A DNA stretch of 64,000 nt, from assembly GCA_937952265.1 (NCBI GenBank), contig CALFYW010000016.1, forward strand, positions 334,661-398,660. Direction: 5' to 3'. Below are positions 1 through 64,000 of this stretch, in pieces (the stretch's first letter is position 1; the number at the start of each line of letters is the position of its first letter). Source of the DNA: an uncultured bacterium. GTDB lineage: Bacteria > Patescibacteriota > Minisyncoccia > Phycocordibacterales > GCA-2401445. The translations under genes were made by a program, and so were the position numbers. The notes under the pieces were generated by a model. That model was given only the letters and a program-made list of their open reading frames with translations. It did not search any database and was not told the origin of the DNA.

Positions 1-166
1 TTGCGAGAGAGTGGTGTAGGTCTTGCGCGTCAGTATTGATTGAAATAAATTCAACCCCTTTTACTTTCGAAGCAACCATGTGGTTAACCGCATTACCGCC
101 AGAGCCGCCAACCCCGATAACCTTAATGCGTGCGAATGCTTCTACTTCTGGGATAACTTTTTGCAT
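1..166 (-). CDS. ftsZ: Cell division GTPase FtsZ, N-terminal fragment; gene continues past the window start
   Basis: Reverse-strand translation reads [50 protein letters not shown], the typical FtsZ N-terminus. It lies directly downstream of ftsA on the same strand. Confidence 0.85.
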
Positions 167-296
167 AGTCTAAAAATTGTAGGCAACTTTGAGAAAACTG
201 CGATTTCACAGTCTTCGAGCTCACCTATTCGCAACAATAATAACAGAGTAGAAAAATATTGACTACTTGACAGTAATCAAGGAAGTGTTTTGGTTC

Positions 297-1478
297 TTAT
301 GGAAGAAACTGTTTTATCCACTGAACCAAACTTTTTTTAGTGCTTTGAAATAGTTGATTGCTTAGTGATTTTTCTTCTCGCGCGGTAAATCCCCAAATCA
401 CGAGCCCATACGCTACTGACCAGGTTGAATCAATGACATGTCCTTTTCCTCCATTGGGCGCTAGATAAAGTGAGCCAATTTTTGAGGGAAGTCGGAGAGA
501 AGCCTTCGCGAGTTCTTCCACGGTGGTGATCCCTGATCCACCACCGGTAATGACAATTCCTGCAGGAAGGAGGCCGTCACGGCCGATCTTTTTAAGGTGG
601 GCCTCAATAAGCTCAAAAATATCTGATAGGCGAGCAACAATAATTTCTTCTAATTTCTTTTTCGGAACTGAAGCCGCAAGTGTTCCTAGCTTAACCTGCT
701 CCGCTTCTTCTAAAGGAATTTTGAGTCCAAGCGCAATATCGTTCGTAATCGCGGTAGATCCAATAGGGAAAATTTGAAGGGAGATTGGAACATTGTTTTC
801 AAAGACAACCATTGAGACGGTTTCAGCCCCAATATTCGCCAAAAGGCATCCCGCAATTTTTTGTGTTTTTGAAAGTGTTACCAAGCTTGCCGCGATAGGA
901 GAGGCCATTACATCTTCGACTTCAATGCCTGCTGTCTCGATCGCTGTAATTAAATCATGAAGGTGTTGTTCAAGGCAGAGAATAAAAAGAGTCTTTACCT
1001 CAAGACGGGTTCCTTTCATACCGATGGGGCGATTTCCTAAGACATCTTTTCCATCAATACGGTATTGTAAAGGGATCGTATGAAGTATTCGCCGATTTTG
1101 GGATAATGCGCCAGGGAGGTTTTGTTCACTGTCCTCGAGCGCGGCTTCAACGTCGATGTCCGTGATTTGAGAGTCAGCTCGAGAGATAACGGCTTTGCCG
1201 TTTGCAGTGACACTCTCCACGCTTACTCCGCCGACTCCCAAATAAGCTTTTTTTATCTTAATTCCAGAGGCTTTTTCTGCTTGGGCAACTGCTTGAGAAA
1301 TACTGCGCACCGCATCATTTGCATTGATGATGTATCCATGATGAATTCCTTTGGATTCTGCGTATCCAGTGCCTAAAATATGGGGCGCATACCGTTCTCC
1401 ATTCTTAACTCTTTCACCCACGACAACTTTGACGTGATAGGTGCCAATATCAATGCCGACCGCGATGTTTTTTCCCAT
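297..1478 (-). CDS. ftsA: Cell division protein FtsA (actin-like ATPase)
   Basis: ORF 297..1532 (-). The likely start is the internal MGKNIAVGIDIGTYHVKVVVGE, the FtsA/actin phosphate-1 motif. Conserved ftsA-ftsZ order. Confidence 0.85.
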   Translation of the reverse strand: MGKNIAVGIDIGTYHVKVVVGERVKNGERYAPHILGTGYAESKGIHHGYIINANDAVRSISQAVAQAEKASGIKIKKAYLGVGGVSVESVTANGKAVISRADSQITDIDVEAALEDSEQNLPGALSQNRRILHTIPLQYRIDGKDVLGNRPIGMKGTRLEVKTLFILCLEQHLHDLITAIETAGIEVEDVMASPIAASLVTLSKTQKIAGCLLANIGAETVSMVVFENNVPISLQIFPIGSTAITNDIALGLKIPLEEAEQVKLGTLAASVPKKKLEEIIVARLSDIFELIEAHLKKIGRDGLLPAGIVITGGGSGITTVEELAKASLRLPSKIGSLYLAPNGGKGHVIDSTWSVAYGLVIWGFTAREEKSLSNQLFQSTKKSLVQWIKQFLP

Positions 1479-1552
1479 AGCAATAAAATAAAAAGAGATA
1501 TGCATCGCGCGCATATCTCTTAAGCGTAACACTCGCCGATCTCGAGATGCTT

Positions 1553-1963
1553 TTAAATATGAAAACGCGCTCGCAATCTTTTTTCTTCACGTTCCATTGT
1601 ACTACCGTGGTCCAATCCTTTCAAATGGAGTAATGCGTGGATAAAGAGGTATCCAATGAACGCACGAGCATTCATCTTAAAAAGAGGAGCTTCTTTTGAT
1701 ACACAGTGAAGGTTAATGAAAATTTCACCGCCATTTTTCTCAAGCGGGAAAGCAAGTACATTTGTTGGCTTATCTTTATTCCGATAGGTTCGGTTGAGTG
1801 TGTGGGAGCGAGTGTTCCCAATAAAAACAAGACTCACTATTCCTGAATTACCTAGTACGGCTTCTTTTATTTTCTTGAAGGGGAGTAGGGGAATATGTAT
1901 TCGGGTGGTATTCGTGATTGAGAAAGAGGAACCCGTATGTGTCTTATGATGAGCGGCGAGCAT
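1553..1963 (-). CDS. ybeY: rRNA maturation endoribonuclease YbeY
   Basis: ORF 1553..2059 (-) carries TNVLAFP and HALLHLKGLDH (the HxxxHxxGxxH zinc motif of YbeY). The start was moved to the internal Met because the upstream part overlaps rpsU in another frame. Confidence 0.7.
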   Translation of the reverse strand: MLAAHHKTHTGSSFSITNTTRIHIPLLPFKKIKEAVLGNSGIVSLVFIGNTRSHTLNRTYRNKDKPTNVLAFPLEKNGGEIFINLHCVSKEAPLFKMNARAFIGYLFIHALLHLKGLDHGSTMEREEKRLRARFHI

Positions 1964-2174
1964 TAGGTCCTCTCTTGGGGGTATATTTACCCAGTTTAAT
2001 GAGCCGAGTGATTTCTTTTTTTCGTTCGATGCCTTTAAGCGCTCGTTTCTTTTGCCCATATTTCGAGGTTGGTCGAGTGCGGTATCTCAAGCGTTTAACG
2101 CGCATTAATACTCCTGATCCTCGGATCCGCTTCGTAAAGCGACGAATCAGGCTGACGTTATTCTCATTATTCAT
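1944..2174 (-). CDS. rpsU: 30S ribosomal protein S21
   Basis: ORF 1944..2201 (-) reads ...VSLIRRFTKRIRGSGVLMRVKRLRYRTRPTSKYGQKKRA..., the basic S21 pattern. The likely start is the second Met (MNNENNVSL). Confidence 0.7.
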   Translation of the reverse strand: MNNENNVSLIRRFTKRIRGSGVLMRVKRLRYRTRPTSKYGQKKRALKGIERKKEITRLIKLGKYTPKRGPNARRSS

Positions 2175-2263
2175 TTTTTCGGCTTCTGCATTTAAGGCCA
2201 TTGTCAGGAAATCCTAGCACATGATTCGTGGTTATTCAAGTCTTCTTGGAATGTGAGAAGACG

Positions 2264-3517
2264 CTAGATTTTTTTATTCCTTTTAAGGAAAGGGATCAGT
2301 GATGCAATAGGAACCACCTCCTGTGAACGTGTCTCCATATTGCGGACGATCACCGTGTGATCCATTGCTTCTCGCTGGCCAATGATAATGGTGTAAGGGA
2401 TTCGCATTCGCTCAGCAACGGAGAGTTGTCCGCTGATACGGTCACGGCTCAGTGTTTGATGCACGGGGATTTGCGCTTCGCGTAAGAGCTCGAGTGTGCG
2501 CAGGCTCGCAAGCTTTGCTTCAAAACCAAGTTGGATAAGAAATATTTTTGGAAGAGCGATTTTCTTTTGAGCACCCTTTTTATCTTTTTTCTTCGATGGT
2601 ATTGGAGCCGTAAGGCAGAGAGAAATTCCCACCGCATTAATTGGTTTTCTGCTTCCCATCTTTCGGGCAAGTTCGTCGTATCTCCCTCCTTGTGCTAACA
2701 GGGTGTCACTTCCTTTGTCTTCATCATTGATTGCCGTTCCGTCGTGAATTTCGAACACTGTTTTTGAATATGAGTCGTCAGCTCCAAGGAGGATGTTGTT
2801 GATTCGGTAAGGGATCTCCATGCTTTCAAGATATTCGAGTACTTGGGTAAAGTGAGTGCGACTCTGTTCATTGAGAAAGTTGATTGGCACGGGTGCGTTC
2901 TCATGCACGGGCGCGCATTTTTCATGCGTGCAGGTCATTACCTTGATAATGTCGCGTCGAATCAAGTCTTTACACGATGGCGTAAGCTCGTGCATGCTTC
3001 GGCGGTAATAGGCGTGGGCTTCTTTAAGGAAACGCACACGCGATTCAGTATCTCCAAGACTATTGATTTCTACGAATAAATTTTTATATCCATGATCTTT
3101 AAGAATAGAAATGGCAACCTGAATGATGATTGCTTCCGCGATGCTCTTTGAGACATGGATGATATCGAGACCGAAAAACCGAAATGAGAGCTTTCCCCCG
3201 CAGACCGCATTATCGTATGAAGGATTATGAAAAAGTAATAATGGAGGAGGAAGCTCGTGCAATGCATCTTCAAGATACACTTTTAAGACACAGAGACGTT
3301 CGGTGTGATACAAGGGCATTTTGCCTCGAGGAAGCACAGGTGCTGTTTTTTTATTTTGTCGTTTAGCTTTCTCTTTTTGATTGATTCGATGTTTTTCGGT
3401 AATTGCCCGAAGGGAATGAAATCCATAGAAAGAAGCAATTTCCGCAGCAGATTTATTAAAGATTTCCTCATTCGGCGTGCGGCTTGTGGTAGTGTGAGGG
3501 CGCGTTCTTTTGTTCAT
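2264..3517 (-). CDS. hisS: Histidine--tRNA ligase (class II aaRS) with a divergent, shortened N-terminal region
   Basis: Contains EINSLGD, GGRYDEL and a C-terminal anticodon-binding domain (...IPYTIIIGQREAMDHTVIVRNMETR...). The N-terminal YGF motif is present, but the motif-1 region appears replaced by a K-rich segment. Confidence 0.75.
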   Translation of the reverse strand: MNKRTRPHTTTSRTPNEEIFNKSAAEIASFYGFHSLRAITEKHRINQKEKAKRQNKKTAPVLPRGKMPLYHTERLCVLKVYLEDALHELPPPLLLFHNPSYDNAVCGGKLSFRFFGLDIIHVSKSIAEAIIIQVAISILKDHGYKNLFVEINSLGDTESRVRFLKEAHAYYRRSMHELTPSCKDLIRRDIIKVMTCTHEKCAPVHENAPVPINFLNEQSRTHFTQVLEYLESMEIPYRINNILLGADDSYSKTVFEIHDGTAINDEDKGSDTLLAQGGRYDELARKMGSRKPINAVGISLCLTAPIPSKKKDKKGAQKKIALPKIFLIQLGFEAKLASLRTLELLREAQIPVHQTLSRDRISGQLSVAERMRIPYTIIIGQREAMDHTVIVRNMETRSQEVVPIASLIPFLKRNKKI

Positions 3518-3520
3518 AGA

Positions 3521-4120
3521 CTATTGATTTTGATTATCATGAGTCGTCCCAGGGAAGAGGGAAAGGGATTCGAGCGGATATAAGCGCAAGAGTGCTCGAC
3601 CAATAATATTCTCTTTTGGAAGAGCTCCCCATCGGCGTGAATCAAAACTCACATCCCGATTATCTCCCATTACGAAATACTCGTTATCCTCTAGCCTCAG
3701 TCGCATCTGCTGATAATCGGTTTTGTTTTCAAGAAGATAGGGCTCTTTGAGTTCGAATCCGTCAGGGTGTTGTTCGTTTTGAATAATGATTCTATTTCTT
3801 TGAACGATAATGGTGTCGCCAGGAACTGCAATAATACGTTTAATAAAGAATTTTTCAGGTTCAAGCGGAAAACGGAAAATTACCACATCACCACGATTGG
3901 GTTCGTAGAGATGATAACCCAGTTGCTCAACTACTAAATAGTCCTGGTCTTGGAATGAGGGTTCCATTGATGCACCATCGACCACAAAAGGAGTAATGAT
4001 GAAAAGTCTGATGGGGATAATAACGGCGAGTGCAAAAATAGTGAATCGAAAAAGATCAATGAAAGAATTTTCTTTTTTGAAAGCCTGTTCATTAGGTGAG
4101 AGACCCTCGTATTCCATCAT
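3521..4120 (-). CDS. lepB: Signal peptidase I
   Basis: ORF 3521..4201 (-) has GASMEPS (catalytic Ser box) and GDNRDVSFDSRRWG (box E). Start trimmed to the internal MMEYEG, just before the TM anchor. Confidence 0.8.
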   Translation of the reverse strand: MMEYEGLSPNEQAFKKENSFIDLFRFTIFALAVIIPIRLFIITPFVVDGASMEPSFQDQDYLVVEQLGYHLYEPNRGDVVIFRFPLEPEKFFIKRIIAVPGDTIIVQRNRIIIQNEQHPDGFELKEPYLLENKTDYQQMRLRLEDNEYFVMGDNRDVSFDSRRWGALPKENIIGRALLRLYPLESLSLFPGTTHDNQNQ

Positions 4121-4207
4121 GATGCGACAATTGTAGTACAGAATAATTAATGGCACAAGATTTTTTGCGTTTCCTTCTGTAGCAGGTACAATAATGTGCA
4201 TAACATT

Positions 4208-4801
4208 ATGGCGGTTTATACGTTTGTTGGATTAGGGAACCCGCAAGATGAGTACGATGGCACTCGTCACAATACGGGGAATATGGCAGTTGAAGCCTTA
4301 CGAAAGGTTTTTGATTTTGAAGACTGGAGTTTAGATAAACGACATGAAAGTCTTGTTTCTCGTGGCGTGTATGAGAAAGAGAAAGTGGTTCTTATGCTTC
4401 CGCAAACTTATATGAATAAATCGGGGAAGGCTGTTGTTGGGTTGGCAGGGAAGCCTTCGTCGCGTGAACGATTGGTGGTAATCCATGATGATCTTGATAT
4501 TCCATTTGGTTCCTTTAAAATTTCATTTGGTAAACATTCTGGCGGGCATCGGGGTGTAGATTCGATCGTGAGAAGTGCTAAATCACGAGATTTCATAAGA
4601 ATACGCATTGGTATTTCTAAAGTGTCCTCCAAAGGCAAGCTACTCAAGCCAAAAGGTGAACAGGCAGTCGAGAAGTGGATATTAGGGGCTTTTACGAAGG
4701 ATGAATTATCAGCATTAAAACGCGTCTTTAAAAAAGTGGGTGAGGCGAGCAAGATGATTATTGAAGAGGGGAGGGGGCAGGCAATGAATCAATTTAATTA
4801 A
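4208..4801 (+). CDS. pth: Peptidyl-tRNA hydrolase
   Basis: FVGLGNPQDEYDGTRHNTGNMAV is the Pth signature. ORF 4196..4801; start placed at MAVYTF. Confidence 0.85.
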   Translation: MAVYTFVGLGNPQDEYDGTRHNTGNMAVEALRKVFDFEDWSLDKRHESLVSRGVYEKEKVVLMLPQTYMNKSGKAVVGLAGKPSSRERLVVIHDDLDIPFGSFKISFGKHSGGHRGVDSIVRSAKSRDFIRIRIGISKVSSKGKLLKPKGEQAVEKWILGAFTKDELSALKRVFKKVGEASKMIIEEGRGQAMNQFN

Positions 4802-4828
4802 AATAATAAAAGAGTTATTCGTGCACAA

Positions 4829-4868
4829 TAAAAAAATCGTCCTGAATAATCAGAGGACGATTTTTTTA
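4829..4868. terminator. Bidirectional rho-independent terminator between convergent pth and rpsA
   Basis: aaaaaaa-TCGTCCTG-aataatc-AGAGGACGA-ttttttt. A perfect stem flanked by an A-run and a T-run, so it can terminate on both strands. Confidence 0.6.
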
Positions 4869-4908
4869 TTGATAAGTCAATACTTGAAAGAGGGAAGCGG
4901 GGAAGTGT

Positions 4909-6045
4909 TTATTTTTCGGCGTGTGTTTTCTTACTCTTGGTTGCCGCGGTTACGTATGAGAGTGCCATTTTTTGTTCCTTAGGATCAAAGAGGGTAATCG
5001 TAAATTCGTAAGTTTTTCCAAGTTCAAGTGTTTCTCGTAATTTTTCTTCACTTCCGAATTCTGAAATATGTACCAGCCCCGCAATACCTTCCTCAATACT
5101 CGCGAGCGCACCATGTTTGTTATATTTAATAATCACCCCATTAACGGTGTCATCTTTATGATACTTCTTCTCTGCTCCAAACCATGGATTTGGTTTGAGT
5201 ATCTTGATAGAGAGCGAGATCTTCCCTTCCTTTACCTCAATAATTTTTGCCTGTACTTTGTCGCCAATTTTAAACATGGATCGAGGATTTTCAACCAGCG
5301 ACCAATCAATCTCTGAGATATGTACGAGACCCTCTAATCCTTCATCGATTTTGACAAAGATTCCAAAATCAACAATGCCGGTAATGACTCCATCAACGAC
5401 ATCTCCCACATTAAATCGGTCGACCATTTCCTGGCGGTCTTTTTGTTCAGGGCTTTTTTCAGAGAAAATAAGTTTTCCTTCTTTAGGTGAGGCACCGATA
5501 ATCGTGACTGATAACTTCTCTCCTACGAGCTGTTTTAGTTCCTCGAATATCTTTTCTTTGTCACCATCTTCTACTCTCGGATAATGTTCTGATTTGAGTT
5601 GTGACGCGGGCAAAAAGCCGGTAATACCCTGCCATTCAAGAATAAGCCCGCCCTTATTGGCTTCCTTTACCGAAAGCTCAATAATTGCTTTCTGTTGCAT
5701 GAGGTCTTCAGCCTCTCCCCAAATAATTGCTTGTCGTGCTTCCCGTAATGATAATTCAATATATCCGTCCTCATTCGTAGTGGTATCTACTACCTTTGCC
5801 GCAATGGTGTCATTAACGTTAACACGCTTAATCACCTCACGCGCATTCATAAACTCTTTTCCGTAAATGATACCCGTGCCAAACGGTGTCAGATCAACAA
5901 ATAACGCATTTTTATCAACGGCAATAACTGGACCCTCTACCATATCTCCTTCTGCTGGAGGTGTTGGACTTTCTGCGAGGATCTGCTCCATGAGAGCGGT
6001 ATTTCGCGGGTCTGTGGTTAGAGGATTTTGGACTAATGTATTCAT
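4909..6045 (-). CDS. rpsA: 30S ribosomal protein S1 (multiple S1 domains)
   Basis: Repeated S1-domain motifs: GxV..I..FGxFV, and two copies of GLVHISEI/GLVHISEF. Confidence 0.85.
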   Translation of the reverse strand: MNTLVQNPLTTDPRNTALMEQILAESPTPPAEGDMVEGPVIAVDKNALFVDLTPFGTGIIYGKEFMNAREVIKRVNVNDTIAAKVVDTTTNEDGYIELSLREARQAIIWGEAEDLMQQKAIIELSVKEANKGGLILEWQGITGFLPASQLKSEHYPRVEDGDKEKIFEELKQLVGEKLSVTIIGASPKEGKLIFSEKSPEQKDRQEMVDRFNVGDVVDGVITGIVDFGIFVKIDEGLEGLVHISEIDWSLVENPRSMFKIGDKVQAKIIEVKEGKISLSIKILKPNPWFGAEKKYHKDDTVNGVIIKYNKHGALASIEEGIAGLVHISEFGSEEKLRETLELGKTYEFTITLFDPKEQKMALSYVTAATKSKKTHAEK

Positions 6046-6224
6046 GTAATTTTTTGTATGCTACAAGATCTACGGTTGCTTAAAACGTAAGCGTGCGCAG
6101 GGGTTACCTTGCGAGCATGGTAAATAAGAGTGAATAAGTATACCCAATCTTTTCTAGTTTGTCTATAGGTATACGAGAGTGAATAGACTGTTTTTTCTTC
6201 TGTTTTATGCTATGATGCGCCTTA

Positions 6225-6854
6225 ATGGTGATTACCTATCACGGTGTTGGTTTTGTGAAGGTTCAATTTAGCGATATTACGATCGCGGTGAATCCTATTG
6301 CAAAAGAATCAAAACATAGAAGTCCTAAATTTGGGGCTGATATTGGGATTGTCTCTCTCGACCACCCCGACTGTAATGGTGTTCCCCAGCTTGCCTATGG
6401 GGGGAAGGAACCTTTTTTGATACAAGGTCCGGGTGAGTATGAAGTAAAGGGAGTCTTTATCAAGGGTTTTCCAGGAGTTTCTCATTATGGTGGGAAAGAG
6501 ATCATGAATACCATTTACGCAGTTTCTCTGGAAGGTATGAATCTTTGTTTTCTTGGTGCGCTTGAAGATCCGGCACTTGAAGGAAAAACGAAAGAAGCGC
6601 TTGATGCGGTTGATATTCTGTTTGTCCCTATTGGTGGCGAAGGAGTGCTTTCTTCTCAAGTGGCATATAAGCTGAGTGTTTCGTTGGAGCCTAAGATTAT
6701 TGTTCCGATTTTTTTCGAAGGCAAGAGCGCGCTCGATGCATTTAAGAAAGAGGGTGGAGTAACCACTAGCGAGCCGGTTGAGAAATTAACCGTTAAGCGA
6801 AGAGATCTCGAGAGTAAGGGTGGAGAGATCGTGGTACTTACCTCACTCTCATAA
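6225..6854 (+). CDS. MBL-fold metal-dependent hydrolase (UPF0173-like)
   Basis: N-terminal MVITYHGVGFVKVQF..IAVNPI and a SLDHPDCNG metal-binding-like segment. ~209 aa, typical size for this family. Confidence 0.6.
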   Translation: MVITYHGVGFVKVQFSDITIAVNPIAKESKHRSPKFGADIGIVSLDHPDCNGVPQLAYGGKEPFLIQGPGEYEVKGVFIKGFPGVSHYGGKEIMNTIYAVSLEGMNLCFLGALEDPALEGKTKEALDAVDILFVPIGGEGVLSSQVAYKLSVSLEPKIIVPIFFEGKSALDAFKKEGGVTTSEPVEKLTVKRRDLESKGGEIVVLTSLS

Positions 6855-6859
6855 CTTCT

Positions 6860-7204
6860 ATGTCTATTATTACCAGACTTCAGCAAGGGTCTGAACAAAA
6901 ACGGCGCATGGTGCATATTGCGCTTACGGTTGTGTTAACCCTTATGGTGTTGGGGATGTGGTTTTTAGCAGAACGGGCATTTTCTAATAACTACTCGTAT
7001 CAGAATGCTTCACCCGGATCGCGACAGGAAGCAGCTGTTTCAGAAAATCGTTTTTTTAACGATGCGAGAGAGGTTTCCCCTTCTCAAGAAACAGGAAAAA
7101 TTTCTACTGCATTTGATCATACTCGCGCGCTCATTGGAGATGCTCAAACTTCAATTAACCGATTGATTGACGCGGTGGTACTTTTCCGCGATCGAGGGCT
7201 CTAG
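6860..7204 (+). CDS. Hypothetical small membrane protein
   Basis: 114-aa ORF with one predicted TM segment (IALTVVLTLMVLGMWFLA). No recognisable domain. Confidence 0.35.
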   Translation: MSIITRLQQGSEQKRRMVHIALTVVLTLMVLGMWFLAERAFSNNYSYQNASPGSRQEAAVSENRFFNDAREVSPSQETGKISTAFDHTRALIGDAQTSINRLIDAVVLFRDRGL

Positions 7205-7261
7205 AAGGGCTTCTCAAGCACTTTTATTGTGGTGAAAAGTGTGTTAAAATAAGGGTTATCT

Positions 7262-9730
7262 ATGGCATCACGCAAGCATAACGATTCGCAGGAATCATCT
7301 TCAAATAGACGCGAAGGCGCGGTTATTGCACGCAGTATCACGAGTGAGATGCGGGAATCGTATCTTGATTACGCGATGTCAGTAATTACCTCGCGGGCTC
7401 TCCCAGATGTGCGCGATGGGCTCAAGCCCGTTCAGCGGCGAATTCTCTTTGTGATGCATGAGCTTGGTCTTGCGCATACCGCCAAGTTTCGTAAATGCGC
7501 TAAGATCGCAGGTGATACTTCAGGAAATTACCATCCACATGGTGAGTCAAACGTCTATGGCGCATTGGTAAATTTGGCGCAAGATTTTAGTATGCGGTAC
7601 CCGCTGGTTGCTGGGCAGGGTAACTTTGGTTCGGTTGATGGTGATCCTCCTGCGGCCATGCGTTATACCGAAGCTAAACTTTCTCGTGTCGCGGGAGAAT
7701 TGCTTCGTGATCTCGAAAAGGAGACGGTTGATTGGCGGCCGAACTACGAAGGTACCCGTGAAGAACCCATTGTGCTTCCTGCGGCGGTCCCCAATCTTCT
7801 GCTTAATGGAACGCTTGGTATTGCGGTCGGCATGGCGACTAACATTCCGCCACATAACCTTCGGGAGGTCATTGATGCCACGGTTCATCTGATTGATCAC
7901 CCAAAAGCATCCACTGAGGATCTCTTGAAGTATGTGACAGGGCCTGATTTTCCGACAGGGGGGATGATTTTTAATGAAAAAGACATTCATCACGCGTATG
8001 CAAACGGAAAGGGCGGCGTCGTAATGCGCGGGGCAGCGGATATTAGTGAAGCACGGGGTGGATCTCAAATTGTGATTACTTCCCTTCCATATCGAGTTAA
8101 CAAGGCAGACCTCATTACTACTATTGCAGACTTGGTACGAGATAAAAAAGTTGAGGGAATTAAGGATTTGCGTGATGAGTCGACCCGAGAAATTCGAGTT
8201 GTCATTGATCTCAAACAAACTGCGCATCCCCAGAAAGTATTAAACGCCCTCTATAAGCACACACAACTCGAAGAGACCTTCCATTTTAATATGGTTGGGC
8301 TGGTTGATGACGTGCCACAAACACTTTCGCTCAAATCCCTCCTTGAAGCCTTTATTCGTCATCGGATTGAAGTAATTACAAAACGCACCCAGTTCGATTT
8401 GCGAAAGGCTGAAGATCGAGAGCATATTCTGAGCGGTTTGAAGAAAGCGCTCGATCATATTGATAAGATTATTAAGCTGATTCGAGCCGCAAAGGACGCG
8501 CCTACCGCGCACAAAGAATTGATGAAAGAGTTCCGTTTTTCAGATCGACAAGCAACAGCCATTCTTGAAATGCGTTTGCAAAAACTCGCGGGGCTTGAAC
8601 GAAAGAAGGTTGAAGAAGAGCTTGAGCAGGTTCGCGCATTGATTAAAAAACTCAAGGCAATTCTTGCGAGCGACCGAGAGATTGAGAAAGTGGTGAAAGG
8701 CGAACTTGCCGAAATTAAAGAAAAATATGGGGATGATCGAAAGACTATGGTTATCTCCCATGGAGTAAAACAGATTTCTGATGAAGACTTAATCCCTGAT
8801 GATGAGAGTGTGCTTGTGATGACACAAGGCGGATATGTAAAGCGTACTGACCCAAGCGAGTATCGTATCCAAAAGCGTGGTGGGGTCGGTGTGGTTGATT
8901 TGAATACCAAAGAAGAAGATTTTATCACCCGTATCCTTACTACCAAGACGCATAGCAACTTACTTTTCTTTACCGATCGGGGAAAAGTATATCAGATTAA
9001 GATGTATGAAATTCCGCAAGGGAAACGTACCACCAAAGGTAAATCATTAATGAATTTCCTCGCGCTTTCAGGTGATGAAAAAATTAATTCAGTGGTTGCA
9101 ATGCCTCGTGATGTTCGTAACACCTCATCCTCACTGTTTATGGTAACCGAACGAGGGGTGGTAAAACGAGTCATGGCAAAAAATTTCTTCGATGTTCGAA
9201 GTTCGGGAATTATCGCCATTAAACTCTCTCCCGGAGATCGTCTAATCAACTCACTTTTTGTGGAAGCCTCCGATGATATCATTTTAATTACGAAAAAAGG
9301 GCGATCAATACGCTTTAGTGCTCAGGACGTACGAGATATGGGGCGAAGCGCCGCCGGAGTGCGAGGCATGAATCTTGCCTCAGGAGATACGATTATTGGT
9401 GCTGATGTCATTAAGAAGAGTGTAGGGGATTCAACACTCCTTGTGGTGAGCGAACAAGGCTATGGTAAGCAGACATCTCTTTCTGAGTATAAGGTACAGA
9501 AGCGTGGCGGCTCAGGAATTTTGACCGCAAAGCTCACTTCTAAGACAGGCGCGCTGGTTTCTGGTGAGGTCATTACGGCCGAGTATGCGGAGATCGTCGC
9601 CATGTCAAAGAAAGGACAAGTGATTCGCTTATCCATTAAAGACATTCCATCGCTTGGAAGACAAACCCAAGGTGTGCGAGTAATGCGCTTGCGTGCCCAT
9701 GATCACATCGCTTGTGTTGTGTGTATCTAG
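7262..9730 (+). CDS. gyrA: DNA gyrase subunit A
   Basis: [29 protein letters not shown] (active-site Tyr region), the GyrA box QRRGGxG, and C-terminal beta-pinwheel repeats. Confidence 0.95.
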
Positions 9731-9803
9731 CTTCTGAAGCCCCCTCTCGCTTCCTGGTGATAAAATTATTTTCATAGCACGGAGTTCGCGATATACTAAT
9801 GGT

Positions 9804-10337
9804 ATGCCATTTGCGCAACCAAGAGATAATATTGCCACATTTGGGCTCGAGCCGGGAATGATCGTGGCTGACCTTGGTGCTGGGTCAGGGTTTTATGCGC
9901 TCGCCGCAGCTCGCGCGGTAGGAGAAACGGGTCGTGTGTATGCGGTTGAAGTGCAGAAGGAGCTTTTAACCCGTATTAAGAATACGGCTTCCAAAGAAGG
10001 GATTTATACCATTGAAGTGATCTGGGGTGATTTGGAAGAAATCGGAGGAAGCAAGCTCCGAGATAATTCGGTTGATCGAGTCATTGTGTCAAATATTTTA
10101 TTTCAGCTCGAAAACCACGAGCTATTTACTCGAGAGGCTTTTCGAATTCTTCGCCCGCATGGCGAGGCGCTCATTGTTGAATGGAGCGGGTCTTTTGGAG
10201 GTGTTGGGCCACGCCCCGAACAAGTAATTGCTGAAGCCGATGCGCGCGCGTTATTTGAACGTAACGGTTTTTCTTTTGTACGGAGCCTTTCAAACCCGGG
10301 TGAGCATCATTATGGATTTATTGTGAAAAAACCATGA
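9804..10337 (+). CDS. Class I SAM-dependent methyltransferase
   Basis: VADLGAGSGFYALAAA is motif I, followed by ...ALIVEW. Overlaps the next gene by 4 nt (ATGA), which suggests operon coupling. Confidence 0.75.
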   Translation: MPFAQPRDNIATFGLEPGMIVADLGAGSGFYALAAARAVGETGRVYAVEVQKELLTRIKNTASKEGIYTIEVIWGDLEEIGGSKLRDNSVDRVIVSNILFQLENHELFTREAFRILRPHGEALIVEWSGSFGGVGPRPEQVIAEADARALFERNGFSFVRSLSNPGEHHYGFIVKKP

Positions 10338-11623
10338 GCACCTTTCGTATTATTTTTACGGTTGTAATAATTGCGTTTGCCGTATTGGGCATGATCGTTA
10401 TTGCGACTTTTCGAGGTGGAGATACCGCGGCATTTGGAAATACAAATGGTGCCGTGGTGGTATGGGGAACTCTACCACAGGAGATGATGGGCCCTTTTGT
10501 TGCGACACTTCGCCAACAGTTTGAAGGGTTTGAGGTAACCTATGTTGAAAAACAGCCCGAAGCTTTTGACCAAGAGCTTGTTGAAGCAATCGCGAGCGGG
10601 AGGAGCCCGGATGTCGCCCTTTTGCCGAGCGAGCTCATCCTTCGATTTGAAGATAAGGTTTCTATGATCCCCTATGATTATTTAAGTGAGCGTGATTTTC
10701 GTGATGATTTTATTGAAGGAAGCGAAATTTATCTTTCTCCGCAAGGTATTATAGGGCTCCCATTTGTGGTAGACCCGTTGGTGATGTATTGGAATCGAGA
10801 TTTATTTGCGAATGCACGAAAAACATTACCGCCTACTACCTGGGAAGAAGTAAAATTGCTGGCTCGAGAGATGACGATTCAAACTCAGGGAGTCATTACT
10901 ACTTCCGCCATCGCGCTTGGGGAATGGAGAAATATTACCCACGCAAAAGAAATTTTCGCGCACCTCTTGCTTGCCGGTGGCAACCCTATTGTTTCTCGAA
11001 CTTCCCAGGGTCTTACCAGCGTATTGGGAAACTCATTTAATAAATCCCCTATTCCTGCAGAAGCGGCGCTTATCTTTTATACCGATTTTTCAAACCCCAA
11101 TCAGTTGGTGTATTCCTGGAATCGCGCGCTTCGTCCCTCTCGCGAAATGTTTCTCGCGGGGAAGCTCGGAATCTATTTTGGCCTAGGGAGTGATGTGCTC
11201 GGGCTCCATGAAGCAAATCCGAATCTTAATTTTGATGTTGCCGAGATACCGCGCACGCAGGGTGCTGACAGTGCTCGTGGTTTTGGAAAATTCCATGCGT
11301 TTTCAGTGCTTCGTTCCGCACCAAACCCTTCGGGCGCGTTTACTGCAGCGCAGGTCTTTACGAGCCCTGAAGCAGGCACGCTGTTTACTACCTACAGCAC
11401 ATTCGCACCCGCGCGCCGCGCGCTTCTCGCTGAGACCCCCACTGATCCGTTTCGTGCAAGTTTTTTCCGCGCGGCAATTATCGCGCGCGCATGGCTTGAC
11501 CCGAACCCACAAGAAAGCGACAGTGTCTTTCAAGAGATGATTGAGAGCGCGTCTTCAGGAAGCGCGCGTATTAACCAGGCAGTATTGCGCGCGCATGAGG
11601 CGCTCCGCCGCTTATTGCAGTAG
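10334..11623 (+). CDS. Extracellular solute-binding-protein-like (family 1 SBP fold), N-terminal TM anchor
   Basis: N-terminal TM helix, then VVVWGTLPQE..., a sugar-SBP-like beta-alpha pattern. No permease or ATPase partner genes nearby. Confidence 0.6.
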   Translation: MSTFRIIFTVVIIAFAVLGMIVIATFRGGDTAAFGNTNGAVVVWGTLPQEMMGPFVATLRQQFEGFEVTYVEKQPEAFDQELVEAIASGRSPDVALLPSELILRFEDKVSMIPYDYLSERDFRDDFIEGSEIYLSPQGIIGLPFVVDPLVMYWNRDLFANARKTLPPTTWEEVKLLAREMTIQTQGVITTSAIALGEWRNITHAKEIFAHLLLAGGNPIVSRTSQGLTSVLGNSFNKSPIPAEAALIFYTDFSNPNQLVYSWNRALRPSREMFLAGKLGIYFGLGSDVLGLHEANPNLNFDVAEIPRTQGADSARGFGKFHAFSVLRSAPNPSGAFTAAQVFTSPEAGTLFTTYSTFAPARRALLAETPTDPFRASFFRAAIIARAWLDPNPQESDSVFQEMIESASSGSARINQAVLRAHEALRRLLQ

Positions 11624-11627
11624 CATT

Positions 11628-12011
11628 ATGAGATATTTCTCTATTTTATTTCTCCTTTTTCTTCCGTATAGTGCGCGCGCGCAAACAGGGCTCGTGCCGT
11701 GCAACGGAACTAAAGAATCTCCCTGTGACTTTAACGCGCTTCTCATGTTGGTCAATAACCTGCTTGATTTTGCCATACTTATTGCAATGCCGATTGCGGC
11801 AATCATGTTTGCGTGGGCGGGATTTCGATACCTTACCGCGGGCGGAGATACGTGGCGTATTCAAGAGACCCATGAGATATTTAAGAAGGTGGGTATCGGG
11901 CTTTTAGTGGTGCTTTCCGCGGTGCTTATCGTGAAAACCATTCTTGTTGCCCTCGGAAATCCCGATGTGATCCCTTTCTTTATTGGATTTTCGGAAAATC
12001 GCATGAGCTAA
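11628..12011 (+). CDS. VirB2/TrbC-like (T4SS-pilin-like) small protein, paralog 1
   Basis: Signal peptide (ARA|QTG), then two hydrophobic helices around a charged loop: ...AIMFAWAGFRYLTAGGD..HEIFKKVGIGLLVVLSAVLIV. Start chosen at the internal Met after the upstream stop. Confidence 0.6.
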   Translation: MRYFSILFLLFLPYSARAQTGLVPCNGTKESPCDFNALLMLVNNLLDFAILIAMPIAAIMFAWAGFRYLTAGGDTWRIQETHEIFKKVGIGLLVVLSAVLIVKTILVALGNPDVIPFFIGFSENRMS

Positions 12012-12025
12012 TCTTAAATTATTTT

Positions 12026-12418
12026 ATGACACACTTTTTTTATCGGTATCCTCGGGCACTCGTCGTGATGTTTGTCCTATTATTGATGATCTTGCCACAA
12101 GTAGTTGGGGCGCAACCCCCTTTCCCTGGAGAACAATCACCGACGACCATCCAAAGCCCACTCGCTGGCAATATCGATTCACTCCAAGAGCTTGTCGAAA
12201 AAATTTTGCGGGATATCGTGATACCAATCGGCACGCCAATTGCGGTATTAATTATCATTTATACCGGTTTTCTTTTTGTTACCGCGCGTGGCAATGTAGA
12301 GAAGCTCCAACGAGCGCGAACGGCATTTTTTTGGGCTATTATTGGCACGGCTATTCTTCTCGGATCATGGGTTATTGCTGAAGTGATTGGCGGTACAGTA
12401 AACGAGCTCACAAATTAA
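12026..12418 (+). CDS. VirB2/TrbC-like small protein, paralog 2
   Basis: Signal peptide (VGA|QPP); core IAVLIIIYTGFLFVTARGNVEKLQRARTAFFWAIIGTAILLGSWVIAEVI. Confidence 0.65.
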   Translation: MTHFFYRYPRALVVMFVLLLMILPQVVGAQPPFPGEQSPTTIQSPLAGNIDSLQELVEKILRDIVIPIGTPIAVLIIIYTGFLFVTARGNVEKLQRARTAFFWAIIGTAILLGSWVIAEVIGGTVNELTN

Positions 12419-12423
12419 TTTCT

Positions 12424-12678
12424 ATGGGAAATACTCCTCAAAGCTTTTCTGAACTGGTAGGGATTGTAGTTGGGCTCGTTCAGAGTATGATTCCGGTGGT
12501 GGTTGCATTAGCGCTCCTCGTCTTCCTTTGGGGGTTGGCGCGCTTTATCTTCCACGCGGGGGATGTAGGTGCCAAAGAGCACGGGAAGCAGATTATGTTT
12601 TGGGGTTCAATCGCGCTTTTTACCATGGTAGCCATTTGGGGAATCATCATCTTTTTTAGAAGTTCACTTGGTTTTTAG
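12424..12678 (+). CDS. VirB2/TrbC-like small protein, paralog 3
   Basis: ALALLVFLWGLARFIFHAGDVGAKEHGKQIMFWGSIALFTMVAIWGIIIF. Confidence 0.65.
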   Translation: MGNTPQSFSELVGIVVGLVQSMIPVVVALALLVFLWGLARFIFHAGDVGAKEHGKQIMFWGSIALFTMVAIWGIIIFFRSSLGF

Positions 12679-12784
12679 CCTATCCACAGCGTATGTTGTT
12701 TAGGAAATCTGTTTCCGCTATGATTAGGGGGTTAGTTGGTCGTGCTATTTTTATTCATAGTAATTTAAATTATTCATTAATATT

Positions 12785-13183
12785 ATGAAGTCGTTTTATA
12801 AGGGCCTCGTTATGGGAGGGTTGGTGCTTACGCCAGTTATTACACTTGCGCAAACCAACGTATCGGTATCTACTGGTACCAATCCAGACCTCAATAATAT
12901 CCAATCATTGGTGCAATCCCTTGGAAGCATCATCGACTCCCTTATCCCAATTGTGCTTACGCTTGGGTTGCTCGCCTTCTTTTGGGGGCTTGCTGTCTTT
13001 ATCTTTTCTGCAGGCGATGAAGAGAAGAAAACCAAAGGAAAAAATATCATGTTCTGGGGGATTATTGCCCTCTTTGTCATGGTAGCTATTTGGGGTATTG
13101 TAGCCTTCATTAGTAGCGCGCTTGGAATTGGAGTAGGAGGCACCGCGCCAACTCCCGCAGTAAATCCGAACGCATTCCAATAA
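12785..13183 (+). CDS. VirB2/TrbC-like small protein, paralog 4
   Basis: Signal peptide (TLA|QTN); LGLLAFFWGLAVFIFSAGDEEKKTKGKNIMFWGIIALFVMVAIWGIVAF. Confidence 0.65.
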   Translation: MKSFYKGLVMGGLVLTPVITLAQTNVSVSTGTNPDLNNIQSLVQSLGSIIDSLIPIVLTLGLLAFFWGLAVFIFSAGDEEKKTKGKNIMFWGIIALFVMVAIWGIVAFISSALGIGVGGTAPTPAVNPNAFQ

Positions 13184-13192
13184 GAGCGCTTC

Positions 13193-13468
13193 ATGTTTGA
13201 TGAAGCGCTACGTGCGGCTCCGCCACCTATTGTCGGAAGGTTCATTGAGGTCATTATCAACCCAGCGATTCTCCTTCTCTTTGTGGTTGCATTACTTGTC
13301 TTTTTCTGGGGGATTGTTGAATTTATTGGAGGAATGGAAAATGAAGAACGGCGTGATGCAGGGAAGCGGCATTTAGTATGGGGAGTTATTGGTATGTTTG
13401 TGATGGTCTCTGTGTGGGGGATTTTAGGGATTGTGCTTGGTACTTTTGGCATCCCACTCCCGTTTTAG
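13193..13468 (+). CDS. VirB2/TrbC-like small protein, paralog 5
   Basis: VALLVFFWGIVEFIGGMENEERRDAGKRHLVWGVIGMFVMVSVWGILGIV. Confidence 0.6.
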   Translation: MFDEALRAAPPPIVGRFIEVIINPAILLLFVVALLVFFWGIVEFIGGMENEERRDAGKRHLVWGVIGMFVMVSVWGILGIVLGTFGIPLPF

Positions 13469-13482
13469 GTTGAGGGTAAATA

Positions 13483-13520
13483 AAAAAAGAAACCAGCACG
13501 TCAAGCGCGGTGGTTTTCTG
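13483..13520. terminator. Hairpin between the convergent pilin array and the paralog A gene
   Basis: aaaaaaag-AACCAGCACGTCAAGCGCGGTGGTT-ttct. An imperfect stem with an A-run on one side and a T-run on the other. Confidence 0.35.
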
Positions 13521-13532
13521 TAAAGAATTCTT

Positions 13533-14069
13533 TCAGTCTATTACTTCAAGAATTAAAGTAACCGATTCTTCCTCTGATGCCCCGTCAGCCTTCATTTTTC
13601 CAACCCAGCGTTTGTATGCCGATTTGGTATCAGGTAATAAATACCACTGACCGGTACTTTTGTTTGGCCTGTGTTGAACATACCTGCCAAATTTTGGGTT
13701 TTTTACCCTATCCCAAAACATCCGGTCATTTTGACGACCTTCTTCTGCAGAGACGATTTCAAATACAAAGTCATCATTTCTGATCACGTATACTTCAAAT
13801 CGTTTTTCAGTTTGTTTTGGGTTATACCCCTCAACCCCCGGCGGCTTCACCCACGAAAGCTCATACCGAGGACGTTCCTGTACCACGGCGTGCTCTTTCT
13901 GTAGGGCTTTAAATCCCGAAACAAAGGAAGCAGCAATCCATACAAGGATCAGTATGATAACCACACGAATACAGGTCTTCCGGATGGTAGCAAACACATC
14001 ATTAGGTAATTCATTCATAACGGTATTTTCAAGGTATACTCTAGAACCACTCTCGCTTGATACAAACAT
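13533..14069 (-). CDS. Hypothetical membrane-anchored protein, paralog A of a tandem pair
   Basis: N-terminal TM segment, then the conserved core YELSWVKPPGVEGYNPKQ...VIRNDDFVFEIV...RMFWD...WYLLPD, shared with the neighbouring ORF. Confidence 0.5.
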   Translation of the reverse strand: MFVSSESGSRVYLENTVMNELPNDVFATIRKTCIRVVIILILVWIAASFVSGFKALQKEHAVVQERPRYELSWVKPPGVEGYNPKQTEKRFEVYVIRNDDFVFEIVSAEEGRQNDRMFWDRVKNPKFGRYVQHRPNKSTGQWYLLPDTKSAYKRWVGKMKADGASEEESVTLILEVID

Positions 14070-14095
14070 ATCTCACCCCTCAAATCAAGCAAAAG

Positions 14096-14124
14096 AAAAC
14101 CGCTATGTGTACCATAGCGGTTTT
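14096..14124 (-). terminator. Rho-independent terminator after paralog B
   Basis: Perfect palindrome AAAACCGCTATG-tgtac-CATAGCGGTTTT. On the minus strand it is followed by TTTTCTTTTG. Confidence 0.6.
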
Positions 14125-14139
14125 GTGTAAAGAACAGTG

Positions 14140-14673
14140 TTAGTTGGTTTGTTTGAGGATGAGGGTAGACCACGCCCCTTTGCTGTTTGAATTTCGTATC
14201 CCCCCAACCCACTGAACACCATGTACTGATGAAGGATCTGGTTTTAAGTACCATTCTCCAGTTCCCAGTTCAGGATGGTTCGAGAGCGTGTATTCCCCAT
14301 ATGCGGATCTGGTTTTGTCCCAGAACATTCTTCCTTTTCCAGACTTCCCCTCATGGCGATAAGAGTAGACTATCTCGAATACGAATTCATCATTTCGAAT
14401 CACAGTAACAGGGATTTTTGCTTCGCGTTGCTGAGGCACATTTCCTGCTACCTCAGGTGGTTTCACCCATGAGAGTTCATACTGGGGAGCACTGGTTGTT
14501 TTTGGTGTGGAGGTGTTTCCACTTTGCTTCATTACATCTTCGCATGAAGGGAGTATTGTCGTAATGCCGATAAGTATCAAGACAATAAAGAATGTCCTGA
14601 TCGCCCACTTAGGAAGTGTCGGTTTTTTTACCGATGGTTTTTTTGTGAGATCGGGGATTTTTCGTTCTGCCAT
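14140..14673 (-). CDS. Hypothetical membrane-anchored protein, paralog B of a tandem pair
   Basis: YELSWVKPPEVAGNVPQQ...VIRNDEFVFEIV...RMFWD...WYLKPD. Same architecture as 13533..14069. Confidence 0.5.
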   Translation of the reverse strand: MAERKIPDLTKKPSVKKPTLPKWAIRTFFIVLILIGITTILPSCEDVMKQSGNTSTPKTTSAPQYELSWVKPPEVAGNVPQQREAKIPVTVIRNDEFVFEIVYSYRHEGKSGKGRMFWDKTRSAYGEYTLSNHPELGTGEWYLKPDPSSVHGVQWVGGIRNSNSKGAWSTLILKQTN

Positions 14674-14681
14674 AACCCCTC

Positions 14682-15632
14682 CTAATTTTGAGTATTTCCT
14701 TGGTTGCGTCGAAAGGTTGCAGCGGCACCGATTAATGAATCGGGGCCATCGATGATGATACGTTCTTGCTTCATCTTCTCCCGTTCAGTCAGGAAGATGT
14801 AGGCCGCTATTTCTGGCGTTACTCCATTCTCTTTAGAGATTTTGTTAATGCTTTCAATAACGAAATCTCGTTCAAGAATTTCGCCTTCCCGTTCGCGCGC
14901 TTCAGTTGCCGCACGTTCAAATGCATTACGAGTATCCTCGTTTGCAAAGGTAATATAGGGCACATTCACGTTGAGTGTAAGGGCGCCCCATCGCGCAGTT
15001 TGGTTGCCAATGCCGTCAATAATTTCTTCTCCGAGCTTTTCTCGCATGAGAAGAAATTCGACCGGATTTGCAGTAGTTGCAACTCGGCGTACCGAGCTGA
15101 TGATCGCAAGATGAAATCCTTCTGCTACCACAGCTTCCCCTGTAGAGAGGATTCTCCACGGGTCAAAGATCATCCATTGGACGCCGGCACTGACCAACAT
15201 GTTTGCGCTTTGTCCTTCAGGATCATCTTTTCTACGTACGAGGAATTCGAATTCCTCAATCGCGGATGTTTGTTCTCGCAGATCAATGATTTCAATTCCC
15301 ATAAGAGGTGGGGGAAGGAGCCAGGTGGTTCCTTCGTTTACTAACCACGACCATGGCCGTACTCTTTTCCCGAGAATCAATGGCACCCCGCGAAACCCGA
15401 CATCTATGGTATTGAGCCCGTAGATGCCGAAATAGTAAAGCGAGACCCCGCTGACTAACAGGATCAGGATACTGAATAGGTTGAGTGCTTTAAGATACGA
15501 GAGCAGCCAAAACCAGAGTAAGAGTAAAAGAAGATTGAAGATAGTGCCCACGACAATCGTAAAGATTGGAGTAACACTGATAGCATCAATTCTATTACGC
15601 GCATCCTGTGCTTGCTGATTTACATCTGCCAT
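14682..15632 (-). CDS. SPFH/band-7 (stomatin/prohibitin-like) domain membrane protein
   Basis: N-terminal TM helices followed by a band-7 core (...VPLILGKRV...MLVSAGVQWMIFDPW...) and a C-terminal coiled-coil-rich segment. Confidence 0.7.
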   Translation of the reverse strand: MADVNQQAQDARNRIDAISVTPIFTIVVGTIFNLLLLLLWFWLLSYLKALNLFSILILLVSGVSLYYFGIYGLNTIDVGFRGVPLILGKRVRPWSWLVNEGTTWLLPPPLMGIEIIDLREQTSAIEEFEFLVRRKDDPEGQSANMLVSAGVQWMIFDPWRILSTGEAVVAEGFHLAIISSVRRVATTANPVEFLLMREKLGEEIIDGIGNQTARWGALTLNVNVPYITFANEDTRNAFERAATEAREREGEILERDFVIESINKISKENGVTPEIAAYIFLTEREKMKQERIIIDGPDSLIGAAATFRRNQGNTQN

Positions 15633-15723
15633 TTTTATTCCTTCTGTTTTTGTTAAACTACATCTATATATATGATAGCATAAAAATATATAAAAGTCAA
15701 GTATCAGTTTTGGCTTATGGTAA

Positions 15724-15753
15724 GAAAAAACCTGACATACAGAGTATGTCAGG
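15724..15753 (-). terminator. Rho-independent terminator after the response-regulator gene
   Basis: Stem CCTGACATAC-agag-TATGTCAGG. On the minus strand it is followed by TTTTTTCTT. Confidence 0.5.
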
Positions 15754-15778
15754 TTTGTGCGTGGAGAAGGTGAGAATG

Positions 15779-16180
15779 TTATCCCTCGGTTCCCGTTCCG
15801 TGTAATTGGCCGAGTTTTTCAAATCCTCTCACCAAGTCGGCAGCGGTAAAGGGCTTTTGGATGAACACATCTGCCTTAGAGTTTGAAATGATTCCACCAC
15901 CACTCAAGAGAATGATGAGTGGTCCACCTCCTCCACATGCGGCCCTCACCTTTTCGATGAGCCCTTCACCGTTGAGGACCGGCATGTGATAATCGGTAAT
16001 GATAATCTGGATTGAATCACGGTGTTCTTCCCACAGCATGAATGCTTCGTGCCCATTTTGTGATTCAAGAATAGTAACATCTGAGGGTATACGAACTTCC
16101 TCCCTTTTGATAATAAACTGAAGTAGCGCCAGTACCGATTTTCGTAGCATCTCTTGATCGTCCACAACCAGTATCTTCAT
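15779..16180 (-). CDS. Stand-alone response-regulator receiver domain (CheY-like)
   Basis: MKILVVDDQEMLRK...IITDYHMPVLNGEGLI...FIQKPF: phospho-acceptor Asp and the conserved K. No output domain. Confidence 0.8.
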   Translation of the reverse strand: MKILVVDDQEMLRKSVLALLQFIIKREEVRIPSDVTILESQNGHEAFMLWEEHRDSIQIIITDYHMPVLNGEGLIEKVRAACGGGGPLIILLSGGGIISNSKADVFIQKPFTAADLVRGFEKLGQLHGTGTEG

Positions 16181-16292
16181 CGCTTCATTCCTTTCGTTTG
16201 TTATTTACCCCTCGCACCTTTCTCTTAAAAGGAGCTCTACCATTAACTATAGCATATTATATCAAAAAGTCAATATCTACGATAGATGAGTC

Positions 16293-16445
16293 TGGTGGGC
16301 GAGGAGAGACTTGGTCACGAGTTCCCTCGCTTTGCTTCGGGACTCTCGACCCCAGCTCGCCTCCTTCGACTCACTCCGTTCGCTCAGGATGGCTCCGCTT
16401 TTCAAGTCTCTACGAAAGCAGATAAATCCGCTTTCTCCTCGCCCC
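16293..16445 (-). ncRNA. Structured ~153-nt element with a tRNA-like acceptor/T coaxial helix plus encoded CCA; function unknown
   Basis: Read on the minus strand, the 5' end GGGGCGAGGAGA pairs with the 3' end TCTCCTCGCCC-A-CCA in an 11-bp helix. The last 20 nt are identical to the 3' end of the adjacent tRNA-Leu genes. Internal hairpins are present, but D- and anticodon arms are not conserved. Confidence 0.3.
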
Positions 16446-16464
16446 AAAAGAACAGTCACTCAAG

Positions 16465-16546
16465 TGGGCGAGGAGAGACTTGAACTCTCACGGATTGCTC
16501 CATACGCCTCTGAAGCGCACGCGTCTACCAATTCCGCCACTCGCCC
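16465..16546 (-). tRNA. tRNA-Leu (anticodon CAG), long variable arm
   Basis: Hand-folded: GGGCGAG-TG-GCGG-AATTGGTAGA-CGC-G-TGCGC-TTCAGAG-GCGTA-[var]-GAGAG-TTCAAGT-CTCTC-CTCGCCC-A. CCA is not encoded. Confidence 0.85.
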
Positions 16547-16571
16547 ATTATTGTCCTGTAAAAAACATGTA

Positions 16572-16656
16572 TGGTGGGCGAGGAGAGACTTGAACTCTCA
16601 CTCCTTACGGAACACGGTCCTAAGCCGTGCGCGTCTACCAATTCCGCCACTCGCCC
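16572..16656 (-). tRNA. tRNA-Leu (anticodon TAG), CCA encoded
   Basis: Hand-folded cloverleaf; anticodon loop CTTAGGA. Acceptor/T arms are identical to tRNA-Leu(CAG). Confidence 0.9.
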
Positions 16657-16839
16657 TCGTATAAGCAAAGTACTTTGTTCCTGTAATTCTCTCTTCGCTC
16701 GTGTCCTCCCACCAGGCTCTCGAGCTACACTCGCTGGTAACTTTCGATTGAAGCTCTTGCGCTCGTTTCAATAATGAAAGTTCTTTTTCGCCCTAACACA
16801 GGTAACGCAGGTTACCTGCTCTGCGCGAATACCTGCGTG

Positions 16840-16912
16840 TCCGCCCACCAGGGCTCGAACCTGGGACCGTTCGCTTAAGAGGCGACTGCTCTACCAACTG
16901 AGCTATGGGCGG
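16840..16912 (-). tRNA. tRNA-Lys (anticodon CTT)
   Basis: CCGCCCA-TA-GCTC-AGTTGGTA-GAGC-A-GTCGC-CTCTTAA-GCGAA-CGGTC-CCAGG-TTCGAGC-CCTGG-TGGGCGG-A. There is a G27·A43 mismatch in the anticodon stem. Confidence 0.8.
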
Positions 16913-16963
16913 TTTTTCAAACTCTTACTGTACCATATTACAGAGCTTTTTCTACTTTTATCG

Positions 16964-17048
16964 TGGTGCCCGAGGTGGGAATCGAACCCACACTCCTTAC
17001 GGAACTCGATCTTAAGTCGAGCGCGTCTACCAATTCCGCCACCCGGGC
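16964..17048 (-). tRNA. tRNA-Leu (anticodon TAA), CCA encoded
   Basis: GCCCGGG-TG-GCGG-AATTGGTAGA-CGC-G-CTCGA-CTTAAGA-TCGAG-[var]-GTGGG-TTCGATT-CCCAC-CTCGGGC-A-CCA. Confidence 0.9.
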
Positions 17049-17086
17049 TTGTATTAACGAAATGTATCTATGACGAAAATTTCGTG

Positions 17087-17158
17087 AGGCCACGGCGAGA
17101 ATCGAACTCGCGTGTAGAGCTTTTGCAGAGCTCTGCCTTACCACTTGGCTACGTGGCC
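17087..17158 (-). tRNA. tRNA-Cys (anticodon GCA)
   Basis: GGCCACG-TA-GCC-AAGTGGTAA-GGC-A-GAGCT-CTGCAAA-AGCTC-TACAC-GCGAG-TTCGATT-CTCGC-CGTGGCC-T. Confidence 0.9.
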
Positions 17159-17484
17159 TGTGTATCTTCGTTGCTGAGGCTTTCAATATTCTGTCGGTTC
17201 TTTTCTCCAGCGTCAACCATAACCGTGAAGTGGGGGATACGGACGAGCTTGCTATGTTTTTTAAGATATGCCTGTAGATCTCGACGTCGTCGATTAAGGA
17301 ATGCCTCTACTTTTTCTTCGTAAGTATTAGGAAAGACGCTCACAAAGATCGTTCCTTGAGCGAGGTCGTCTGAAAGTACGACGCGGGTTACCGTAATAAG
17401 CGATTGGCCACTTGATTCCCGTTGGAAGAACGTAGCGGCGGCTTCGCGGATTACTTCTTGGCTTCGTGCGTGGGTAAAGCTCAT
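17149..17484 (-). CDS. rbfA: Ribosome-binding factor A
   Basis: MSFTHARSQEVIREAAATFF...VTRVVLSDDL... is the RbfA KH-like pattern. Located immediately downstream of infB, as usual. Confidence 0.8.
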   Translation of the reverse strand: MSFTHARSQEVIREAAATFFQRESSGQSLITVTRVVLSDDLAQGTIFVSVFPNTYEEKVEAFLNRRRRDLQAYLKKHSKLVRIPHFTVMVDAGEKNRQNIESLSNEDTQAT

Positions 17485-17489
17485 AGCCT

Positions 17490-19001
17490 CTATTTTACAA
17501 CAGTACGTACTGCTTCAATGACGTCTCCTGTTGCAATCTCTATTTTAGCATGTATTTTCATTCCGAATTCAGTGCCTGATTCATGGACTGAGGTTGCTCG
17601 CGCTTTCTGTTCTTGGAGTTCAGTAACGGATCCCCTCCCAATTTCAATGGCGCGCCGCAAAATTTTAATCGGTGCATTAACCTCAATAGTTCCAGAGATG
17701 AGTTTTGCCCCAAGCACTTGCTGGTCTTTTGCTTTACTGAAGCATTTCAAAATTTTGGCGCTTCCCAATGTCTCCTCGACCTCGTGCCGAGGGGTTCGCT
17801 CTGAAGCGAGTTTTTCTAGAAATTCGGTAAGCCGGTAGATGATATCAAATGTCTCAATCTGGATACGCTGGCGTTCCGCCGCAGCTCGTGCTGAAGCATC
17901 AATTTTTACATTAAACCCAATGACTACCGCCGTGCTATCCGCGCCCGCGTGCTTGATATCATTTTCAGTAATGGTACCCACTCCTTCCGCGAGAATAGAG
18001 AAGGTAACCTTTTCAAGGGTAATCTTTTGTATCTGGTGTTTTATCGCTTCAATGCTTCCTCGGGTATCAGTTTTTAAGATAAGCGGAACCGCAACAGTGT
18101 CTCCTTCGGATGGGGTCTCCGTTTTCTGTTGTGTAAGAAGCGTGTCTTTGTGTTCTGCCGCGTATCGCTCGGCTTCTTTTTTGTTTTGGAAGGAGTAGAA
18201 CATGTTTCCTACTTCTGGAGACATATTAAAACCAGTAAGCTGTATTGGGTTTGAAAAGGTAGCGCTCGTAATTTTCTTTCCAAGAAAATCCTCCATGACA
18301 CGAACGGGTGCAACTGCATGCTGGGAAACTACCGCCATTCCTTGGGCGAGTGTTCCGTCTTTAATGATGAGTGTCGCGGCAATTCCTTTTTTGGGATCAC
18401 AGTTGGTTTCAATAACCACTCCTTCTGCGGGTTTCTCTGGGTTTCCGGTAAGTTCCTCAAGGTCGGCGACAAGAAGGATCATAGAAAGAAGCTCTTTTAC
18501 ACCCTCACCGGTTTTTGATGAAAGGGTAACCACTGGTACGCTGCCACCAAGCCCTTCAATAAAAATTCCGTGTTCAGCGAGTGAATATTTAACCCGATCC
18601 GGATCAGCTCCAGGTTTGTCTATTTTAGTAATGGCAACAATATGCGGTGTATTGCTTTCAAGAATCGCTTTGTGCGCCTCGAGTGTCTGTGGCTTAACCC
18701 CATCATCAGCTGCAATAACCAGAATGACGATATCAGAGGCATGCGCACCGCGTGATCGCATGGCGGCAAAGGCTTCGTGCCCTGGGGTATCAAGGAATGT
18801 TATCTTTCTCTCTTTTCCTTCGTCATTGAGATGGATGACTTCGTATGCAGCAATGTGTTGCGTAATACCACCCGCTTCATGTTCGGTTATTTTGGTTTTG
18901 CGGATATAGTCGAGAAGTGTTGATTTGCCATGATCGATATGCCCCATAATGGCAACAACGGGAGGCCGCGGTATTGCGTTGTGTGTTTTTTCTTTCGTCA
19001 T
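17490..19001 (-). CDS. infB: Translation initiation factor IF-2; compact form lacking the long N-terminal region
   Basis: AIMGHIDHGKSTLLD (G1), DTPGH (G3), NKID (G4) and the C-terminal beta-barrel domains. 503 aa. Confidence 0.9.
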   Translation of the reverse strand: MTKEKTHNAIPRPPVVAIMGHIDHGKSTLLDYIRKTKITEHEAGGITQHIAAYEVIHLNDEGKERKITFLDTPGHEAFAAMRSRGAHASDIVILVIAADDGVKPQTLEAHKAILESNTPHIVAITKIDKPGADPDRVKYSLAEHGIFIEGLGGSVPVVTLSSKTGEGVKELLSMILLVADLEELTGNPEKPAEGVVIETNCDPKKGIAATLIIKDGTLAQGMAVVSQHAVAPVRVMEDFLGKKITSATFSNPIQLTGFNMSPEVGNMFYSFQNKKEAERYAAEHKDTLLTQQKTETPSEGDTVAVPLILKTDTRGSIEAIKHQIQKITLEKVTFSILAEGVGTITENDIKHAGADSTAVVIGFNVKIDASARAAAERQRIQIETFDIIYRLTEFLEKLASERTPRHEVEETLGSAKILKCFSKAKDQQVLGAKLISGTIEVNAPIKILRRAIEIGRGSVTELQEQKARATSVHESGTEFGMKIHAKIEIATGDVIEAVRTVVK

Positions 19002-19030
19002 GGTGTGTAAGGTATAGATGGTTCATGGGG

Positions 19031-19510
19031 TTAATGAGCAAGGAGCCTCATGTTTTGTTTTGCCTCGTTAATTGCTTTTTGTTCTTCTTCGGTAAGTTCG
19101 TACGAGGAAGAAAATTTTTTAATCTCTTTTGCGAAGACGCTTACCCGATCTCGAGAATACAGACTCGAAAGCACAACCCCATCGCCATGTTCATTGAGAT
19201 AGCATGTTGCAAAACTCTGATTTCCACCGCCACCATTACCTTTAAAAGGGTTAAAGCGAATGGTTGCAATGCCCTGTGTGCTTTTCTTAAGGCGTTTCTC
19301 AACCGTAGTTAAGTATGCTTGCATTTCATCGCGGAAAGTGTGGTGCGCCTCGAGTTCTTTTCGGATGTAGTCGAGTGTTTTTTCGAGGTCATTTTTTTTC
19401 GTACCCAGAAAGAGCTTATTAATTCGGTGTAGTAGGAATAGAAACGCAATACTTAGTATCAGCACTATCCCAAAAAGTATTTGTATCGCTATTTCTATAG
19501 AAAAATTCAT
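19031..19510 (-). CDS. DUF4446-like small membrane protein
   Basis: One N-terminal TM segment plus a GNGGGGNQSFATCYLNEHGDGVVLSSLYSRD core resembling the DUF4446 family. Confidence 0.45.
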   Translation of the reverse strand: MNFSIEIAIQILFGIVLILSIAFLFLLHRINKLFLGTKKNDLEKTLDYIRKELEAHHTFRDEMQAYLTTVEKRLKKSTQGIATIRFNPFKGNGGGGNQSFATCYLNEHGDGVVLSSLYSRDRVSVFAKEIKKFSSSYELTEEEQKAINEAKQNMRLLAH

Positions 19511-19648
19511 ACGCGTTTAAGCTGATATGAGTGGAAGCTACACGAAAGCGATTATACCTTTTTGGGGGTGTTTTGTGAAGCCGTTTATTTTGCCCCATAT
19601 TTTTGTTGTGTTTGCGTTGAGGTGATAAGGTGTGCTTTTATAGCGATA

Positions 19649-20800
19649 ATGAAAAGAATATATCTTGATTTTGCGGGAGCAACACCAGTTGATCCTCGCG
19701 TGGTGAAAGAGGTATCTCAACTCTTAGAGCGTGTGTATGGAAACGCCCTCGCGCCTTATGAAGAGGGGCTTCGCGCAAAAGAAGTGTGTGAAGGGGCGCG
19801 CCAGAGGATTGCGCGGTCATTCGGTGTGCGTACTGAAGAGATTGTTTTTACCAGCGGGGGGACTGAATCAAACAACCTCGCTATTTTAGGTGCGGTGCGA
19901 GCGCGACAAGAGAGCGGAGTGGCACTTAACGATATGCACATTATTACGAGCGCGATTGAGCACGCTTCAGTTCGTGAACCAATACGAATGCTTAAAGCTC
20001 GCGGGGTGGAGGTGAGCGAGGTCTCGGTTCGGTCCGATGGCCGGGTTGATCCAAAGGAGGTAGTTCGGCACCTTACGGATAAGACGGTTTTGGTTTCAAT
20101 TATGTATGCAAATAATGAGATCGGCGTTATTGAGCCAATTCGGGAAATTGCACATCAAGTAAAAACTCACGGGCCGAAGCATCTCTTGGTGCACACCGAT
20201 CTCGGACAAGCTCCTTTTTTTGAGAAACTTTCTCCACATGCGCTCGGTGTTGATTTGATGACCGTCGACGCGCAGAAACTTTCTGGTCCAAAAGGAATCG
20301 GAGCGCTCTACGTGAAGCATGGGGTCCTCCTTGCTCCACTATTCTACGGAGGAGGTCAAGAGCGTGGTTTGCGCCCAGGTACACACAATCCTCCACTCAT
20401 TGCTGGTTTCGCAAAGGCGCTCGAACTTTTGGATATGGAACGGGAAGATCATCGGAATAAACTTAAGAAGCTTCAAACATACTTGTTTCGTCGTATTGTT
20501 GATGATGTCCCGGGGGCGCTCATCAACGGAAGTCAGGAATATCGGCTTCCCAATAATGTGCACATTTCACTTCCGGGCATTGATACCGAATTTTTAGCGG
20601 TAAAACTTGATCAGCGTGGAATCGCATGTGCGACAAAAAGCAATTGCCTCGATGGGGAGGTAGCTTCGTATGTGGTTCAGGCGCTCGGAGGAGCGCCTGG
20701 GGAGAGTGAAAGCACGTTACGTATTACGTTTGGACCGGATTTCTCTCAAGATATGATCGAAACATTTCTCTCGACGCTTGTCGCTCTAATGAAGGAGTAG
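19649..20800 (+). CDS. Cysteine desulfurase (class V aminotransferase, IscS/NifS-like)
   Basis: MKRIYLDFAGATPVD..., FTSGGTESNN, the PLP-lysine region (...DAQKLSGPKG...) and the catalytic-Cys loop (ATKSNC). Confidence 0.85.
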   Translation: MKRIYLDFAGATPVDPRVVKEVSQLLERVYGNALAPYEEGLRAKEVCEGARQRIARSFGVRTEEIVFTSGGTESNNLAILGAVRARQESGVALNDMHIITSAIEHASVREPIRMLKARGVEVSEVSVRSDGRVDPKEVVRHLTDKTVLVSIMYANNEIGVIEPIREIAHQVKTHGPKHLLVHTDLGQAPFFEKLSPHALGVDLMTVDAQKLSGPKGIGALYVKHGVLLAPLFYGGGQERGLRPGTHNPPLIAGFAKALELLDMEREDHRNKLKKLQTYLFRRIVDDVPGALINGSQEYRLPNNVHISLPGIDTEFLAVKLDQRGIACATKSNCLDGEVASYVVQALGGAPGESESTLRITFGPDFSQDMIETFLSTLVALMKE

Positions 20801-20840
20801 ATTTCTTGCGAGACGTATTTTTTTTTCGTATCATAATGAT

Positions 20841-21725
20841 ATGGAGAATCTTACTAAGCACCAGATTATACTACTTACCCTTCTGGTAAGTTTTGTAACT
20901 TCAATCGCAACGGGTATCGTAACGGTTTCTCTGATGGAGCAGGTGCCACCATCAGTCACCCAGACTATCAATCGTGTCGTAGAGCGAACGGTTGAACGCG
21001 TGGTGCCAGATCCAAACTCCCAAGGAGCAAGTGTGATTACAAAAGAGGTGACGGTCGTGGTGAATGAAAATGATTTAATCACGGATTCTATTGCAAGTGG
21101 CGCACCAAGCGTGGTCCGTATTTTTGAAAAAAACACATCTCAAGCTCTCGAGAAAGATATCCTGATTGGACTTGGCGCCATCTTTTCAAAAGATGGATTA
21201 GTAGTAACGAGCAGTGAAATTATTGATGCCGATGGGGTCTATGACGTCGTGTTGTCCGATGGTAGACGCTATGAGGCCGCCGTACACTCAGTTATGGATG
21301 CGCTGTCGTTACTCATCTTAAATCCAGGATCCGAAAGTAAAGAATTTAAGCCCGCATTACGCCCTATTACTCCTATCGGAAAAGATACCTTGCCTAAATT
21401 GGGACAAACCGTGATCGCGCTTGGCGGAGGGACCAGGGATGTGGTTGCAGTCGGCACACTTTCAAGTGTTATCTATGAAGAGGACAATACAAACGCTTCT
21501 ACGACACTAAGCGGTGGCGCTCAAGGCACGGGAGGTCAAAGGGTGATTAGTGCGATTCAAGCTGATGTGGCCCCCTCTGATGAATTATATGGCGGACTTT
21601 TAATTACGATGTTTGGTGAAGCAATTGGCATTCATACTGAAAAAGTAGGAACCACGCACCTCTATACTCCACTCACCACGCGTTCCGTTTCAACAAACAG
21701 TGAAGCGAAACCAGCAACTCGTTAA
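20841..21725 (+). CDS. Trypsin-like (HtrA/S1C-like) domain protein; catalytic His and Ser apparently not conserved
   Basis: N-terminal TM segment. The HtrA-like blocks are GAIFSKDGLVVTSSEII (consensus TNxHVV), VVLSDGRRYEAAVHSVMDALSLLIL (Asp block present) and SDELYGGLLITMFGEAIGI (consensus GNSGGPL). Confidence 0.5.
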   Translation: MENLTKHQIILLTLLVSFVTSIATGIVTVSLMEQVPPSVTQTINRVVERTVERVVPDPNSQGASVITKEVTVVVNENDLITDSIASGAPSVVRIFEKNTSQALEKDILIGLGAIFSKDGLVVTSSEIIDADGVYDVVLSDGRRYEAAVHSVMDALSLLILNPGSESKEFKPALRPITPIGKDTLPKLGQTVIALGGGTRDVVAVGTLSSVIYEEDNTNASTTLSGGAQGTGGQRVISAIQADVAPSDELYGGLLITMFGEAIGIHTEKVGTTHLYTPLTTRSVSTNSEAKPATR

Positions 21726-21813
21726 TGTGCGAATGTAATCCTCCGCAATATTGACGTTATTAAAAATAATCTGTATTATATATCTGTGTGTTATATAATA
21801 CTTTTATACCCGT

Positions 21814-24507
21814 ATGCCACCATTTCAAAACTTTACCACTAAAGCAAAAGAAGCAGTACGCAAAGCGCATGAGCTGGCAATTGAGCGTGGGCAAAATCAC
21901 GTGAATCCAGTACACCTGTTGACCGCGCTCATTCTGCAGGAAGAGAGCATGGTTGCCTCGATCCTCGATAAGCTTGAGGTTGATTCAATGCTTTTGACTG
22001 ATTCATTACTTGAAGCAATTGAGAGTCCTGAGTCAGGGTCGGTATTGTCCCCTTCATATCAAATTTATCTGACCCCAGAATTTGCGCAGGTGCTTGAAAG
22101 CGCTGCGCGGATTACCGCGCAACTCCATGACGAGTTTGTTTCTACGGAGCACCTTTTTCTCGGTATCATTGAAACTCCCGGAACCGCTCGTGATATTTTA
22201 GCGCGCTTTAAGCTTGGAAGAGATACTGTGTTACGCGTGCTCCAAGAATTGCGCAAGCATTCAGGAACACAAGGAGGGTCACAGAAGAAATATCGCTCGC
22301 TCTCAAAATACACCAGAAACTTAACCCTACTTGCTAAAGAAAATAAGCTCGATCCTGTCATTGGGCGGGATACTGAAATTTCTCGAATTATCCAGATTCT
22401 TTCTCGTCGTACCAAGAATAATCCAATTCTGATCGGTGAGGCTGGTGTTGGAAAGACAGCTATTGCTGAAGGGTTAGCCGTTCGTATTGCGTCTGGAGAT
22501 GTACCAGAGTCACTCAAAGAGAAAGAATTGGTCTCCCTTGATATGGGACTCTTGATTGCGGGAACCAAGTATCGAGGAGAGTTTGAAGAGCGCTTGAAGA
22601 GCATCATGAAAGAAATTGAACGCTCCGACGGCAAAGTGATTCTCTTTATTGATGAGATCCATACGATTGTGGGCGCGGGTGCCGCGGAAGGTGCGATGGA
22701 TGCGTCGAATATGTTGAAGCCCGCGCTTGCGCGAGGGGATTTGCGAGTTATTGGGGCCACGACACTCAAGGAATATCAGCGGCATATTGAAAAAGACCCG
22801 GCGCTTACTCGTCGCTTTCAACCCGTGCACGTGAATGAACCAGCGCTTGATGACGCGGTGGCAATCTTGCGTGGCCTTAAAGAAAAGTATGAGCTTTATC
22901 ACGGAGTGCGGATCACTGATGACGCGATTATTGCAGCCGTGCATTTAAGTAGTCGCTATATCACGGATCGTTTTCTTCCTGATAAAGCAGTGGACTTAAT
23001 TGATGAATCAGCATCAGCATTACGAATTTCTCTGGAGAATAAGCCGCCAGTGCTTGAGGATACCCACCGGAAGATTATGCGTTTGGAAATTGAAAAAGAA
23101 GCATTAAAAAATGAGGCAGAAACGCTTCATGGGAAAAAAGCAAAAGCGCGAATACGAAAAATTGATAAAGAAATTGCAGATTTGCGCGAGAAAACCTCGG
23201 AGCTCGAGCTTAAATGGAAGAATGAAAAGGAAACGGTTTCTTCAATTCGCGAAATCAAGAAAGAGCTTGAAGAGATTCGTAATGAGGCAGAAGCCGCTGA
23301 GGCACGCGCGGATCTCTCTCGTGCAGCAGAGATTCGCTATGGCCGGATCCCTGCGTTAGAGAAGGAGCTTGATACTAAAACCAAGCGTTTACGAAAACTC
23401 CAAAGTTCTCGAAGGATTCTTAAAGAAGAAATTACTGAAACAGATATTGCGGATATTGTGTCCCGTTGGACCGGAATTCCGGTTACTCGTATGCTTGAAG
23501 AAGAGGCAAATAAGCTCTCGCGCATGGAAGAGGCGCTCAAGAAACGCATTGTCGGTCAAGATGACGCAATTAAACGAATTGCTGATGCGGTAAAACGCTC
23601 TCGTGTAGGAATTGCAGATCCTGATCGACCTATTGGCTCCTTCTTATTTTTAGGTCCCACGGGTGTGGGAAAGACCGAACTTACCAAGGCGCTCGCGGAA
23701 TTCATGTTTGATGATGAAAAAGCGCTCGTTCGTGTAGATATGTCTGAGTACATGGAGAAACATTCAATTTCAAAAATGATTGGTTCTCCTGCTGGATATG
23801 TTGGCTATGATGAAGGGGGAAATTTAACCGAGCTTGTTCGACATCGGCCGTACTCGGTGATTCTCTTTGATGAGATTGAGAAAGCGCACCCGGAGGTATT
23901 CAATATTTTATTGCAGGTTCTTGATAATGGGCGATTAACTGACGCGAAAGGCCGGGTTGCGAATTTTAAGAACACCATTATCATCCTGACCTCAAATATC
24001 GGCGCACATTACATCGACAAGATGGAGCGATTTGGCTTTGTTCCTTCTACGTCAGAAGCCGATGACACCTCACGGCATTATGATGAAGCGAAGGGGAAGG
24101 TAATGGCAAGCCTTAAAGACTATTTCCGACCAGAATTTCTCAATCGTTTAGATGAGATCATTATCTTTGATATTTTGAGCACCGCAGCAATGCAGGAGAT
24201 TGTTGGAATCCAAACCAATGCAATTAAAAAGCGCTTGGAAGCAAAAGAGATTTCATTAGAGGTTACTCCCGCGGTGTACGCGCATTTAGCACAAAAAGGA
24301 TATGATCCACACTATGGCGCGCGCCCGTTAAAACGTTTAATCCAGTCAAAAATTTTGACACCCGTCGCTTCTTTAATGATTTCGAACAATATGCTTCGAG
24401 GGGGTACCGTGGTGGTAGATATGAAAGATAATGAGTTTACCTTTGAGATAAAGCGTAAGAGTACCCGCAGAGGAAAGGCGTCGCGCGGTGAAAAAATACT
24501 TGCGTAA
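21814..24507 (+). CDS. clpB: Chaperone ClpB (AAA+ disaggregase; two NBDs and a coiled-coil M-domain)
   Basis: GEAGVGKTAIAEGLA (Walker A, NBD1), the NBD2 Walker A motif GPTGVGKTELTKALA, an M-domain coiled coil and a Clp_N N-domain. Confidence 0.95.
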   Translation: MPPFQNFTTKAKEAVRKAHELAIERGQNHVNPVHLLTALILQEESMVASILDKLEVDSMLLTDSLLEAIESPESGSVLSPSYQIYLTPEFAQVLESAARITAQLHDEFVSTEHLFLGIIETPGTARDILARFKLGRDTVLRVLQELRKHSGTQGGSQKKYRSLSKYTRNLTLLAKENKLDPVIGRDTEISRIIQILSRRTKNNPILIGEAGVGKTAIAEGLAVRIASGDVPESLKEKELVSLDMGLLIAGTKYRGEFEERLKSIMKEIERSDGKVILFIDEIHTIVGAGAAEGAMDASNMLKPALARGDLRVIGATTLKEYQRHIEKDPALTRRFQPVHVNEPALDDAVAILRGLKEKYELYHGVRITDDAIIAAVHLSSRYITDRFLPDKAVDLIDESASALRISLENKPPVLEDTHRKIMRLEIEKEALKNEAETLHGKKAKARIRKIDKEIADLREKTSELELKWKNEKETVSSIREIKKELEEIRNEAEAAEARADLSRAAEIRYGRIPALEKELDTKTKRLRKLQSSRRILKEEITETDIADIVSRWTGIPVTRMLEEEANKLSRMEEALKKRIVGQDDAIKRIADAVKRSRVGIADPDRPIGSFLFLGPTGVGKTELTKALAEFMFDDEKALVRVDMSEYMEKHSISKMIGSPAGYVGYDEGGNLTELVRHRPYSVILFDEIEKAHPEVFNILLQVLDNGRLTDAKGRVANFKNTIIILTSNIGAHYIDKMERFGFVPSTSEADDTSRHYDEAKGKVMASLKDYFRPEFLNRLDEIIIFDILSTAAMQEIVGIQTNAIKKRLEAKEISLEVTPAVYAHLAQKGYDPHYGARPLKRLIQSKILTPVASLMISNNMLRGGTVVVDMKDNEFTFEIKRKSTRRGKASRGEKILA

Positions 24508-24611
24508 TATACCCTTCTTTGGAATAATGCTTTTCGAGAGTGTTTATGGAGGCACCTTTGAGAGGTGTTTCGTAATAGGAATAGGAGGCAGTGTTTCTCA
24601 AAGATAGAAAT

Positions 24612-24697
24612 GCGTCGGTGGCGGAGTGGTCAATCGCACTTGACTGTAAATCAAGCGGCTTATGCCTACGGGGGTTCGAATCCCTCCCGGCGCACCA
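24612..24697 (+). tRNA. tRNA-Tyr (anticodon GTA), long variable arm, CCA encoded
   Basis: GCGTCGG-TG-GCGG-AGTGGTCAAT-CGC-A-CTTGA-CTGTAAA-TCAAG-[var]-GGGGG-TTCGAAT-CCCTC-CCGGCGC-A-CCA. Confidence 0.9.
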
Positions 24698-24729
24698 AAA
24701 GGGAGATTACAACAAGTAAGTAAGAGAAG

Positions 24730-24764
24730 ACCGCCTCGTAGCGAAAGCGAACGGTGGTTTTTTG
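24730..24764 (+). terminator. Rho-independent terminator after tRNA-Tyr
   Basis: ACCGCC-[17-nt loop]-GGTGGT followed by TTTTTTG (one G·U pair in the stem). Confidence 0.45.
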
Positions 24765-24778
24765 TTTTACCAGAGCTA

Positions 24779-24808
24779 TTGACAAAGTAGTACTATATAT
24801 GGTATTAT
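24779..24808 (+). promoter_or_regulatory. Sigma-70-like promoter candidate
   Basis: TTGACA, an 18-nt spacer, then TATTAT. Sits ~70 nt upstream of the small ORF at 24876. Confidence 0.4.
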
Positions 24809-24875
24809 TGAAGAATAGGGATAGACATTACGGTCTGTTTCTATAGTACATTGAAACCTCAATACTCAACTCATC

Positions 24876-25064
24876 ATGAAAAAAGGAGTAGCGATTCTCG
24901 CTATCTTGTTCATCATCGCTGTCGTGATGATGAATCTAACGCCAGAACCTCAGGCACTGACTCCGGTTACGGAGTTTCGAGATCAGCATCCGAAGTCTGC
25001 AAAAAAATCGACCCCGACGGAAATCGAAATTGTGGTCACTGATTTTCAGGCGACCTTGGAATAG
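24876..25064 (+). CDS. Hypothetical small membrane protein (62 aa)
   Basis: MKKGVAILAILFIIAVVMMNL gives a single TM segment. A promoter candidate lies upstream. Confidence 0.35.
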   Translation: MKKGVAILAILFIIAVVMMNLTPEPQALTPVTEFRDQHPKSAKKSTPTEIEIVVTDFQATLE

Positions 25065-25097
25065 TGTAAATAAGAGACAAAACGAAAGGACTGAGAA

Positions 25098-26174
25098 ATG
25101 AAGAATACCGTTGTAACACTCATTGTCGGATGGCTCATGTTGGTTTCGGCATTTTGCGATGCCGATCATATCACGGACGATGGCAGGATCTCATACTTAC
25201 CCATGTCACGTTCCCTCCTGCGTTCCTACGCAGTGCAAGAAGTGCGCTGGATACATTTTAGTGTTCACGCAGTGAGCATGACTGGTCACGGGCATGGAAA
25301 GACCTATTATCATCTTCCCTACGCCCCAGGAAAAGAAGGTGTTTCGTTGCGATACCTCTATCAGGTAATAGAGGGCAATCGCTTTCGTTTTGCCTTAGGC
25401 AATACGAAAGATGAAATCTACTGGAACGTCTCTTTGTCTAACCAACAAGGAGAGCTTTTGTTCCACGGGTTTAAATCGTTTCGACTGAAAGCGCTCGAGC
25501 AGGGAGGATTTACTATCCCTGAAGGTGCCTTTCATACCACACTCGTATTAAACCAGAAGGTCCGAATTGAACTTCCGGATGGAGTCGATTCAATCCGAGT
25601 TATTGAACGTGAGAGTAGAGATCCGTCACTAATTCGCCTAGATCAATGGCTTAAAATTGAGTACGTTGGAAATAAGAAGACAACCCTTTTTCCGACCTAT
25701 TTTAGTGGAAAGCAGGGTGAGGTGTTGGTCACCTATGAAGACCAGACCTCCCAAGTGTTTGGATTAGAGGATGGAGGGGAAATTTCACAACTTCCCATGG
25801 ATACCTATGGATCAGTTTTTGTAGAAGGTTTCCAACTTTTCCAATCGGACCCATCCCAGATAACGGTGTATGAACGATCCTCTGATGGACCGGGAGTATC
25901 ACCAATTGCTGAGATTCCGATCACGAAACGGTCTTCTCGGGTTTTGGTTCGAGGGATCGATCGAAATAAGGAACAAGCGATTGGTGTATGGTTTCGTAAT
26001 CTTCGCACCGGAGCTACGGGAGTCTCTTTTGAGCCTAGTGCAGAAGGATTCTTTCCTGTCTTGCTTGATACAGGAATACACCATATCGGGTTCTTCTGGG
26101 AAGATCCTCGATTCGATGAAATTGACAACGGTCGATTTTACAACCCTCAACCCCCGAGAGGTGAAAAGGGTTAG
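25098..26174 (+). CDS. Hypothetical secreted protein
   Basis: N-terminal signal/TM (TLIVGWLMLVSAFC). 358 aa with no recognisable domain. Confidence 0.45.
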   Translation: MKNTVVTLIVGWLMLVSAFCDADHITDDGRISYLPMSRSLLRSYAVQEVRWIHFSVHAVSMTGHGHGKTYYHLPYAPGKEGVSLRYLYQVIEGNRFRFALGNTKDEIYWNVSLSNQQGELLFHGFKSFRLKALEQGGFTIPEGAFHTTLVLNQKVRIELPDGVDSIRVIERESRDPSLIRLDQWLKIEYVGNKKTTLFPTYFSGKQGEVLVTYEDQTSQVFGLEDGGEISQLPMDTYGSVFVEGFQLFQSDPSQITVYERSSDGPGVSPIAEIPITKRSSRVLVRGIDRNKEQAIGVWFRNLRTGATGVSFEPSAEGFFPVLLDTGIHHIGFFWEDPRFDEIDNGRFYNPQPPRGEKG

Positions 26175-26187
26175 TTGAGTTAAATCA

Positions 26188-26222
26188 CCCGCCTGGAGCA
26201 GTATGCTCCGGGCGGTTTTTTT
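26188..26222 (+). terminator. Rho-independent terminator
   Basis: CCCGCCTGGAGC-agtat-GCTCCGGGCGG followed by TTTTTTT. Confidence 0.65.
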
Positions 26223-26242
26223 ATTGCCGTTTCGAGCATGAG

Positions 26243-26271
26243 TTGCCTTTTTTTGCCCCACACGGTATAGT
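26243..26271 (+). promoter_or_regulatory. Sigma-70-like promoter candidate for rpmG
   Basis: TTGCCT, a 17-nt spacer, then TATAGT, ~25 nt upstream of the rpmG ATG. Confidence 0.4.
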
Positions 26272-26296
26272 TGCTCTGTTAATTTCGTAAATATAT

Positions 26297-26455
26297 ATGT
26301 CTCAAGATCGACTCATTAAACTCGCCTGTGGGAACTGCAAGCGTATTAACTATTGGAGCTCAAAGAATAAAAAGAAAGTTGAGCGGAAAATTGAGCTCAA
26401 AAAATTTTGTAATTGGTGTAAGCAAAACACCTCCCACAAAGAGACAAAGAAATAA
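26297..26455 (+). CDS. rpmG: 50S ribosomal protein L33 (52 aa; below the ORF-track cutoff)
   Basis: Translated by hand: MSQDRLIKLACGNCKRINYWSSKNKKKVERKIELKKFCNWCKQNTSHKETKK. It has the two CxxC zinc-ribbon pairs and the overall L33 pattern. Followed by tRNA-Trp, a common arrangement. Confidence 0.8.
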   Translation: MSQDRLIKLACGNCKRINYWSSKNKKKVERKIELKKFCNWCKQNTSHKETKK

Positions 26456-26502
26456 GGTCTATTTCCCTCTATTAGTTGTGGTATAGTAAGTGTGCCTTCT
26501 TT

Positions 26503-26574
26503 AGGCCTGTCGGTTAATTGGTAAACCACTGGTCTCCAAAACCAGGACTGCGGGTTCGAGTCCCGCCGGGCCTG
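26503..26574 (+). tRNA. tRNA-Trp (anticodon CCA)
   Basis: AGGCCTG-TC-GGTT-AATTGGTA-AACC-A-CTGGT-CTCCAAA-ACCAG-GACTG-CGGGT-TCGAGTC-CCGC-CGGGCCT-G. Confidence 0.8.
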
Positions 26575-26578
26575 CTCT

Positions 26579-27469
26579 CTATTCTAAGAGGAAATTTTTA
26601 ACCTCAGTACTTATTGTCTTTTCTGCCACTGGGCTAAACCATTGTATTTTTTTATTTCGCTTAAACCAGGTCATTTGGCGTTTAGCATACGTGAGGATTT
26701 CTTGTTCCAGTCGGTGTGTCATTGCCTCTCTTGAAATCTTGTGCGTGAGGAAATCCGCCATTGCGCGATACTCAAGGCCAAGCTCCCGCATCCGTTCCCA
26801 GGAGAGTCCATGAGTATAGAGCTCGCGTGCTTCTTCAATCATTCCTGCCTGCAGTCGATCTTTGAGGCGCTCGTTAATGCGTAAGCGTAATTCATTCATA
26901 GGAAGGGTAAGACCAATAATGAGTGCTTCATACATTGGCTCTCGAGCTGGTAACGGGGGGACTTTGCCGAGTGCCCGTATTACTTCAAGCGCCCGGATTA
27001 AGCGGACACGATTTTTAGGATCAATGTTTTCTGCCCGTACCAGGTCTCTTTCTTTCAAGAGATCATATAACGCTTCTGTGGGGAGCGGTTGGAGCGTGCC
27101 TCGGTATTCCTTATTGGGTGGCACTTCAGGGAAGGATGGTTTGAAAAGTACGGCATCGATATAGAAGCCGGTACCCCCCACGATAAACGGGGTATGCTTC
27201 TTCGCGTGAATCATCGCGATTGCGTGGTGCGCGTGTTTTTGGTATTCCGCGGCACTCCATGTCTCCTGGGGGGAAACGAGGTCAAGGAGGTGGTGTGGTA
27301 TTCCGCGTCTCTCTTTTTCGGTAATTTTCCCTGTCCCTATATTAAGACCCTGATAGATTTGACGGGAGTCGGCAGAGACAACCTCTCCATTAAATTTCTC
27401 GGAAAGAGTGACGCCGAGCTCACTCTTTCCAATCGCGGTTGGGCCCGCAATCACGACAATCTTCTTCAT
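26579..27469 (-). CDS. miaA: tRNA dimethylallyltransferase
   Basis: MKKIVVIAGPTAIGKSELGVTL (P-loop), SADSRQIYQGLNIGTGK, and the conserved IVGGTGFY. Confidence 0.9.
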   Translation of the reverse strand: MKKIVVIAGPTAIGKSELGVTLSEKFNGEVVSADSRQIYQGLNIGTGKITEKERRGIPHHLLDLVSPQETWSAAEYQKHAHHAIAMIHAKKHTPFIVGGTGFYIDAVLFKPSFPEVPPNKEYRGTLQPLPTEALYDLLKERDLVRAENIDPKNRVRLIRALEVIRALGKVPPLPAREPMYEALIIGLTLPMNELRLRINERLKDRLQAGMIEEARELYTHGLSWERMRELGLEYRAMADFLTHKISREAMTHRLEQEILTYAKRQMTWFKRNKKIQWFSPVAEKTISTEVKNFLLE

Positions 27470-27502
27470 AGCTTCAATTTGGTTTTATTGTTGAGAGTGT
27501 GC

Positions 27503-28267
27503 TTATAAGTAATCGAGGAGTCTTTCGTAATTGATAAAGTCAAAGAGCTGGTACCCGTATTGAATCGTAAGCCCGAAGTTGTCAGTTGCCAATAAAATCC
27601 CAAGAAGAATAAGGAAGATGCCCCCGATGATTGAAACCCATGTTACGTATTTTGAAATCCTTTCAATATAGTTAGTTGCCTGAGAGAAGGTAAAGGCAAT
27701 AATCAGAAAGGGTATCGCGAGTCCGAATGAGAAAATAGAGAGCATCAACCCTCCTTCTAACGCGGTTCCAGAAGTTCCCGCGAGCAAAAGAATAGAGGCA
27801 AGGATTGGGCCGACACAGGGTGTCCATCCAAGCGCGAAGGTTCCACCAATGAAGAAAGAGCTCGATGGTTTGCCAAGGTGCAACCATTGAGGGATGGGAA
27901 TTCGTTTATAGTTTTGAAAAAAAGAAAGTTTGAATACACCGAGCATAAATAAACCAAAAAGAATCACCAGAATTCCTCCAATACGCGCAAGCCAGATCCG
28001 GTATGGCGCAAGCGCGGTTCCGGCAAAACCAGCAAGCATACCAAACGCGATAAAGATAAAAGAAAACCCAACGATAAACGCAAGGCCGTTTAAGAATATC
28101 TTTCGACGCGCCACTTTTCTAGTCTGGGGATTCTTCAGCGCTTCCTGATCAACACCACTAATAAATCCAAGATACGCGGGCACTAACGGCAGGGTGCATG
28201 GTGCAAGAAAGGTGAGGATTCCTGCGAAAAATGAGGCAATTACAAATCCGATACTAAGTTCAATCAT
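27503..28267 (-). CDS. ccdA: Cytochrome c-type biogenesis / thiol-disulfide transmembrane transporter CcdA (DsbD family)
   Basis: Polytopic membrane protein with LAPCTLPLVPAYLGFISG and the second conserved Cys region (GWTPCVGPILASILL). Confidence 0.85.
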   Translation of the reverse strand: MIELSIGFVIASFFAGILTFLAPCTLPLVPAYLGFISGVDQEALKNPQTRKVARRKIFLNGLAFIVGFSFIFIAFGMLAGFAGTALAPYRIWLARIGGILVILFGLFMLGVFKLSFFQNYKRIPIPQWLHLGKPSSSFFIGGTFALGWTPCVGPILASILLLAGTSGTALEGGLMLSIFSFGLAIPFLIIAFTFSQATNYIERISKYVTWVSIIGGIFLILLGILLATDNFGLTIQYGYQLFDFINYERLLDYL

Positions 28268-28271
28268 ATAT

Positions 28272-28793
28272 TTATTTAATAAGGTTATTGGTATGTTCGC
28301 GCATCTCGTCTAATTCCATGGGTCCGCGTTTATGTACCATAATCTCTCCTTTATTATTTACAAATATCGTCTCCGGCATAGAGAATCCGCCGATTGATTT
28401 ATAAAATGAATCTGATGGATCAAGTAGAAAGACCATGTCATCGGTGATACCGAGCTCATCGGTATAGCTTTTTGCTTTCTCTAAAGACTCTCGCCGATCA
28501 ATAGCGATGACAACCACTTCATCAGCGAATTCTTTTTGAAGTTGTGCAAAATCAGGGAGCTCTTTCCGACAGAAAGGGCACCACACCGCCCAACTATTGA
28601 TCACGAGTGGCTGACCACGGAATGTTTCTAACGAAACCTCATTTCCTTGGTAATTGAGAAGTGACGCGTTAGAGAAAGCATCAAAATCACTTGTCGTTAC
28701 CCTTGTTGAGATATTGCGATGGTCTCTCAAAAAAATCCATGCCCCGGTAATGATGGTTAACAGTAGTAAGCCTAAAATGAGAAATTTTTTCAT
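28272..28793 (-). CDS. TlpA/ResA-like thioredoxin-fold thiol-disulfide oxidoreductase
   Basis: Signal/TM anchor plus a WAVWCPFCRKELP (CxxC) thioredoxin motif. Confidence 0.8.
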   Translation of the reverse strand: MKKFLILGLLLLTIITGAWIFLRDHRNISTRVTTSDFDAFSNASLLNYQGNEVSLETFRGQPLVINSWAVWCPFCRKELPDFAQLQKEFADEVVVIAIDRRESLEKAKSYTDELGITDDMVFLLDPSDSFYKSIGGFSMPETIFVNNKGEIMVHKRGPMELDEMREHTNNLIK

Positions 28794-28794
28794 A

Positions 28795-29490
28795 TTAATT
28801 GTTTCGTGCGCGTTCAATAATACCTAATATCTGCTCATATGGTAATGCGCCACTGAATGAGATGAGTTGGTTATCTTCGGTAACGACGATGACATGTGGT
28901 GTACCTCGTCCTCCCATGAGAGCTACTTCAGTTAAATCACGCTCAATTTCTTTTATGATTTCGGAATCTTTTAAACAGGTAGCAAATATGTTGGAGTCGA
29001 TCTCAGCTCTATTAACAAATGATGTATAAAAAGCGTTATCTAATTTTCTCTGATTTTTAAACGCGGTGTCGGTAAAATCCCAAAAATCACTATTTCCACC
29101 ACTACGAGCAATACACTCAGAGGCAATGGCCGCGGAAAACGCGCGCGCGTGAGTAGTGAGAGGAAAGTGTCGGTATATCCATGCCACATCCTCATTTTCC
29201 TTAATGATTCGGTCAAGAGTTATGTGTAGGCGCGCACAAAAGGGACACTCAAAATCACTGAACTCAACAATTTTTATTGGTGCTTGAGGATTTCCTCGTA
29301 TATGGTCGCCAGCGTTTGGCATTCTAAATTCACTAACCCGTGGTGTGCTTACGAATCCCTCGTTATCGCTATTGCGGTGCGGCCTATACTCGCTATTGGT
29401 ATTCACAAAGACAATTGCACCCGCAATAAGTACTCCGGTAACAACAATTCCAAGTGGTGCGCCGTACCCGCTTTGTGTATTTTTCTTCAT
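28795..29490 (-). CDS. DsbA-family thioredoxin-domain protein
   Basis: TM anchor, then FSDFECPFCARLH (CPFC active site) and a DsbA-like helical insertion. Confidence 0.75.
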   Translation of the reverse strand: MKKNTQSGYGAPLGIVVTGVLIAGAIVFVNTNSEYRPHRNSDNEGFVSTPRVSEFRMPNAGDHIRGNPQAPIKIVEFSDFECPFCARLHITLDRIIKENEDVAWIYRHFPLTTHARAFSAAIASECIARSGGNSDFWDFTDTAFKNQRKLDNAFYTSFVNRAEIDSNIFATCLKDSEIIKEIERDLTEVALMGGRGTPHVIVVTEDNQLISFSGALPYEQILGIIERARNN

Positions 29491-29501
29491 ATATTTACGC
29501 A

Positions 29502-30554
29502 TTATCGAAATAGTTCTGTCTCTGGGTGTACCGCGAGCCATGAGAACCAAAACCCAGGAATTGAAGGAAGCACGTCACCGTTTGCGGTAAACATGATTTC
29601 TCCCAAATCGGTTTTTGTGATCACGATATTTTTTTGGGCGAATGTGTCAGTAACGGTGCCCGAGAATGCGTCATGGTGGTATGCTTTATATTTCCCATCT
29701 ATTTCAATTCCATGCACGAGCGCCTTTGGGTGGAGCCGGGTGTCATTGAACGATGCGCCGAATGACACTGATTCACTGGTATAATAATCACCATAGGGAT
29801 CACGATGGTAGTCTTGTGTTGCGCCGGTATTCTCTGAGAGCACTTTCGTATCGGGGTACTTCTCTCTCCAATCGCCAAAACGAACCACGTCAGATCGTAT
29901 AATGCGAAGTCTTTTTCCGGTATGTGCTCCAAGAACTGCTTCACCGAGTACCTGCGACCATAAAGATTCCTCATCCTCATTTGCTGCACGGTTATACATT
30001 AATAGGTTTGATTGCCAGAGTCGGCCTGACACACCAAATTCTTCTATCTCTCCATCGACACGACGGTCGAACACAATACCCGTAGCGCAAAGAGGGCAGT
30101 ACGTTACCAGTACCGGTTGACCCAGAACCGTGTCGTTTACGATCTCATGCCAGACAAGAATGCGGTATGGATAGAAGCGATTTTCTCCATTGATGCTAAG
30201 CCCAAGTCCTGGATCCGCATCATTTAAGAATACTGCCTCAGATGCTTCAATAAACTCCGGGTTATCAATTGAAGGGATGCCGTCTTTACCTGGTCCTCCC
30301 GAGAGAATCTCGTTAAGTGGAATAGTGTGTTTGACTCCATCGGTTATGGAAATAGTCCTTTCACTTTGTATTGTGGGCTTTGAGTTAGATCGATTTTCAC
30401 TTTCAATTATTTCTGCAACTTCTTTTGTTACCTTTTCTTCTTTTTCGAGTGAGATGGTCTCTCCGTTTGGGATCGGGAATGTCCTACTCTCGAGATACCA
30501 TATACCGAGACCTCCGGAGAGAAGAACCAAGATTAGGATAGGTGTATATTTCAT
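29502..30554 (-). CDS. DUF3179 domain protein, secreted/anchored
   Basis: N-terminal signal/TM, then GKDGIPSIDNPEF...PVLVTYCPLCATGIVFDRR, which is characteristic of DUF3179. Confidence 0.65.
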   Translation of the reverse strand: MKYTPILILVLLSGGLGIWYLESRTFPIPNGETISLEKEEKVTKEVAEIIESENRSNSKPTIQSERTISITDGVKHTIPLNEILSGGPGKDGIPSIDNPEFIEASEAVFLNDADPGLGLSINGENRFYPYRILVWHEIVNDTVLGQPVLVTYCPLCATGIVFDRRVDGEIEEFGVSGRLWQSNLLMYNRAANEDEESLWSQVLGEAVLGAHTGKRLRIIRSDVVRFGDWREKYPDTKVLSENTGATQDYHRDPYGDYYTSESVSFGASFNDTRLHPKALVHGIEIDGKYKAYHHDAFSGTVTDTFAQKNIVITKTDLGEIMFTANGDVLPSIPGFWFSWLAVHPETELFR

Positions 30555-30558
30555 AGTG

Positions 30559-30867
30559 TTACTTTAAAGCATTAATTACAGTTCTAATTTTTTTTGTAAG
30601 GTTGGTGTGGGTTGGGAAGTAACATTTTGTTCTTCCGATTCGAATACTTTTAACAACACCTCGAGCTTCAAGGTAGGCGAGTTGGTGTGAGGTTGCCGAT
30701 TGCGACAATCCAATATGCTCAGATAATTCATAGACACACAGGTTGCGCTTTGTAGAAATAAGGAGACTCATTAAATGGTAGCGGTTGATATTTGACAGTA
30801 TTCTCATTACTGACCTCGTGTCATTATGTGCTTCTCTGCTTTTTTTATTATATGATGACTTTATCAT
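30559..30867 (-). CDS. ArsR/SmtB-family transcriptional regulator
   Basis: ...LCVYELSEHIGLSQSATSHQLAYLEARGVV... is a winged-HTH with the ArsR signature. It is the first gene of a minus-strand operon. Confidence 0.8.
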   Translation of the reverse strand: MIKSSYNKKSREAHNDTRSVMRILSNINRYHLMSLLISTKRNLCVYELSEHIGLSQSATSHQLAYLEARGVVKSIRIGRTKCYFPTHTNLTKKIRTVINALK

Positions 30868-30901
30868 ATATTCATATATTACAGAGAAGTATTTTCTCTG
30901 T
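30849..30901. promoter_or_regulatory. Two palindromes immediately upstream of arsR (candidate operator and promoter region)
   Basis: TATATGAT-gacttt-ATCATATA, followed by ACAGAGAA-gtat-TTCTCTGT. These are 8-bp perfect inverted repeats 14-50 nt upstream of, or overlapping, the arsR start. Confidence 0.3.
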
Positions 30902-30987
30902 CAAAGATTCAGTGCTCTATTCTTGAAAATGGAAAAAAGCACCACGTATAAGAGTGATGCGTCTCCATACTAGCCCAGGTCTATTTT

Positions 30988-31072
30988 TGGTGCTGGGGGC
31001 GGGAATCGAACCCGCATGCCTTTCGACACACGATTTTGAGTCGTGCGCGTCTACCAATTCCGCCACCCCAGC
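30988..31072 (-). tRNA. tRNA-Leu (anticodon CAA), CCA encoded
   Basis: GCTGGGG-TG-GCGG-AATTGGTAGA-CGC-G-CACGA-CTCAAAA-TCGTG-[var]-GCGGG-TTCGATT-CCCGC-CCCCAGC-A-CCA. Confidence 0.9.
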
Positions 31073-31167
31073 AGCGGTGTTCATAGTGTACTTGAGAAGA
31101 GAGAAGAACACAATTAATGAGCGGTTTTTCTTTTGTTTTGGCATGATATATAATACTGAAAATAGGT

Positions 31168-32196
31168 ATGCCAGATTCGAATTTTCGAGATAATTCAATT
31201 TTTTGGATTGAGGTTGAAAAGATCGACCCCAATCCATACCAACCTCGTAATAACTTTGATGATAACAGGTTACAGGATTTGGCTGATTCAATACGTCAGT
31301 ATGGAGTACTTCAGCCGCTTGTAGTAACTCGTCGAGAAACACTCAAAGATGACGGTGGGCTTTTGGTAAGCTACGAGCTTATTGCCGGCGAGCGCAGACT
31401 TCGTGCTTCAAAAATTGCTGGTATTACGCAGGTTCCAGCAATTATTCGTTCAGGGAATGATGATGCGCGAGTGAAGCTCGAGCTTGCGATTATTGAGAAT
31501 CTTCAACGTGAAGATCTTAACCCTGTCGATCGTGCTAAAGCGTTTTATCGTCTCGGTACTGAGTTTGGGTTTAAGCATAGTGAAATTGGAAAGAAAGTTG
31601 GAAAAAGCCGTGAGTATGTCTCAAATACGCTTCGCCTACTTTCTCTGCCACAGGAAATGCTCGACGCAATGGTTCGCGGAGAGATCTATGAGGGGCATAC
31701 GCGACCACTGTTAATGCTTGCAGATCGTCCAGACCAACAACGCACGCTATTTCGAGAAATTGTGTATAAAAAAATGAATGTCCGTGAAGCGGAAGGTATT
31801 GCCCGTCGTATTGCGGTTGATCGTGCGCGAAAACGTGAGAGTGCAAGTAATCCCGAAATGATTGAACTTGAAAGTAAGCTCTCAGAATCTCTTGGTACTC
31901 GAGTCCAAATTGAGGAGCGAGAACGAGGGGGAAAAATCACCATCGACTTCTTTTCTAAAGGTGATCTTGATCATATCCTCGCATTAATTAAGTCAAACCA
32001 GGTTCGGAGTCCAACCGAGATGATGGATCGCTTCATTGAGAGTTTAAACCAGAATGGGGAGAAAACCCCTTCTCCTGAAACACCTTCGAAAGAAGAAGCT
32101 CCTCAGGATGGCACTCAACCTGAACCAGAGAAGAAGACGGAAGAGCAAAATGAAGATGACAGCGACCTCTATTCTGTAAAGAATTTCTCAATCTAA
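31168..32196 (+). CDS. parB: Chromosome-partitioning protein ParB/Spo0J
   Basis: ...GVLQPLVVTRRET..YELIAGERRLRASKIAG.. (ParB box), an HTH, and a long acidic C-terminal tail. Confidence 0.85.
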   Translation: MPDSNFRDNSIFWIEVEKIDPNPYQPRNNFDDNRLQDLADSIRQYGVLQPLVVTRRETLKDDGGLLVSYELIAGERRLRASKIAGITQVPAIIRSGNDDARVKLELAIIENLQREDLNPVDRAKAFYRLGTEFGFKHSEIGKKVGKSREYVSNTLRLLSLPQEMLDAMVRGEIYEGHTRPLLMLADRPDQQRTLFREIVYKKMNVREAEGIARRIAVDRARKRESASNPEMIELESKLSESLGTRVQIEERERGGKITIDFFSKGDLDHILALIKSNQVRSPTEMMDRFIESLNQNGEKTPSPETPSKEEAPQDGTQPEPEKKTEEQNEDDSDLYSVKNFSI

Positions 32197-33756
32197 CTAA
32201 ATTTTTTTCTGTTCTTGGGCAAGGTAGGTATTGATTTGTTTTCGGGCAAGCGCGGTTTTCACGTACGCGAGCCACTTGTTTGATGGATGCGCTGACGCTT
32301 TGACGTTAATTTCAACATGATCTCCATTTTTAAGTGGGGTGTCAATGGCAACAAATTTCCCATTCACTTTTGCTCCTGCAGTGTGATTTCCGATATCGGA
32401 GTGGATTGCGTATGCAAAATCAATGGGGCTTGAGCCAATAGGAAGATCGATAACATCTCCTTTGGGAGTGAAGATAAAAACGCGCGCTTCAAAAAAGTCA
32501 GTAGTGAGGTCGTCCATAAAACCTTTTTTATCGTTATCAGAATCTTTGACCTGCACTTCTGCTAACTCTTTTACCCACCGTGGCACATCTTCATATCGAT
32601 AATGTTGCGTCTTATTAAGCGGTGTCTTGTTTGCTGTTTCGTCTTCTTCGCTATCGCTGAAGAGTGGTAGTCTAGGTAAAAGACTTTTGATCCATGCGAA
32701 CGTGTTGAATTTCTCTCCTTTCCTGGTTTCTTTGTAGCTGAAGTGCGATGCCACACCATACTCTGCTTCTTGGTGCATTTCTCGGGTGCGAATTTGGATT
32801 TCCACAATACCTCCATCACCTGTAAAAACGGTGGTATGAATACTTTGGTATCCATTTGGTTTTTCGGTAGCGATATAATCTTTAATACGCCCTGGTATTG
32901 GCTTCCACGTACCATGAATCATCCCAAGGATGGCATAGCAGTCACTTACCGTATGGGTGATGATTCTAATCGCAGCAATATCATAAATTTCTTCGATATT
33001 CATGTTCTTGCGTTTTAGTTTAAGATACAGGCTGTACAATCCTTTAACTCGATAATCAATTTCAACATCAGTAATATGCTCCCGTGCGAGTATCTTCTTG
33101 ACTGATTTTAAGGTTTTTTCAAGATATTTCTGCCCCTCTTTGCTTTTTTTGCGGAGTAGCTGTTTTGTTTCTTGATATTCTTTCGGGTGTACATATTCAA
33201 AAGCCAGATCCTCGAGCTCTCGATGAAATTTTCGGATTCCAAGTCGATACGCAAGTGGAGCGTAGATCTCAAGCGTCTCAAGTGCAATACGGTAGCGTTT
33301 TTCTTCTGGTACATATTGGAGTGTCTCCATGTTATGAAGCCGATCCGCGAGTTTAATAATAATGACACGGAGATCTTGTGCCATTGCAACAAAAAGTTTT
33401 CTCAGACTTTCCGTATAACGCTGTACTCCTTGATAACGTATTTTTCCAAGTTTAGTTACCCCTTCAACCAAAAATAAAATCTCTTCTCCAAATTTTTCTT
33501 TGAGTGTCTGGGGGTCCACCCCCGCGTCTTCAAGAGTATCGTGGAGCAGTCCTGCCGCAATGACACGAGGTCCCATTCCAATTCTCGCTAAATTCTTTGC
33601 GGTTTCAAATACATGGAGAAAATAAGGGTCTCCCGAGAATCGCTTTTCTCCTTCATGGGCATTTTTAGCAAACTCGTAGGCATCATCAATTAACTTTTCT
33701 CCCTCGGTGTCCGGGCGTGTCTCCATGAGCTTAAGAATATCCTCAATATTTTTCAT
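32197..33756 (-). CDS. RelA/SpoT-family (p)ppGpp synthetase/hydrolase (HD + synthetase + TGS; short form)
   Basis: HD motif (...HDTLEDAGV...), the synthetase region (...YQSIHTTV...) and a TGS domain (FIFTPKGDVIDLPIGSSPIDFAYAIHSDIG). Confidence 0.9.
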   Translation of the reverse strand: MKNIEDILKLMETRPDTEGEKLIDDAYEFAKNAHEGEKRFSGDPYFLHVFETAKNLARIGMGPRVIAAGLLHDTLEDAGVDPQTLKEKFGEEILFLVEGVTKLGKIRYQGVQRYTESLRKLFVAMAQDLRVIIIKLADRLHNMETLQYVPEEKRYRIALETLEIYAPLAYRLGIRKFHRELEDLAFEYVHPKEYQETKQLLRKKSKEGQKYLEKTLKSVKKILAREHITDVEIDYRVKGLYSLYLKLKRKNMNIEEIYDIAAIRIITHTVSDCYAILGMIHGTWKPIPGRIKDYIATEKPNGYQSIHTTVFTGDGGIVEIQIRTREMHQEAEYGVASHFSYKETRKGEKFNTFAWIKSLLPRLPLFSDSEEDETANKTPLNKTQHYRYEDVPRWVKELAEVQVKDSDNDKKGFMDDLTTDFFEARVFIFTPKGDVIDLPIGSSPIDFAYAIHSDIGNHTAGAKVNGKFVAIDTPLKNGDHVEINVKASAHPSNKWLAYVKTALARKQINTYLAQEQKKI

Positions 33757-33801
33757 AGCGTTAGTATAACACCTCTTTTTCGCTCATCCGAGAATTGGGT
33801 A

Positions 33802-33829
33802 TAAAAAACCGCCTACACGTGTAGGCGGT
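33802..33829 (-). terminator. Rho-independent terminator after the NUDIX gene
   Basis: Perfect palindrome ACCGCCTACAC|GTGTAGGCGGT. On the minus strand it is followed by TTTTTT. Confidence 0.6.
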
Positions 33830-33853
33830 GTGATATTCTCTACCAATAGGTTT

Positions 33854-34339
33854 TTAACCCTTCAGATGCGCGAACCCATCTTTGATGGTTTGTATTTCGT
33901 CCGGAAACATTGCGATGACTCTCCGATCGTTGACACCTTCCGCTTTGCTGAATTTGCGGACATCTTTGATGTCCGAGATCTCATCTTCCCTGATGAGGCG
34001 AAGCCCACCGGTTCCGGGATGGGGTCGGAATTGCCGGACCGTGAAAAAAGGAACACTTTTGATAAAAGAAACCACCCGTGTTTTCTTGGATGAAGAGAGT
34101 GCTATCACAGGTAACAGGTATGAATAATCGATACCAATCTCCTCTATGATCTCACGTTTAAGTGCTTCCTGCGGATTTTCTCCGTCATGAAGCTTTCCAT
34201 GCACGGTAATTTGATGTGCCCCCGGCCATGACTCACTTCTCTGAGTTTCAAAATTCCAAGCACCACGTGCTTGGAGTATTCCGTGCAACGTTCCATTGAT
34301 GCTCGTAAATACCAATAGTCCTACTGACGTCGTTTTCAA
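33854..34339 (-). CDS. NUDIX hydrolase
   Basis: Nudix box GKLHDGENPQEALKREIIEEIGI (GX5EX7REUXEEXGU). Confidence 0.8.
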   Translation of the reverse strand: MKTTSVGLLVFTSINGTLHGILQARGAWNFETQRSESWPGAHQITVHGKLHDGENPQEALKREIIEEIGIDYSYLLPVIALSSSKKTRVVSFIKSVPFFTVRQFRPHPGTGGLRLIREDEISDIKDVRKFSKAEGVNDRRVIAMFPDEIQTIKDGFAHLKG

Positions 34340-34406
34340 TGAACCTCCTTTTCTGTTAAGGGTTTTTTCTGGAGGTCACTTTAACACAAGGTGTTTTTGG
34401 GTCAAG

Positions 34407-36593
34407 TTATTTTTTGACCCCTTTCTTTGTACCTCTGCGTCTTCGCACCTTTTCTTCCTTGAGAATTTCAAGCGCGCGCGGAAGCTCGATAGTATACACA
34501 TCGTCTTCTTTGAGAGATCGGAAATCTCCATCATGGACGATGTAGGGTCCAAAACGGCCGATATTTGCAGTAATTTCATTTCCTGTTGTTGGGTGTGTTC
34601 CGAGTATCCGTGGCAAACTCAAAAGTTTGAGTGCTTCTTTCATGGTAATCTGAGCAGGGTCCATTTCTTTCGGAATACTTGCTCGTCGGGGTTTTTTATT
34701 CGTCTTTGTCTTTTCTCCAAGTTGAAGGTATGGCCCGAATCTTCCGTCAAGTAGAAAGATTGGTTCTTGAGTTTCCGGATGTGTGCCAATTGGCTTACTC
34801 GGCTCGATCTCTTTTCCTTCGAGCGTGCGCATTCCATCACATGTAGGAAAGGTGTTACAGCTAAGAAATTTTCCTCCTCGGCCAAGCTTTATGACCATCG
34901 CACTTTTACACTTTGGACATCGAATATCTTGGGGGGCCTCACCAAGTGTCGTAATCTTTGCGGTCTTTTCTTTTTCTGAGACTTCTTTGTGGAACGGGGT
35001 GTAAAACGTAGCAAGGGTTTCCTCGTATTCACGTTTCCCTTCGGCAATATCATCGAGCTTATCTTCCATTTCTGCCGTAAATGAATCGCTCACATAGGTT
35101 GTGAAGTTTTCCTCGAGAAACGAACTCACCACTTCTCCGGTGTCAGTTGGTTTCAATGATCGGTTTATTTTTTCAACGTATCCTCGGTCTTCGAGTGTCT
35201 TCATAATGCTTGCATACGTTGATGGTCGGCCAATGCCTCGCTTCTCTAGTTCTTTAACCAATCCTGCCTCCGTATAACGTGATGGTGGTTGGGTTTCTTT
35301 CTCTTCTGAAGCAATGTCTTGCAAGGTTAAAGGATCATCATTTTTTACTTTTGGAATTTCAACATCTTCTCCACGAGCTCTCGGATCAGCTCTAAGCCAT
35401 CCATCGAACGTAACGCGAGAACCAGTGATCGTGAATGGGGGGAAATCGGTATCCGTGGGTCCTCCGGTGATCCCCGCAGTTACTTTTGTGCGCATAAGTT
35501 TTGCGGGAGCCATCTGTGAAGCAATGGTTCGTCCCCAGATAAGCTCGTATAATTTTTTCTGTTCAGGAGTTGTTCCTGCGTGGGCTTTTGTACAATTGGT
35601 TGGTCGTATTGCCTCATGCGCTTCTTGCGCGTTTTTGCTTTTTTTGGAGAAGGTGTGGGGTTCGTAATAGGTATCACCGAACGCTTTCTTCACGGTCGTC
35701 TCAATTTGCTTGAGCGCAACGGCACTCAATGATGTGCTATCGGTGCGCATATAGGTAATGAATCCTCGTTCATAGAGGCGTTGGGCGATTGCCATTGTTC
35801 GTGCGGGAGAAAAACCAAGTCTCGAGCTCGCCGCTTGTTGGAGTGTTGAGGTGATGAAAGGCGCCCGCGGAGCACGTTTTACTTCGGTTTCAGCTACATC
35901 GTTTATTTTCCATGGGTGATTCTTTCCGAGAGTGATAATTTCATTCACGCGATTCTGATCCCGAGGTTCTTCGGTAGAGGTAAGCACGAGATTTTCTTTG
36001 CTCACAGTTTCCACCTGTGCGGTGATAATGAAATAGTGCTCGGGCTTAAAAGCTTTGATTTCCCGCTCACGTTCAACCAAGATTCGCAACGCTGGAGATT
36101 GTACACGTCCTGCGGAAAGTCCATATCGAACCTTTTTCCAGATTAAACCAGATAGATCATAGCCAACCAGACGGTCGAGTACGCGACGGGCCTCTTGAGC
36201 ACGACGCAAATCAGTATCAATAGTGCGGGGATGTTCAATTGCTTCCTGGACCGCGTCTTTGGTAATTTCATGGAAGACCACGCGTTTGGGGCGTGAGAGC
36301 CCGACGGCTTCTTTGATATGCCACGCAATGGCTTCTCCTTCGCGGTCAAGGTCAGTCGCGAGCACAATTTCATCAGCGCGGTCTGCAAGTTCTCGTATTT
36401 CCTCGACAATATGTTCTTTACCTTTAACAATTTCATAGTGTGGCAAAAAACCGCGGTCGATATCAATCGCTTTTTTATTGCTTTTCGGAAGATCTCGAAT
36501 GTGTCCTACTGATGCTTTTACGGTGTAGGCATTATCAAGATATTTTGCAATGGTCTTTGCTTTTGCGGGTGATTCAACAATGAGCAACTTCAT
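34407..36593 (-). CDS. topA: DNA topoisomerase I
   Basis: MKLLIVESPAKAKTI (Toprim), GHIRDLP, the active-site Tyr region and C-terminal Zn-ribbon repeats (CPKCKS..., C..C). Confidence 0.95.
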   Translation of the reverse strand: MKLLIVESPAKAKTIAKYLDNAYTVKASVGHIRDLPKSNKKAIDIDRGFLPHYEIVKGKEHIVEEIRELADRADEIVLATDLDREGEAIAWHIKEAVGLSRPKRVVFHEITKDAVQEAIEHPRTIDTDLRRAQEARRVLDRLVGYDLSGLIWKKVRYGLSAGRVQSPALRILVEREREIKAFKPEHYFIITAQVETVSKENLVLTSTEEPRDQNRVNEIITLGKNHPWKINDVAETEVKRAPRAPFITSTLQQAASSRLGFSPARTMAIAQRLYERGFITYMRTDSTSLSAVALKQIETTVKKAFGDTYYEPHTFSKKSKNAQEAHEAIRPTNCTKAHAGTTPEQKKLYELIWGRTIASQMAPAKLMRTKVTAGITGGPTDTDFPPFTITGSRVTFDGWLRADPRARGEDVEIPKVKNDDPLTLQDIASEEKETQPPSRYTEAGLVKELEKRGIGRPSTYASIMKTLEDRGYVEKINRSLKPTDTGEVVSSFLEENFTTYVSDSFTAEMEDKLDDIAEGKREYEETLATFYTPFHKEVSEKEKTAKITTLGEAPQDIRCPKCKSAMVIKLGRGGKFLSCNTFPTCDGMRTLEGKEIEPSKPIGTHPETQEPIFLLDGRFGPYLQLGEKTKTNKKPRRASIPKEMDPAQITMKEALKLLSLPRILGTHPTTGNEITANIGRFGPYIVHDGDFRSLKEDDVYTIELPRALEILKEEKVRRRRGTKKGVKK

Positions 36594-36655
36594 AATAGGT
36601 AGGTCCAGTATTACACGAAAATAAAAAAGGATGCAATATTTTAGGAGTGTCTAAT

Positions 36656-36716
36656 GTAAAAAAACCCAACCACTATTTCGCACGAAGCAAAACAATGATT
36701 GGGTTTAACGAAAGGA
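36656..36716 (-). terminator. Terminator-like hairpin after dprA
   Basis: AAACCCAA-[loop]-TTGGGTTT. On the minus strand the stem is followed by TTTTTTT. Confidence 0.4.
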
Positions 36717-36773
36717 TGCATAGAAGCACCACTCCCTCCTATAAAAACATAATAAGTGATATTTTACAAGTGC

Positions 36774-37649
36774 TTATCGAATTGATATGGTTCCGAGTCT
36801 TTCCTCAATAATACCGTTGATTTCCATACGAGAAATGAGTACTTGTGCTTCGTGAAGAGGGAGTCCGCTTTGTTCAATGAGTTGGTCTCGAGTGATCGGC
36901 TCTCGAATCAGATAGAGAATTTTCTGCTCCGCTTTAGATACATTTTTAAGCGCTTCGCGCGCAGGTGTTTTTGCTTCTATACCGAGTGCTTCAATGATAT
37001 CACCGCTTGTGGCAACAGGAGTTGCTCCTAATCGTATCAACATAAAAGGCCCCTCCGAAGTCTTTGAGAAGATAGATCCTGGGATGGTGAGGACCTCGCG
37101 ATTGTAGTCAGTGGCTAAGCGTGATGTGATGAGCGTTCCGGATTTTTTCTCGGCTTCGACGACGAGCACGGCGTGCCCGATGCCTGCCATGATCCGATTA
37201 CGTTGCGGAAAACTCCATGGCGTTGCCTTAAAGCCTGATTTAAATTCTGAAATAAGTGCTCCGCCACGCACGAGAATCATCTCTGCAAGTCCGTGGTTTG
37301 ATTTTGGATACAATGCTTCTACTCCAAGTCCTGACCCGGGAATGGCAACAGTGGGGAGCTTAGCGGCAAGTGCGGCTCGGTGCGCGAAGGTATCAATTCC
37401 GAGTGCCAAACCGGAGACAATGACAATTGGATATCCGCGTAACCCAGCAATCAGTTTTTCACAGACGCTTCGCCCGTAATCACTATATCGTCGCGCTCCC
37501 ACCACGGTGAGAAATTGGTGAGCAGTATCGGGAAGCGCTCCTTTAATATAGAGCTTATCCGGAGCATCGGGAATTTCTTTTAGGTTGTCAGGGAATTTCT
37601 CTTGAGTCAGCACGCGCTCCTCATAGCGATGATATTGGTTGAGCACCAT
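36774..37649 (-). CDS. dprA: DNA-processing protein DprA (Smf)
   Basis: GLALGIDTFAHRAAL..., a Rossmann-like DprA core, and a C-terminal wH. Confidence 0.85.
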   Translation of the reverse strand: MVLNQYHRYEERVLTQEKFPDNLKEIPDAPDKLYIKGALPDTAHQFLTVVGARRYSDYGRSVCEKLIAGLRGYPIVIVSGLALGIDTFAHRAALAAKLPTVAIPGSGLGVEALYPKSNHGLAEMILVRGGALISEFKSGFKATPWSFPQRNRIMAGIGHAVLVVEAEKKSGTLITSRLATDYNREVLTIPGSIFSKTSEGPFMLIRLGATPVATSGDIIEALGIEAKTPAREALKNVSKAEQKILYLIREPITRDQLIEQSGLPLHEAQVLISRMEINGIIEERLGTISIR

Positions 37650-37686
37650 ATTTGTTTATTTTACCATTTTTCCCTATACTAATTGC

Positions 37687-38958
37687 ATGCTTGACATTAA
37701 GTTTATTCGTGAAAATAAAGATTTGGTCATCGACGCGGCACGCAAGAAAAAGATACGAGTCGACATTGAAGGATTGATTCGTCTGGATGAAAAACGCCGC
37801 GCACTCCTGCTTTCATTAGAACCAAAACGCCGTGACCAGGCAGAGTTTGGGCGCCGTATTGCATTGGTTCGGGATACTACTGAACGCCAACAGTTGATTG
37901 AAGAAATGCGTTTGGTAAAAGAAGATATTCAGAAAGAAGAAGAGGAATTGAAAAACGTTATGCAGGAATGGCGGAAGCTCATGTTGCTAGTTCCTAATAT
38001 TCCTGATATTACCGTACCTGAAGGAGAAAAAGATGAAGATAGCGTGGAGGTAAAGAAATGGGGAACATTACCCACGTTTCCTTTTACTCCCAAATCGCAT
38101 ACTGATTTGATGACCAATCTTAACCTGGTTGATTTTGAACGTGGAGTCAAGGTTTCTGGTTTTCGAGGATACTTTCTTAAAGGAGATAGTGTTCGCCTCT
38201 CTTTTGCGCTTTGGCGGTACACCCTGGATCGACTCATCGCGGCAGGATTTACGCCCCTTATGGTTCCTTCGCTCGTGACACGGGAATCAGCAATGGGAAC
38301 AGGTTATTTGCCCCAAGGAGAAGAAGATTTATATCGTACGCAAGATGATACATTTCTTGCGGGAACCGGAGAAGTTGCGAGTATGGCATATCATATGGAT
38401 GATACATTCTCCCTTGAAGCGCTACCCAAGAAATATGTTGCATTTTCTCCTTGTTTCCGGCGAGAAGCGGGAAGTTATGGCCGAGATACAAAAGGGCTAA
38501 TGCGAGTTCATGAGTTCTTTAAATTGGAGCAAGTTATTTTCTGTCAGGCGAGTCATGAGGAGTCAGTTCGCTTTCACGATGAATTGAATCGTACGATGGA
38601 GATGATTATTGAGGATCTTGAAATACCATATCGTACGATCGTAAATCACGCAGGTGACCTCGGTCTTGGGCAAGTGAAGAAATATGATATTGAGCTCTGG
38701 GTCCCATCGGAAAAGACCTATCGAGAGATTAGTTCAGCTTCATATTTCCACGATTTCCAAACGCGACGTTTAAATGTTCGTTATCGCGATACCTCGGGGA
38801 AACTTTCATTCGCGCATTCGCTCAACTGTACAGCAATGCCAACACCCCGAATTTTAATTGCGCTTCTTGAAAATCACCAGCAAGAAGATGGTTCAATCAA
38901 GCTTCCACAAGCACTCATCCCCTATTTTGGAGAGAGTGTGATACAGAAAAATGCATAA
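37687..38958 (+). CDS. serS: Serine--tRNA ligase
   Basis: MLDIKFIRENKDLV (N-terminal coiled-coil arm) and class II motifs (...FRRE.GS...). Confidence 0.9.
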   Translation: MLDIKFIRENKDLVIDAARKKKIRVDIEGLIRLDEKRRALLLSLEPKRRDQAEFGRRIALVRDTTERQQLIEEMRLVKEDIQKEEEELKNVMQEWRKLMLLVPNIPDITVPEGEKDEDSVEVKKWGTLPTFPFTPKSHTDLMTNLNLVDFERGVKVSGFRGYFLKGDSVRLSFALWRYTLDRLIAAGFTPLMVPSLVTRESAMGTGYLPQGEEDLYRTQDDTFLAGTGEVASMAYHMDDTFSLEALPKKYVAFSPCFRREAGSYGRDTKGLMRVHEFFKLEQVIFCQASHEESVRFHDELNRTMEMIIEDLEIPYRTIVNHAGDLGLGQVKKYDIELWVPSEKTYREISSASYFHDFQTRRLNVRYRDTSGKLSFAHSLNCTAMPTPRILIALLENHQQEDGSIKLPQALIPYFGESVIQKNA

Positions 38959-38964
38959 TTCTCT

Positions 38965-39813
38965 ATGCCACTATCTCGAGGATCTCGTTTTACGTCCGGA
39001 GTATTACAGAGGAAGAAACGAAAAAGAATATATACCATTATCGGGTTAGGAATTTTTACCCTCGGTTCGTTTTTTTGGTTCATATTTTCCCTTGCTCGCT
39101 TTGAACCCCTGTTAATTTCAGACATCTCTGTTTCAGGAACGTCTGTCCTTGATGATGCGGTACTGATTAAGGCTTCAAAGGAGGAACTTTCCGAAAACCG
39201 TTTTCTCTTTTTTCCTCGAAGAAATGCATTGCTCTTTTCTCGCAAGCCACTCATCGAGAAACTACAGGAGATGTTTCCTCGAATCCAGGATATATCAGTT
39301 TCTCGGGAAGGTCTCACGCATATCACTGTTCTCATTCGGGAACATGAACCATTCGGACTGTGGTGTGCGGATGATACGAAAGGTGTTGTTGAAGAATCAT
39401 CCTCATGCTTTTTTTTAAACCAAGATGGTTATATTTTTGCTGAAGCACCTCGGTTTTCAGGGGATGCGTTCTTGCGTTTTTTCGTATCACTTCCGGAAGG
39501 CGAAGTGATCCGACAGCAGGTACTTTCTCCTGATTCGATGCAGGGAGTTCGTGATTTTCTGATGGCCCTCGATAGTATCGAGCTTCCGCCCTATGGGGTG
39601 GTAGTGGATGAGAATGGTGATATTGAGATTTTAATTCAAGGTGGGGCGCGTATTTTAGCTACACAGGGGAGTACGTTGCGTGAAGAGTTTGAGAATCTTT
39701 CTGCGCTGCTTGCTTCACCAGCATTTTTAAAACGAACACCACTTGAAGCATCGCTTGATTATATTGATCTTCGCTTTGGGAATAAATTGTTTTTTCGATT
39801 TCACGATGAATAG
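38965..39813 (+). CDS. FtsQ/DivIB-like cell-division protein (POTRA domain), tentative
   Basis: A short cytoplasmic tail, one TM segment, then a POTRA-like beta-alpha-beta-beta region (ISDISVSGTSVLD...). Confidence 0.45.
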   Translation: MPLSRGSRFTSGVLQRKKRKRIYTIIGLGIFTLGSFFWFIFSLARFEPLLISDISVSGTSVLDDAVLIKASKEELSENRFLFFPRRNALLFSRKPLIEKLQEMFPRIQDISVSREGLTHITVLIREHEPFGLWCADDTKGVVEESSSCFFLNQDGYIFAEAPRFSGDAFLRFFVSLPEGEVIRQQVLSPDSMQGVRDFLMALDSIELPPYGVVVDENGDIEILIQGGARILATQGSTLREEFENLSALLASPAFLKRTPLEASLDYIDLRFGNKLFFRFHDE

Positions 39814-39838
39814 TTTTATTTTTGGGTATAATTAATAT

Positions 39839-40948
39839 ATGCGCGTACGGATTCGACTGATATACACTTTTTGGATCATGCTTGCGGTTGCCCTCGGATT
39901 TTCCTTCGGGTTTTTTTCATCCGTGGGTGCTGATTTTGCGCTCACCGGCTTAGAGCGTTTTGGAAGGGCGATTTCTTTTAAGCAAGGTTCAACCTCTGCG
40001 GCTCAGGAAGATGTCAAGCGCTTCACGCCCCAGGTTTCAGAAAATACAAGCTCTCGCCAAACTAAATTAGGTTCTCTTTTCTCGGAAACCGTAACACTCG
40101 CATTTTTAGGAGACATGATGCTTGACCGAGGTGTTGCGTCGTCAGTTGAGAAGCACTACGGAGGAGACTGGGGAGTGCTTTTTGGGAATCTCGCTCCCTT
40201 GAAAGAGTATGATGTGCTCTTTGCAAATCTTGAAGGCCCTATCTCGGATGTGGGGGTCGATTTGCGAAACCTCTATTCATTTCGTATGGATCCTGAAGCA
40301 TTAGATGCAATTAAGGACGCGGGATTCGACGTGCTTTCAGTTGCGAATAATCATATGGGAGATTGGGGACGTAGCGCTTTTGAGGATACGCTCGTCCGGC
40401 TCCGTGAGGCAGAAATTCTTGCGGTGGGTGGAGGAGAGAATGAACTCGATGCGTCAGTGGTTAAGATAATACAGAGGAAAAATCTTGATATTGGCTTTGT
40501 CGGTTTCTCTGATGTTGGTCCGAAAAATTTAGCGGCGGGACCTCATGTGTCAGGCATATTGCTTGCAAGCGAGGAGTCGATAAAAGAAGTAGTGCCCCGT
40601 GCCAAGGATAGCGTCGATATTTTAGTGGCCTCTTTTCATTTTGGAAATGAATACCAGCATTTACCCTCGAGTCGGCAGCGCACGTTAGCGCATCTCGCGA
40701 TTGATATGGGAGCGGATATTGTTATTGGGCACCATCCGCATGTGCCACAACCGGTTGAGCTCTATCATGGTGGAGTGATTGCGTATAGTTTAGGTAATTT
40801 TATTTTTGATCAAAATTTTTCAAACGAAACCATGCAGGGAGTATTGCTTGAAGTACCAATTGTTGGAGGGAAGGTGGTCATTCCCACATTGCGTTCCATT
40901 CGGCTTAATCGCCATTTTATTCCACAGCTTGTACCAGAGACGCCATGA
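39839..40948 (+). CDS. CapA-family (PGA_cap) metallophosphatase-like protein
   Basis: ...LGDMMLDRGV..., SVANNHMGDWG, VASFHFGNEY, GADIVIGHHPHV and SLGNFIFDQ are typical CapA motifs. Confidence 0.75.
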   Translation: MRVRIRLIYTFWIMLAVALGFSFGFFSSVGADFALTGLERFGRAISFKQGSTSAAQEDVKRFTPQVSENTSSRQTKLGSLFSETVTLAFLGDMMLDRGVASSVEKHYGGDWGVLFGNLAPLKEYDVLFANLEGPISDVGVDLRNLYSFRMDPEALDAIKDAGFDVLSVANNHMGDWGRSAFEDTLVRLREAEILAVGGGENELDASVVKIIQRKNLDIGFVGFSDVGPKNLAAGPHVSGILLASEESIKEVVPRAKDSVDILVASFHFGNEYQHLPSSRQRTLAHLAIDMGADIVIGHHPHVPQPVELYHGGVIAYSLGNFIFDQNFSNETMQGVLLEVPIVGGKVVIPTLRSIRLNRHFIPQLVPETP

Positions 40949-42246
40949 CCAAGATGAACGCAGTTATTGGAACCGCTCTTTTGTTGGGGGTTGCCGCACT
41001 CCTCTTTGTGGCATCTGATACGCATCTACCTTCATGGAAGAAGTTAGTAAGCAATGTGTTTTCAGAGTCCATCACTCCAGATGATGTTAAGCTTCGGTAT
41101 CGTGACAGCCATGTACGCGTCGTGGTAGCTGCTGGGCATGATGAGGATCATTGGGGGGCTCGGTTCGGTGATTTAAAGGAAGAAGTATTAACACGAGGAA
41201 TTTCAAAGCATCTCACCCGTTTCCTTGAAGAGGATCCCTATTTTTCGGTTACCGCGGTACGTGATGGAGAAACTGGAGCATACACTCCTGAATTTGCGCA
41301 ATATTTTGATACGAGACGTTCGGAGATTCTTGAGTTTATGCAGACGCAGCGCGAGGGGATGCGAGCACGGTTATTTAACGGTGAAGTGGTCCGGAATGTG
41401 ACCATTGCGCACAATCCAGCACCTCGTGAAGTAGCAATTCGTTTATACGGAATCAATCATTGGGCAAATCAACGAGATATTGATCTTTTAGTGCACCTCC
41501 ATGTGAATGATTACCCAACACGCGCTTCAGGTCTTCCCGGGAAGCACAGCGGGTTCTCGGTGTATATTCCCGAGTCACAATATCCTAACGCTCGCGCAAG
41601 CAGAGCAATGGCGGAGACCCTCTACGCGCAACTTGCGCGCTTCGTGGGGCCAAGCACTCTTCCTGGAGAGCGCGCGGGAATTATTGAGTCGCAAGAACTT
41701 ATTGCGCTTGGATCAAATGCGTCGCAAGAGAGCGCTTCGCTTTTCATCGAATATGGGTATATTTATGAACCCCAATTTCTTAACCCCGTATTACGTGAGC
41801 AAATGCTTCAAGAGCTTGCGTTCCAAACGTATGTTGGAATCAGGCGTTATTTTTCAGAAGAGGATCACATCCTCGATTCAGGGTATGCCACCACGTTATT
41901 ACCTCACACCTTTTCTCGAGATTTGGAGAGGGGCGAAGTGGGAAGTGTTGAGGTGTTGGCGCTTCAGGCAGCGCTCCACGAGGGAGGGTGGTATCCTCCA
42001 GGGGAGAGATCTCTTACGGCGTGCCCGATCAATGGAAATTTTGGCCCTTGTGTCGAGCAAGCCGTCAAAGATTTTCAGGTTACTCATGAGGAAGAGCTTC
42101 GTGAGCTACAAGGACCTCAGTTTCCGAGTGGGCGTGTTGATAGCGATACTCGTCGGGTACTTAACGAATGGTTTGGAGGAGCAAAGAAGAAAGAAGAGAG
42201 AGGATTTTTGGAAAAAACCGTTCATTTTTTCGGTAATCTTTTTTAA
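40945..42246 (+). CDS. N-acetylmuramoyl-L-alanine amidase (Amidase_3-like) with a C-terminal peptidoglycan-binding domain, tentative
   Basis: Signal/TM, then VVVAAGHDEDHWGA and HLHVNDYP resembling Amidase_3. The C-terminus (...LQAALHEGGWYP...VEQAVKDFQ...) is PG_binding_1-like. Confidence 0.55.
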   Translation: MTKMNAVIGTALLLGVAALLFVASDTHLPSWKKLVSNVFSESITPDDVKLRYRDSHVRVVVAAGHDEDHWGARFGDLKEEVLTRGISKHLTRFLEEDPYFSVTAVRDGETGAYTPEFAQYFDTRRSEILEFMQTQREGMRARLFNGEVVRNVTIAHNPAPREVAIRLYGINHWANQRDIDLLVHLHVNDYPTRASGLPGKHSGFSVYIPESQYPNARASRAMAETLYAQLARFVGPSTLPGERAGIIESQELIALGSNASQESASLFIEYGYIYEPQFLNPVLREQMLQELAFQTYVGIRRYFSEEDHILDSGYATTLLPHTFSRDLERGEVGSVEVLALQAALHEGGWYPPGERSLTACPINGNFGPCVEQAVKDFQVTHEEELRELQGPQFPSGRVDSDTRRVLNEWFGGAKKKEERGFLEKTVHFFGNLF

Positions 42247-42272
42247 GTTTTTTATGGTAGAGTAGGCTTCAT

Positions 42273-43259
42273 ATGTCAGAAGGATTTTGGAGGGATCTTC
42301 CGCGTCCTATTATGGCGCTTGCACCCATGGCTGATGTCACCGATCAGGCATTTCGTCGTATCATTCTTAAATATGGTAAGCCCGATGTGTTTTGGACGGA
42401 GTTTGTTTCCGCGGATGGGCTTTGTGATCCACGTGGCCGGGAACATTTGATTCCTGATTTGGCTTTTGTAAAAGAAGAGCATCCTATTGTTGCGCAACTT
42501 TTTACCGGAAACCCCGCTTCGATGGAGTCGGCTGCCAGGTTTGTGGCCACATGTGGTTTTGATGGTATTGATATAAATATGGGGTGTCCAGATCGCAGTG
42601 TCGAGAAGCAGGGTGCTGGTGCCGCATTGATGAAAAATTATGATAATGCAAAAGCATTGATTCGAGCGGCAAAATCTGGAGCTCCACATATTCCTGTTTC
42701 AGTAAAGATCCGTGTTGGATATTTGCGAAATGAACTGTCGGAATGGTTGCCCGCGCTCCTTGAAGAGTCTCCAGCGGTAGTGACTATTCACGCTCGAACC
42801 AGAAAAGAAATGTCAAAGGTGCCGGCTCGATGGGAGTGTATCCGTGAGGCTGTGGCGATCCGCGATTCATTAAAAAGCACGTCTCTCATTTTTGGTAATG
42901 GAGATGTGCGCGATATAAGAGAGGCGTATGAGCGGGTCGCTCAAACTGGGTGCGATGGGGTGATGCTGGGGCGCGCTATTTTTGGAAATCCGTGGCTCTT
43001 CTCAGATCGCAGGGATCCGGTTACGCTGGAGGAGCGACTTCGGGTATTGGTTGAACACACGGAGCTGTTTGAAAAACTACTCGGAGAGATAAAAAATTTT
43101 TCAATTATGAAGAAGCATTATAAAGCCTATGTTACGGGTTTTGATGGCGCAAAAGAGCTCCGGGTCAAACTGATGGAAACTGCTTCCGCGACCGAGGTAC
43201 GCCTGCTCGTCGAAGAATTTCTAGCTGCTGGTGGGCAGGATAGGGGCATGTTATCATAA
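42273..43259 (+). CDS. tRNA-dihydrouridine synthase
   Basis: IMALAPMADVTDQAFRRI... and a TIM-barrel Dus signature with the catalytic Cys region (NMGCP). Confidence 0.85.
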   Translation: MSEGFWRDLPRPIMALAPMADVTDQAFRRIILKYGKPDVFWTEFVSADGLCDPRGREHLIPDLAFVKEEHPIVAQLFTGNPASMESAARFVATCGFDGIDINMGCPDRSVEKQGAGAALMKNYDNAKALIRAAKSGAPHIPVSVKIRVGYLRNELSEWLPALLEESPAVVTIHARTRKEMSKVPARWECIREAVAIRDSLKSTSLIFGNGDVRDIREAYERVAQTGCDGVMLGRAIFGNPWLFSDRRDPVTLEERLRVLVEHTELFEKLLGEIKNFSIMKKHYKAYVTGFDGAKELRVKLMETASATEVRLLVEEFLAAGGQDRGMLS

Positions 43260-43299
43260 TGACGAAGAACATGGTTCTTAAACTCAGCAGAGAAAGGAG

Positions 43300-43518
43300 A
43301 TCGAGATCATGAAGTATCACGCGCTGTTGCGGACATCCACACGCTCGTACACACAGCAATAGAAAGGGGGTGATCAACATCTCCCAATGCACTGGGGCAG
43401 CAGGGGCAACGGGCTTACCCAGGAAGCGGTGGCAGGTATGGCTACGGGTATACCTGCATCGCCTTGGCATCGGGTTTGCTTAATGTAGAGGTGGTAGTTC
43501 CTCCTGCATTAAGTGATC
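43300..43518 (+). ncRNA. GC-rich structured non-coding region upstream of dnaX; possibly SRP RNA by synteny only
   Basis: No credible ORF. Long imperfect hairpins (GCAGGTAT..ATACCTGC; CTTAATG..CATTAAG). A strong terminator follows. The canonical SRP domain-IV motif could not be confirmed by eye. Confidence 0.25.
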
Positions 43519-43557
43519 GACGCGGAAGAGTTGTGCATTCTCTTCCGCGTCTTTTTG
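43519..43557 (+). terminator. Rho-independent terminator
   Basis: Perfect 12-bp stem GACGCGGAAGAG-ttgtgcatt-CTCTTCCGCGTC followed by TTTTTG. Confidence 0.7.
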
Positions 43558-43592
43558 TTTCTTTAGTTTCCCTGCGATATACTAACCACGAC

Positions 43593-44651
43593 ATGGAATC
43601 ATTGGCATTTTATCGAAAATACCGCCCACAGACATTTCAAGAAGTTGTCGGGCAAGACCATATTGTTACCGTGCTTCAGGAATTTGTTTCGCTAAAACGC
43701 ATTCCCCACGCGCTTCTCTTTTCTGGTTCTCGCGGCACCGGAAAAACCTCGCTTGCTCGGATTTTTGCGCACGCGATACAAACGCAAGATCAGGATTTAT
43801 ATGAAATCGATGCGGCATCAAATCGAGGTATTGATGATATACGCATGCTCCGTGAGGCAGTGCAGACGTTTCCCTTTCAGTCGCCATATAAAGTGTACAT
43901 TATTGATGAGGTGCATATGCTTACCAAAGAAGCATTCAACGCGCTTCTCAAGACACTTGAAGAACCGCCGCAACATGTGGTTTTTGTACTCGCAACGACT
44001 GAACTTTCAAAACTTCCAGAAACGGTAGTTTCTCGATGCCAGACCTTCAGTTTTAATCGTCCTTCTCGAGAGATATTAAAGAAGGTGGTCGCTAAAGTTG
44101 CGAAGAAAGAGGGGGTGGTATTGGGTAGAGGCGCGGCAGAACTCATCGCGCTTCTTGGTGATGGATCATTTCGAGACACCCTAGGGGTGCTTGATAAAGT
44201 TGCCTCCCTTCAAAAGCAAGGATCTGAAATTACGCGAGAGGAAATCACCACCCTAACCGGCGCCCCAAAAACAGAATTGGTAGAAACAGTGCTTGAAGCA
44301 ATGGTGCATGCTGACATTGAGCGAGGGTTATCAGCAATTCGAGAAGCGGGATCAGCTGGATTTGAGATGAAGCTCTTTATTACGCTTTTATTGGAGAAAG
44401 CGCGCGCGATACTCCTGCTTTCCTATGCGCCTCGACTGAAAGAAGAGGTATTAAAAGATTTTTCGAAGGAAGAACAGGAGTTCATGCTTCAATTGCACAA
44501 TGATCCAAATCGAAAGATTACCAAGGAAATGATCATTGCACTCCTCGATGCGCTTGAAAATACCGGTCGTGGAGACATCCCTTCACTTCCCCTTGAACTC
44601 GCGTTTCTTTCCTCAGTTAATCAAAAGGAAGGGAATAGTCATTCAGTATAA
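43593..44651 (+). CDS. dnaX: DNA polymerase III subunit gamma/tau (short form)
   Basis: ...YRKYRPQTFQEVVGQDHIV...HALLFSGSRGTGKTSLARIFA (Walker A)...IIDEVHML. Start at the internal MESLAFY. Confidence 0.9.
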   Translation: MESLAFYRKYRPQTFQEVVGQDHIVTVLQEFVSLKRIPHALLFSGSRGTGKTSLARIFAHAIQTQDQDLYEIDAASNRGIDDIRMLREAVQTFPFQSPYKVYIIDEVHMLTKEAFNALLKTLEEPPQHVVFVLATTELSKLPETVVSRCQTFSFNRPSREILKKVVAKVAKKEGVVLGRGAAELIALLGDGSFRDTLGVLDKVASLQKQGSEITREEITTLTGAPKTELVETVLEAMVHADIERGLSAIREAGSAGFEMKLFITLLLEKARAILLLSYAPRLKEEVLKDFSKEEQEFMLQLHNDPNRKITKEMIIALLDALENTGRGDIPSLPLELAFLSSVNQKEGNSHSV

Positions 44652-44697
44652 GTTGCGTAATTTCAAAACTTTGGCAAGATAGAGCTGATAGGTAAAT

Positions 44698-44768
44698 TGC
44701 CGGGTCGTCTAATGGTAGGACATCAGGTTTTGGTCCTGAGTATCGGGGTTCGAGTCCCTGCCCGGCAG
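44698..44768 (+). tRNA. tRNA-Gln (anticodon TTG)
   Basis: TGCCGGG-TC-GTC-TAATGGTAG-GAC-A-TCAGG-TTTTGGT-CCTGA-GTATC-GGGG-TTCGAGT-CCCT-GCCCGGCA-G. Confidence 0.8.
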
Positions 44769-44858
44769 CAGAATTGAATGACTGATAAATGCAGATATAA
44801 AAAACACCCGAGAAAGAATACCTCGAGTGTTTGATTTAGTTAATATCCTATATTTGTT

Positions 44859-45830
44859 TTAATTTCGGCAATGGATATACCAACAGAAGGTAATACCAAA
44901 CAAAAATGCAATTAATTCATTGATCTCCGGCACGACGAGTGGTGGGGTTAACGAATCAGTATTGATGGTGCCTGATATTGAAAATCCCATTGATCCTGCA
45001 TCATTTGGTGTAAGTAGGTAACTCACCCTATCTGATCCGAATGTTGCGATTTCGCCAGAGTCATTGATTGCTCGGGCGGAGATGAGTGGGATGCTAAGAC
45101 CGTCTACCACGTCATCAAGATAACGAAAATTGTGATCCGCGAGGGTATAGACAAATGCTCTTCCTTCGCTCTCGCCTACGATGTGCCCGTGGTTATTGAT
45201 AGCAATTGCTCGCCCTTCACGTTCACTTAAGATATGGTCATCACCATTAAGCCAAAGTGTAGGAAGGGGGACTGGGTTATGGGTGTTCGCATAGGTAAAA
45301 CCAACAATCTCACGGCGGTCATTAACCGCATATGCGAACCCAAGCCCCAGTGATGACGGTAGTGGATCCCCATTGAGAGTTGCGTAACCTGATGCCCAAC
45401 CGACATAATCACCAAGATTATTTATTCCACGAACAATAGGGCCTCCACTACCATGATTTTCATTAACGATGAAGAACCCATGTTCATTAATAGAGAAGAC
45501 GCTACTCCGGCTTAGTCCAATTTGGTTTAAGATTTCATTTTCCCAGAGGAACGCAATTTGCTGACCGTTGTTAATAGTACTTGTTCCGTCTCCCAGTTGT
45601 CCTACAATTTGTCGAGCATTATTAATATCGAATGCTATGCTGTGGACGGCACTTCCAGGTGTCAGATCGAACATAACACCATTATTCCATCGGAAGGCGT
45701 GTAGTAGCCCTGACGGGCTTTCGAATGCTCCCACAATATCCCCGTGATCGTTGATCCCAAATACTTCAATTAATTCCGCTCGGCAATGATGAAATACCAT
45801 AATGAGCAGAGAGTATAATAATAGTCGCAT
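44859..45830 (-). CDS. Secreted repeat protein with HAF-family-like (INxxGxIVG) repeats and a hydrophobic C-terminal tail
   Basis: Signal peptide, then repeated ...INDHGDIVGAF.., ..INNARQIVGQL.., ..VNDRREIVGFT.., ..INNHGHIVGES.., ..INDSGEIATF... The C-terminus reads LIAFLFGITFCWYI. Confidence 0.5.
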   Translation of the reverse strand: MRLLLYSLLIMVFHHCRAELIEVFGINDHGDIVGAFESPSGLLHAFRWNNGVMFDLTPGSAVHSIAFDINNARQIVGQLGDGTSTINNGQQIAFLWENEILNQIGLSRSSVFSINEHGFFIVNENHGSGGPIVRGINNLGDYVGWASGYATLNGDPLPSSLGLGFAYAVNDRREIVGFTYANTHNPVPLPTLWLNGDDHILSEREGRAIAINNHGHIVGESEGRAFVYTLADHNFRYLDDVVDGLSIPLISARAINDSGEIATFGSDRVSYLLTPNDAGSMGFSISGTINTDSLTPPLVVPEINELIAFLFGITFCWYIHCRN

Positions 45831-45988
45831 TGTTTCTCCTTTCGTTTCAAGCTTCTATTTACAAACTAGCATAGTTGTTGGATTTTTACAAAAAGAGATA
45901 CTTGTGAAAATTCGTTCTGGCAGCATCAATCGTCTCCTACTTGATAAAGAAAAGATCTAAAAAACGCCTCGTGGAGGCGTTTTTTAGA

Positions 45989-46735
45989 TCAGCGTGTATT
46001 ACAATATATAATCATGGCGTCGTGCATGAATCGGGCTAGATTCTCATGGTACGCATCGAAGTATTTTTTAAACCTCTTATCGTTCACATACATTTCTGCA
46101 AGATCACGATATATCTCTGGGTTTGGTTCATAATACACTCTCAAGCTAGCGTAATGCTTATCAATCAAGGTTTGTATTTTGGAATCACTTGCTGGCAAGT
46201 GAATAAGAGAAACGATCTCTCTCATTAATTCATCCGTTTCTTTTTGGATCAGTATTTTCTCTTTCTTTCTCAGTTTCCCGTATCTCTCTTCGGATTGTCT
46301 ATATGCGAGAGTATTCCCCCAACGCTCTTTTGCTTCTTTTGCGTAGAGCGCTAGTTCTTGTTTAGAAAATCCGACGTATAGATCTTTATCGTTCATGTTA
46401 TTTTTTTTGTGTAATTTATTAGTAGTCTTTTTAATTGTGATTAACAATTTTTCCAACCGGTCTTTTTTAATAGCGATAAGTTTTTGATGTTGAGTGAGTG
46501 CTTTGGATACATCAAAATTTGAGTTTTCAAGAATTTTCTTAATATCTTCTAACGAGAGTTCTAATTCTCGGAAGAACATAATTTGTTGAAGTAGCAGTAG
46601 TTCTTTTTCTTCATATGTGCGATAGCCATTTGATTCAATCCGGGCAGGCTTAAGAAGCCCAATCTCGTCATAATAATGAAGAGTTCTTACCGTGGTATTT
46701 GCAAGATTTGCGAGTTGTTGAATTGTGTATTTCAC
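45989..46735 (-). CDS. MerR-family regulator with a TipAS-like C-terminal domain (Mta/TipA-like)
   Basis: The N-terminal HTH (V)KYTIQQLANLANTTVRTLHYYDEIGLL is the MerR signature. The C-terminal alpha-helical domain resembles TipAS. The ORF track starts at a GTG at 46768; the start was placed at the in-frame GTG giving MKYTIQQ. Confidence 0.75.
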   Translation of the reverse strand: MKYTIQQLANLANTTVRTLHYYDEIGLLKPARIESNGYRTYEEKELLLLQQIMFFRELELSLEDIKKILENSNFDVSKALTQHQKLIAIKKDRLEKLLITIKKTTNKLHKKNNMNDKDLYVGFSKQELALYAKEAKERWGNTLAYRQSEERYGKLRKKEKILIQKETDELMREIVSLIHLPASDSKIQTLIDKHYASLRVYYEPNPEIYRDLAEMYVNDKRFKKYFDAYHENLARFMHDAMIIYCNTR

Positions 46736-46892
46736 AGCCAATTTTTGGTGTCGACCACACCATATCACAGCATAAACTATTACGCAACGTAAGAGTCAAG
46801 CGTTTTGTAAGAATAGGTTTATCTTCAGGGAGGGTCAGTATTTGGAACGATTAACTCAAAATGAATACAAAATTTTATGATATACTCTCTCT

Positions 46893-47210
46893 ATGATCAT
46901 GGTAACCATAGATTCCATACCGGGAAAAGAGATTAAAGAGGTGCTTGGTATTGCGCGTGGGAGCGCGGTACGTGCCCGGCACGTGGGCAATGATATTATG
47001 GCTGGCCTCAAAGGACTGGTTGGAGGTGAAATTGAAGAATATACCAAATTGCAAGCAGAATCGCGCGAGCAAGCACTTCAACGACTTCAGAGAGACGCGG
47101 AAGAGCTTGGGGCTGACGCCGTGCTTAATATCAGGATTACCACGTCAACGGTATCAAATGGAGCTGCTGAAATTTTAGTATATGGCACCGCGGTGACCCT
47201 TACCTCCTAG
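46893..47210 (+). CDS. YbjQ/UPF0145-family protein
   Basis: MIMVTIDSIPGKEIKEVLGIARGSAVRARHVGNDIMAGLKGLVGGEI... is the UPF0145 pattern. Confidence 0.75.
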   Translation: MIMVTIDSIPGKEIKEVLGIARGSAVRARHVGNDIMAGLKGLVGGEIEEYTKLQAESREQALQRLQRDAEELGADAVLNIRITTSTVSNGAAEILVYGTAVTLTS

Positions 47211-47384
47211 CTCTATGTTTGTTGAATTTATTCCGGTAGTGTTTTGGGTTACCCTCGGAGTATTGCTGGTATATCTTATACTGCGTCGTTTGAGGATAAA
47301 GAAAGAAGAGAATTTTGAGGATCGAGATAATTAAGTTTAGAAAATCTTTACAATTTTTGTAGGGCGCCCCATAATATCCCGTAT

Positions 47385-48224
47385 ATGAAAAATATATTAA
47401 TTCTTGCGATAGTACTTTTGCTTTTGGGAAGTGTGTTGTTTTTTGGTAACCCTTCTTCTGATGAAGTAATGGAGGGTCGTGCCGAGGGAGCGGTGACCGC
47501 CGTTGATGTGACCGCTATGGCATTCGACGGCCCGGCGCTCGTTACACTTCATGATGATGCGGGAGAGGCCCAGGTGATTGCAATTCCATCGATGGGTTTG
47601 CCGTTGTGTGCGGCATTCGAGGCGATTACTCCTGTTGATCTGGTAAGTATTGGTGATCATGTTTCGGTTTTAGGATCGTATGACGAAGAGGGAAGAATTG
47701 TGCCGTGTGAAGACAGCAGTCATTTTTTGCGTGTAGAACATACGGTACGGGATAGCACTTTAGGGTATGAGTTTGTGTATCCAAAAGGTCCGGATGGCTA
47801 TATCCTTCTTGTTGATGAGGAAGCACATGGGAGTGATTTTCTTTCAGGACACCTCTTGTTCAATCGCCACGAATATGAATTATTTATGAATAGTACTGAC
47901 GCGCGCGAAGGCCCTCCTGCACTCCATGTGCGGGTATACGAAAACCCTGAGAATCTTCATGCACCGGTGTGGGCTGAGCGGAATCCAAATGAGTCAAACA
48001 TTGCGCTCGCGTTTGGTGAGCCTCAAGAGCGCGTTGTTTCTGGAGCAAACGCCATTCACTACATTGCGGATGGTTTGTATGCCACTGATACTTATATCAT
48101 TGCCCATGCCGGGTATATCTATGTATTGATGGGGTCATACCTTGATCAAGATTCAAAACAGTATCGAGATTATCAGTCGATGGTTGAATCTTTTACCTTC
48201 ATTAAAACACCCGATCAGGTGTAA
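47385..48224 (+). CDS. Hypothetical secreted protein
   Basis: Signal peptide (ILAIVLLLLGSVLFF). No recognisable domain. Confidence 0.4.
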   Translation: MKNILILAIVLLLLGSVLFFGNPSSDEVMEGRAEGAVTAVDVTAMAFDGPALVTLHDDAGEAQVIAIPSMGLPLCAAFEAITPVDLVSIGDHVSVLGSYDEEGRIVPCEDSSHFLRVEHTVRDSTLGYEFVYPKGPDGYILLVDEEAHGSDFLSGHLLFNRHEYELFMNSTDAREGPPALHVRVYENPENLHAPVWAERNPNESNIALAFGEPQERVVSGANAIHYIADGLYATDTYIIAHAGYIYVLMGSYLDQDSKQYRDYQSMVESFTFIKTPDQV

Positions 48225-48251
48225 GCGGATACCATAATATCTAAACGGATT

Positions 48252-49151
48252 ATGAAAAATTGTGTCATGATACTCATCGTACTCTCTTTGGGGATTGGCG
48301 GATGGTATTTTTTCTCTCAACAGAAATCTGAAACTAACGAAGCGGTGAGCCCGCTTGATGCCACGTATCGGATTGACGGTGAATCGATTACTCTTTCAGA
48401 AGGCATGGCGGAAGTGGAAGAAGCAGACAATGAGGGGGTAAGAAGCGCGGTGGCGGTCTTTGGCGAACCCGCATATGGTGATATTGATCAGGATGGTGAT
48501 ACTGATGCAGTCCTCATTCTGACCCGTGATCTTGGTGGAAGTGGAACGTTCTATTACGCCGCGCTTGCAGTGAATGTCGATGGATCGTATCGGGGTACTG
48601 ACACGATTCTCCTGGGAGATCGTATCGCGCCACAGACATTCTCGGTCCGAGGAAATCGGGCAGAGATTAATTACGCAGTACGAGTACCCACTGAGCCAAT
48701 GGTTACGGAACCTTCTATTGGAAAGACACTTCATCTCCAGTTTGATCCTGAAACACTGAACTTAATCGAGGTGGCGGTAAATTTTGAAGGTGAGGCGGAT
48801 CCAGAACGACTCACGCTGAGCATGCATCCATGGGTATGGATAAAAACAACATACAACAATGATACAGAGGTGGTACCTCATCAAGCAGGTGCGTTCACGA
48901 TGGTTTTCAAAGACGATGGATCTTTTTCAGCAACTACCGATTGTAATTCAATGGCTGGTAGTTACGAAGTGACCCAAAAACAAATTTCGTTTAAGGATAG
49001 CGCGGTAACGCTTAAATACTGCGAAGGTTCTCAAGAGCAGGAGTTTTTTGCGATGCTTGAAGAGGTTTCCTCTTTTCTCTTTACGAGTCGTGGGGAGTTG
49101 GTATTTGAACTTCCATTGGATACCGGCTCTATGATTTTTCGAGGCAAGTAA
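48252..49151 (+). CDS. Secreted protein with a C-terminal META/HslJ-like domain, tentative
   Basis: Signal/TM. The C-terminus (...FSATTDCNSMAGSYEVTQKQISFKDSAVTLKYCEGS...FFAML...) resembles META-domain motifs. Confidence 0.45.
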   Translation: MKNCVMILIVLSLGIGGWYFFSQQKSETNEAVSPLDATYRIDGESITLSEGMAEVEEADNEGVRSAVAVFGEPAYGDIDQDGDTDAVLILTRDLGGSGTFYYAALAVNVDGSYRGTDTILLGDRIAPQTFSVRGNRAEINYAVRVPTEPMVTEPSIGKTLHLQFDPETLNLIEVAVNFEGEADPERLTLSMHPWVWIKTTYNNDTEVVPHQAGAFTMVFKDDGSFSATTDCNSMAGSYEVTQKQISFKDSAVTLKYCEGSQEQEFFAMLEEVSSFLFTSRGELVFELPLDTGSMIFRGK

Positions 49152-49209
49152 TCCCTGAGACTGTCAACGGTTTGTGCCGGTGTTTTATTTTTGTTATGGT
49201 AGGGGGTAT

Positions 49210-50298
49210 ATGAAGGGATTTATTACGATTATTATTATCGCAGTTCTTATTTTTATTGGTTATTCTTTTATTAGCAACCCATCGGAAGAGGCTTCTCCTG
49301 AGGAGGGCGCCATGATGATGAGTCATCCAGTAACCGTGTCTCCTATTGCGCACGCAACCGCGGTGCTTACCTGGGGCGAAAGCACACTCTACGCCGATCC
49401 AGTAGGAGGGGCAGCTGCATTTAGTGGTCATGAGTCACCAGATATAGTACTTCTGACAGATATCCATCAAGACCACCTCGATGTTGCAACACTCGAAGCA
49501 ATCGTAACGGAAGAGACAATGCTTGTTGCGCCTCAAGCCGTAGCGGATGAGCTTTCTCAAGAATTACTTACCCAAACGACCGTGCTTGCTAATGGTGAGA
49601 CAGCAGAGATAGGAGGGTTTTCAATTGAAGCAGTTCCTATGTATAACCTCCCTCAAAGCGAAGATTCCTACCATATCAAAGGCCGTGGGAATGGGTATGT
49701 GATTGAAAAAGACGGAACTCGTTTGTATCTCGCGGGAGATACTTCTGGTACTCCAGAAATGCAGGCGCTTACCGATATTGCTGTTGCGCTTGTTCCTATG
49801 AATCTTCCCTATACGATGAGTGTTGAGGAGGCAGCTGAGGCAGTCTTGGCGTTTGCTCCAAAAACTGTCTACCCGTATCACTATCGTGGAACAGAAGGAT
49901 TAAGTGATGTTGCCCGATTTAAGCAGTTGGTTAATGCGGGAAATCCGGATATTGAAGTAGTGCTTCTTACCTGGTATCCAGAAGAAGAAAAAGCAGGTGG
50001 AGCAATGATGGAAGCGGGAGCCTCTGATGTGGTGGTAGAAATCTCAGGTAAGAATTTCGAATATGATGTTACTGAGATCAAGGTATCTCAGGGTGATACC
50101 GTAACCATTAACTTCACCAGCACCTCGGGATTTCATGACTGGGTAGTGGATGAGTTTGATGCCAAAACCGCGCAAGTGAACGCGGGTGGAGAGACATCAG
50201 TTACGTTTGTTGCAGACAAAGCGGGTACCTATGAATATTACTGTTCAGTAGGAAACCACCGCGCGCAAGGTATGGTAGGTACACTTATTGTCGAGTAG
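49210..50298 (+). CDS. Membrane-anchored MBL-fold hydrolase fused to a C-terminal cupredoxin (type-1 copper) domain
   Basis: N-terminal TM, then MBL-like ...VLLTDIHQDHLD...LYLAGDTSG...VYPYHY. The C-terminus has GFHDWVVDEFD (plastocyanin-like His region) and YYCSVGNHRAQGM (C-x4-H-x4-M copper ligands). Confidence 0.65.
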   Translation: MKGFITIIIIAVLIFIGYSFISNPSEEASPEEGAMMMSHPVTVSPIAHATAVLTWGESTLYADPVGGAAAFSGHESPDIVLLTDIHQDHLDVATLEAIVTEETMLVAPQAVADELSQELLTQTTVLANGETAEIGGFSIEAVPMYNLPQSEDSYHIKGRGNGYVIEKDGTRLYLAGDTSGTPEMQALTDIAVALVPMNLPYTMSVEEAAEAVLAFAPKTVYPYHYRGTEGLSDVARFKQLVNAGNPDIEVVLLTWYPEEEKAGGAMMEAGASDVVVEISGKNFEYDVTEIKVSQGDTVTINFTSTSGFHDWVVDEFDAKTAQVNAGGETSVTFVADKAGTYEYYCSVGNHRAQGMVGTLIVE

Positions 50299-50321
50299 CA
50301 CGATATCTTTAAGAAGCGAAT

Positions 50322-50666
50322 ATGAAATTCGAACATGAGCAAATACAGTATGTTGAATTCCTATCTCGTGATTTGTCGATCATTAAGAAATTTTATACGG
50401 ACGCATTTGGATGGAAGTTCACGGATTGGGGAGACGCCTATACTTCATTTGAAGGGGTGTATGTTCACGGTGGCTTTACCGTCGGTGAACCGGTAGCTGG
50501 AAGCGTGCTCGTCATCCTTTATTCTGAGCGGCTCGAAGAAACGAAAGAAAAAATAATCAAAGCGGGCGGGAAGGTGGTGAAGGATATCTTTTCTTTTCCA
50601 GGAGGAAGACGTTTTCATTTCGCTGATCCTGATGGTAATGAACTTGCGGTTTGGTCGGATAAATAG
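50322..50666 (+). CDS. VOC-family (glyoxalase/bleomycin-resistance fold) protein
   Basis: ...VEFLSRDLSIIKKFYTDAFGWKF...FHFADPDGNELAVW is the VOC beta-alpha-beta-beta-beta pattern. Confidence 0.7.
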   Translation: MKFEHEQIQYVEFLSRDLSIIKKFYTDAFGWKFTDWGDAYTSFEGVYVHGGFTVGEPVAGSVLVILYSERLEETKEKIIKAGGKVVKDIFSFPGGRRFHFADPDGNELAVWSDK

Positions 50667-50945
50667 GTCAATAGCATACTCGAGATTTAGGATACCGGCT
50701 TATCCCCAATTCTCCTTCAAGCGTATGGCCCCTGAGCTGGAGGGCTTTATCGGTACATCATGTGCAATCCTAAATGGGAGTATACATCTATCTTGAAACA
50801 CGCGTAGCGTAGATAGGAGGTCATAAAACATACAGAGCGCCTGACCAGCGCTTTTTCTTTACAAAAATCTTTTAATATGGTATATTATGTTTAGTACATA
50901 TCGTACGGAAATCTGAGACTAACCTATTAACCATAAAGGAGTCCT

Positions 50946-52040
50946 TTGAAACCAACAATAAAATTCTATGAATCAGCGGAAAAAAGATTAACCCTTGAGG
51001 TCATCTCATCACTACAAAATTTGAATGGTGATGCGGTTCAACCGTTATGGGATCTTCTTGAAAAAACTTCTCTAACCGGAGATTTCAAACTATTTGTTAA
51101 CAGGAAAATTCCTGGTTCTCATCTGGATCATTCCGCAGCAGTGAAAGTGAGCGGTTTAACTCAACTCTTAAATTATGTTGCGGTAAAGTTTCAATGTTCG
51201 CCAGAATATTGCTATGACGGGACACTTTCTTGCCGGCATGATGGAAATGGGGAAGAATCCCGCCTTCCACCGTCACAAATTAATCAGGAACTTCAGTCTG
51301 TTGCTGGTAGAAGCTGGTATAATCCAAATGAATCAATATCTGAAAGAAGGGCCCATGTAGTGTCATCTCAACAACAACCCCTCGTCTCTCTTGGGGATGC
51401 GTTAGGTAAGAGCATCGACCCTCGTACGGAGCCCTCTTCGGATACACCGCCTGATGCTGAGAAAAGAGAAGACATGCTTTCTCTTGATCAACAATCAGTA
51501 ATCCGAATATTTAAGGATATTTCGGAAAAATTAAGATCAAGATATGCTGACTCAGCTGATGTTTCCGACGCGATACTTATGTGTGCATACGGGACCAAAG
51601 AAGGGATCGACAGGAGAAAGTGCGGGCCAATCATTAGAGCCTGGATTAGGAAGGGGTTGCTTATCTGTACCGAGAAGAAAGGTAGCAAGAGAATATATCG
51701 CATTATTGATGGTGCAATACAAACTTTTGGCCTTGACATTCCAAATGTCCAGCTCGCATTGGAGCGAGATACCAAGGAAAAGAAAACACCACCAAGGAAA
51801 GACGTTATTTCATTAGGTGGGACCCTGGTCTCAATCCAAGAAAAAGCAGTAAAACTCTTGGACGCCGAAGAAACAGCACGCACGCTTGATCTTGAGCGAT
51901 TAACACTTGAAGATAGACTCAAGACTATACAGAATCAACGTGATCAACTCAAATCAATACTTGAAGATGATGATCTTCGTCGCGCAAAGGATGTTTGGTT
52001 AAATATATCAGATTACATTAAACAAACAGAAGAAAGGTGA
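50946..52040 (+). CDS. Hypothetical protein (N-terminal domain, a disordered Ser/Pro/Gln linker, a wH-like segment, a C-terminal coiled coil); AT-rich gene
   Basis: TTG start 6 nt downstream of AAAGGAG. The wH-like segment is ...GPIIRAWIRKGLLICTEKKGSKRIYRIIDG.. and the C-terminal coiled coil is (LDLERLTLEDRLKTIQNQRDQLKSIL). Confidence 0.35.
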   Translation: MKPTIKFYESAEKRLTLEVISSLQNLNGDAVQPLWDLLEKTSLTGDFKLFVNRKIPGSHLDHSAAVKVSGLTQLLNYVAVKFQCSPEYCYDGTLSCRHDGNGEESRLPPSQINQELQSVAGRSWYNPNESISERRAHVVSSQQQPLVSLGDALGKSIDPRTEPSSDTPPDAEKREDMLSLDQQSVIRIFKDISEKLRSRYADSADVSDAILMCAYGTKEGIDRRKCGPIIRAWIRKGLLICTEKKGSKRIYRIIDGAIQTFGLDIPNVQLALERDTKEKKTPPRKDVISLGGTLVSIQEKAVKLLDAEETARTLDLERLTLEDRLKTIQNQRDQLKSILEDDDLRRAKDVWLNISDYIKQTEER

Positions 52041-52105
52041 GAGTCTTTCTCACATCCAACAAAAGCAAGGGAAACCTTGCTTTTTTATTTAACTCGAAGC
52101 GCTAG

Positions 52106-52762
52106 ATGACATGGTATACTTTTTTTATGTCAGTTAAGACAATTCTGGTGATCATTGGAGTGTTACTCGGGGCATTTCTGATATGGAATATTTTGGATCG
52201 TGATACTGGTGTCATTACCAATTATCCGCCTGCGCGAGACGTTGTTGTTTCCTTTGGTGATAGTCTGGTTGAAGGAGTTGGTGCGACTTCAGGCAACGAT
52301 TTCTCCTCAATTCTTGAGGATCGTCTGGGTGTCCCTATTATCAATCGTGGTATTCGCGGAAACACGACTGCTGATGGCCTTGCTCGTATTGATGACGTGC
52401 TCCGAAGAGATACTCCGGGCGTGGTCATTCTTCTTTTAGGAGGGAATGATGCAATAAGGCGAGTTTCCGTTGAAGAGACGTTTAAAAATTTAAGTACGAT
52501 TATTGAAAAAATCCACGCACGCGGCGCGGTAACCCTTTTGGTTGGTGTGCAAGGAGGTATTTTAGGAGATAAGTACAAAGGTGAGTTTAGGGATTTGAGA
52601 AAGCGTTATCAGACCGCGTTTGTGCCGGATATCCTTGATGGTTTAATTGGTACACCAGGCTTAATGTATGATGGAGTTCATCCAAACGATGAGGGCTATC
52701 GCGTCATCGCAGATCGGCTTGAGCCAGTATTGCGAGAACTACTTTTAGAAAGTCGGGAATAG
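52106..52762 (+). CDS. SGNH/GDSL-family hydrolase
   Basis: VSFGDSL (block I), LLLGGNDA (block III) and DGVHPN (block V). Confidence 0.75.
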   Translation: MTWYTFFMSVKTILVIIGVLLGAFLIWNILDRDTGVITNYPPARDVVVSFGDSLVEGVGATSGNDFSSILEDRLGVPIINRGIRGNTTADGLARIDDVLRRDTPGVVILLLGGNDAIRRVSVEETFKNLSTIIEKIHARGAVTLLVGVQGGILGDKYKGEFRDLRKRYQTAFVPDILDGLIGTPGLMYDGVHPNDEGYRVIADRLEPVLRELLLESRE

Positions 52763-52763
52763 A

Positions 52764-53633
52764 TTAAGATACATTAATGAGCGCACCGACCACTTTTTCA
52801 AGTGTGGATTCAGGTATTCCGTCAGGAGTGTTTGTTTGCGTATTGAGGTCAATAGGCTGATTAAGGTAATCGACAATCAGGAGCTCATCCTCTCCTGAGG
52901 GGATAGTGGTTTCAAAAGAGAATAGGTCGATTTTTCCAATATCAAAAATCTTTTGCGCGTACGAAGAAAGTGTGCGCGCGATCCCCTCTTCTTCGGTGGT
53001 ACCTTCGAAAGCTCGATATACGTGATTGAGCGGATTCCACCAATGGTGGATAATGGCGCCGTTTGCAAAGATGCTTCGAAACCATGCGGGAGCATGATTA
53101 ATTATTTTTGGAGTAATAAATGGTTCGATTAACGCTCCATCGAAATAATTGTTTGCAATGAAATTTTCGATATCCGCATTGTTCCGTGCTCCAATTTCAA
53201 CGCTCTCCGCATCCGCGCTATGTGCTGACTTAATAACGAATGGTGGTTTGATAGACGGCGGTTTCTCAAATGGTCCATGGGCGGTGATAGTATGCGCCTC
53301 GATTAATGGAAGCTCTTTTTTGCTGAAGAGGTCTCGAAGTATGATTTTGTTTCCTACTTTTGCCGCGTGATAAGGGTCGTTTATAATTCGAGTTCCATTT
53401 TTCTTAAGCATTTCAAGGAGGGTAAGGTATGGAGGATAATCAATTGACCCTCGATCAATACTATATTGGGCAGAAAGTTTATTTGCTTCAATACGAGAGA
53501 GGCTTTCCTCAAAATTAGAGAAGGTGATTTCATAGAGAGATATATTTTTCTCTCTGCTCTTTTCTCGAAGCATTCGTGCGAATGGCTCATCTACATAACT
53601 TGTCCATGCAAGTATGAAATCATAGCTCTCCAT
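52764..53633 (-). CDS. ATP-grasp-like domain protein, tentative
   Basis: PFVIKSAHSADAESVEI...GALIEPFI and ...ELLIVDYLNQPID resemble the ATP-grasp central and C-terminal motifs. Confidence 0.4.
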   Translation of the reverse strand: MESYDFILAWTSYVDEPFARMLREKSREKNISLYEITFSNFEESLSRIEANKLSAQYSIDRGSIDYPPYLTLLEMLKKNGTRIINDPYHAAKVGNKIILRDLFSKKELPLIEAHTITAHGPFEKPPSIKPPFVIKSAHSADAESVEIGARNNADIENFIANNYFDGALIEPFITPKIINHAPAWFRSIFANGAIIHHWWNPLNHVYRAFEGTTEEEGIARTLSSYAQKIFDIGKIDLFSFETTIPSGEDELLIVDYLNQPIDLNTQTNTPDGIPESTLEKVVGALINVS

Positions 53634-53701
53634 GGTTATTAGTATACCCTATTTATGCTGTTTGATTCATGTGTCAATATCAGTACAATATGGTGGAGTA
53701 T

Positions 53702-54436
53702 ATGAAGAATATTATTCTGGTAGTTGTTTTGGTTGGACTCGCTTCAATAGTATTACTCTGGAGAGAAGCGGATGATACGGGGAAGATGTCCGAGTTATTC
53801 GGAAGCTATTTTGGTGACGAACTTATGCTACAAGGGATTGAGGATATTGGGCATCCAATCGAAGGTTTTGATGCGGATTTACTCATGATTGCTTTCCCGG
53901 GATTGCTTCCCGTTGATTTTCATGGTGTGAGCGCATTTGAAGGGAAATACCAATTTAAAGATGGGGAACTCTCTTTTATACGTAATAGTTCAAATCCTAT
54001 TTCTTCTGCGGAGCGCACCGTATCTTCCGAGGGGTATCAAGTGCTTCTTGAGAATGTAGGCAATCGGCTGAACCGCGTGATTCAAAATGAATACGATGTT
54101 CGTATGTTAATTGACGCAGTGAATATTGCCGAGCGTGTTGAGGCCAGGATCGGAATTTCTGGAGAGGCGTTAGGGGTCTCCATTACACCATTGTCGGTGC
54201 TTGAGGATAGCCGGTGTCCGATTGACGCTCTCTGTGTTCAAGCGGGAACCGTTCGACTTAACGTACGTATTGAAAATAGTCGTGGTGCCGATGAGATGGA
54301 AATTCAACTACGCGGAGAAGGAGTAAATACTGAAGCAGAGAAAATCACACTCTTACAGGTACAGCCTGATCCGGCAACTGACCGCGTACTTGAGGATTCA
54401 GATTACCTCTTCGTATTTGAGATACGAAAGCGTTAA
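53702..54436 (+). CDS. Hypothetical secreted protein
   Basis: MKNIILVVVLVGLASIVLL is a signal/TM. No domain recognised. Confidence 0.4.
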   Translation: MKNIILVVVLVGLASIVLLWREADDTGKMSELFGSYFGDELMLQGIEDIGHPIEGFDADLLMIAFPGLLPVDFHGVSAFEGKYQFKDGELSFIRNSSNPISSAERTVSSEGYQVLLENVGNRLNRVIQNEYDVRMLIDAVNIAERVEARIGISGEALGVSITPLSVLEDSRCPIDALCVQAGTVRLNVRIENSRGADEMEIQLRGEGVNTEAEKITLLQVQPDPATDRVLEDSDYLFVFEIRKR

Positions 54437-54438
54437 GT

Positions 54439-55230
54439 ATGATTGAGGGGATTATCATGGGCCTTATTCAAGGGATCGCGGAATGGCTCCCGATAAGTTC
54501 CGAAGGTCTTTTAGTGCTTGCCGATATTCATCTATTTGGAAGCACGAGCGTTTCAGAGAGTATTTCACTGGCCGTGTTTCTGCACCTCGGTACATTTGCT
54601 GCGGCATTGTGTTATTTTTGGAGAGATGTGGTTAGACTGGTGCGCGCCGGTATTTCCTGGAAAGATGCATCTATCGCCGAGCGAAAGCTCATACAGTTCC
54701 TTGCGATCGCAACCCTAGTCAGCGCTTTATTAGGAGGACTCTTTTTAGTTCTCATTGATACGTGGGAGAATTTTTTCCTGCTCTCAGGAAAAGTGGCAAC
54801 GTTTGGTATTGGTGGTATGCTTCTCATAACTGGTTTGATTATGTTACAGAGAAAAGCGCATATTGAACGTGAGTTGTCGAGTATGTCTGTTACGGATGCG
54901 CTATTACTTGGGGCAGCGCAGGGGAGTGCAGCAATACCAGGTATATCAAGATCGGGAATTACGGTCTCTGGATTACTCCTCCGTGGTTTTGGTGACGCGA
55001 CCGCGCTTCGAGTGAGCTTTCTTATGAGCTTGCCAATTGTGCTCCTTGGTAATATTTTCCTAAATGTTAATAACCTCTCTTTTTCAATCGAAGCGGTCTT
55101 AGGACTTGTGGTTGCTTTCGTTGCGGGACTTTCGACCATTCATGTATTGCTCACCTTTGCGCGGAAAGTCTCTTTCTCTCGTTTTGTCATTGTGTTCGCT
55201 CTTCTCCTCATTTTCTCAGTCTTTTTCTAG
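54439..55230 (+). CDS. uppP: Undecaprenyl-diphosphatase
   Basis: ...GIAEWLPISSEG... and PGISRSG are the conserved BacA/UppP motifs. Polytopic membrane protein. Confidence 0.85.
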   Translation: MIEGIIMGLIQGIAEWLPISSEGLLVLADIHLFGSTSVSESISLAVFLHLGTFAAALCYFWRDVVRLVRAGISWKDASIAERKLIQFLAIATLVSALLGGLFLVLIDTWENFFLLSGKVATFGIGGMLLITGLIMLQRKAHIERELSSMSVTDALLLGAAQGSAAIPGISRSGITVSGLLLRGFGDATALRVSFLMSLPIVLLGNIFLNVNNLSFSIEAVLGLVVAFVAGLSTIHVLLTFARKVSFSRFVIVFALLLIFSVFF

Positions 55231-56265
55231 TTGTTTTTGCGAATAGGTTTTTGTTATCATAGTTGTATGCAAAGAAAGATATATCATAATGGAAATATAT
55301 TCCTCTACGGGGTGGTTGTGATCGCGCTTGTATTAGTAGGTTTGTGGTTTTTAGGGATGAGTGTTGAAGAAGAGCCGGTCAATGGAGGGAAAGATACAGA
55401 ATGGAAAACCTATCGAAGCGATGAATTTCATTTTGAAATTGATTATCCAGCCACCTGGGAGAAAGCATTCTTTCCGGATCACGCACTCGGTCCAGTGATT
55501 AATTTTTATCCAGGTGGACTTGAGGAGGATCTCCCGTTGATACATCACAGTAGTGTTCCGCAGGTTTCAATTTTCCCACACGGGATTCCTACTGAGGGTG
55601 TCTTTGGGGTGACCGCAACAAGCAGTATCGCGTTTGGCATCCCCACGCGTCTCATGCATGATTTCATAACTTCAGATGGTGATGCGTGGGCAACGTTTAT
55701 GGCTCCTCAGTATGCGCCGCCATCATGGAATGAGTCAGGATTTATTTGGGCAGAGGCACCTCCCCATAATCTCTCAATTGATTGTGTGCGTGATGGCGTA
55801 ACTATTGATGAGGAAATGTGCGATCCAATCTTCGGAGATCAGATCATCCGTCATGGATCAGTCGATGAGCCTTTGCGGGAGATACAAGTAGAGATGCTCG
55901 AAAGTTTTCGCTTTACCATTGGGAGTTCAGGTATGGTAGCAGATAGGATTTTTGTGGATTCTCCTCAGCCGGATGAGATAATTCAAAGTCCTTTGGTTAT
56001 TTCAGGTAATGCTCGAGGGATGTGGTATTTTGAAGCAACCTTTCCGGTAACCCTTGTAGATTGGGACGGACTCATTATTGCTGAAGGGTATGTAACCGCG
56101 GAAGATACATGGATGACGGAAGATCTTGTCCCATTTAAAGGGGAGTTGGTTTTTGAAACTCCTTCCTATGGGGATCGTGGCGCGCTGATCCTTCATCGAT
56201 CAAATGCATCCGGGCTTCCTGAGCACGATGCTTCGATTGAGATTCCCATCCGTTTTAAGAGATAG
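55231..56265 (+). CDS. Secreted protein with a C-terminal Gmad2-type immunoglobulin-like domain
   Basis: TM anchor. The C-terminus reads ...VISGNARGMWYFEATFPVTLVDWDGLIIAEGYVTAEDTWMTEDLVPFKGELVF..., matching the Gmad2 pattern. Confidence 0.55.
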   Translation: MFLRIGFCYHSCMQRKIYHNGNIFLYGVVVIALVLVGLWFLGMSVEEEPVNGGKDTEWKTYRSDEFHFEIDYPATWEKAFFPDHALGPVINFYPGGLEEDLPLIHHSSVPQVSIFPHGIPTEGVFGVTATSSIAFGIPTRLMHDFITSDGDAWATFMAPQYAPPSWNESGFIWAEAPPHNLSIDCVRDGVTIDEEMCDPIFGDQIIRHGSVDEPLREIQVEMLESFRFTIGSSGMVADRIFVDSPQPDEIIQSPLVISGNARGMWYFEATFPVTLVDWDGLIIAEGYVTAEDTWMTEDLVPFKGELVFETPSYGDRGALILHRSNASGLPEHDASIEIPIRFKR

Positions 56266-56298
56266 GTAAATCTTGTTTGTATAATTTCTGTCTCCAGA

Positions 56299-56898
56299 AT
56301 GCTGAATCATCTAAAGAAAAAAAGCACAAAAATTATTGCGCTCCTTGCTTTCATTTCAGTTTTTCTGGTATTTGTGGTGTGGCTTGAGCGGCTCGTGGTT
56401 CAAAGTGATTTTTTTCAGCAGATGATTTTTTCATACGGGTACTTTGGGATTTTTCTCGCGTCTATTATTAGCGGTTTCAATGTGGTATTTCCGATCCCCA
56501 TGGTTACGTTTGTGCCCATTTTTCTGGCATCGGGGTTAAGCTTTATTCCCGTGTTAGTTACTATTTCTTTGGGGATGACGCTCGGTGATTTTTTGGGTTT
56601 TGGATTAGGAGTGTTGGGAAGTAAGATCTCTCTTTCAAATGCTGAAAGAATAAAAAATCGCCTTTTATGGCTCCGTGATCGATATCGCATCGGCCCACTT
56701 GTGGGACTTTTTTGCTTTGTGGCGTTTACTCCTATTCCCAATGAGGTATTAGTGGTCCCAATGGGTTTTTTGGGATATCGCCTCCGAGTTATCGCTCCTA
56801 TTCTTGTTTTTGGAAACCTTGTTTTTAATAGTATTGCTTATTTTGGATTTTTGAACGTACTTGAAATCGTGCGGCCATTTATCACCACCTTACTCTAG
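56299..56898 (+). CDS. DedA/VTT-domain-like membrane protein, tentative
   Basis: YGYFGIFLASIISGFNVVFPIPMVTFVPI... resembles the DedA core. Confidence 0.45.
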   Translation: MLNHLKKKSTKIIALLAFISVFLVFVVWLERLVVQSDFFQQMIFSYGYFGIFLASIISGFNVVFPIPMVTFVPIFLASGLSFIPVLVTISLGMTLGDFLGFGLGVLGSKISLSNAERIKNRLLWLRDRYRIGPLVGLFCFVAFTPIPNEVLVVPMGFLGYRLRVIAPILVFGNLVFNSIAYFGFLNVLEIVRPFITTLL

Positions 56899-56965
56899 AT
56901 AGAGGGTATCAGGACGCGCTATACTTACCTTATTATGTGTTTTTAATAATTCTCTATTATATTCT

Positions 56966-57406
56966 ATGACACTCCTACAACGTCTTACGCTTTTAACACT
57001 TCGTCTCTCCCTTGGCTTCTTGATGTTTTATGCTGGCATTACGAAAGTATTAAATCCTATGTGGTCAGCAGAAGGGTATCTTGCTAATGCAAAAACTTTC
57101 TCCGGATTATATCAATGGTTCAGTAACCCGGAGATTCTTCCAGTGGTGAATTTCTTAAATGAATGGGGACTCACCTTAATCGGCGTTACCTTGATGCTCG
57201 GTGTGTTTGTGCGTTTAAGTGCTTTTCTGGGCGCGCTTATGATGCTTCTCTATTATTTCCCTATTTTAGATTTTCCATTTCCAAACGCCCATGCGTACCT
57301 TATTGATGAACATATTATCTATTTCCTTGCATTTTTGGTGTTGGCATTTTTCAACGCAGGACGCGTTTGGGGAATTGAAGGGTTGCGGGGAACGCATGAC
57401 GCGTAG
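56966..57406 (+). CDS. DoxX-family membrane protein
   Basis: ...RLSLGFLMFYAGITKV... with four TM segments is typical of DoxX. Confidence 0.7.
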   Translation: MTLLQRLTLLTLRLSLGFLMFYAGITKVLNPMWSAEGYLANAKTFSGLYQWFSNPEILPVVNFLNEWGLTLIGVTLMLGVFVRLSAFLGALMMLLYYFPILDFPFPNAHAYLIDEHIIYFLAFLVLAFFNAGRVWGIEGLRGTHDA

Positions 57407-57462
57407 TTCTCCTCATTCTTTGGTCTATTTTGGTTCGACCGTATCAGTGTTAGAATAGTGCC

Positions 57463-58509
57463 ATGCATACTCGTAGCAGTGAAAATCGGTTTCAGTTTTA
57501 CCTCTTCCTCATCCTTTTTGGAGGAGTCTCTTTGTTGACGTTCTTTATCTTCAAGCCCTTTTTGACGGTTCTCTTTCTTGCGTTTATTCTTGCGGTAGTA
57601 CTCTATCCGGTTTATAAGAGGATTCTCCGTTGGGTGGGGCGTCCAACGATTGCCGCGCTTTTGGTTATTCTAATTACTGTCGCGGTGATTGTAGGTCCCC
57701 TTGCCGCAATTGGTATTCAAGTATTTAATGAGATCGGCAACACCTATCTCTCGATCGTAAGTGCTCCTGAAGGGGATCGGTTACTTGGAGACGCGACCCG
57801 ATATATCGAAAGACCAATTCAGGTCATTTTTCCTGATTTTTCTCTTGATCTTCGGTATTATCTCGAGGACCTCCTTGGTTGGATGATTGATAATATTGGG
57901 CCGATATTTTCTCGTACCGCCCAAGTGGTTTTAAGTACCATCTTTACCATTATTGGACTTTTCTTTTTCTTGCGTGACGGCACGTATCTGCGGGATGCGT
58001 TAATTCGTATGAGCCCACTAGGAACTGCCCGGGATATGATCGTGATTAAAAATCTTCAAAAGAGTATCCGCTCCGTGGTGGCCGGATCAGTGCTAGTCGC
58101 AATGGTACAGAGTATTCTGGTTGGCATTGGTCTTGCCATTTTTGGTGTTCCTAATCCGACTCTCTGGGGAACCTTCGCGCTATTTACCGCTTTCATTCCT
58201 GGGGTTGGAACCAGTTTGGTGTTAGCGCCCGCGGTGATCTACCTTATCGCCATGGGGCACCTCCTCTCCGGGTTAGGTCTCTTAGTATGGGGAATACTTC
58301 TCGTTGGACTTGCCGATAATATTTTAATCCCATTATTTTACGGAAGGGATGTGCCGGTTCATCCGCTCTTTATTTTATTCTCGGTATTAGGAGGGTTATT
58401 GTTTTTTGGTCCAATTGGATTTCTCTTTGGCCCGATTATTGTGAGCCTCTTTGTGAGTTTGCTTGAAATATACCAAGTTCTGATAAAAGGCGAAAATGAA
58501 CGCTTATGA
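57463..58509 (+). CDS. AI-2E family (UPF0118, PerM-like) transporter
   Basis: Eight predicted TM helices with the characteristic ...GLADNILIPLFYGR... segment. Confidence 0.8.
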   Translation: MHTRSSENRFQFYLFLILFGGVSLLTFFIFKPFLTVLFLAFILAVVLYPVYKRILRWVGRPTIAALLVILITVAVIVGPLAAIGIQVFNEIGNTYLSIVSAPEGDRLLGDATRYIERPIQVIFPDFSLDLRYYLEDLLGWMIDNIGPIFSRTAQVVLSTIFTIIGLFFFLRDGTYLRDALIRMSPLGTARDMIVIKNLQKSIRSVVAGSVLVAMVQSILVGIGLAIFGVPNPTLWGTFALFTAFIPGVGTSLVLAPAVIYLIAMGHLLSGLGLLVWGILLVGLADNILIPLFYGRDVPVHPLFILFSVLGGLLFFGPIGFLFGPIIVSLFVSLLEIYQVLIKGENERL

Positions 58510-59042
58510 AATTCTTTTTTGCATTAATTATCCTGTTTTTAATCAGTATGAGCGTGTTTGTGTTTGATGCGTGGCCACGACAGGGCGCTTCAGCAATCGC
58601 CTCATTTGAACATTGTGTTAATCAAGGATTCCCAGTTTTTGGGGGAAATACTTCGGAATGTCGCACTGATGGCGGGGAAGTCTTTTTTGGTCACGGGGAT
58701 CAGATTCGAGTAATTGAACCGCAAGCTGATACCGTGATCTCAAGTCCGATTACCGTGATAGGTGAAGCGCCAGCATCTTGGTTTTCGAATGGGCGTATAC
58801 CACTTCGATTAGTTGCCACAGGTACGGAAGACTATATTACAGAAGGTTATGTTGAGGCGATCGGTGAAGTTTCAAATACAGCACTTACTCCGTTCCGGGG
58901 AGTGCTTCTTTTTAGTTCCCCGAGTTCAACCAAAGTAACACTCGTTCTTGAGCATATTACTGAGACGAAATCCCCTCATCATTTGAGAGATAGTGTATCG
59001 GTCCCACTCTTTTTGGATGGGAGCGTTAACATGGTAAACTAG
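58506..59042 (+). CDS. Secreted protein with a Gmad2-like Ig domain, tentative
   Basis: Signal/TM, then ...ITVIGEAPASWFSNGRIPLRLV...GYVEAIGE...PFRGVLLF. Confidence 0.4.
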   Translation: MKFFFALIILFLISMSVFVFDAWPRQGASAIASFEHCVNQGFPVFGGNTSECRTDGGEVFFGHGDQIRVIEPQADTVISSPITVIGEAPASWFSNGRIPLRLVATGTEDYITEGYVEAIGEVSNTALTPFRGVLLFSSPSSTKVTLVLEHITETKSPHHLRDSVSVPLFLDGSVNMVN

Positions 59043-59082
59043 AGTGAGTGTTTACTAGTGTGCGTATAACTAATTATTACAT

Positions 59083-59262
59083 ATGGAACATTATGTTTGT
59101 GAAGGGTGCCAAGGGGCTTCAGATACCGCAGGTGTATGCACAACTCCTGCATGTGAGAATCAGGGGAAAGACCTCGGTGCGTGTAATTGTGAGGGAGGCA
59201 CTGCTTCTCATGGAAAAGAAAGTACCGATTCTTCCGCTGGAGGAGATACGCCAGCGATGTAA
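59083..59262 (+). CDS. Possible Cys-rich small protein (59 aa), unverified
   Basis: Hand-translated: MEHYVCEGCQGASDTAGVCTTPACENQGKDLGACNCEGGTASHGKESTDSSAGGDTPAM (CxxC..CxxxxC..CxC). No clear RBS. Ends 2 nt before the glutaredoxin-like gene. Confidence 0.2.
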   Translation: MEHYVCEGCQGASDTAGVCTTPACENQGKDLGACNCEGGTASHGKESTDSSAGGDTPAM

Positions 59263-59264
59263 TT

Positions 59265-59513
59265 ATGCGTATTATCATTTATACGAAGACAGGATGCCTG
59301 TGGTGTCGGGATGCGCTCCTCATGTTGAATGAGCGCAACGCTTCATATGAAGAAAGAAATGTAACCGAGAATCAAGCGTATTATCAAGAACTGGTTGAAA
59401 AATCAGGACAAGACAAAACACCGACCGTAGATATTGACGGTGTTATTCTCAAAGATTCGGATGCTCAAGAAATCAAGGCGTACCTCGATAAAACAGAAGG
59501 AGCATCCTCCTAG
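59265..59513 (+). CDS. Glutaredoxin-family (NrdH/Grx-like) protein
   Basis: MRIIIYTKTGCLWCRDA... has a CxxC in the thioredoxin-fold N-terminus. Confidence 0.7.
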   Translation: MRIIIYTKTGCLWCRDALLMLNERNASYEERNVTENQAYYQELVEKSGQDKTPTVDIDGVILKDSDAQEIKAYLDKTEGASS

Positions 59514-59514
59514 G

Positions 59515-60153
59515 GTGCTCAAAAGGGGTGATGCCAAAACTAAGAGACGTGCGCGGGCACTCCTTTCACGAATGAAGAAGAGCGTTCCTGATGCTCGTAT
59601 GATTTTGCGTTATAGTAACCCGTGGGAGCTTTTGGTTGCGGTTATGCTTTCTGCTCAATGTACTGATAAAAGAGTTAATCAGGTAACCGCTTCCTTGTTC
59701 AAAAAGTATCGAACCCTCGAAGATTATGCGAATGCCTCGATTCGGGTATTTGAGCGAGACATTAAGTCAACGGGATTTTATCGAATGAAGGCAAAACATA
59801 TTATTGCTACCGCAATACTGATTCGCGATACCCACGGAGGAGTCGTTCCTCGCCGGATGGAGGATCTCATTCGGCTACCTGGAGTTGCTCGTAAAACCGC
59901 AAATGTGGTTTTGGGTAATGCGTATGGAATTGTTGAGGGGATTGCTGTCGACACGCACGTACGTCGCCTTGCGCGTGTATTTGAATTAACGGATGAGCAT
60001 AATCCTGATAAAATAGAGAAAGACTTGATGGCGCTTTTCCCCCGCACCGCATGGTTTCCACTCACCTATTATTTCATTGAATTTGGTCGTCGTTTTTGCC
60101 CCGCGCGGGCACACGATCATGCGTCGTGTCGGGATCGTCTGGGTTTAGCATAG
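59515..60153 (+). CDS. nth: Endonuclease III
   Basis: PWELLVAVMLSAQCTD..., an HhH-GPD region (LPGVARKTANVVL...DTHVRRL) and the C-terminal FCPARAHDHASC (4Fe-4S loop). A GTG start at 59515 lies 12 nt after AAGGAG. Confidence 0.85.
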   Translation: MLKRGDAKTKRRARALLSRMKKSVPDARMILRYSNPWELLVAVMLSAQCTDKRVNQVTASLFKKYRTLEDYANASIRVFERDIKSTGFYRMKAKHIIATAILIRDTHGGVVPRRMEDLIRLPGVARKTANVVLGNAYGIVEGIAVDTHVRRLARVFELTDEHNPDKIEKDLMALFPRTAWFPLTYYFIEFGRRFCPARAHDHASCRDRLGLA

Positions 60154-60167
60154 TAACGCTTTTTATT

Positions 60168-60629
60168 ATGAGATTATCTTATATTACGATTCCACTTTTT
60201 GTGCTCGCGATTGCGCTTCTCGGGAATACCTTCACAGTGCCGGGGCTTGTGTGGTTTGACTCCTTAGTCTTGCCAGCATATACCCCTCCGTCTTGGGTGT
60301 TCGGATTTGCGTGGAGTATTATTTATATCCTCGCGACCATCGGAGCAATTTTATTATGGAAAAGTACACCACGAGATCCACTATGGCAGCATTTGGGGCT
60401 CCTGCTTGTGTTTAATGGATTTTTGAACATTTTTTGGACTGAATTGTTTTTTTACCACCATCTCATTCTCCAGTCATTGATTGAAATGGTCGCGCTTAAC
60501 CTAATTACCCTGATTATTATCCTTTTGGGATGGAAGCGATCTCGCACCGCGTCTCTTTTGTTCGTTCCTTATTTCTTGTGGGTATCATTTGCAACCTATC
60601 TGACGTACGGCATTCTTATGCTTAATTAA
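60168..60629 (+). CDS. TspO/MBR-family (tryptophan-rich sensory) membrane protein
   Basis: Five TM helices, Trp-rich; ...PSWVFGFAWSIIY...FLNIFWTELFF... Confidence 0.7.
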   Translation: MRLSYITIPLFVLAIALLGNTFTVPGLVWFDSLVLPAYTPPSWVFGFAWSIIYILATIGAILLWKSTPRDPLWQHLGLLLVFNGFLNIFWTELFFYHHLILQSLIEMVALNLITLIIILLGWKRSRTASLLFVPYFLWVSFATYLTYGILMLN

Positions 60630-60640
60630 GACTAAGGTTT

Positions 60641-61462
60641 ATGCAGAAGCGCTCCTTGTCTCGTATATCAGAGTTTCAAGACGCGGTTTATCAACATGAC
60701 CGAATGTATCGCCGTAGGTTTCCGTGGCGAGAAACACGAGACCCGTATCATATTTGGGTTTCGGAGATGATGCTTCAACAGACACAAGCAGATCGGGTAG
60801 TAAAAAAATACGATGAATTTTTGCACACGTTTCCTACGGTCGATACGCTTGCGCGTGCTTCGCAGAAGCATGTCCTAAAACGCTGGCAAGGACTTGGGTA
60901 CAATCGGCGTGCCATGTTATTGCATCGTGCAAGCAAGGTAGTTTCTCGTACCTACAAAGGGTTGTTACCGAGCTCAATTGAGGAGCTTGAAGCACTGCCA
61001 GGGATTGGCCCTTATACGGCTCGCGCAATTTTAACTTTTGCGTTTAATATTCCCGTGGTACTGATCGAGACCAATATCCGTACCGCGTTTATCCATCATT
61101 TTTTTTCGAAGACAAAGAAAAAAATTAATGACCGAGAAATTCTTCCATACATTGAAGTAGCTATTGATACAAAAAAACCAGCTTATTGGTATGGAGCACT
61201 TATGGATTATGGGGCGATGATTAAACGAACAAGGGTTAATCCAGGGAGACGAAGCACGCACCATGTGAAGCAGTCTTCTTTTTTGGGTTCTAATCGGCAG
61301 TTGCGTGGAAAAATTCTTCGTATAACCTTACGGTCAAAACAAACGCTTGATGATCTTATTCATGAGTGTTCCGCTTTTTCTTCGAAGCAAGTTGAAGATA
61401 CGGTATCGAGGCTATCTCATGAGGGTATGATTCGACAGCAGGGAAGATATTTTTTAGTATAA
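60641..61462 (+). CDS. HhH-GPD glycosylase of the MutY N-terminal-domain type, without the Fe-S cluster cysteines; C-terminal wH-like tail
   Basis: ...RRFPWRETRDPYHIWVSEMMLQQTQADRV...WQGLGYNRRA...LPGIGPYTARAIL... matches the MutY catalytic domain. No Cys residues follow the HhH-GPD region. Confidence 0.65.
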   Translation: MQKRSLSRISEFQDAVYQHDRMYRRRFPWRETRDPYHIWVSEMMLQQTQADRVVKKYDEFLHTFPTVDTLARASQKHVLKRWQGLGYNRRAMLLHRASKVVSRTYKGLLPSSIEELEALPGIGPYTARAILTFAFNIPVVLIETNIRTAFIHHFFSKTKKKINDREILPYIEVAIDTKKPAYWYGALMDYGAMIKRTRVNPGRRSTHHVKQSSFLGSNRQLRGKILRITLRSKQTLDDLIHECSAFSSKQVEDTVSRLSHEGMIRQQGRYFLV

Positions 61463-61615
61463 ATAAATCGTTATGAAAAAACATTCGAAAATAGGCAAAC
61501 GTCCAGGAGCTCCAACATATCGAACCTCTTCGCAATTCAAGAGTTCGGCCTGGTTAAAGAACCAACATGCGCGTGCGCACAATCCGCATGTTTTTCGGCA
61601 GAAACGGCCTGGGGG

Positions 61616-62806
61616 CTAGTGAGTGTCTTTGATTCTCGCGCTGTAATAGATACCGAAGGTTATGAGAATGATCCCGAGAATTGAAAACAGGTATGAAAAC
61701 GGCAGGAAGATAAGTATGAGGCTTCCAATGACGGGAGCGACCACAAATGCAAGTGGTCTGGCAATACGAAAGAACGCAATTAAGTCAGAGTCGTGCTGTG
61801 TTACTTGTTTGAAGAAGTAGCTTTCGGACATAATCTCAATGGCGCTTGCGCCAATACGGGTGACAAATAGAAGCACAGACCACAAGAGAAAATCCTTTGA
61901 AGGAATGAGTGATAATGTAATACTAAAAATTCCGGCGATAATAAAACCGATGATCAGAAGTTCTTTTTCCCCTAGTTTTTTGTCGGCGATTTTTCCAAGG
62001 GGAATTTCTAAAAGTACAAATGGAAGGAGCATAATTGCAAACATGATACCGATTTCTTTCCATGAAAAAAGTAGGTGCTCGTAGAGATAAATAGGGAGAT
62101 AAATGACCATCCATGCGTAGAAGAAGTGTAGGAAAAAATTGACGAAGAAAATGTGATGGCAATTAGAATTTTTCCAAAAGAGTTTTGTGGTCTCTATGAT
62201 TGCGATTCGATCATAGGATTCTTTTTTAAATTTTCTAAAGGTGGTAAATACAATAATAAAAAGGGGTATAAGGAAAAGCGCCGAAAGTAGGTATATCTTC
62301 CAAAAATCTCCATTAGTAAGAATTAACCCAACGATAAGAGGGGCGATGACAAACGCGGTATTGATGACAGTCAAAAAGATTCCGCGAGTATTACCAGTTG
62401 TGGCATCTTCAGAGAGGCTTTCAAGGAAAAGATCGAGATTATAGAGGAGGAGTGGAGCAATGACGAGATGTGCAATAAAAAGGGGGATGATAATAAGAAA
62501 TTGTGTACTAAATGCTAATCCTAAAAGAACTCCTATTTCAAGCACCGTAAGGATCAACATGAGTCGATAATTACCGATTCTTTTAAGGATGCGGGCAATG
62601 TTGAGAAAAGTAACGATCATACCTATTGATCCGGCGGTATAAAGCAGCCCCACTACTTTTTCGGTAGTAAAAGTATCAAGAAATGTTGAGTTGATGTAGA
62701 CAACAAGAACGTAGTGGAGTGAGAGGAGGAGTGTGACAAAATAGATTGCACGAAAGAGCCCGCGATTTTTAGAGATCTTGTGGTGAGTCCTGGTGAGATA
62801 GTACAT
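61616..62806 (-). CDS. MFS transporter
   Basis: Twelve predicted TM helices in a 6+6 arrangement. 396 aa. Confidence 0.7.
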   Translation of the reverse strand: MYYLTRTHHKISKNRGLFRAIYFVTLLLSLHYVLVVYINSTFLDTFTTEKVVGLLYTAGSIGMIVTFLNIARILKRIGNYRLMLILTVLEIGVLLGLAFSTQFLIIIPLFIAHLVIAPLLLYNLDLFLESLSEDATTGNTRGIFLTVINTAFVIAPLIVGLILTNGDFWKIYLLSALFLIPLFIIVFTTFRKFKKESYDRIAIIETTKLFWKNSNCHHIFFVNFFLHFFYAWMVIYLPIYLYEHLLFSWKEIGIMFAIMLLPFVLLEIPLGKIADKKLGEKELLIIGFIIAGIFSITLSLIPSKDFLLWSVLLFVTRIGASAIEIMSESYFFKQVTQHDSDLIAFFRIARPLAFVVAPVIGSLILIFLPFSYLFSILGIILITFGIYYSARIKDTH

Positions 62807-62809
62807 ATG

Positions 62810-64000
62810 CTATACTCCCAATAATACCGGAATTACAATCGGATGTTTATTTGTCTTTTGGAAAAGAAATTTCCCAACCGCGTCAGTCACTACACCTCGT
62901 ATGTAATCAAAGTTAAGCGGGTTCATTCCTACCGCGGAATCTTCAACAGTCTTTTTAATAATGATACGTGTCTGATGTAGAAGCTCTTGTGATTCACGTA
63001 AGTATACAAAGCCTCGGGAAATGATGTCGGGAGATTTTCGGAGTTTTCCTGTTTTGGTATTGATAGTCGCAATAATGACAAACATGCCGTCTTTTGCGAG
63101 AAGTTGGCGGTCTCGTATGACGACATCCTGCATTCCTCCAACCGCAAACCCATCAACCATCACAATACCGTTTCCAGCTTTTTCTTTTCTGACCATAATT
63201 TTTTGGCCCTGATCAGTGATCTCGATGATAGATCCATTGTCTGGGACTATCGTGTGGGATTCAGGCATACCTAGTGTGTGCGCAAGTTCTGCGTGCAAGC
63301 GGAGACGATAATGATTTCCGTGAACGGGGATGAAGAATTTTGGTTTGATTTTTTTATGGAGCCATTCCAATTCTCCTCGATTTCCGTGACCAGTTGAGTG
63401 GATATACACTTCTGATGTTCGGTAATGAATGATTTTTGCACCCTGCCGAGCGATGTTGTCTTTCAATTTTTCTACCGTTTTTTCATTACCAGGGATAATA
63501 GATGAGGAGAGTAAGACCGTATCCTGTTTTGTGAGGCGAAGCATTTTGTGGGATTTTGTTGCAATACGCATTAATGCTGCGAATTCTTCTCCTTGAGCTC
63601 CTGTGGCGAGAATGACAATTCTCTCAGGAGGATAATCAGATGCTTCCTGTGCGCTGATAATCGTCCCTTTTTTGGTTTTAAACATTCCTGCCTGTGATGC
63701 GATCTCAAGATTTACCTTCATGCTCCTGCCCTCGATAACAATTTTTTTCTTTGAATTTTCGGCAATCTCGATGATTTTCATTAGTCGTTGGAGCTGTGAT
63801 GCAAAGGTGCCAATAATGAGACGGCCTTTGATGTTTTTTATGATCTCCTCAAGATTTTTATGCACTTCTTCTTCGGGGGTTGAAAATCCAGGATTTTCAA
63901 CATTTGTTGAATCGGCAAGTAAGAGAAGCACTTTCTCTTTTTCAAAGATGGCATATGCGTTTTCTTCGTCCTCGTGTGGAACTCCGTCGGTGTGGCGAAG
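62810..64000 (-). CDS. rnj: Ribonuclease J (beta-CASP/MBL), C-terminal part; gene continues beyond the window end
   Basis: ...SGHGNRGELEWL..., the PVHGNHY motif typical of beta-CASP family nucleases, and the RNase J C-terminal domain. The frame stays open to position 64000. Confidence 0.8.
   Translation of the reverse strand, partial: LRHTDGVPHEDEENAYAIFEKEKVLLLLADSTNVENPGFSTPEEEVHKNLEEIIKNIKGRLIIGTFASQLQRLMKIIEIAENSKKKIVIEGRSMKVNLEIASQAGMFKTKKGTIISAQEASDYPPERIVILATGAQGEEFAALMRIATKSHKMLRLTKQDTVLLSSSIIPGNEKTVEKLKDNIARQGAKIIHYRTSEVYIHSTGHGNRGELEWLHKKIKPKFFIPVHGNHYRLRLHAELAHTLGMPESHTIVPDNGSIIEITDQGQKIMVRKEKAGNGIVMVDGFAVGGMQDVVIRDRQLLAKDGMFVIIATINTKTGKLRKSPDIISRGFVYLRESQELLHQTRIIIKKTVEDSAVGMNPLNFDYIRGVVTDAVGKFLFQKTNKHPIVIPVLLGV

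Follow-up and report, generated by a model that had tools for sequence, protein, structure and literature searches.

What is a 153-nt segment that ends like a tRNA, lies directly behind two tRNA-Leu genes and yet contains no tRNA? The segment occupies 16293-16445 of the window (the whole 64-kb stretch of DNA analysed here), and the initial annotation had offered two readings of it: a tRNA-derived, mini-helix-type non-coding RNA, or the scar of an element that integrated into a tRNA-Leu gene.

The segment behind the tRNA-Leu genes

Read on the minus strand from 16445 to 16293, the segment starts GGGGCGAGGAGA and ends TCTCCTCGCCC-A-CCA (full run GGGGCGAGGAGA...TCTCCTCGCCCACCA). These ends, together with the 11-bp terminal helix, the discriminator A and the CCA described earlier, were all confirmed, GGGCGAGGAGA (16444-16434) being 100% complementary to TCTCCTCGCCC (16307-16297) across an interval of 126 nt. 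A second stretch, the anti-T AGAGACTTGAA (16411-16401), matches the tRNA-Leu T-loop/T-stem TTCAAGTCTCT in reverse complement and extends the terminal helix to 11 + 7 bp, with a small hairpin in between. The features of the region, in the order of transcription, are the following:

16657..16838, minus strand: spacer from tRNA-Lys(ctt) to tRNA-Leu(tag), holding an anti-T-like TTAGGGCGAAA, AACTTT../..AAAGTT, CGAG-TGTAG-CTCG and then a copy of the tRNA-Lys 3' end
16572..16656, minus strand: tRNA-Leu(tag), a paralogue; its 3' end matches the 3' arm of the element exactly, CCA included
16464..16546, minus strand: tRNA-Leu(cag), directly upstream of the element (ARAGORN; Rfam tRNA, 51.3 bits)
16482-16465, minus strand: nt 56-73 of tRNA-Leu(cag), the copy matched by both arms
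3' end of tRNA-Leu(cag), minus strand: ..CGCCCA-CTTGAG, read from the sequence as encoding no CCA
16446..16463, minus strand: 18-nt spacer TTGAGTGACTGTTCTTTT between the tRNA and the 5' arm, with no terminator-like hairpin
16445, minus strand: unpaired G preceding the 5' arm
16434..16444, minus strand: outer part of the 5' arm, GGGCGAGGAGA, reverse complement of the tRNA-Leu acceptor 3' strand and part of the T stem (nt 62-72)
16413..16433, minus strand: small hairpin AAGCGGA-TTTA-TCTGCTT, splitting the 5' arm into anti-acceptor and anti-T parts
16401..16411, minus strand: inner part of the 5' arm, AGAGACTTGAA, reverse complement of the tRNA-Leu T-loop and T-stem 3' strand (nt 54-64)
16354..16400, minus strand: first half of the core, with joiner A, P2 5' strand AGC, GGA, variable hairpin 1 (GCCATCC...GGAGGC), GAG and P2 3' strand GCU
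16314..16353, minus strand: second half of the core, with the GGG joiner and the P3 hairpin GGUCGAG..(GAGUCCC-loop-GGGAACUC)..CGUGAC
16296..16313, minus strand: 3' arm CAAGTCTCTCCTCGCCCA, direct copy of tRNA-Leu nt 56-73 (T-loop C56 to discriminator A)
16293..16295, minus strand: CCA after the copied discriminator, present in tRNA-Leu(tag) and not in the adjacent tRNA-Leu(cag)

The 19 nt of the 3' arm CAAGTCTCTCCTCGCCCAC recur without change at the end of tRNA-Leu(cag), and the 21 nt of CAAGTCTCTCCTCGCCCACCA, CCA included, at the end of tRNA-Leu(tag). The identity of the last 20 nt to both genes, as noted earlier, thus holds in full for tRNA-Leu(tag) only, because tRNA-Leu(cag), 18 nt upstream, encodes no CCA. 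The 5' arm is 100% complementary to the 3' end of tRNA-Leu(cag), the two being 21 nt apart. In two relatives (L003 and L007), the element stands directly after the tRNA-Leu(tag) gene.

When the segment was run through ARAGORN and Rfam, as the initial annotation had proposed, no tRNA, tmRNA or other family was detected at 16293-16445, even at E<=10. No cloverleaf with D, anticodon and T arms was reported there by ARAGORN or the RF00005 model, so the absence of D and anticodon arms from the interior was borne out; the interior is a conserved non-tRNA core. As for a tmRNA with an intact T arm, tag frame and pseudoknots, ARAGORN found none in the window and the Rfam tmRNA model did not match, and the YrlA and mascRNA models gave no match to the element either. 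The predicted fold had a minimum free energy of -71.6 kcal/mol, compared to -51.1 +/- 4.2 in 200 shuffles (z = -4.89), none of which was as stable. Two of the interior hairpins drawn earlier, AAAGCGGA/TCTGCTTT and GAGTCCC../..GGGAACTC, recur in this fold, whereas GCTTTC..GAAAAGC belongs neither to the fold nor to the family consensus described below; the GAGTCCC../..GGGAACTC hairpin is part of the conserved P3 helix. In many family members, a hairpin with a CUGC loop occupies the position within the 5' arm that the small hairpin at 16413..16433 has here; the latter may instead represent an earlier unit that was truncated, since GAGAAAGCGGA is a repeat of the junction TTGAAAAGCGGA.

A sequence search allowing up to 3 mismatches and a covariance model both returned 16293-16445 as the only copy in the 64-kb window. 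Contigs with an identical IF-2 stop at the tRNA cluster and therefore yielded no further copies, and a look-up of the downstream response-regulator protein returned nothing on record. The spacer between tRNA-Lys(ctt) and tRNA-Leu(tag), in which a 17-nt copy of the tRNA-Lys 3' end lies at 16716-16700 with 1 mismatch, probably represents the decayed remains of an element from another, related family (type B); the model of the family to which the segment itself belongs did not detect it.

A structured family behind tRNA and tmRNA genes

The segment belongs, as an intact copy, to a large structured non-coding family, here called type A, located 3' of tRNA and tmRNA genes. Each copy is made of a 5' arm (inverted tRNA copy), a three-way-junction core of ~95 nt and a 3' arm (direct copy). 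The conserved core reads ..AAR-xyC-GGA-(hairpin)-GAG-y'x'-GGG-GUCG..(hairpin)..GUGAC, and its motifs are a K-turn-like GA/GA, the GGG joiner and an invariant GGUCG/UGACC helix with a G.U pair. Type A was defined by model R1 as AAR-xyC-GGA-(hairpin)-GAG-y'x'-GGG-GUCGMG..(hairpin)..GUGAC-CRA, with xy and y'x' paired, and the window element has all of these parts. The core pattern matched once in the window and never in shuffles. Model R1 scored the window element at 71.9 bits, with the window sequence included in its seed, and a leave-one-out profile searched against the 64-kb window gave 16304-16412 on the minus strand as its sole match (E = 6.7e-10).

By a core-only pattern scan, the core was found in at least 120 metagenome contigs; it is also present in Saccharibacteria genome bins, where homologues follow tRNA-Leu (L007, L006) and tRNA-Lys (L005). 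Among the 128 core matches listed, 92 have a same-strand tRNA just upstream, with a median of 101 nt from the tRNA end to the core, and 18 amino-acid types plus tmRNA are represented at this upstream position. The 40 matches that were set aside include 15 within 260 nt of a contig end, about 6 chance matches in coding DNA and 3 located after tmRNA 3' ends. The hosts are Saccharibacteria and probably other CPR/Patescibacteria too. The family is widespread and apparently undescribed so far: no family of Rfam 15 matches the element, and a full-text literature search found no description of such elements in CPR bacteria. The scan of viral contigs produced a single match of 14 bits in G+C-rich coding DNA, which is a chance match and therefore no evidence of a phage origin.

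The P1-P3 structure is paired in 89.8% of alignment cells compared to 69.1% in shuffles (0/500) and at most 45.6% when the partners were slid, with a covariation score of 0.52 versus 0.17, and RNAalifold reported compensatory changes in 13 of 20 pairs. The xyC/Gy'x' helix with its GA/GA flanks covaries across the family (alignment columns 44-46/142-144 and 72-73/138-139), and P3 holds the invariant GGUCG/UGACC with its G.U pair (columns 147-162/176-192). The fold was assigned to the tRNA strand because of its G.U pairs. Together, covariation and G.U pairs show the structure of the element to be under selection on the tRNA strand.

The arms behave differently: the core is particular to the element, the arms to the locus. 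Nucleotides ~54-73 of the adjacent tRNA recur in inverted orientation as the 5' arm, which is often split by a small hairpin, and nt 56-73 of that tRNA recur in direct orientation as the 3' arm. Among the matches listed, the direct match to the cognate tRNA has a median of 15 nt, compared to 4 nt for non-cognate tRNAs, and reaches at least 10 nt in 58/89 cognate and 0/445 non-cognate comparisons; the medians of the inverted match are 10 and 5, respectively, and the R of GTGACCRA equals R57 of the cognate T-loop in 78 of 85 cases. The direct repeat normally ends at the tRNA 3' end. Where the tRNA and its downstream copy disagree, 22 cases have a 5' arm that pairs with the tRNA version alone, and 4 have one that pairs with the downstream version alone.

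No compensatory change was seen between the 5' and 3' arms, so the 'minihelix' may not be a selected structure. A terminal helix selected as an aminoacylatable minihelix was rejected on these grounds, and also because the G3.U70 pair of tRNA-Ala is usually turned into A-U in the element arms, as read from the sequences. Origin by reverse transcription of a mature, CCA-tailed tRNA was likewise discarded: the repeat often enters the non-CCA flank by a few nt, and the presence of CCA in both copies is mostly concordant with the gene. The mini-helix proposal of the initial annotation thus survives in that there is a selected structure on the tRNA strand, no terminator ahead of it in the window and an analogue in the RtT repeats of Escherichia coli, and fails in that the acceptor/T helix is not the conserved feature.

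Movement between tRNA genes and the readings it allows

Among the matches listed, the nearest-neighbour core stands behind the same amino-acid type in 13 of 89 cases, with 7.3 expected by chance, and close cores are found at different tRNAs (Arg versus Tyr, 96.6% identical; Glu versus Ser, 92.5%). Tandem and mixed arrays of elements are present, and in mixed arrays the decayed direct repeat is the outermost one. Among Saccharibacteria compared at the same tRNA cluster, some have the element and others lack it. Related cores behind different tRNAs, tandem arrays and element-free relatives together indicate that the element moves. One insertion lies in a topA-like ORF, where a diverged replacement 3' end encodes the same peptide and the 5' arm matches the upstream (gene) copy at 12/12 positions and the downstream copy at 9/12.

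We give about an even chance to the reading that these elements are non-autonomous mobile cassettes that target the T-loop of tRNA-like genes and duplicate or replace their 3' end. The cassette would insert between nt 55 and 56 in the T-loop of tRNA-like genes, or in T-loop-like sequences, a position that we infer from junction sequences only. The 3' part of the gene would be duplicated or replaced, leaving the gene intact, and the downstream copy, here the CCA-ending one, would be the displaced or duplicated end; in an element-free allele of the window, tRNA-Leu(cag) would end ..CGCCCACCAGACTCATC. Through its folded core, the cassette would be recognised by a factor encoded elsewhere. A Pfam survey of the whole 64-kb window detected no integrase, reverse transcriptase or transposase, and no recurrent recombinase was found within 4 kb of ~120 elements, nor any other mobility agent; the ORFs that cluster around these elements are housekeeping genes, with LAGLIDADG/HNH endonuclease-like ORFs in ~12 loci at no fixed position. 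Neither an empty-site/filled-site pair nor a circular junction was observed. The earlier idea of an integration scar holds to the extent that duplication from the start of the T-loop is an integration-type signature, which also fits the insertions of the family behind tmRNA genes and in the topA-like ORF with its replacement 3' end; the interior is neither a deleted tRNA-Leu nor a random remnant.

A bolder extension of the cassette reading, possible though rather doubtful, is that the elements form a new CPR-wide class of protein-less mobile cassettes specific for tRNA-like T-loops, in which a folded core of RNA or single-stranded DNA is mobilised in trans and the arms are rewritten for each target, as a programmable, target-templated insertion possibly shared with the mechanism of RtT. 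In a variant of it, the core may act at the GUGAC|C56 junction as a catalytic or guide RNA of a new kind. Small SRP RNA, 6S RNA and hammerhead or other known ribozymes were rejected as identities of the element, as were retron ncRNA, group II intron remnants and IS200/605 or IS110 guide RNAs: for all of them there was no Rfam match, the anatomy did not fit and a partner gene was missing.

Transcription bears directly on the alternatives. In the window, tRNA-Cys is preceded by a promoter-like site, and no terminator-like site follows through the element (0 sites in 16150-17250); with no intervening terminator, the element would be co-transcribed with the Cys-Leu-Lys-Leu-Leu tRNA cluster. The element itself does not have the G+C-rich hairpin plus U-tract of an intrinsic terminator and ends ..CCCACCAGACTC. 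In a tRNA, an acceptor/T helix with discriminator and CCA is recognised by RNase P, by 3'-end enzymes and by the CCA-adding enzyme. The window element can probably be trimmed in the manner of a tRNA, and, because its arms imitate these features, tRNA-processing enzymes should release an RNA of ~150-170 nt. Across the family, a terminator-like hairpin with a T-run stands between the tRNA and the 5' arm in 45 of 80 loci (~56% of members), which argues against routine co-transcription there and allows for single-stranded DNA instead of RNA as the active form.

An RtT-type small RNA gene that serves the host from within tRNA operons, excised by RNase P and 3'-end enzymes through its tRNA-like helix and acting for example in the stress or stringent response or by binding a tRNA-recognising protein, with its spread incidental, would account for the strong selection of the fold on the tRNA strand and for the lack of a terminator before the window element. 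It could also draw on E. coli RttR, an annotated small RNA whose 3' end is the copied CCA, and on the fact that small CPR genomes seldom retain useless DNA. The gene rttR has been reported as stress-responsive (bioRxiv 10.1101/2024.07.17.603846). We nevertheless consider such a gene unlikely, given a distribution that is patchy even when one tRNA cluster is compared between related Saccharibacteria, the occurrence of decayed copies and tandem arrays, the presence of any tRNA type upstream of cores unrelated to tRNA identity, the terminator-like hairpins ahead of the element in more than half of the loci, the terminal helix devoid of compensatory maintenance and the insertion within a protein-coding gene. 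If folded single-stranded DNA were the active form, as in integron attC sites or the CTX phage attP, the 5' arm and the copied 3' part would rebuild a duplex replica from the T-loop to the 3' end, to be exchanged with the chromosomal tRNA gene by a host or trans-acting recombinase with integron-like accumulation, and the RNA would be irrelevant. The need for both inverted and direct target copies, the better match of the 5' arm to the gene copy (the topA case and the 22 versus 4 positions) and the placement of a terminator between the tRNA and the rest of the element would all be explained, and the small size, strand-specific conservation of structure, arrays with distal decay and replacement 3' ends would fit. 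A crossover in the T-loop is moreover established for tRNA-targeting integrases such as that of phage Ms6 (PMC1762012). This mechanism appears distinctly improbable when set against the invariant or frequent G.U (G.T) pairs and the GU<->GC alternation, more typical of RNA helices, and against the lack of any recombinase linked to the elements or of circular junctions.

Control in cis of the upstream tRNA, in which the 5' arm would pair with tRNA nt 54-73 or with the decoy 3' arm in read-through transcripts and so switch tRNA folding, maturation or termination, agrees with the perfect complementarity of the window's 5' arm to the tRNA's own 3' part 21 nt away, with the single long palindrome that the 5' arm forms with the terminator hairpin in many loci (L030, L041, L006) and with arms that track the tRNA and not each other. 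It is very unlikely all the same: the conserved three-way-junction core, the tandem arrays, the protein-gene insertion and the mobility between tRNA types are left unaccounted for, sabotage of the folding of an essential tRNA seems costly, and upstream terminators would block the interaction in most transcripts. A reading of the segment as a partly duplicated, decaying tRNA-Leu 3' end, or as the scar of an integration, in which the complementarity is fortuitous and no structure is under selection, is hardly credible. The single full copy in the 64-kb window and the lack of a matching Rfam family speak for it. The initial annotation had tied this fallback to a lack of conservation and covariation in relatives, and both are clearly present: the core is kept with compensatory covariation in at least 120 independent contigs, the folding z is -4.9, the leave-one-out profile recovers the element, and arms that are perfect inverted and direct copies are not a chance outcome. 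Family conservation, covariation and the leave-one-out profile thus refute it.

Known systems and biological meaning

The closest architectural parallel is RtT (RF00391; rttR), the 178-bp repeats of E. coli tyrT/tyrV. Like the element, RtT lies directly 3' of a same-strand tRNA gene, and in its unit an interior of several hairpins is flanked by the T-stem/acceptor 3' strand of the tRNA in inverted orientation (GGGGAAGGAT) and by a direct copy starting from the T-loop (AATCCTTCCCCCACCACCA), which in E. coli covers 19 nt of the tRNA-Tyr 3' end. This layout, 3' of a tRNA with an outer helix built from inverted and direct copies of the tRNA 3' end, is that of the window element. In RtT, the Rfam consensus pairs both arms and the units are repeated in tandem, and the E. 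coli record annotates RttR as a discrete small RNA of 171 nt. The RtT junction GGAU-GAGAAG resembles the GAGAA sub-family of CPR elements. The architecture is therefore that of type A without detectable homology: the type-A model scored at most 4.7 bits on RtT, and RF00391 (gathering threshold 45 bits), which gave 133-138 bits on the E. coli units used as positive controls, had no match in 16100-17300 at E<=10 or in 10 CPR loci at E<=5. RtT units follow tRNA-Tyr only (at the E. coli locus examined), whereas type A occurs behind tmRNA and 18 tRNA types and behaves as a mobile element, and RtT overlaps a small ORF (tpr), whereas no ORF is evident in the window element.

Integrative elements that cross over in the T-loop, such as mycobacteriophage Ms6 at tRNA-Ala (PMC1762012), share with type A a direct repeat from the T-loop to the 3' end of the gene, an intact tRNA and the use of tmRNA as a target, and in the protein-gene target the upstream copy is likewise a diverged replacement 3' end. 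The window element shows the corresponding attL/attR-type repeat of the tRNA 3' part, from the T-loop on, flanking an insert. Unlike these elements, type A is a unit of ~150-250 nt with no integrase or any other gene, no integrase being found in or beside the element in the 64-kb window and no recombinase recurring in the 4 kb around ~120 elements, and it also contains a folded core that is conserved and a further copy of the target in inverted orientation, with one family serving many tRNAs. With attC cassettes and CTX attP, which are folded single-strand recombination sites, it shares structure of one strand conserved over sequence, small gene-poor units and arrays at a fixed site, and the inverted repeat would rebuild a duplex recombination site; it differs in a conserved core with frequent G.U pairs that is more RNA-like, and in the tRNA T-loop as target, and it is not known to use an integron integrase or to depend on Xer.

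Mimics of the tRNA acceptor/T-arm (minihelices, the tRNA-like domain of tmRNA, viral tRNA-like structures, YrlA) have in common with the element the terminal helix of acceptor plus T-stem, the discriminator and, here, CCA. The element, however, has no T-loop or elbow, its helix continues through T-loop nt 56-60 to ~17-18 bp and not 12, and the helix sequence is neither conserved nor kept by compensation. MITEs, REPINs and Correia-type repeats are, like type A, short, non-coding, hairpin-forming, multi-copy, non-autonomous and intergenic. In type A, in contrast, the terminal inverted repeats are copies of the target, which is strictly a tRNA-like 3' end, and the conserved part is internal; instead of terminal inverted repeats conserved among copies with short target-site duplications, as in MITEs, the arms vary from copy to copy and equal the adjacent tRNA.

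If confirmed, type A would be a very abundant structured-RNA family with strong covariation, new to Rfam 15, in a poorly understood, genome-reduced lineage. Its architectural rule, inverted and direct copies of the 3' part of the adjacent tRNA around a folded core, also describes the tyrT/RtT repeats of E. coli, whose origin and function are obscure. Such elements explain several features of tRNA clusters: odd 'partial tRNA' matches, pseudo-ends with CCA, long spacers and breaks in the assembly. They raise the question of how a gene-less element of ~150 nt re-targets among all tRNA species and tmRNA while leaving the target gene intact, and the answer could reveal a new mechanism of recombination or RNA processing.

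An element beside the tRNA-Leu genes

On the minus strand of the window, ARAGORN and Rfam place the tRNA genes in the order tRNA-Cys, tRNA-Leu(taa), tRNA-Lys(ctt), tRNA-Leu(tag) and tRNA-Leu(cag), and the last of these is followed after 18 nt by a 153-nt element (16445 to 16293, minus strand). Two stretches of its 5' arm were recognized:

16444-16434, minus strand: outer stretch GGGCGAGGAGA, full complement of TCTCCTCGCCC (16307-16297)
16411-16401, minus strand: second stretch AGAGACTTGAA, reverse complement of the tRNA-Leu T-loop and T-stem

Therefore, the 5' arm is a ~19-nt inverted copy of the tRNA 3' part, split by a 21-nt hairpin, and the 3' end of the element, CAAGTCTCTCCTCGCCCAC(CA), repeats the ends of both tRNA-Leu genes. 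The predicted RNA fold reached -71.6 kcal/mol (z = -4.9 against shuffles), and no match to tRNA, tmRNA or any Rfam family was found by ARAGORN or Rfam, even at E<=10. Arm complementarity, repeated tRNA ends and the fold bear out the initial annotation of a tRNA-like helix element beside the tRNA-Leu genes. Its claim of a 3' end identical to that of both genes holds for the repeat but not for CCA, which tRNA-Leu(cag) does not encode, and pairing of the proposed GCTTTC/GAAAAGC hairpin was not supported. The null hypothesis of a decaying duplicate with fortuitous complementarity was refuted; as the core is complete and both arms are perfect, the window copy is young or well kept.

CCA closes the 3' arm as it does tRNA-Leu(tag), and is also encoded in tRNA-Leu(taa), tRNA-Tyr and tRNA-Leu(caa), whereas the adjoining tRNA-Leu(cag) gene lacks it. 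The downstream copy may represent the original end of the gene, the present tRNA-Leu(cag) end having been brought by the element. Alternatively, tRNA-Leu(cag) may have originated between tRNA-Leu(tag) and an element already present. In relatives the element lies directly 3' of tRNA-Leu(tag). None of six related genome bins has tRNA-Leu(cag) in its syntenic cluster. Because its first 27 and last 28 nt are in common with tRNA-Leu(tag), tRNA-Leu(cag) (16464-16546, minus strand) is probably a recent paralogue of that gene.

The element is surrounded by infB (503 aa), rbfA and genes for a response regulator and an SPFH protein. The best relatives of the IF-2 (49-53% identity) are in Saccharibacteria genome bins, which also have the infB-rbfA-tRNA-Cys-Leu-Lys-Leu cluster. 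This IF-2 (17490-19001, minus strand) comprises only the GTPase, domain II and the IF-2 domain, the long N-terminal region being absent, and its length is identical in the relatives from these bins. The remaining window is ordinary chromosome (FtsA, GyrA, ClpB, MiaA, ParB, RelA/SpoT, TopA, DprA, SerRS, RNase J and others), and no integrase, reverse transcriptase or transposase was found in its 64 kb. Two neighbouring small ORFs at 11541-12418 (plus strand) match the type IV secretion pilin families T4SS_pilin and TrbC/VirB2. Independent assemblies of the same organism (Logan contigs L001 and L002, with identical infB) stop ~130 nt past rbfA, where the tRNA cluster starts, which suggests that this cluster contains repeats or varies within the population.

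A conserved core between locus-specific arms

As the initial annotation had proposed looking for, homologous elements were found next to tRNA-Leu in related genomes, 3' of tRNA-Leu(tag) in locus L007 and 3' of tRNA-Leu(taa) in L006; their arms match the tRNA sequences of their own genomes, and the interior CGGA..GAGnnGGGGTCG..GTGACC is common to them and the window element. Nothing was found 3' of tRNA-Leu(tag) in L004 and L008. A core-only pattern without any tRNA requirement, so that tRNA association is independent of it, matched once in the window, never in shuffles, and in at least 120 metagenome contigs; being strict and built from three sequences, it under-samples the diversity of this family (type A). 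A leave-one-out sequence profile gave the window copy as sole match in 64 kb (E = 6.7e-10), and the type-A covariance model, with rough E-values, detected a copy outside its seed between tRNA-Lys and tRNA-Leu in L005 (64.9 bits). The carriers of known taxonomy are the Saccharibacteria bins. The single core match in viral contigs was due to chance. Full-text literature searching found no description of the family in CPR bacteria.

In an alignment of 124 distinct type-A copies from the matches listed, RNAalifold recovered helix P2 (xyC/Gy'x'), the base of hairpin 1 and the long helix P3, with compensatory changes in 13 of 20 pairs. With P1 included, pairing extends to 89.8% of cells, compared with 69.1% for column shuffles (0/500) and at most 45.6% with slid partners. 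The covariation score was 0.52 versus 0.17, so the covariation analysis suggested at the outset turned out positive. One G.U pair is invariant and another pair is G.U in half of the copies; thus, the opposite strand would not adopt this fold. Selection has acted on the core structure as it forms on the tRNA strand, and the core sequence xyC-G-GA[stem]GA-Gy'x' resembles a tandem-GA or K-turn-like motif.

A same-strand tRNA gene lies just upstream in 92 of the 128 core matches listed, among which the median distance from tRNA end to core is 101 nt and 18 amino-acid types occur (Leu 17, Val 11, Ser 11, Arg 7, Ala 7, Lys 6, others). Forty core matches were set aside, 15 of them lying no more than 260 nt from a contig end and ~6 being chance matches in G+C-rich coding DNA. 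Among the rest are three type-A elements directly 3' of tmRNA (ssrA) ends (..GCGGGTTCGATTCCCGCCATCTCCAC) in L038, L113 and L123, with arms that match the tmRNA and 5' arms complementary to its end, and two in a T-loop-like sequence at the 3' end of a topoisomerase-I-like (topA-like) zinc-ribbon ORF in L124 (minus strand) and L131 (~3330-3800, plus strand).

The arms are a property of the locus and not of the element. Among the matches listed, the 25 nt past the core match the cognate tRNA 3' end over a median of 15 nt exactly (4 nt for non-cognate tRNAs), and direct matches of at least 10 nt occur in 58/89 cognate but 0/445 non-cognate comparisons. The inverted match before the core has a median of 10 nt for cognate versus 5 nt for non-cognate tRNAs, and in 78/85, again among the matches listed, the R in GTGACCRA is the same base as R57 in the cognate T-loop. 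The direct repeat runs from C56 normally to the tRNA 3' end, the few longer ones being tandem arrays. Over nt 56-65, tRNA and downstream copy agree at 95% of positions, and the 5' arm is complementary at ~77%. At the 37 positions of disagreement between tRNA and downstream copy, the 5' arm pairs with the tRNA only at 22, the downstream copy only at 4, both at 8 and neither at 3; in the topA case, it matches the upstream copy at 12/12 and the downstream copy at 9/12. These counts indicate an "acceptor/T minihelix" without compensatory maintenance, each arm following the gene.

In many copies, the anti-acceptor and anti-T parts of the 5' arm are separated by an additional hairpin, whose loop is often CUGC; a hairpin occupies this position in the window copy too. 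In the window, GAGAAAGCGGA of the 5' arm region (16427-16437, minus strand) repeats the core junction TTGAAAAGCGGA (16394-16405, minus strand); therefore, this small hairpin may be what is left of an earlier unit that was truncated, and not the CUGC-loop hairpin of other copies. A sub-family has GAGAA for the anti-T-loop TYGAA, e.g. GGGATGAGAAGGGCGGA (L023, L035, L062, L100, L106, L112, L125, L126). In L024, L022, L048, L063 and L117, a mini-hairpin (GYG-UACU-CRC or CAUG-UAAU-CAUG) directly follows GTGACCRA, before the direct tRNA copy.

Signs of mobility and a second core

In L003, a different core (type B) lies between arms equivalent to those of type A, and type-B-like motifs were also found in the window:

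L003 6960-7075, L006 ~6185-6240, also L117, L030, L044, L083 and others: type-B core, consisting of anti-T arm, GAA-r-ACCTTGAG, hairpin, GAAAGGTGTACTG, stem, TGTAA, stem
16657-16838, minus strand: tRNA-Lys(ctt)/tRNA-Leu(tag) spacer, 182 nt, with a 17-nt tRNA-Lys 3' end copy and type-B-like motifs
16716-16700, minus strand: the tRNA-Lys 3' end copy CCTGGTGGGaGGACACG, 17 nt

Type-B cores are also flanked by copies of the neighbouring tRNA 3' part; 13 regex matches were obtained among loci fetched for type A, with which type B often shares an array. They end in the mini-hairpin GYG-UACU-CRC or CAUG-UAAU-CAUG seen in some type-A copies. The spacer motifs are AACTTT../..AAAGTT and a CGAG-TGTAG-CTCG hairpin. 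The type-A model detected nothing in this spacer, and the equivalent one in L005, L039 and L079 holds a type-A element; the window spacer is probably an older, decayed insertion.

Among the matches listed, cores do not cluster according to tRNA: a core and its nearest neighbour belong to the same amino-acid type in 13/89 cases (7.3 expected by chance), and the pairs closest in sequence stand behind different tRNAs, with identities of 96.6% (Arg/Tyr), 92.5% (Glu/Ser) and 86.8% (Met/Val). Tandem arrays occur in L039, L016, L018, L036 and L077, and in the mixed A/B arrays of L117, L030, L044 and L083 the decayed tRNA copy is the outermost one. The ORF that precedes the element in L131 and L124 keeps a complete C-terminus (..KTIPERCSNKKCANHNPHKLEK*) and a displaced downstream remnant encodes PKTIPERCSNKSCENHNPHKIKVK*, nearly the same 22 residues, from DNA only ~70% identical, which is the pattern of an integrative element bringing a replacement 3' end. 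The junctions (tRNA GGTT|CRA.., topA GGYAC|SAA.., element end GTGAC|CRA..) would place the break at T-loop position 55/56. Integration with T-loop crossover is established for phage integrases, e.g. that of Ms6 (PMC1762012).

No mobility gene was linked to the elements among the matches listed, whose neighbours have housekeeping roles; LAGLIDADG/HNH-like ORFs were confined to ~12 of these loci, at variable positions, adjoining tRNA genes. In L003, an HNH-endonuclease-like ORF (~6015-6480) occupies the ~545-nt gap from tRNA-Cys to tRNA-Leu(taa), and L008 has a gap of equal size (5933-6481).

Relation to E. coli RtT and possible active forms

Work of the 1980s-90s described RtT as being processed from the tyrT operon; its role in the starvation response was unclear. 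At tyrT/tyrV of E. coli K-12 (NC_000913.3, 1286700-1287500; L137), four RtT units were found (RF00391, 133-138 bits), each combining an inverted copy, GGGGAAGGAT, with several interior hairpins and 19 nt copied directly from the tRNA-Tyr 3' end. As GGGGAAGGAT is the reverse complement of the tRNA-Tyr T-stem/acceptor 3' strand, ~100 nt ahead of the direct copy, the classic tyrT repeats share the inverted-plus-direct architecture, and the two arms are paired in the Rfam consensus. Although the architecture is alike, homology with type A was undetectable in both directions; the GAGAA sub-family resembles the RtT junction GGAUGAGAAG. RttR is annotated as a 171-nt RNA whose 3' end is the copied CCA. 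A recent preprint still calls the RtT mode of action unknown (10.1101/2024.07.17.603846).

A terminator-like hairpin plus T-run separates tRNA and 5' arm in 45/80 loci; none lies there in the window, where promoter-like sites were found upstream of tRNA-Cys and downstream of the element (TTGACT-16-TATAGT), the latter of which would serve the response-regulator gene. Given this placement and the arm-pairing counts, the active form could be an RNA or a single DNA strand that folds on itself, its 5' arm and copied 3' part together recreating the target site as a duplex replica.

The best-supported reading is that type A is a structured mobile element, non-autonomous and directed to the T-loop side of tRNA-like genes, with arms copied from the target. 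On the same reading, it is an architectural equivalent of E. coli RtT, yet a separate and far more widespread family.
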